Origin: Candidatus Jordarchaeia archaeon
GTDB taxonomy: Archaea > Asgardarchaeota > Jordiarchaeia > Jordiarchaeales > Jordiarchaeaceae
DNA: 24,996 bases
Assembly: GCA_029856435.1 (NCBI GenBank)
Contig: JAHQXB010000033.1
Location: 1 to 24,996, forward strand
Reading direction: 5' to 3'
Part shown: positions 1 through 24,996 of the stretch, in pieces
Layout of the letters: every line of letters begins with the position of its first letter
Numbering within the stretch: position 1 is the stretch's first letter
Program-made: the position numbers and the translations under genes
Notes under the pieces: generated by a model
Told to the model about the DNA's origin: nothing
Database searches by the model: none
Seen by the model: only the letters and a program-made list of their open reading frames with translations

Positions 1-138
1 CTCCACCCGACCGCATTCTTCCGCTTGATCGTGAGACGTCTCCTGCGCTCCTCACGGCGTTGGCGACAGCACCCGCAGGGGAATTGGTCTGTGAAGAAGC
101 AGGGAGGTGAATTCGTGGAGGTGAGGGTGGGTTCATCC

Positions 139-287
139 CAATAGTGTTCGAAAAATTGGATTAAGGGAGCGGAGTGAGCTTATCTGGAGGCTTGTTTGCG
201 CACTTGTTTTTCTCGCCAAAAACAGCCACAGAGCACATAATTTTCCCTTAAGTAAAAAAGGCTAAAAACATCTTTCGAACAGTATTG
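139..287 (-). mobile_element. 149-bp MITE (non-autonomous IS-like element), copy 1
   Basis: Its reverse complement matches 24338-24486 at 143/149 positions (hand alignment). Terminal inverted repeats CAATAGTGTTCGAAAAAT / CAATACTGTTCGAAAGAT (16/18). Flanked by 10-bp direct repeats GGGTTCATCC (129-138) and GGGTTCACCC (288-297), 9/10 identical. No transposase ORF inside. Confidence 0.93.
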
Positions 288-617
288 GGGTTCACCCTGA
301 GGGGGGCGGAATGAGAGGCGGCTTATGAACACGTGAGGCCACCGCGTGGTACTGTGAAGTCCCAACTCTATGTAATTCTATGACTTTCTAAAAATAGAGT
401 GGAACCCATTAATGTTTCAGAATTGCCAGTTACTTTCTAACTTTTATAACTTTAGTTTTAGGAATTATCCTGAAATGGTGGTCTCTTCCAGAGAAGTGCT
501 CTAAAAGTTCCTTTATAGGGTAGCTTGTTAAAATCGGTCCATTTTTTGTGGGGTGGAGAGGCTTAAGGAGTTTTCACTGATTATGTTGTTTGAGTAATAG
601 GTTGGGCTCTTTTGCAA

Positions 618-947
618 TCAAAGGGGGGAAGAAAATAGTTTGTGTTTTTGCCAGTTGGAGAAGAAGACTATGTAGGCCACTACTTCGTTCAGGTAGTTTT
701 CTATGTTTTCGTCTGTGTATCTTATGGCTGATTTGCTACTTGTTCTGATGGTTTTTCCATCGAGGTAGAGCTGTGTTAAGCCCGAGTGGGACATAATTTT
801 GTCTCTTTCGTTATTTTTCTATGTTGCTTCTGCTGGAGTTCATTCCTTACCGTTTTCAACGTAGCCAAGGGTGCTTCTGCTGCTCGTCATTATTCTACCC
901 TTCTCCACACGGGCAATGGCAGACCTTTCACTATTCCTAATATACAA
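618..947 (-). pseudogene. Frameshifted small beta-repeat protein (possibly 5-fold beta-flower-like)
   Basis: Not in the ORF track. AGGTGAT site then TTG at 947: MYIRNSERSAIARVEKGRIMTSSRSTLGYVENGK; in a shifted frame MNSSRSNIEK; then back in the first frame NERDKIMSHSGLTQLYLDGKTIRTSSKSAIRYTDENIENYLNEVVAYIVFFSNWQKHKLFSSPL* (TGA at 618-620). The recurring unit (I/M)x(T/N)SS(R/K)S supports two compensating frameshifts near 845 and 812. The fold name is a guess. Confidence 0.65.
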
Positions 948-1152
948 GTTTTAATCACCTTCCCATTTTTGAAACTCGCTAAGCTCATGAAGGGTGGAAA
1001 AAGGGAAAACTTGAAGCGTAGAGGCATATAGTTAAAGGCACCATTCACTGTTCAATTTTGAAACCGCTTTTCACCCTGAGAGCTCACATTTTTTATACAA
1101 TAAAAACGACAAATATAAAAAAGGGGAAACTTGGAAAAAGTGGGTTCAAAAA

Positions 1153-1632
1153 CTAGTTTAGCATCGTCGAGCTTAGGTAAATTGTTGTATTTGGTGTGTA
1201 TTTTCCGCATCTTATGCATGTGAATCCGAGGGGTTTTTCATTTTCGCTTTTGTATAGGGTGTCGCATTCACCCACTTCTCCGTCGCCACAGAGGTGGAGA
1301 AATGTAATACTTGACGTGTTTCCGCAGATGTAGCATTCATAACTGTATTCCACGGAGGATACCTTTTTGTTGTTGAGTGTTACCACAAATTTTTCTATGA
1401 GTGGCCTTCTGCAGACTCCGCAGGCGCAAACCACTTCTTCAACAGTTATTATTGTTGGGCAACCGCATCGGGGACAAATTTTGTAGGGTTCCTTAGTGCG
1501 GATTCCGAAAAATGTTTTAACTTTCAGTTTCTGGTACCAGGCACACCATCTGCAGAGTTCAATTAGCGCATAATCCTTACCCGGCGAAATGGCTTTTTTG
1601 GAAATATTTATCTGCTCTGTTCTTTTGCACAT
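1153..1632 (-). CDS. Cys-rich multi-zinc-ribbon hypothetical protein (159 aa)
   Basis: 15 Cys, mostly in CxxC-type pairs (CRWC, CPRC, CGVC, CYIC, CIRC). Purine-rich AAGGGATAGGCG directly precedes the ATG. Confidence 0.75.
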   Translation of the reverse strand: MCKRTEQINISKKAISPGKDYALIELCRWCAWYQKLKVKTFFGIRTKEPYKICPRCGCPTIITVEEVVCACGVCRRPLIEKFVVTLNNKKVSSVEYSYECYICGNTSSITFLHLCGDGEVGECDTLYKSENEKPLGFTCIRCGKYTPNTTIYLSSTMLN

Positions 1633-2070
1633 CGCCTATCCCTTTCTAGAGAAGGTGAAAGGATTAGTCTTCTAGGCTACCTGTTTTGCCTGCTTTGCTC
1701 TTATAAAGACCACAACTTATTTCCCAAATTTTTCTCTCCTTTGTTGGAGACCCTTCTGGAAAAATAGGGAAAACAGAGATAAAGGCTGCGTGCCTCAATT
1801 TCAGGATACTTGATTCGACTTAGTTTTAGGGTTTCTATCAAGACGGATTGAATTAAAGAAAAGGGGAAGAGAGGTTAGAACCGGTGCAGAAGAAGAAAAA
1901 TTGGGGACTTAAACGGTCTTAAACCATTCTCCATCAACTTGGCCAATCAAAGATAGGACTCATTAGACTATTTTTAGAAAAAAATGAGAAAACTTAATTA
2001 GGTAGGTAAATAGTTAACTTTTAAACGAGATATATAATTTATAGAGAAGAGAGGAAGAGAGGTGAGGTAA

Positions 2071-3777
2071 ACGGATAGAGAGAAAGAGTTAGAAAAGTTT
2101 GTAATTGCAGAAGAGGCCTACGATCCCCCGCTGACGCTAAACCGCATAATAAAGTTCGCAGCCACAGAGCATCCCACCAGTGAAGTGGTTTACCGAAACA
2201 TAGCGAGGGAAACTTATGCGGAGGCCTGGAAAAGAATCCAGAAACTCGCAAACGCGCTTGAGTCACTAAACGTTGAGCCGAACAGCCTTACTAGGGTGGG
2301 TACAGCGGACTGGAACAGCCACAGATACTTCGAGATGTATTTTGGCATCCCTAGCATGGGTAACGTGATGCACTCAGTGAACCAGCTCCTACCACCCGAA
2401 CAAATACTATGGACAATAAACCACGCAGAGGACAAAGTGCTCATATTCCACAAGGACCTTACACCCCTCATTGAAAGGATAAGCCCAGAACTCAAAACCG
2501 TTGAGAGCTACATAATTTGTACAGATGACGGAGTTTTGCCGGAAACAAAGCTTGAACCAGTTTTCGAATACGATGAACTACTAAGGGAGGCTCCGCCAAA
2601 ATATGATTTCCCGGAGCTTGATGAGAGAACACCCGCAGGCATAAACTACACAACAGGCACGACTGGCTTACCTAAGGGCTGCTGGTTCTCACACAGAGCA
2701 GTTGTGTTACACACCATAAACGGGATTAGCGGCCTACTGCAATGGACTCCAGAAGGAACCGACCTACATTTCTCAATAATATTCGTATTAACCCCTATGT
2801 TCCACAGCTTCGCGTGGGGAATCCCATACATAGCTGCAGCGGCCGGTTTAAAGCTTCTGCTTCACGGAAGACACGACGCAGTAGTAGCCATGGAAATGGT
2901 CAAGAGGGAGAGGACTCCCAAAAATCGGCCCATCTTTATGGCGGGGGTTCCCAGACTCCTTATGGAACTGGTGTATCATCCAAAGTTTGTAGAGTACAAG
3001 GAGTACTTCAAAGACGCACAGTACATTGTTGGAGGATCCATGCTCCCTGAAGGGCTTGCCCGCAAAGCTGAGGAGGAGGGCATGCGGCCAACCACAGGGA
3101 TGGGAATGACTGAAACATGTCCAGCTATGATAGGAACGCGGTACAAGTACCATATGTTTGATTGGCCGGAGGAAAAGAAATTCAAATTTAGACTCAGAAC
3201 CGGTTGGAACGACTCTCCGCTCGCCGAGGTTAAGGTGGTCAAACTTGAGAACATGGAGGAGGAAGTGCCTAGGGACAACAAGGCCTTCGGCGAAATGGTG
3301 TATAGGTCCCCGTGGTGCACATTAGGATACTTTAAAGATCCGGAAAGATCAAGGGAACTATGGCGTGGAGGCTGGCTGCACACAGATGACCTGTGCATCT
3401 GGGATGAGGAAAGAAGTATCTTCATCGTGGACAGGACAAAAGATGTTGTAAAGAGCGGCGGCGAATGGATTTCAACAAGCACCTTGGAAAGCATAATAAG
3501 CGCCTACCCAAAGGTGAAGCAGGTGGCGGTTGTAGGAGTTCCCCACCCGGAGTGGGATGAGAGGCCCATAGCTCTAATTGTTTCAACAGATGAGTACAAA
3601 GGAAAGGTAACCGAGGAGGAGCTGAAAGAGTACCTCATGAAACGTGTGGGGACCGGAGAAGTATTAAAATGGTGGATACCAGACAAGTTCTTCTTCGTTG
3701 ATACAATACCAATAACCAGTGCGGGCAAAATAAACAAGAAGTTAATAAGGTCAGAATACAAAGACGTGTTCAAATAA
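2071..3777 (+). CDS. Long-chain fatty-acid--CoA ligase / AMP-binding enzyme (ANL superfamily)
   Basis: AMP-binding motif YTTGTTGLPKG, plus PMFHSFAWG, GMTET, DRTKDVVKSGGEWIS, VGVPHPEWDERP and GKINK. The ORF-track start is GTG 2185, but the frame is open from 2071 (ACG after GAGGTGA) and encodes the family-typical YDPPLTLNRII N-terminal segment, so the start is uncertain. Confidence 0.9.
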   Translation, partial: TDREKELEKFVIAEEAYDPPLTLNRIIKFAATEHPTSEVVYRNIARETYAEAWKRIQKLANALESLNVEPNSLTRVGTADWNSHRYFEMYFGIPSMGNVMHSVNQLLPPEQILWTINHAEDKVLIFHKDLTPLIERISPELKTVESYIICTDDGVLPETKLEPVFEYDELLREAPPKYDFPELDERTPAGINYTTGTTGLPKGCWFSHRAVVLHTINGISGLLQWTPEGTDLHFSIIFVLTPMFHSFAWGIPYIAAAAGLKLLLHGRHDAVVAMEMVKRERTPKNRPIFMAGVPRLLMELVYHPKFVEYKEYFKDAQYIVGGSMLPEGLARKAEEEGMRPTTGMGMTETCPAMIGTRYKYHMFDWPEEKKFKFRLRTGWNDSPLAEVKVVKLENMEEEVPRDNKAFGEMVYRSPWCTLGYFKDPERSRELWRGGWLHTDDLCIWDEERSIFIVDRTKDVVKSGGEWISTSTLESIISAYPKVKQVAVVGVPHPEWDERPIALIVSTDEYKGKVTEEELKEYLMKRVGTGEVLKWWIPDKFFFVDTIPITSAGKINKKLIRSEYKDVFK

Positions 3778-3790
3778 AGGAAAATTGCTT

Positions 3791-3820
3791 GGGATTATTC
3801 CCTAATCTCTTTTCTTTTTT
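3791..3820 (+). terminator. Possible terminator after the acyl-CoA ligase
   Basis: Short stem (GATTA-ttccc-TAATC) followed by a T-rich run TCTTTTCTTTTTT, starting 14 nt after the stop codon. Confidence 0.35.
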
Positions 3821-4050
3821 GTAGTTTTCCTCTCTCACACATAGGACTATTTCTAGTTAAGTTTCTACCCATTTTGGGCATGCTGGTCGCGAGGCTGGCT
3901 CAGTATTTTTTGAAGAGAAAGGGAACGATAAAAAGGGGGCGCTGGTGCGACCTGTAAACGTGAATTCGCCCTTTTTAACAATTTCAAAATTAGTGTAGCG
4001 TGTAAGAGGGGGGATGTTGTGTTTTGTTTGGGGATTTAAAAAAAGGGGGA

Positions 4051-4509
4051 TTATTTGGGGATTTGGAATGAACATTTATCGTGGCCGGCGCTTTTTAGGG
4101 AGTTTATTTTGATTATCACTTCTTTTCCGAATTTTTCTTCAATGAGTCTTTCTATTAGGCTTTCGGTATATGTGCAGTAGAACTTGTTTGATATGTCAAA
4201 TCCCATTTGTTCAAAGGGGCAAACAGTAATGTCTATTTCGACATTTTCGGGGGACTCCTTCAGTGTTACACCATCATTTCCGGTAACTGGAGCTATAACC
4301 TCTTCAACGAGGATTTTTGCATATTCTCCAAGGGAACAACTTGAAACCTTATGTTTTTTCTTTATTCTTTCAGCCGCTTTCCTTCCCAAATCCCTACCAA
4401 CCAGTCGAAAAACTGCCCTAATGGTGCCAGCGCCCATTGTCTCTTCAAGGCGGGCAATCACATTCTTAAAAACATTTCCCGAAAATTTATAAATGCGTTC
4501 CCCTTCCAA
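4051..4509 (-). CDS. V4R (4-vinyl reductase) domain protein, about 152 aa
   Basis: VFRLVGRDLGRKAA helix and the V4R Cys pattern CPF...YCTY...GHDKCSF. Start moved from 4614 to TTG 4509 because GAGGTG lies 7 nt upstream (MEGERIYKF...). Confidence 0.8.
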   Translation of the reverse strand: MEGERIYKFSGNVFKNVIARLEETMGAGTIRAVFRLVGRDLGRKAAERIKKKHKVSSCSLGEYAKILVEEVIAPVTGNDGVTLKESPENVEIDITVCPFEQMGFDISNKFYCTYTESLIERLIEEKFGKEVIIKINSLKSAGHDKCSFQIPK

Positions 4510-4829
4510 CTTGGTACACCTCGTGGTTCTTGCATTGACCAAGGACTGATAGAGGGGGGCAAGTGCAGATGGATTGCCTTGAAATAAAAATCTTTTGTTC
4601 AAAAAATAAGCCACGCTGTAAATATTTTAGTTCTCTTTCCGTTTTGTTGAGACCTTGTTGTAAGTATGTGGTTTGTTGACATGGTATGTGTGCAGGGTTA
4701 GCCAGTCTCACCTTTTTTTAGGCTTATTTGGAAGGAAGCCCTGTTAAGCCTCCTTTTTTTGAGAAGGATCAAATGATTACGTATAGAAGAGAAGCTACAT
4801 ATTTAAGATGAGGTCCCCGTTTTGTTGTG

Positions 4830-4896
4830 CGAAAGATTTAAATAGGGTTTTTGCTCATTTATATTTCAGGTATTATACATTATGTATTATACATAA
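4830..4896 (+). promoter_or_regulatory. Putative hsp20-cdc48 promoter (BRE/TATA) with downstream palindromic operator candidate
   Basis: CGAAA (4830-4834) then TTTAAATA (4837-4844). TATTATACAT occurs twice (4871-4880, 4885-4894) and forms overlapping inverted repeats ATACAT-T-ATGTAT and TATGTA-TTA-TACATA at about the expected transcription start. Confidence 0.5.
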
Positions 4897-4937
4897 AGTT
4901 TACTACATTGAATAAATCACCAGAGAGGTGTCAAACC

Positions 4938-5441
4938 ATGAACAGATTCGACGACATCTTCAAAGAACTAAGAAAAACATTAAGCGAGCAAGAATTCATA
5001 TTCGACCGCCTATTCAGAACAGTACTCGAACCAGACACCCAAGAGGCACAACTAAACCACAGCGTCTCAATACACATAGACCAAGACGGAAAACCAGTAA
5101 CCACATGGCTCGGAAACATAAACCTCAATAGAGACGCACAATTTGACGAAGCAGCGCAAACTCCATACACGGAAACCCACATAGACAAGGACGCCGGAAT
5201 CCTAATAATAGTTGCAGAACTCCCAGGCGTCTCCAAGGAAAACATCAAAGTCAAGGCCAGCAAGAGGAAGGTAACCATATCCGCAGAATCAGAAAAGAAA
5301 AAGTACTACAAGGAAGTGGACACGGAACGGGAAATTGACCCCAAATCCACCAGTGCACAGTACAAGAACGGAATCCTTGAAGTGAGAGTAAAGTTTAAGG
5401 AACCGCTGGAATCCGACGAGTTTGAAGTCGAGGTAAAATAA
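4938..5441 (+). CDS. hsp20: Small heat-shock protein, Hsp20/alpha-crystallin family (167 aa)
   Basis: IVAELPGVSKENIKV, SAQYKNGILEV and C-terminal EVEVK (IxI-like) motif. Start set at ATG 4938 after GAGAGGTG rather than at 4851. Confidence 0.95.
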   Translation: MNRFDDIFKELRKTLSEQEFIFDRLFRTVLEPDTQEAQLNHSVSIHIDQDGKPVTTWLGNINLNRDAQFDEAAQTPYTETHIDKDAGILIIVAELPGVSKENIKVKASKRKVTISAESEKKKYYKEVDTEREIDPKSTSAQYKNGILEVRVKFKEPLESDEFEVEVK

Positions 5442-5501
5442 AATAAAAAATTATATGTTTAGTTAAAAAAAATGTTTATTTTAAAAATTAATTGGTGGTG
5501 A

Positions 5502-7709
<2,208 letters not shown>

Positions 7710-7776
7710 GGTGGATGGTGTTTCCCATCCCTACCAATTTTTTTGCTTTTTAAGGAAAAAAGGTTGGTGTTTTAGG

Positions 7777-8502
7777 ATGGAGAGGGAAATTTCTCTTGAG
7801 GAGTTGATGTTCATCTTGGGTAATCCCACCAGGCGTAGGATTCTTCAGCTGCTTACCCAGGGAAGCCGCTACCCTTTTGAGATAGCTACCCAGCTCAAAA
7901 TTACTCCCAGGGCGGTTTCTCAGCATTTGGCTCTTCTTGAGGAGAAAGGTATTGTGAAGAAGAGGGTTGTTGAGAGCCCCATTGGTCCTGAGAGGACTTA
8001 CTACTATGTTGACACTTCACTATTTCTGTCTTTTAGCATTGCGCCTAACACTTTCAGAGAGATTCTGGAGGTGTTACCTGATGTCGTTGAGACGGACAGC
8101 GGCAAACTGAACCGTTTTCTTAAGGGGATTTACAGTTTGGAGAAAGTGCAGAGCCCTCTGGAAAAGCTGAGGAGGGGTGTGGAGTTGCTGAACAGTATAG
8201 AAGAGGAATTGATGGCTCTGCGGGAGGAGGAGAAGCGGCTGATTCAGTTCTCACAGATGATTTTCCGGGAGCTGGACCAGACGATTAGGGAATTTGGTCT
8301 TCTTCCCTATGCTGCTTCTTCGCTGCGGATACTGCTTGAGTCTGGGGGAGAGTGCCCCCTTTCCAAGATTTCCGAGCTCTTGGATGTGAGGGAAGAGAAA
8401 CTGATGCAGGCACTGAAAGAATCAGAGGAGAAGGGGATAATAAGAATAGAAACCTCCAAGAAAGACAATAAATTTGTGCTGCGCCTCGGCAAAAAGGACT
8501 AA
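7777..8502 (+). CDS. ArsR-family winged-helix regulator, Phr/HSR1-like heat-shock repressor (241 aa)
   Basis: LGNPTRRRILQLL...AVSQHLALLEEKGIV...GPERTYY resembles Pyrococcus Phr as I recall it (LGNETRRRILFLL...AVLEHLRILEEAGLI). Followed by a coiled coil and a second wHTH-like segment (LSKISELLDVREEKLMQALKESEEKGII). Start set at ATG 7777, not 7690. Co-oriented with hsp20 and cdc48. Confidence 0.85.
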   Translation: MEREISLEELMFILGNPTRRRILQLLTQGSRYPFEIATQLKITPRAVSQHLALLEEKGIVKKRVVESPIGPERTYYYVDTSLFLSFSIAPNTFREILEVLPDVVETDSGKLNRFLKGIYSLEKVQSPLEKLRRGVELLNSIEEELMALREEEKRLIQFSQMIFRELDQTIREFGLLPYAASSLRILLESGGECPLSKISELLDVREEKLMQALKESEEKGIIRIETSKKDNKFVLRLGKKD

Positions 8503-9072
8503 AAAAGGAATTACGCTCCAAAAAAAGAACTAGTATCCAGCAGTGTAGGAAGACCTAACAGCCTTTTACATGGCTTCCCAGCATTAGGAACAATTCGGAT
8601 TGGGGCTTTAACCTTTTTTAGGATAGAGTTTGGAGTATTATTCTAAGCAGTTGCTAAACAAAATATGTGGGCTAGCATTCTGAATGGCCTATAACCTTTT
8701 TTATGAAAACCTTCACATATTGAGGGGCTCTAGCGAAGAATTTAAACCCCAATTTATGCGGTCTGTGTTACCCTCCCTTTTTGGATACAGCTTTCTCCCA
8801 AGGGGCGCAAAAAAAGTGATTATCGCAAATTATAGGAAATCAAAGGAGAACAATTAAAGAAGACCGAAAAATCAAGCAGTTTTGAGAAATTTGTTTGCAG
8901 GACGGGTTTGAACATTTTTATCTTTGCCCTTTGTACTTTTCTGGTTGGTTGCAGATTAAATTTTAATTAATGATTGGTGTTGTTGCTAAAGAAAGAAATT
9001 TATCAGTCCGCTTCTAGATATTTACTCAATGGTGGGAAGCTCCTCCACCGCGGCACAGTGTATATTTAGAGT

Positions 9073-12000
9073 GTGGTTTTGATGGGCAGTAAGCAGCTTC
9101 CTTTTACTCAGGGTGTCGAGATAGAGCTTCAGATTGTGGATCAGAGTGGCAGTCTTCTTCAGGGTCAACCCCTAATAAGGGTTTGGGACCACTTGCTCAA
9201 GCGTGCGGCCGCCATGCTGGAGAAAAAGGTTCTTGAGGGGGCTCCCAGCATTGTGAGGGAAAGGCTGGTTCGTGTGGGGCGTGTGGAGAAGGAGCGTCAG
9301 GGGAGAAGGCTGCCCTACATTACTGTGAGCTACAAGATGCGTGGGGGCAAAAACGTTGAGATTTACGCCTTCGGACCGGATCCCAACATTAGCCAGGTTA
9401 CTTGGATTCTTGAGCTGGTAACCCCTCCCTGTGACACTATGGAGGAGCTGGGTTGGTGGATTAAGTCTCTTTACCGGGTTGCTCTGGACTCTTTGCCCAG
9501 CGGATACGGAATCATATCCATTGGCTTTAATCCTAAGGAGGCTGAGTATCGTAGTGGGGTCACCTTCGGCGACCACTACCATATTGGAGTGCCCGACAGT
9601 AGGGATAGGCTTGCTGCTTATAATGTGCTGCGTTGTTTTCTGCCCCACCTTATTGCGCTTTCTGTGAATTCCCCATTCATGAATGAGGGGCCCACGGGGA
9701 ATGTTAAGGTTAGGAAGACGCCTAGGGTCACCATTCTGGGCCAGAATAATGTTAGGAGTCTTAGGCTGAAGTTTAACAAGGGTCAGACTGGACCCGCGGA
9801 CAAAGATCACTATATTCCCTTTCTTGAGAGGCTTGACAGGAGGCAGTTTGACAAAATTGTGAGCAGGGAGCCCCCCGACGACCGGTTCGTGGATATGTTT
9901 CCGTTTACCGACTATGGAACGATTGAAATCCGAGTTTTTGATAGCCAGTTTAGTGTTTCGCGTAGATTGGCTCTGGTAGCAATTATTCAGGCCCTAGCCT
10001 ATAAGGCTGTGAAGCTTGCCAAGTCTGGCCAGAAGCTGCCAGACGTGAGCTCCGAGATTCTGGTGGACAATAGGGATAAGGCTATTGAGTTTGGACTTTT
10101 CGGAAAATTCTTTGGAGACGATGGTCTGAACGGTTCAAACAAGCAATTTGCAAAATACTATAATTTTGATCCTGCCACTGGGAAGCCGAATACAAAGCTT
10201 TTTGAAGCCGTTCAAAGTATGCTCAAGTTTATTCAGGATGAGGTTGAGGATCTGGGATTCCAAGAGTATCTCAAGCCAGTTTTAGCCTCTGTTATGGGAA
10301 CCAGCCAGCTTGAACCTCCCTGCTCACCTGCAGACTATCTTCTCTATCTCTACCACTCTTCGGGCGGAGAGTTTAAGAGAGTAACGTCAAACCTCATTAA
10401 GATGACCGAGGACTTTTGCACGAGCCTCGACGAGGATCCCATAACAAGACTCTTCGGAGCCCCTGAGATGGCAATGAAGGAAGCCGTTGCCACACCCGCA
10501 TCCGTATCCACTACACCACCAGCGGCCTCCGGCGTCACTGCGCCTATTGCTGTTCCTGTGTCCGCCTTTTCTGTGAAGGGCTCCGCGTCTGTGGGGGTTA
10601 AGCAGGTTATTGCTGGGGAGCGTATTCCCTTCCAGCTGAGCTTATCTTCAAATAGTAGTTCTGAGGCTCATGTCACGATTCTTGGAAAGGTTTTATCCAA
10701 AGAGGGTGATGAGGAAGCTGTTATTAGCACAGCGGTGAGGGAAGTTTCGCTCAAGCCAGGTAAAGAATCAACATTTAGGGAGAACAGCATTCCCCTTGCA
10801 GTGCCTTTCGGAGCCTTCTCTAAGCCCAAAAGTTGCTTCCTCCAGTTCACCGTTCGTGACGATGAGAAAAACGAGTTAACTAAAATAAAAACTGGCTCCT
10901 TTAGGGTAATTGCCACACCCAACATTTCAATTAGGCCCTCCTCCTTCTACAAAAAATTTGAAGAGGGAAAAACCTATGAGATGAGTTTCCAAGTGGCAAA
11001 CACCACCCCCCAATTCTCGGGAAAGTACCAGGTACGCATTTTCCACAAGTTTCCAAGTGGAGTTCTAAAACTTCAGACGGAGAAGAGTCTAACCAACCTT
11101 AAGGAAGTAAAAATCCCTCACAGTCTAAAAGTGGGGGGAGAAATCGCAAAAGAGGTGCATCTAAGAGTAAGAGTGCAGGTTCTCTACAAGGGAAGAATTG
11201 TAAGCGAGTATGAAACCCCAAACATAGAAATCCTCCCCAAGGCAGCACCAGAACCAGAACCTAAGAAACCAGAAATTAGGGTAATAACTAAACTCACTAC
11301 GGAAGCATACCCCCCACAAGCAGCTCCACGAGTAAAACCTGAAGTGACCGTGAAGCCCACACCAAGGACAACGCCTCAGCCAACACAGCCGAAGACTCAA
11401 CCTTCACCGCAGGTGCGCCCCCAACCTCAAAAATATCGGGCCGAAGGGGAGCCCACACTAAAATTGAAGGTGGTCACACCCACAGTGAAGACAGCGCCCC
11501 CAAAAAGGGTTAGACCCAAAGAGAAGAAAGTTAAGCCAGCAACCCCTGCGAAGGCATCTATGAAAACCAAGCTGAAAACACGCCCTGCAGTTAAGCCCAC
11601 CCGGGAAAAAGCCATTAAGCCAACACTGAGAGTTTTAGAGGCGAAGCCAACATCTTCCAAACAAGCTTCTGAAACTAAGGCATCCTATGTGAAAGTTACT
11701 CCAAATAGGGTGGTCAGCAGCCCCACGGCTGAAGGGTACGGAACGAGTCGTGCTGAAGCAGTCAAGGTGGCTGAGGTTGCGCCTGCAAAGGTGCCTGCTT
11801 GGCCTGCGGCGAAGAGGGTTAGGGAGTCGAAGGCGGTTGAGGTTTCTGCTGTTGAGCCGCCCAGAGTTTCTCTCCACATTAATTCTAAGGATAAGGAGTT
11901 AGTTCTGGGTTCCAGCTGCAATTTTGAAATTGATTTGAAAAACCTTAATCTGGACGTTACTGGAGATTTCTGGCTGAATCTCTACTATTGCCCATCTGGC

Positions 12001-13206
12001 GGAGACGAGGTTCTTGTAGGCCACAAGAGGGTTAAGCTGTTTGATAAGAAGAGAGTTGGGTATAGGTTTAAGATGGAGGGCGCCCCGAAGGCTAAAAGGT
12101 TTAAACTTAGAGCTGAGGTTATCTACAATGGGATGGTTGTTGAAAAGTCTGAGTCTGTAGAGATTCAGGTAAAGTCGCCAGAAGTGAAAAAAATGTTGGG
12201 GCTCCGGGGGATTCTCAATGTTCCCCAGAACATAATGCCCGGTGTCAGAATTCTTCCCCTGCTTCAGGTTAATGCGGGATATGTGCTGGAGCCCGTTAAT
12301 GTTTCCGTTAACCTTGAGGTTTCCTCCCAAGAAGCAAATATTCAGAAGGAATCTTACTTCTACACTATTCGGGAGGATGGAACATATTTTCTGCCCATGC
12401 CCCTGAGAGTTAGGGGTATTCCTTCCGGAGCGAATAAAGTTTCTCTGGAAGCCAGTCTAAATGTGGGGAGCGTAAATATAGGTTCAAAGAGAGCTTCTAT
12501 TCCCGTAACTCAGCAAGCTTCTCCTATAGAGGTTACTCCACCCTTAATTCAGGGTAATTTGAGTGCTGGAGAAACCACCAAATATTTGCTCAGGGTTAAG
12601 AACAATGCGGAGAAAAACCTTTCCATAGCCGCAGACTTCACATTTCTACCTCTAAACTCAAAGGAAATTCACGTTGGGAGTACTCGTTTAAAGCTTAATC
12701 CCGGAGAGCAGAGGCAGATGGAGGAAAGCTTTACTCCGCCTCTTTACACCGCGGATAGGGAAGGCTTCCTAATAGCCAAGCTTTCCTACAGCTTGGAGGG
12801 CAAGGTTGAGGAGTGGATCTCTTCCCCCAAACTTCAAGTTTCCCATCCCCAGTCAACTCCCCTAGAAATAAAAGTTAGGGGAACGCCTCACATTCCCAGT
12901 ATTGTGAGAAGCAACGATAAAGTCAACCTAGAAGTAGTGATAAAGAAAAAATATGAGGGAGGGGAACTCAAGGTTCAAGTCTACGCCATAGGTGAAGAGG
13001 CACTAGGAGAAATTAGGAGCATAAATGTTAAGCAGAGGGAGGAAACCAAAAGTTATGGCCCCTTCTCTTGGAGTGTGCCCAGGGTTCCTTACCGCACCAA
13101 GTATATTTTAGATGCTTGGGCGACTGAAAAAGGTCAACTTGTTCCAAGCCAGCTGATAAAAAAGGAAAAAGTGGAAATAGTTGTGCTACCACGAGAACCA
13201 GACTAA
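9073..13206 (+). CDS. 1377-aa fusion: GCS2/YbdK-family carboxylate-amine ligase + beta-sandwich-like domains + Pro/Lys-rich linker
   Basis: N-terminal ligase motifs FTQGVEIELQIVD, ILELVTPPC, TFGDHYHIGV, LPHLIALSVNSPF, YGTIEIRVFD. Low-complexity P/K/T/A region at about aa 723-928. Flanking regions are beta-rich with LKPGK/LNPGE turns. No signal peptide or TM helix is evident. Start is GTG 9073 or ATG 9082. Confidence 0.9.
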   Translation: MVLMGSKQLPFTQGVEIELQIVDQSGSLLQGQPLIRVWDHLLKRAAAMLEKKVLEGAPSIVRERLVRVGRVEKERQGRRLPYITVSYKMRGGKNVEIYAFGPDPNISQVTWILELVTPPCDTMEELGWWIKSLYRVALDSLPSGYGIISIGFNPKEAEYRSGVTFGDHYHIGVPDSRDRLAAYNVLRCFLPHLIALSVNSPFMNEGPTGNVKVRKTPRVTILGQNNVRSLRLKFNKGQTGPADKDHYIPFLERLDRRQFDKIVSREPPDDRFVDMFPFTDYGTIEIRVFDSQFSVSRRLALVAIIQALAYKAVKLAKSGQKLPDVSSEILVDNRDKAIEFGLFGKFFGDDGLNGSNKQFAKYYNFDPATGKPNTKLFEAVQSMLKFIQDEVEDLGFQEYLKPVLASVMGTSQLEPPCSPADYLLYLYHSSGGEFKRVTSNLIKMTEDFCTSLDEDPITRLFGAPEMAMKEAVATPASVSTTPPAASGVTAPIAVPVSAFSVKGSASVGVKQVIAGERIPFQLSLSSNSSSEAHVTILGKVLSKEGDEEAVISTAVREVSLKPGKESTFRENSIPLAVPFGAFSKPKSCFLQFTVRDDEKNELTKIKTGSFRVIATPNISIRPSSFYKKFEEGKTYEMSFQVANTTPQFSGKYQVRIFHKFPSGVLKLQTEKSLTNLKEVKIPHSLKVGGEIAKEVHLRVRVQVLYKGRIVSEYETPNIEILPKAAPEPEPKKPEIRVITKLTTEAYPPQAAPRVKPEVTVKPTPRTTPQPTQPKTQPSPQVRPQPQKYRAEGEPTLKLKVVTPTVKTAPPKRVRPKEKKVKPATPAKASMKTKLKTRPAVKPTREKAIKPTLRVLEAKPTSSKQASETKASYVKVTPNRVVSSPTAEGYGTSRAEAVKVAEVAPAKVPAWPAAKRVRESKAVEVSAVEPPRVSLHINSKDKELVLGSSCNFEIDLKNLNLDVTGDFWLNLYYCPSGGDEVLVGHKRVKLFDKKRVGYRFKMEGAPKAKRFKLRAEVIYNGMVVEKSESVEIQVKSPEVKKMLGLRGILNVPQNIMPGVRILPLLQVNAGYVLEPVNVSVNLEVSSQEANIQKESYFYTIREDGTYFLPMPLRVRGIPSGANKVSLEASLNVGSVNIGSKRASIPVTQQASPIEVTPPLIQGNLSAGETTKYLLRVKNNAEKNLSIAADFTFLPLNSKEIHVGSTRLKLNPGEQRQMEESFTPPLYTADREGFLIAKLSYSLEGKVEEWISSPKLQVSHPQSTPLEIKVRGTPHIPSIVRSNDKVNLEVVIKKKYEGGELKVQVYAIGEEALGEIRSINVKQREETKSYGPFSWSVPRVPYRTKYILDAWATEKGQLVPSQLIKKEKVEIVVLPREPD

Positions 13207-13216
13207 TCTCTGCTTT

Positions 13217-14545
13217 TTATGAGGGCTCCTCAGCCACGAAGGTTGAGGGCGTAGTTTTAACTGCGATGGCAAACCTTTGTGCCAGAGTGTCGTACCACTT
13301 CCATAATTGGCCGAAATCTGTGGCTTTGAGAAATTCTCCTCTGCCCAGCTCTGCCATTTTTTGCATTAGTTGAACGTCTGCTTCACCCAGCCCTACACAG
13401 TAGAGCACCCAGTTGGACTGCCCTGAGAGGAACTTTTTTATTGCGGGGATGGGGTTTACTGGTATGCCTTGGTCTGGGTCTCCCTTGTTGGGCATTCCAT
13501 CGCTTAGAAGCACCATCATCACTGGGGACGGCACACCTGTTTTTGGGTTTGGTGGGAATCCTTGTGCCAGCTCTGAGGCTAATTTGAGTGCTCCACTCAT
13601 GTATGTTAGTCCGCTTCCTTCCTTGCATTTTTCTATTATGTAGTTTGCTATTGTTTCGAGGCCGATGTCCTTGCTTTCGCCTGTGCATTTTATTACTGTG
13701 CTTACGTTTCCATCTGCATCTGTTACTCTTAGTGGCTCAGCTGTGTCCGCAAAGGTTATGACCTGAACGTTTTCACCCCATCCTCTACCTATTTTGAGGG
13801 AGAGGTAGAGGAGAGTGGCGAGAGCCGCACTCTTTATTCTGCTCACCATGGCTCCTTCTTCCATGGTGATTATGAAGTCTTTTAGCTGTGGGGTTTCCTT
13901 AAGCCCTCTTCTCAGTCCCTCAACTGCCCCATCAGCGTTTATGACTCTCATATCCTGCTTCTGCATACTTCCAGAAACATCTATCATGAGTATGGCGTTG
14001 AACGTCATGTCCACTGCGGGAACAATTTCGAATGTTACTTCCCTCCCCGTTGGATCAATTATGGCTACATCTTCTGAGTATAGTTCTGGCTGTGTTTTCT
14101 GTATTCGGAGCTTGACGTGGCCGCACTCCGCATCTCTCCAATCTATTTCCAGATTCTTGTATATGGGCCTCTTCATCAGGAGGCGTGCCAAGTCGTCAAC
14201 ATGGTCGGCGACCCAGACTACAACTTCCTCCGTAGCTTGGCCAGCCATGGGTTCCACACCGATTTGAACACTTGTGACTCCACCTACCGCCTCCTTCCTC
14301 TTCACGGTGACTGTGTCTCCTTCTGAAACGTTTGCAGAGTCGAGAACCGAGCCATCAACCATTATGTATCCTGGAGCGCAATCGTTGCTCGATATAACTT
14401 GGGCTGCTCCCCAATCCTCATACTTGTTAATAAAAACTATTACATCAAAGTCGTCTGCGCCTATGGTTTGCATATCGCTCTTGTTCATGTAAGCTCTGCC
14501 GTCAGCCGCTCCAGCATTTATAATTTCTAACTGTATCGTTGACAT
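13217..14545 (-). CDS. Cdc48-type N-domain fused to a VWA domain (442 aa)
   Basis: VWA MIDAS motifs DVSGSM, GLTYMSGAL, LLSDG and YCVGLG. The first ~175 aa align with the N-domain of the Cdc48 in this window. AAAGGTG lies upstream of the ATG. Confidence 0.9.
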   Translation of the reverse strand: MSTIQLEIINAGAADGRAYMNKSDMQTIGADDFDVIVFINKYEDWGAAQVISSNDCAPGYIMVDGSVLDSANVSEGDTVTVKRKEAVGGVTSVQIGVEPMAGQATEEVVVWVADHVDDLARLLMKRPIYKNLEIDWRDAECGHVKLRIQKTQPELYSEDVAIIDPTGREVTFEIVPAVDMTFNAILMIDVSGSMQKQDMRVINADGAVEGLRRGLKETPQLKDFIITMEEGAMVSRIKSAALATLLYLSLKIGRGWGENVQVITFADTAEPLRVTDADGNVSTVIKCTGESKDIGLETIANYIIEKCKEGSGLTYMSGALKLASELAQGFPPNPKTGVPSPVMMVLLSDGMPNKGDPDQGIPVNPIPAIKKFLSGQSNWVLYCVGLGEADVQLMQKMAELGRGEFLKATDFGQLWKWYDTLAQRFAIAVKTTPSTFVAEEPS

Positions 14546-14822
14546 TTTAAATACACCTTTTAACTAATCTTTTAAAAAGTGAAGCATATTAACTTTACTC
14601 TAAAGGAATACAAAGCCTTAATTCTTAAACCTACATAAGCTCTGCTTCTTAGACAGAACATGAAAAATGTTTTTTATAGCAATTAAATTATCACGTCTAT
14701 GCCTGTCAGCACTTCCTCCACTTGTATGACGAAACTAATCTGGATGACTGCCCTGATAAAAAAGGTTAATATTGTTTAAGGCGTCCAATTTAGGGTAACG
14801 GTAGAATGGGAGGTGATTGGAA

Positions 14823-15627
14823 ATGTCTAAAGGGGCGCTTTTGACTGGCACAGTTGGGGGAATAATGGGCGCTGTAACTGCAGTTTTCGGGATAGTATGG
14901 GTTTTTATACATGTCATATTTTCAAATGAAATAGTTTCCTACTGTAGCATGTTGAGCGATTACTTCATCGGTATTATATATCCTAGCTTTCCAAGATTCT
15001 ATACCCTTAGCCAGTATCCTATACCCTACTTTCCATCTGCTTCTTTATTGGTTTAGCCTCATTTATACTGGCTGTGCTTCTCATTGTTACTGGTATACTG
15101 TTTGGTTTAGGTTTTTATGGTACATACAAAATAGGGGGAGGGGTTATGGGTGTAGTGGGCCTTGCCTCGAGCGTTATAGGGATGATGGCGGGAGCTTTGC
15201 TTATCATCGTGGGAAATCTAACAACAGGATATGTATATGCATATACATTGGTAGAAATGTCCTCGGTTCCAACTTATCCCGTAGCTACACCAAATTTTGT
15301 GGTTATGTGGATTGGTTTTATAGTACTGGGTGTAACCTTCATTGTGCTTGGTTCAGCTAGTATGCGTGTTCGGGAAATGACTGAAAGGCCCTCGGCTTTC
15401 TATGCTGCAGGGATTCTGAGTATCCTGTGTGCGGTGGATTTTCTTGTAGGCGGCTTAGTGAACATTGTAGGTGGCCATGTGATGGGGGCTTACTGAGACT
15501 TTCAGGTTTAATGAATCAGTTACGTGAAGGGGGTAGCCTCGCGGGAATATACATTGTTGGCTACGCTTTGATATTTGTAGCGTTTATTCTTTGGGTTTGG
15601 GTCTTCTACACCTCTAGGGAGCGGTAA
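14823..15627 (+). pseudogene. Multi-pass Gly-rich membrane protein split by two frameshifts
   Basis: GGAGGTGA then ATG 14823 (MSKGALLTG...). Three consecutive hydrophobic ORFs (14817-15056, 15074-15496, 15427-15627) join into one TM protein with shifts near 15040 (FIGLASFILAVLLIVTG continues in the new frame) and near 15485 (LLRLSG...ILWVWVFYTSRER*). Confidence 0.75.
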
Positions 15628-15710
15628 TCCTTTTGAAGTTACAAAAAATTCCTTTTTTCTTTTTTTATGCAATTCCTAGGACTTTTTTGGGAAATTTACC
15701 TACTCGCAAG

Positions 15711-17339
15711 TTATGGGATTAGGATTTTTGGAAGTTGTTCGGCTTCTTCTCTGGTTTTGATTTCCTCCTGGTTGCCGCTGAAGATGATTTCGTGTATTAG
15801 TTTTGTGTAGAGTTTATTGTTTAGTATTGTTTTATGTGATGTTTCTTCCTTGAAGTCTTCCTCCCCTTGGAATAATTTTCCTGTAACGTTACACACGTTC
15901 AAAAACTCTCCTGCCTCATCCCTGCTCTTAACCACCACTATGACTTCATTAACCTGTGATGCTGTGGCTTTACCGCAGGACAGGTTTAGAACGAAGCTTT
16001 CACAGTCCACGTCGAAATTGGGGGAGAGTAAAACATCGTAAGTAACGTAGGTTAGCTTTTTTTCCGCAATGAGGGAGGATATTCTCAGAGATAAGGTTTT
16101 AAGGAACGCATCAGCATACTCGGAGGATAATCGGTGAAGTTTCCCATCCTTTGGGGTTCCCCCTCCTTCCATGGGCCATACTATGAATGGTTTAATTATT
16201 GATAGAAGGTTTCCTCCCAAAATACGCTGTATGTCTTGGGGTGTGCCTCCTATTTCTTCGCGGAACTCCCTTGTGAAGAGGTAGGAGAGAAAGTCTGTGG
16301 CTTGGGGGAGACTGAAGTAGTTGTAGTCTGTTCCGAATACAATTTTGCTTGACCAGTTGGGGACGCATCTCTTCATCTTTTTGAAAAAGAGGGGAACATC
16401 GTATCCTCTCACTCCCGAGGTTTCAGCATAGAGTGAGGGATCTTTGAAAAATTCGTAGAGCTCATCCCTGGTGTACTCCATTCCCGAGTGTCCCACTATT
16501 ATGGCGAAGTCGCTACTTCCCAGCTCCTCCCTAACTTCCTGTGTTAAACGGTAAATGTCTTCGGCGGTGCTGTAATACCTACAGTCGAAGAGCACTGGAA
16601 GGCCGTTCCTAGCCGCCGCGACCACAACCTTCCTCACATTTTCCGAGGTGACTTCGCTTAGAAATTTTTGGGAAATGGGATGAAGCTTTAATCCTCTGGC
16701 TCCCTGCTGAGTACATCTCTTTATTTCTTCGATTGCCTTTTCTCCCTCGTGGGGGTCGACTCTTACAAAGCCCAGCATTCTTAGGGAGTAGGGGAGAACT
16801 CTCGCTCGGCTCAGAACCATGTCGTTGGGAAGCTGGAAGCTGGGGCTAGTATTATAGGCTGTGGCGTCATTAAAGGGGAAAGCTACAAACTTGTCAACTG
16901 TCCAGCCTATGCTTCTTACCCCCGGAGCATCCTCGTGAAGCATATCCAACAGTGGGGGTGGCTTGGTGAAGGGCTCAGCAGGGACAAAGCAGTATTTCCT
17001 AGAATTTACCCTCATAGCCTTCACAACTTCAAACTGGAGCCTTTGATAGAAGTCTAGGGTAAGTTTCGGATTATTGATCCTGTAGGCTTTTTTTCCATAT
17101 TCCAGAACCTCCTCCCTACCAATGTGAGTATGAGCGTCAACAACATAGAAACTCACAGTTCTTTGGGAGGCATCCGGTTCCACCTCTGTATTTCCGCCAA
17201 TCTTGTCTTCGTCTGTCAATAGGAAAATCAAGATTTCAGCTCCTTGTCGACACTCTGCAACATAAAAAGAGTTAAATCCTCTTATTGAACCTTGCCATAC
17301 AAACACGCCGGCGATTTGGACTGTTACCATTCCCAACAT
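15711..17339 (-). CDS. Amidohydrolase-family (Amidohydro_2-like TIM barrel) metallohydrolase with C-terminal extension
   Basis: VVDAHTHIG, GFVRVDP, GARGLKLHP, IIVGHSG, LYAETSG, IVFGTDY. The true start is probably downstream (TTG 17231 after AAGGAG, or TTG 17219). Confidence 0.88.
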   Translation of the reverse strand: MLGMVTVQIAGVFVWQGSIRGFNSFYVAECRQGAEILIFLLTDEDKIGGNTEVEPDASQRTVSFYVVDAHTHIGREEVLEYGKKAYRINNPKLTLDFYQRLQFEVVKAMRVNSRKYCFVPAEPFTKPPPLLDMLHEDAPGVRSIGWTVDKFVAFPFNDATAYNTSPSFQLPNDMVLSRARVLPYSLRMLGFVRVDPHEGEKAIEEIKRCTQQGARGLKLHPISQKFLSEVTSENVRKVVVAAARNGLPVLFDCRYYSTAEDIYRLTQEVREELGSSDFAIIVGHSGMEYTRDELYEFFKDPSLYAETSGVRGYDVPLFFKKMKRCVPNWSSKIVFGTDYNYFSLPQATDFLSYLFTREFREEIGGTPQDIQRILGGNLLSIIKPFIVWPMEGGGTPKDGKLHRLSSEYADAFLKTLSLRISSLIAEKKLTYVTYDVLLSPNFDVDCESFVLNLSCGKATASQVNEVIVVVKSRDEAGEFLNVCNVTGKLFQGEEDFKEETSHKTILNNKLYTKLIHEIIFSGNQEEIKTREEAEQLPKILIP

Positions 17340-17527
17340 TTTTCTGGATCAAAATTGGAAAATAATCCAATTAAATACTTATTTTCGAAATGAAATCTAA
17401 AAACTTCAGGTAAACAAGTTTTAAACATTTATGAGGTGCCTGATTTAAGACAAAATTGAGTGAGCTATTTTATGGGGAGGGTAAGGCTTTTTACCTTAAA
17501 TATTGATAATTTTTTGGAGATGATTGG

Positions 17528-17809
17528 ATGGTTAGAAAGAGAACGACTTATGAAGGGGTTCAGAAGGTTGATATAACCGTTGAAGGTGATGATTTGAGGG
17601 TAATGATAATAATGTTTTCTGGAGAAGAGTCAGGAAAAAGAGAAGAGCGCATAATCACTGAAGAGGTTGCGAACCAAGTGGTGGTTAACAATTGCCGCGT
17701 CAAGTTCATTGGCGGGAAGGCAACCATCGACTCGCCTGAGGGAGCCATCAAAATAAGCATAGACCATGAATTAACCGAAAACATAAAAAACATAGAAGTA
17801 AGCCAATGA
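17528..17809 (+). CDS. Small beta-rich hypothetical protein (93 aa)
   Basis: GGAGATG upstream of the ATG, protein-like composition, fills the gap between two divergent/co-oriented genes. No family recognised. Confidence 0.7.
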   Translation: MVRKRTTYEGVQKVDITVEGDDLRVMIIMFSGEESGKREERIITEEVANQVVVNNCRVKFIGGKATIDSPEGAIKISIDHELTENIKNIEVSQ

Positions 17810-17940
17810 ATATTCCAGTTCCCCCCTTTGGAACATTGTTTGAATCCCTTGTTTTTATCCGGAAAATGTTTGGTGGATTTCTTATTGTTCTGTTATTTTG
17901 ATGTGGATTGCCGTGTTTGATGGGTTTGGAAGGTGGCGTT

Positions 17941-19509
17941 ATGAAGTTTGAGAGTATTCTTGCGGTTCCCTTTTTGTTGCCCTCCTCCGGAAGTTTGGTG
18001 ACTTCAAAGGATGTGGATAGTATAGAAATAGCGGTTGCACTGCTTTTAATTGAGGAGGAGAGAAAAAAGGAGGAGGACTTGGCCTCTATTTCCAAGTTTT
18101 TCTGTCCCCTCTGGGTTCACCCCCTTGATGAGAGTAAGGCTCTGGTCTTCGACGGTAGTGGGGTTTCCTCTTCAAAGATTAATCTCCAGATACTGGATAT
18201 TGATGTTCCCGTGGAACTCCGTAAGGGAGACTTTTTATCCTTTGTCTCGGGTCTTGAAAAGTATGTAAGGGAGGCTGTGTCTGATTACCAGTCGAAGCCC
18301 AGCGGTGTAAAATTGAGGGGGTGGCTGGGTGAAGATTTCGCTTCTGAGCTTAGGGAGCTTCTGCCCAAGATTGAAGAGTGGACTAATTTAAAGCAGTTTG
18401 AGGTAATTGAGCCCTCCTACACCATTAATAAGGAGTTTCTGGACGAAAGCAGCCTCGAGTGGTTTCCCAGTAGCACTCTTATCCAAAGAGAGAAGCAGAA
18501 ACATGAAGCAGCTCTAGAAATTATAGACGCTAGGATTAAGGAGGCTGTTGAACAGGTTAAAGCTATGAAAAGCGACTATAAGGAGAAGGAGAAGGAGCTT
18601 AAATCAGAATCCCAAGAAAAAATAGAGGCGGAAAAAGAGAAGAGAGACAGGCAGATTTCCAAGATTTCCGAGGCCACTTTTGACAAAAAAATGCCCCGAC
18701 CCGGAGCAAGCCTTGAAAAACTGGTGAATAAAATCTCGGAACATGGGGACACCGTTTGGAAAATGGTTGAATCCCAAGACATATACGAGATACTTGACGA
18801 AATAGGAGCCTTTATAGACACTGTCGACGAACTACAGGACTTCTTGGAACACCTTGAGAGAGAATACATAGCCTACAAAAGAGAAGTGGACAAATTCTAC
18901 TCAGACAAGGAAAGAGAAATAAAAAGAATCGAAGAAGAGTATCAAAGAACAGAGAAGGAAATCAAAGAGGATCTGGAAAGAAAACTCGAAGAACTGACCT
19001 CCAAAATAGAGGAATATGAAGAAGCCATAGAGAAGGCCGAAAAACTAAGAGAACAGCTAACCACAGCCTTCCACTCATGGAAGGAAAAAACCGAGAAAGC
19101 AATTACAGAATATGAGGAAAAAACCATACCCTTGAAGCGTTTACCAAGCAACCAACCCTTCCTAATTTTCATACCCCTGTACGTGGCGGAATACCAAAGA
19201 AAAGCCAAAAAAACCTATGGAGTAGTATCACCCGTAACCATCACTGATAAGATGCAGATAGTAAGACTAAAAGAAATCGGTAAACTTGCCCGTAACTACC
19301 AAGAGGAAATTGGGAAGGGCAAAACAAACAAGAATTTCGAGGAGGGCCTCAAAAAATATAACTACCTTCGAAACCCCCAAATCGCCCAAGAATTCTCAAA
19401 AGGAATGAACCTACTGGAAAGACGGGGAATAATCGACTCCAACACCGCATCCAAAGTTAAAAATGCATACGACCAACACTTCCGAATAGAACTAGAAGAA
19501 ACCAGATAA
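17941..19509 (+). CDS. Coiled-coil hypothetical protein (522 aa) with globular N- and C-termini
   Basis: Long E/K-rich helical centre broken by a Pro-containing segment (KKMPRPGAS). Start set at ATG 17941 after GAAGGTGG. No Walker motifs or TM helix. Confidence 0.88.
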   Translation: MKFESILAVPFLLPSSGSLVTSKDVDSIEIAVALLLIEEERKKEEDLASISKFFCPLWVHPLDESKALVFDGSGVSSSKINLQILDIDVPVELRKGDFLSFVSGLEKYVREAVSDYQSKPSGVKLRGWLGEDFASELRELLPKIEEWTNLKQFEVIEPSYTINKEFLDESSLEWFPSSTLIQREKQKHEAALEIIDARIKEAVEQVKAMKSDYKEKEKELKSESQEKIEAEKEKRDRQISKISEATFDKKMPRPGASLEKLVNKISEHGDTVWKMVESQDIYEILDEIGAFIDTVDELQDFLEHLEREYIAYKREVDKFYSDKEREIKRIEEEYQRTEKEIKEDLERKLEELTSKIEEYEEAIEKAEKLREQLTTAFHSWKEKTEKAITEYEEKTIPLKRLPSNQPFLIFIPLYVAEYQRKAKKTYGVVSPVTITDKMQIVRLKEIGKLARNYQEEIGKGKTNKNFEEGLKKYNYLRNPQIAQEFSKGMNLLERRGIIDSNTASKVKNAYDQHFRIELEETR

Positions 19510-19611
19510 AAAACAAGCGGCAAACACCATCATCCATTATTCCTGTCTAAAAGGATGTTGGAATCAGCTGGTTAACAGCCTTCCCAAAATTCCGCCTCCG
19601 CCCACCCAAAT

Positions 19612-19976
19612 CTAAGGTGATCGAAACCAGAAAGCCATTGTTTTTTGTTCAGAAATGTATCTTGAAAGTTTTTTATCATTTACAAGTTTTCGCTTTTCCT
19701 CATTGAGGTAACGGTAGGTTCCCCGATTCCAGCTTTTTCCCAGAATCTCTCTAGCCCTTAGCCCCCTTACCGGGTTCTCCTCAGGTTGAGGTTTGAACTC
19801 CTTTTTAAATAAAGGTAGTGCATGCCCCTAATCTTCTCCCAATGGTCAACTCTTGAGAAAACCCATAGAACAAGGGTGTCGTCAACATCTGTGAAGAAGT
19901 AGGTCTTTCCATTGGCTTCTGCAAAGCTCTTTTCATTCACCCAAAGGGTACTCAGTGCAATGAGTATACTTAGCAC
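19612..19976 (-). pseudogene. Probable degraded gene fragment of unknown function
   Basis: ORF 19767-19976 (...GKTYFFTDVDDTLVLWVFSRVDHWEKIRGMHYLYLK) continues after a one-base shift in the A-run near 19803 as KEFKPQPEENPVRGLRAREILGKSWNRGTYRYLNEEKRKLVNDKKLSRYISEQ...*. Reads as protein-like, but no family is recognised and the 5' boundary is unclear. Confidence 0.4.
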
Positions 19977-20713
19977 CAGAGGCAGGCACAGTTTCCAAGC
20001 CTGTCAGTTTTAAAATCTCCAGAATTGGGAAACTTCACATGAACAACTTTTCCTGGCACTTATAGAGCCAAGGATCCTTATCCGCATTATTACACTTGCC
20101 CATCCAATTCTGATTATTAAAAACAGTCCGAATAATAATATCTATAAAGTTTCTCCCTCACAACTTTTTAGCTAAACCTAATGCTGAAGAATACTAATTG
20201 CACCTTGCTTGGAGCAGAATGGGCAGGGGTTGGTTATTCTAATTCATCATTCTACTTATAATTGTTGGTCTTATGACCATATTTCTAGAAGGAAAATATG
20301 AAAGTTTTTAACACCAAAAACACTCGCAGAGCAATCCTACTTGGATAAGCCACGCACCTTAATGTGGCTAGTTGTCCAATTTTAATTTTTTTCAAAATAT
20401 TCGTTTAAATCCTGAAAAATTTGCAAATTAACAGTATAAAATTGCAAAAAATTCACTAAGACAGCCCGCAAAAGTAAAAAAACAGAACTACAAAAGAGGA
20501 CTCCGTGATGGAAAAGTTAATAACTTGAAAAACCGTCTTAACTATACCACAGAACAGTTTAGGGAATGAGAGTGCCTAATGCAGAAGCTATTTCCACTTC
20601 GATGATAGATGAAACATTTTTGGCTGCGTTGACTGTTTCAAATAATCCACAAAAAGTATGTCGTCTTACATTTTTGTATATGTGAATCACTCGAAGTAAA
20701 GGATGGTTTGATT

Positions 20714-21424
20714 ATGAAGGATGAAGAACGTGAAACAAAAAAGGGTGAAGAGAACTCAGAAGATGGGGGCGAGGAAGGTGATGATGATAGAGCGGCACTG
20801 AAACTTTTAGTGCAGCTCCTAGAAAGCGAAAACGATGAGGAACGCTCAAACGCCGCAGAAGCCATAGCGGACTACGCCGTAGGGGGACTCACCGACCAAT
20901 CCGCTTTACCCAAACTCGTAAAACTTCTAGATGACCCAAGCCAAAATGCGCGTATAAACGCCGCCCTCGCATTATCCAACTATGCTAACCAGGGATTCGT
21001 GGAACAGTCAATCCTTCCTAAACTGGTAAAACTGCTTGAAGACCCACAAGAGGAGATAAGAGTGTTTTCCGTACCAGCCCTCAGCGCCTACGCCTCCAAG
21101 GGGCTCACTGACCCGTCTGTACCATCCAAGCTTGTGAAACTTCTGGAAGGAGACGAAGAGGTACGCCTGTTCACACTGGCAGCCATAAAATCATATGCCA
21201 CAGCTGGACAAGTGGACAGAGTGGCTCTGCCCAAACTTGTGGAACTACTCGATGATGAAAACGAAATGATACGATTACAAGCCCTACAAGTCCTACGAGA
21301 ATACACGTCCAGAGGACTGACGGACAGTTCCGCCCTGCCAAAACTCGCCAAACTGGCAGAGGACGAATACCAAGACGATGAAATCCGCTCCATAGCCACA
21401 GAACTCCTCAAAACTGCGAAATAA
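20714..21424 (+). CDS. HEAT-repeat protein (six ~36-aa repeats) with acidic N-terminal tail
   Basis: Repeat consensus ALPKLVKLLxDxxEExRxxAxxALxxYAxxGLTxxS, seen six times. Start is ATG 20714 or TTG 20708. Confidence 0.9.
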   Translation: MKDEERETKKGEENSEDGGEEGDDDRAALKLLVQLLESENDEERSNAAEAIADYAVGGLTDQSALPKLVKLLDDPSQNARINAALALSNYANQGFVEQSILPKLVKLLEDPQEEIRVFSVPALSAYASKGLTDPSVPSKLVKLLEGDEEVRLFTLAAIKSYATAGQVDRVALPKLVELLDDENEMIRLQALQVLREYTSRGLTDSSALPKLAKLAEDEYQDDEIRSIATELLKTAK

Positions 21425-21922
21425 AAAGTCCTCACACCACTTTTTAAATTGAGATTTTCCCGTAGGACTCCTAGAATTCACCCGAGAGCAGCTGGGCACA
21501 GCTTCGAGCCCCAATGTTTCTTGCTCATATAGTGTTTTCAATATTTTTTGTCGGAAAAACAATTCTGCAATTTCCTATTATAAGTCTTTTACCGAAAAAG
21601 GCCAAAAATAGCTTTCCCAAACCGTAAAAAGACAAAAATTCCTCGAAATACTATAACACCAACCTTGGCTTCACAAGTCTCCTTTACGGAGGGAGGTAAC
21701 TTCCAGTTTTCTCAAGTTTTGGGCGCTAAAGGGAGCTTCTCTTTTTGATCAAAGATGAACACCTGTCGATAATTGGAGTTCTGACCAAATCAAATTTAGC
21801 GACAAAAATATATTCTATGGGACTTTTGTTCTATATGAAGTTTTTAATAATTCGGCGGGATTCTGCTTGGCAGATTTCCATAAGGATTAAACTTTATAAT
21901 TTGTGAGATAATGTAAGTATTT

Positions 21923-22891
21923 GTGGTGAGATGGATAGAGATGGATGAAGAATTGAAGAGAGAGTTAAGCAGAGATGAGCAGGAGATTGTGGAACTTGTG
22001 GAAAGGGCTGTGGAAGGCTTCGCGAATATTGAAGATTGGGAATTTGAGGGCGAGACTTTGAGGCTTTTCTCAGACCTGAACCTTTATTTCACCATTGATT
22101 TTGCGGATGGAAATCTCCACTTATACTCTGAAAGTAACTATGGAATATCCGCTCCGCAGGGTGACACGGTGGAGGAATTGGCCAACTGGTTCAGAGAATA
22201 CGCGGAACAAATAGAGAAGGAAAACAGGAGAATGATTGAACTGGGATTTGTACCTGGAGAAGTTGACCACGACAATGTATACAACATTTTTTGTCTCTAT
22301 CGCAAAACCTACCCCTTTAAACAATTGAACGATCTGAAGGAAGACCTGAAAAAACTCTCCTCACTCTGGGACGAGTTGGACAAAGACTGGAAAAGACTCT
22401 GCCCCGAATACCAATATTTTGGCAATCAAGAAGATTACCTGTGCGAAGACGAAAGAAGGCTGGAAGAACTGGTAGAACAATTGGAAGATCAGGATAGACA
22501 GACCCAGCTTAACGCTTTAATAGCGATTGGGGATTATGCCATCGACGGATTTACCACAGAGTCCGCTCTGCCAAAACTAATAAAGCTACTAGACCATGAG
22601 GACGAAGAAATACGGATCCAAGCAGCCTACGTACTTGGAGACTACGCCACTGGAGGACTCACAGTTGACACCGCCCCGCCCAAACTCGAAAAACTACTAG
22701 ACGAAGAAAACGAAAAAGTACGCGGAGGAGCAGCATACGCCCTAGCTACCTACGCTCACCAAGGACTCACAATCAAATCCGCCCTACCCAAACTGGCAAA
22801 ACTATTTAAAGAAAGCGCAAGCGAAGAAACCCGCGACTACGCAGCATACGCCCTAGACGAATACGACGAAAGAGGACTAAAACTCAAATAA
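21923..22891 (+). CDS. Two-part protein: acidic alpha/beta N-terminal domain + four HEAT repeats (322 aa)
   Basis: The C-terminal ~145 aa carry the same ALPKL.KLL...E.R..AAYAL..YA..GLT repeat as the upstream gene. The N-terminal ~175 aa are unassigned. Confidence 0.88.
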   Translation: MVRWIEMDEELKRELSRDEQEIVELVERAVEGFANIEDWEFEGETLRLFSDLNLYFTIDFADGNLHLYSESNYGISAPQGDTVEELANWFREYAEQIEKENRRMIELGFVPGEVDHDNVYNIFCLYRKTYPFKQLNDLKEDLKKLSSLWDELDKDWKRLCPEYQYFGNQEDYLCEDERRLEELVEQLEDQDRQTQLNALIAIGDYAIDGFTTESALPKLIKLLDHEDEEIRIQAAYVLGDYATGGLTVDTAPPKLEKLLDEENEKVRGGAAYALATYAHQGLTIKSALPKLAKLFKESASEETRDYAAYALDEYDERGLKLK

Positions 22892-23225
22892 AGAGACGCA
22901 GAAAACCCTGATTTCCATCACATTTATTTTTCCGATTTATTGCATTCCAAAATTAAACCCACATCCTTAGAAAATCAAGGATACATAATAAAATATTCAT
23001 AAGCGCCATCTGAACAACCCCAAATATGAGAGTAAACGTGACAAATATTCGGCAATCGGAATTCAAAAAGAGACTTCAAAACATGTCAGATTCCCACAGG
23101 GATGCAAGGCAAGTGTACATCAAACCCTTCAACGAGAGACGAGAAAAACATAGAAGGTTTAGGAAAAATTCTGAGATTTAAGGTCTAATGTCCTATATCC
23201 GGTTTTTTTAAGTGAGGAAGTTTAA

Positions 23226-23534
23226 ATGAATCAAAAGAACAGAGAAAAAGGTAGCGAGAAATTATCGATGAATACTACGATAAGCGTATGCATCAACTTC
23301 TTGAGCCGCTGTATGAAGACTTCCAGAAGTGGAGAGGAGGAGAGCTAAGCCACTACGAGCTACTCGAAAGAATACACCAAGGTTCGTAAAGAAAACCAAA
23401 AATTATAACGAATATTCACATCAAGCCGAGACTTACTACTAAAAGTTATTGAGTTCGAAGCAGAAATGGAGAGGAAGCAGACCACCGCCACAGAGGAAAA
23501 AACTATCCGCGACGACGAAAACAAACCCGTATAA
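23226..23534 (+). pseudogene. Degraded small helical hypothetical protein
   Basis: Pieces in different frames join as MNQKNREK / REIIDEYYDKRMHQLLEPLYEDFQKWRGGELSHYELLERIH / KVRKENQKL*RIFTSSRDLLLKVIEFEAE...KPV*: two frameshifts and one in-frame TAA. Confidence 0.6.
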
Positions 23535-23643
23535 TAAAATTTGAAGCCAAAACCCCCACAAGTCGTATAAAAGAAGGAGACTCAGACAGTACTCTGAATA
23601 TTAGCGATAAAATAATTAAAGAAAAAGCATTCTCTGAAAATAG

Positions 23644-24173
23644 AGGAAGATAATAATCCCAAATGTATATGTATCTAAGGTTGCTTTAAAGTATCGAAAA
23701 GGTCTTTGGCGCAGAATCGAGATTCTGGAGAACCAAACTCTCGGTGAATTTGACTACATTATACGAAGCCTTCAAACATGACACATTTGATCACCTAAGC
23801 GAGTTCTACTTAGGCTGAACAGGAGGCTCAAAAGGATTTGGTGAAATTGAACCCGGCGGAGGAGGCGCAGGAGCTGGGAAACGAATAAATCAAATCAGAC
23901 TCACTGAAGACCAAAAAATGGAGTACCTCCACGACTTACAACATCCAACACAGTATCATCCTTGAAAAAATCAAAGAACTAGGAATAGGAGTCGGGTATC
24001 CTCGCATAGTCTCTCAAAGCAGGCCAGGACATCGCTACTGTGAAATATGCAAAAATAAGGGCGAAAAAATAGTAGCCAATTGGATTCGCATCACATACTC
24101 AGAAGAGAAGACGAGAAATATGTACATATGTGATGATTGTGCTAAGAAAAAAAACACGGTGACCATTACATAG
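23644..24173 (+). pseudogene. Degraded PRiA4b ORF3 / IS1096 passenger TnpR-family protein with C-terminal zinc finger
   Basis: Fragments VALKYRKGLWRRIEILENQTLGEFDYIIR / AFKHDTFDHLSEFYLG*...RINQIRLTEDQKMEYL / NIQHSIILEKIKE...YPRIVSQ...YCEICK...YICDDC fit the family pattern WRRIxI..xTL...DHLxEF...Y.YDFGD.W.H.I.LE...YP. Two frameshifts and one TGA. Confidence 0.75.
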
Positions 24174-24337
24174 CATAGAAGAAATAGTCTACTAATACGT
24201 AGACACACTAATTAAGAGATATACCATGAAACGAACATAGTCAGTCTCTCCACAACTATCCAGGCCCGTAACCCAATTTTCAAAAAGAATTTCACTCACA
24301 ACAGGTATCATACTTAAATTAGGGATCCCTACTTCCT

Positions 24338-24486
24338 CAATACTGTTCGAAAGATGTTTTTAGCCGTTTTTACTTAAGGGAAAATTATGTGCTCTGTGGC
24401 TGTTTTTGGCGAGAAAAACAAGTGCGCAAACAAGCCTTCAGATAAGCCCACTCCGCTCCCTCAACCCAATTTTTCGAACACTATTT
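24338..24486 (+). mobile_element. 149-bp MITE, copy 2
   Basis: 143/149 identical to the reverse complement of 139-287. Ends are CAATACTGTTCGAAAGAT and ATTTTTCGAACACTATTT. Perfect 10-bp target duplication CCTACTTCCT (24328-24337 and 24487-24496). Confidence 0.95.
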
Positions 24487-24996
24487 CCTACTTCCTGCAT
24501 CTAGGGAAGCTTCCCGCTAATCCGTTGTCCGAAACTTACCCATCTTGGGACATTCTCCCAGAGGGGTATTCGATTGTTCGGTTCCTGCTTCGTAGGACAA
24601 GACGCCTGCACTGGGGCATAAACCTCTCCACTATGCCAAGCATTTTTGCGTCCCTTCGCCCAGCTGGGGATGACGATGGGCGTGGCTCAACGCAAGTTGC
24701 GGGTTTGAGCTTCTTCTGGCAGTCCAGTCACATTCAAGCCTTTTTTGGACTGATAAGCTGGCGTGATTCTTGTGGGGTGTTAAAACTGCTTCTATTTATA
24801 AAAAGTCAGACGAGAAAAACTTTTCAAAATGTTACGAGCTTCCTTCAGCTCTCAGATTCTTAAGATAGATGAGAGATATGATGTTCAATTAACAATGTAC
24901 ACCTGATTTACTGAAAATTGGTTTCCCCCTTTTGATGCATTTGGGTTTGGTATGGAGGGGCCAATCTTGTTTCCTTGTCAAATCTCTCTATTGCCC

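Follow-up and report, generated by a model that had tools for sequence, protein, structure and literature searches.

Asgard archaea are the closest prokaryotic relatives of eukaryotes. The TerY-P triad consists of a vWA protein, a kinase and a PP2C phosphatase, and ArnA/ArnB also work with kinases. The PafA ligase of the pupylation system and Dop have a GCS-like (glutamine-synthetase/GCS) fold. In DEPDC5, the NTD has been described as NSF/Sec18-N-like and the SABA domain as Sec23-trunk-like (PMC8534245). Liu et al. found NPRL2-like proteins in Asgard archaea, and the passages retrieved from that preprint name no DEPDC5 counterpart (bioRxiv 10.1101/2020.10.19.343400); Hatano et al. mention no vWA gene in Asgard ubiquitin clusters (PMC9192718). 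Literature searches on Asgard Cdc48/vWA, ubiquitin, DEPDC5/GATOR1/Iml1 and double-psi proteins returned no description of the family reported here, in which a Cdc48-type N domain is joined to a vWA domain, so the suggestion in the original prediction that it is uncharacterised was borne out.

The window is a stretch of 24,996 nucleotides from Candidatus Jordarchaeia archaeon. On its minus strand an ORF with an ATG start (nucleotides 13217–14545) specifies the 442 amino acid Cdc48N-vWA protein (P0001), which has full-length homologs in Asgard MAGs (42–99% identity). Residues 1–88 (14282–14545, minus strand) constitute the double-psi beta-barrel subdomain of a Cdc48-type N domain, and residues 89–176 (14018–14281, minus strand) the second, beta-clam subdomain, which is packed on the barrel as in the N domains of Cdc48, p97 and VAT. 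The Pfam CDC48_N family matches residues 14–84 (35.5 bits; cut-off 35.1) and is found in 47 of 59 family members. When the family profile was compared with residues 1–200 of the Cdc48 encoded in the window, residues 14–154 aligned to Cdc48 residues 20–149 (probability 83.9%, E-value=7.8e-6, 126 columns), and all three of the hand alignments on which a two-subdomain N domain had originally been proposed were recovered. Within the barrel lies a conserved acidic loop (aa 41–46; 14408–14425, minus strand), with the pattern E-[FYW]-[ED]-D-W-G in most of clade A.

The vWA domain (aa 179–430; 13256–14011, minus strand) has the expected alpha/beta fold; its VWA and VWA_2 matches are weak in the window protein, yet these Pfam families are matched in 57 of the 59 members. 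The MIDAS motif D189-V-S-G-S193 (13967–13981) is completed by T314 (13604–13606) and D349 (13499–13501), all on the minus strand. Across 59 sequences D189, S191 and D349 are invariant, and S193 and T314 are each kept in 90% or more; the MIDAS is retained in clades A, B and C, and is lost only in fused copies. A two-helix insert peculiar to the family follows the DxSxS motif (aa 196–235; 13841–13960, minus strand), its helices lying at residues 205–214 and 219–226 in the structure model of the window protein. The sequence ends at residue 442 after the vWA domain, no AAA family was found in it at E-values up to 1 (Pfam), the D1/D2 AAA+ module of Cdc48/VAT ATPases is absent, and an NCBIfam search gave nothing above noise. 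This upholds the original proposal that the vWA domain has an intact MIDAS and that an ATPase is missing. The protein is probably a soluble, non-catalytic docking protein in which the N domain is joined without a linker to the vWA domain.

Genome searches found the Cdc48N-vWA family almost only in Asgard archaea, where it occurs in about two thirds of good-quality genomes, with 42–73% identity between lineages. The genome from which the window derives has four copies. Two enzymes, encoded in the window by the flanking genes, recur beside members of the family. The first is a metal hydrolase of the Amidohydro_2 family (15711–17339, minus strand; Pfam 1.6e-12), the likely true start of which is M37, at about nucleotide 17231. 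It has invariant D68, H70, H72, K218, H220, H284 and D338, and no relative in the PDB was detected by sequence at E-values up to 0.01. The second is a giant GCS2-type carboxylate-amine ligase (9073–13206, plus strand; Pfam GCS2 1.6e-10), convergent with the vWA gene. Its ligase domain occupies about residues 1–470 and is followed by beta-rich repeats, which add 500–900 residues in the Jord/Frey, Heimdall and Hod/Thor-type lineages; a Loki-type family has forms of 550–590 amino acids.

One or both of these enzymes lie within 10 kb in 48 of 68 non-redundant family loci, and among the 38 loci flanked by 5 kb or more on either side, 30 have both. The linkage is not obligate, since three of the eight full-flank loci with neither enzyme (L005, L016 and L017) hold ordinary members of clade A. 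The arrangement also varies: in Heimdall the enzymes are 6–7 kb away with unrelated genes in between, and in the Hod/Thor-type loci examined (L033 and L045) hydrolase, ligase and vWA genes form a co-directional run in which those for hydrolase and ligase overlap. The clade C paralogs, 31–33% identical, have a ligase and hydrolase of their own next door. The window's genome contains only two GCS2 giants, each adjoining a family member, and of its three closest hydrolase copies two adjoin a member and one is fused to a member. No similarity was detected between the coiled-coil gene of the window and the 452 amino acid gene beside the paralogous cluster. In the phyletic comparison, which covered the Cdc48N-vWA family and the ligase, the former was present in 188 of 301 Asgard genomes and the latter in 62 of 101; the two distributions coincide in every Asgard family but one, for which a single genome was sampled for the ligase.

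Gene fusions join the same partners. P0211/P0183 combine the hydrolase with the N and vWA domains (hhalign probability 99.75%), and P0166 combines a vWA domain with the GCS2 ligase (blastp 8e-51). P0166, the one vWA–ligase fusion, resides on a metagenomic contig with many DNA-modification and TIR genes.

The complex of the vWA protein with the hydrolase was modelled. The median ipSAE was 0.67 and that of the best of three controls 0.00; this figure is a model score, and the calibration of the ipSAE mark (58 of 80 solved complexes attain it, as do 2 of 110 mismatched pairs) is only rough because the alignments were analysis-specific. Between runs, 56% or more of the contacts recur, and the partner pLDDT is at least 77. 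On the hydrolase side the predicted interface includes D338, which is invariant, and residues next to H70/H72, N172, K218/H220 and H284. Residues 41–44 of the acidic loop touch hydrolase residues 74, 90 and 174–178 in the model, beside the HxH motif, and the vWA insert contributes residues 205–206, 209–210 and 213–214. The N-domain loops at residues 41–44, 72–76 and 98–102, together with the helical insert, are thus predicted to clamp the catalytic face of the hydrolase. The MIDAS lies outside this modelled interface and would be left free.

A sister subclade carries the same protein with a C-terminal ubiquitin, in a Ub-E1-E2-JAB-RING cluster instead of with the ligase and hydrolase; this cluster surrounds fused members in three lineages. 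The acidic loop, conserved in the members linked to ligase and hydrolase, is degenerate here. In the ubiquitin-fused proteins the clade consensus is kept at 14 of 72 predicted N-domain interface positions versus 250 of 640 positions in the rest of the N domain (Fisher p 0.0012; a test based on four related sequences), and in their non-fused sisters it is matched at 35 of 72 and 313 of 640, respectively. As delineated by the complex model, the predicted hydrolase-binding surface has been lost in the ubiquitin-fused subclade.

The Cdc48N-vWA protein is probably the docking subunit of a hitherto undescribed, reversible amide-tagging module which it forms with the GCS2-type ligase and the Amidohydro_2 hydrolase. 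The ligase would write an amide-linked mark on a protein and the hydrolase would erase it, the target possibly being the acidic loop of the docking protein itself or a client held at the MIDAS. Such a module would follow the logic of ubiquitylation or pupylation. We infer tagging because the sister subclade carries ubiquitin, replaces both enzymes by the Ub-E1-E2-JAB-RING cluster and lets the hydrolase-binding surface decay.

Since GCS2 and Amidohydro_2 enzymes mostly act on small molecules, a metabolic role would fit the same data. The product of the ligase and substrate of the hydrolase would then be an amide metabolite, for instance a gamma-glutamyl amide or a compound that binds metal; the vWA protein would gate the hydrolase or handle metal, and no protein would be tagged. 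The closest solved relative of the ligase, YbdK, is a weak gamma-glutamyl-cysteine ligase, and the predicted position of the vWA protein over the active-site face of the hydrolase is gate-like. We nevertheless consider such a pathway unlikely: the extra beta-rich residues on the ligase in several lineages look more like a protein scaffold than part of a metabolic enzyme, the sister subclade has exchanged both enzymes for a ubiquitin conjugation system, and the loci examined share no transporter or additional biosynthetic gene.

A further reading concerns DEPDC5/Iml1, in which a Cdc48/NSF-type N domain likewise directly precedes a vWA-like (SABA) domain. The first full-length match of the window protein among 350,542 PDB chains in Foldseek is DEPDC5 (9v0j_C; E-value=8.7e-11, 445 columns); the top 16 also hold Iml1 and further DEPDC5 entries, in line with the published descriptions of the NTD and SABA domains. 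Small GTPase genes adjoin family members in three lineages, one of them being the best Gtr1/RagA match in the genome, which sits beside the paralog C76; such adjacency is weak evidence because Asgard genomes hold many small GTPases. On this reading the family would be an archaeal precursor of NTD-SABA, the front half of DEPDC5/Iml1, and would organise small-GTPase regulation. Against this, p97 N-D1 scores as well in Foldseek (9.2e-11), the superposition on DEPDC5 is poor (TM 0.34, rmsd 10.5 Å), and the N domain of the window protein is closer to those of Cdc48, PEX1 and NSF. The Pfam families IML1 (PF12257) and IML1_N (PF23013) had no match genome-wide at E-values up to 10, and are absent among the 25 listed of the 33 Pfam families matched by the 59 members at that threshold. 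The SHEN, DEP and C-terminal domains of DEPDC5/Iml1 are lacking, no DEP family being found in the window protein, and the conserved partners are enzymes rather than longin proteins; neither a longin nor an NPRL2-like family was detected by Pfam among the scanned ORFs of the window. A full-length VIA-align search could not rank DEPDC5 because its list was filled with single vWA domains, and feature and shape searches of the ESM Atlas led to nothing beyond generic vWA clusters and the cluster of the family itself. A role as a scaffold for GTPase regulation is thus decidedly improbable. It is somewhat less doubtful, though still speculative, that the family is a prokaryotic forerunner of the DEPDC5/Iml1 NTD-SABA unit and that, alongside Rag-like and other small GTPases, the ligase–hydrolase module ancestrally served for amino-acid-linked tagging or sensing.

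The original prediction placed the protein with Cdc48, as an adaptor or decoy: its N domain, lacking an ATPase, would compete for or recruit cofactors or substrates of Cdc48, and docking on Cdc48 or another AAA+ machine would fall to the vWA domain. A Cdc48 with CDC48_N, CDC48_2 and two AAA domains (Pfam) is indeed encoded nearby (5508–7709, plus strand), yet it is not a conserved neighbor. Only two of the 68 non-redundant loci, those of the window and a 98%-identical relative, encode a Cdc48-type ATPase at a distance of up to 10 kb, and one such gene close by is unremarkable because the genome carries four full-length Cdc48 paralogs. In the window the Cdc48 and vWA genes are on opposite strands with two other genes between them. 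No MoxR/AAA_3 family occurs among the scanned window ORFs, nor any AAA+/MoxR family among the called neighbors of the nine loci with gene tables, so no adjacent MoxR ATPase was detected there; the remaining loci were screened for ATPase neighbors by Cdc48 query only. Conserved partnership is instead seen with the ligase and hydrolase, and it is the hydrolase that the N-domain surface is predicted to bind, not Cdc48 cofactors. Genomic context therefore lends the adaptor or decoy function no support, and we regard it as very unlikely.

Equally remote is a ubiquitin receptor or shuttle, a hybrid of UFD1 and Rpn10 with an N domain that binds ubiquitin or a ubiquitin-like fold and a vWA domain that attaches to the proteasome or some other machine. 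The window protein has neither a ubiquitin domain nor ubiquitin-system neighbors, its vWA domain is not followed by ubiquitin-interacting motifs as in Rpn10, and no UIM or other ubiquitin-binding family was found in it at E-values up to 1. Its clade, too, keeps company with the ligase and hydrolase, and the ubiquitin-linked subclade is derived, having diverged at surfaces which that clade conserves. A defence-system reading, prompted by the surroundings of P0166, was set aside because the clades of the family group largely by Asgard lineage and a PADLOC search with the vWA protein, ligase domain, hydrolase and P0166 gave no match at E-values up to 0.01.

In the Cdc48N-vWA family the head domain of Cdc48 appears to have been reused without its motor and paired with a vWA domain as a docking piece for an amide-making and an amide-breaking enzyme, and in one branch the protein would work for the ubiquitin system itself. 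A protein-tagging role would make the module a third kind of prokaryotic protein conjugation, beside those based on ubiquitin-like proteins and on Pup. If the likeness to DEPDC5 reflects descent, the family would stand for the largest GATOR1 subunit, whose archaeal counterpart has been missing, next to the NPRL2-like and Rag-like proteins reported from Asgard archaea. Were the forerunner reading true, Asgard archaea would be the birthplace of a core scaffold of eukaryotic nutrient signalling through GATOR1 and perhaps of a protein-amidation system independent of ubiquitin.

Compared with described proteins, the N domain belongs with those of Cdc48/p97/VAT, NSF/Sec18, PEX1/PEX6 and UFD1 (UT3), but it is followed by a vWA domain and not by AAA rings or the UFD1 tail. 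Where the former bind UBX, SHP and VIM cofactors, the surface of the window protein is predicted to hold a metal hydrolase, and the family has no conserved link to Cdc48. From DEPDC5/Iml1 (Sea1) of GATOR1/SEACIT it differs in its intact MIDAS, in the relative orientation of the domains and in having a ligase and hydrolase in place of NPRL2/3 as partners, and no sequence-level similarity to it was found. None of the stand-alone vWA adaptors Rpn10, TFIIH p44/Ssl1 and archaeal ArnB has a Cdc48-type N domain; the UIMs of Rpn10 and the zinc fingers of p44 are absent from the Cdc48N-vWA protein, and its two-helix insert sets it apart from all three.

With ubiquitin E1/E2 plus JAB, and with PafA plus Dop, the module has in common an ATP-dependent carboxylate-amine ligase, a metal amidase and a non-catalytic binding protein, and the sister subclade of the family bears ubiquitin itself, within a Ub-E1-E2-JAB cluster. 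The hydrolase, however, is a TIM-barrel Amidohydro_2 enzyme, not JAB or Dop, and no proteasomal ATPase is linked to the ligase–hydrolase module, the chemistry of which is putative. In TerY-P and ArnA/ArnB a vWA protein is likewise kept with one enzyme that adds a modification and one that removes it; there these are a kinase and a phosphatase, whereas here they would be an amide ligase and an amidohydrolase.

The product of the gene at 13217-14545 (-), a 442-residue protein referred to here as the vWA protein, is composed of a Cdc48-type N domain and a vWA domain without an ATPase, as the original prediction had described it. Pfam searches gave a CDC48_N match at aa 14-84 (35.5 bits against a cut-off of 35.1), weak VWA and VWA_2 matches at aa 185-414, and no match to AAA families. 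A profile built from 59 family members aligned with aa 1-200 of the Cdc48 encoded in the window at 5508-7709 (probability 83.9%, E 7.8e-6, 126 columns). This alignment recovered each of the three hand alignments on which the prediction had drawn and extends into the second subdomain, showing both N subdomains to be present. The MIDAS is intact, its residues (D189, S191, S193, T314 and D349) being invariant or nearly so, and the AlphaFold2 models are confident (pLDDT 87.4 for the entire protein and 90.0 for the N domain modelled alone).

A word-indexed search returned 91 relatives with 42-99% identity over the full length, nearly all bearing the names of Asgard MAGs (Jord/Frey, Sigyn, Loki/Promethearchaeota, Heimdall, Hod and Odin). 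Among 1.84 billion representatives, searched exhaustively, just 92 relatives reached E <= 0.001; the named distant ones were mostly Asgard (Thor, Hel, Odin, Sigyn), together with single Korarchaeota and Thermoplasmatota MAGs. At E <= 1e-25 the family was matched in 188 of 301 Asgard-group genomes that are at least 80% complete, largely filling some taxonomic families (e.g. 63/71, 78/92, 15/19 and 9/9 genomes) and giving no match in others (0/27, 0/14 and 0/9). The window's own genome holds four copies: the window gene, those on contigs C76 (38% identity) and C150 (33%), and part of an 888-residue ORF on contig C89. Heimdall-type members (e.g. P0038 and P0045; loci L003, L022 and L030) carry C-terminal tails of 40-70 residues very rich in Glu/Asp, some terminating in EEDY or DEY, which are absent in other clades.

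The neighbouring proteins of the window were compared against all fetched loci of relatives, 68 of which are non-redundant. In only two of these, the window and a 98%-identical relative, does a family member have a Cdc48-type ATPase within 10 kb. Within the window, the Cdc48 and vWA genes run in opposite directions and are separated by those for an ArsR-type regulator and the ligase, and the genome encodes four full-length Cdc48 paralogues. The proposal that the vWA protein acts as a Cdc48 adaptor is thus not supported, the conserved neighbours being instead two enzymes, a giant GCS2-type ligase (9073-13206 (+), convergent with the vWA gene) and an Amidohydro_2 hydrolase (15711-17339 (-)). The genes for Hsp20, Cdc48 and the ArsR-type HTH regulator follow one another in the same direction (4851-8502), the last two ORFs sharing a 20-base overlap; this run is preserved in L009, the 98%-identical relative, alone and looks like a separate heat-shock unit.

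One or both enzymes are found within 10 kb of a family member in 48 of the 68 loci, and both are present at 30 of the 38 whose two flanks each reach 5 kb or more. The arrangement differs by lineage while the membership is the same: hydrolase, vWA and convergent ligase in Jord/Frey; hydrolase, ligase and vWA all in one direction, the first two overlapping, in the Hod/Thor-type loci examined (L033, L045); and a ligase-hydrolase pair 6-7 kb from the vWA gene in Heimdall. Paralogue clade C (31-33% identical) is adjoined by its own ligase and hydrolase copies. The window's genome contains only two GCS2 giants, each adjoining a family member, and of its three closest hydrolase copies two are adjacent to a family member and one is fused to one. 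The ligase was found in 62 of 101 Asgard-group genomes, and the taxonomic families that yielded it are those that yielded the vWA family, the sole mismatch being a family with one genome sampled for the ligase; no statistic is attached to this agreement because the genomes are kin and not independent.

A 533-residue coiled-coil protein without a Pfam family (17908-19509 (+)) is retained in the vicinity of the module in Jord/Frey, with 65-94% identity in close relatives; in L001 and L013, where identity is 25%, its gene is found across the ligase from this position. Coiled-coil genes unrelated to it flank a paralogous cluster (L073:8027-8578) as well as the ubiquitin-type cluster described below. 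Two HEAT-repeat proteins are encoded downstream of the module (20708-21424 (+) and 21923-22891 (+)). In one large Asgard taxonomic family (f9) the vWA-family ORFs reach about 700 residues, with an N-terminal extension lacking a Pfam family, and the GCS2 ligase ORFs have merely 550-590 residues, as if the extra region were carried here by the other partner; in the three genomes whose coordinates were compared, a single contig bears both genes at a distance of 10-25 kb.

Both enzymes also occur fused to family members. The ORF on C89 (P0211; L072:16-2682 (+)) joins an Amidohydro_2 hydrolase to Cdc48N and vWA domains, and the fusion is conserved in its cluster (P0183), whose members are named as Jord/Frey MAGs; hhalign against the hydrolase family gave a probability of 99.75% (E 2e-27). 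In P0211, three positions that are invariant in the hydrolase (H220, H284 and D338) have been lost, as has the MIDAS, which reads DVSEI; judging from its residues, the protein is therefore probably inactive, in appearance a double pseudo-enzyme. P0166, a 962-residue metagenomic protein, combines a vWA domain with a GCS2 ligase domain (blastp 8e-51, 523 residues). Its gene (L076:8001-10889), at the end of contig Ga0366824_1000311, is accompanied by N6/N4 DNA methyltransferases, Mom, TGT/QueC/QueF-like genes, and TIR and SLATT domain genes, suggesting a mobile or conflict-system context for this distant relative of the vWA-ligase pair.

The vWA protein was modelled in complex with hydrolase residues 37-542, with our own alignments supplied for both chains. 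The median ipSAE was 0.67, against 0.00 for the best of three controls; 58 of 80 solved complexes attain this mark, as do 2 of 110 mismatched pairs, a calibration that is only rough here because the alignments were our own. The runs share at least 56% of contacts, with partner pLDDT of at least 77. The score supports, and does not show, binding of the hydrolase by the vWA protein. On the hydrolase, the predicted interface coincides with the barrel's catalytic face: its segments (74-108 after H70/H72, 174-183 after N172, 222-228 after K218/H220 and 287-291 after H284) each trail an invariant active-site residue, and invariant D338 itself falls within it. On the vWA protein it would involve N-domain loops 41-44, 72-76 and 98-102, the inter-domain linker, residues 205-214 (a family-specific helical insert) and 249-256, with the MIDAS residues outside.

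Four members of clade A, the subgroup that includes the window's protein, have a ubiquitin-like domain at the C-terminus; three are from Hod, Sigyn and Loki-type contigs and the fourth from an unnamed one. This domain is 49-57% identical to free ubiquitin encoded nearby and terminates in PASTAG or PASTAGG, at times with a short extension. Three of the four (L077:2362-9764, L046 and L049, on the Hod, Sigyn and Loki-type contigs) share one cluster, in the order coiled-coil gene, Cdc48N-vWA-Ub, a facing membrane protein (366 aa, with a weak C-terminal RING match), JAB, E2, E1 and Ub; neither ligase nor hydrolase was found near these three loci. The fourth contig stops about 0.9 kb past the gene, leaving only the first cluster neighbour visible. 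At the predicted hydrolase contacts of the N domain, the fused members keep the clade consensus at 14 of 72 positions versus 250 of 640 elsewhere in the domain (Fisher p 0.0012); the corresponding values for their non-fused sisters are 35/72 and 313/640. The putative hydrolase-binding surface thus appears decayed in the ubiquitin-fused subclade, which, in a sample of four related sequences, is supportive rather than conclusive. No mention of a vWA gene in Asgard ubiquitin clusters was found in the literature.

The best-supported account is that the vWA protein is the docking subunit of an undescribed Asgard ligase-hydrolase-vWA module, which is probably a reversible amide-tagging device. The ligase and hydrolase are read as a tagging and not a metabolic pair mainly because the ubiquitin-fused subclade swapped one conjugation system plus amidase for another; from this exchange of carboxylate-to-amine conjugation systems, each with its amidase, we infer the tagging role.

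Small GTPases adjoin several family members. The C76 paralogue (L074:204-1433 (-)) and a 409-residue Gtr1/RagA-family GTPase (L074:2299-3594 (+)), the best such match of the genome (PF04670, 5.9e-24), are transcribed divergently at a distance of about 0.9 kb; the pair is kept in three more Jordarchaeia loci (L051-L053) and not in a Freyarchaeota chromosome locus (L054). Heimdall copies stand beside a Ras-like GTPase in 13 loci, and a small GTPase-like gene opens eight of the Hod/Thor-type loci. As Asgard genomes hold many small GTPases, this adjacency is only a lead.

Among 350,542 PDB chains, the top Foldseek match of the vWA protein was DEPDC5 (9v0j_C, E 8.7e-11, 445 columns), with yeast Iml1 (8ae6_W, 8adl_W) and further DEPDC5 entries (9o5e_H, 9o5a_B, 9xzy) in the top 16 and 7t3b_A at rank 38. 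The likeness carries substantial caveats: p97 N-D1 matches as well (9.2e-11), the superposition gives a TM of 0.34 and an rmsd of 10.5 A, and the N domain is nearer to those of Cdc48, PEX1 and NSF than to that of DEPDC5. Pfam IML1 and IML1_N had no match anywhere in the window's genome, and neither figures in the list of 25 families, out of 33 matched, for the 59 family members. In a published review the DEPDC5 NTD is described as resembling Sec18/NSF-N, and its SABA domain that of Sec23 (PMC8534245). On the Foldseek ranking and these published folds, DEPDC5/Iml1 is the only solved protein found that has the same two folds as the vWA protein, matching it in their order and boundary as well.
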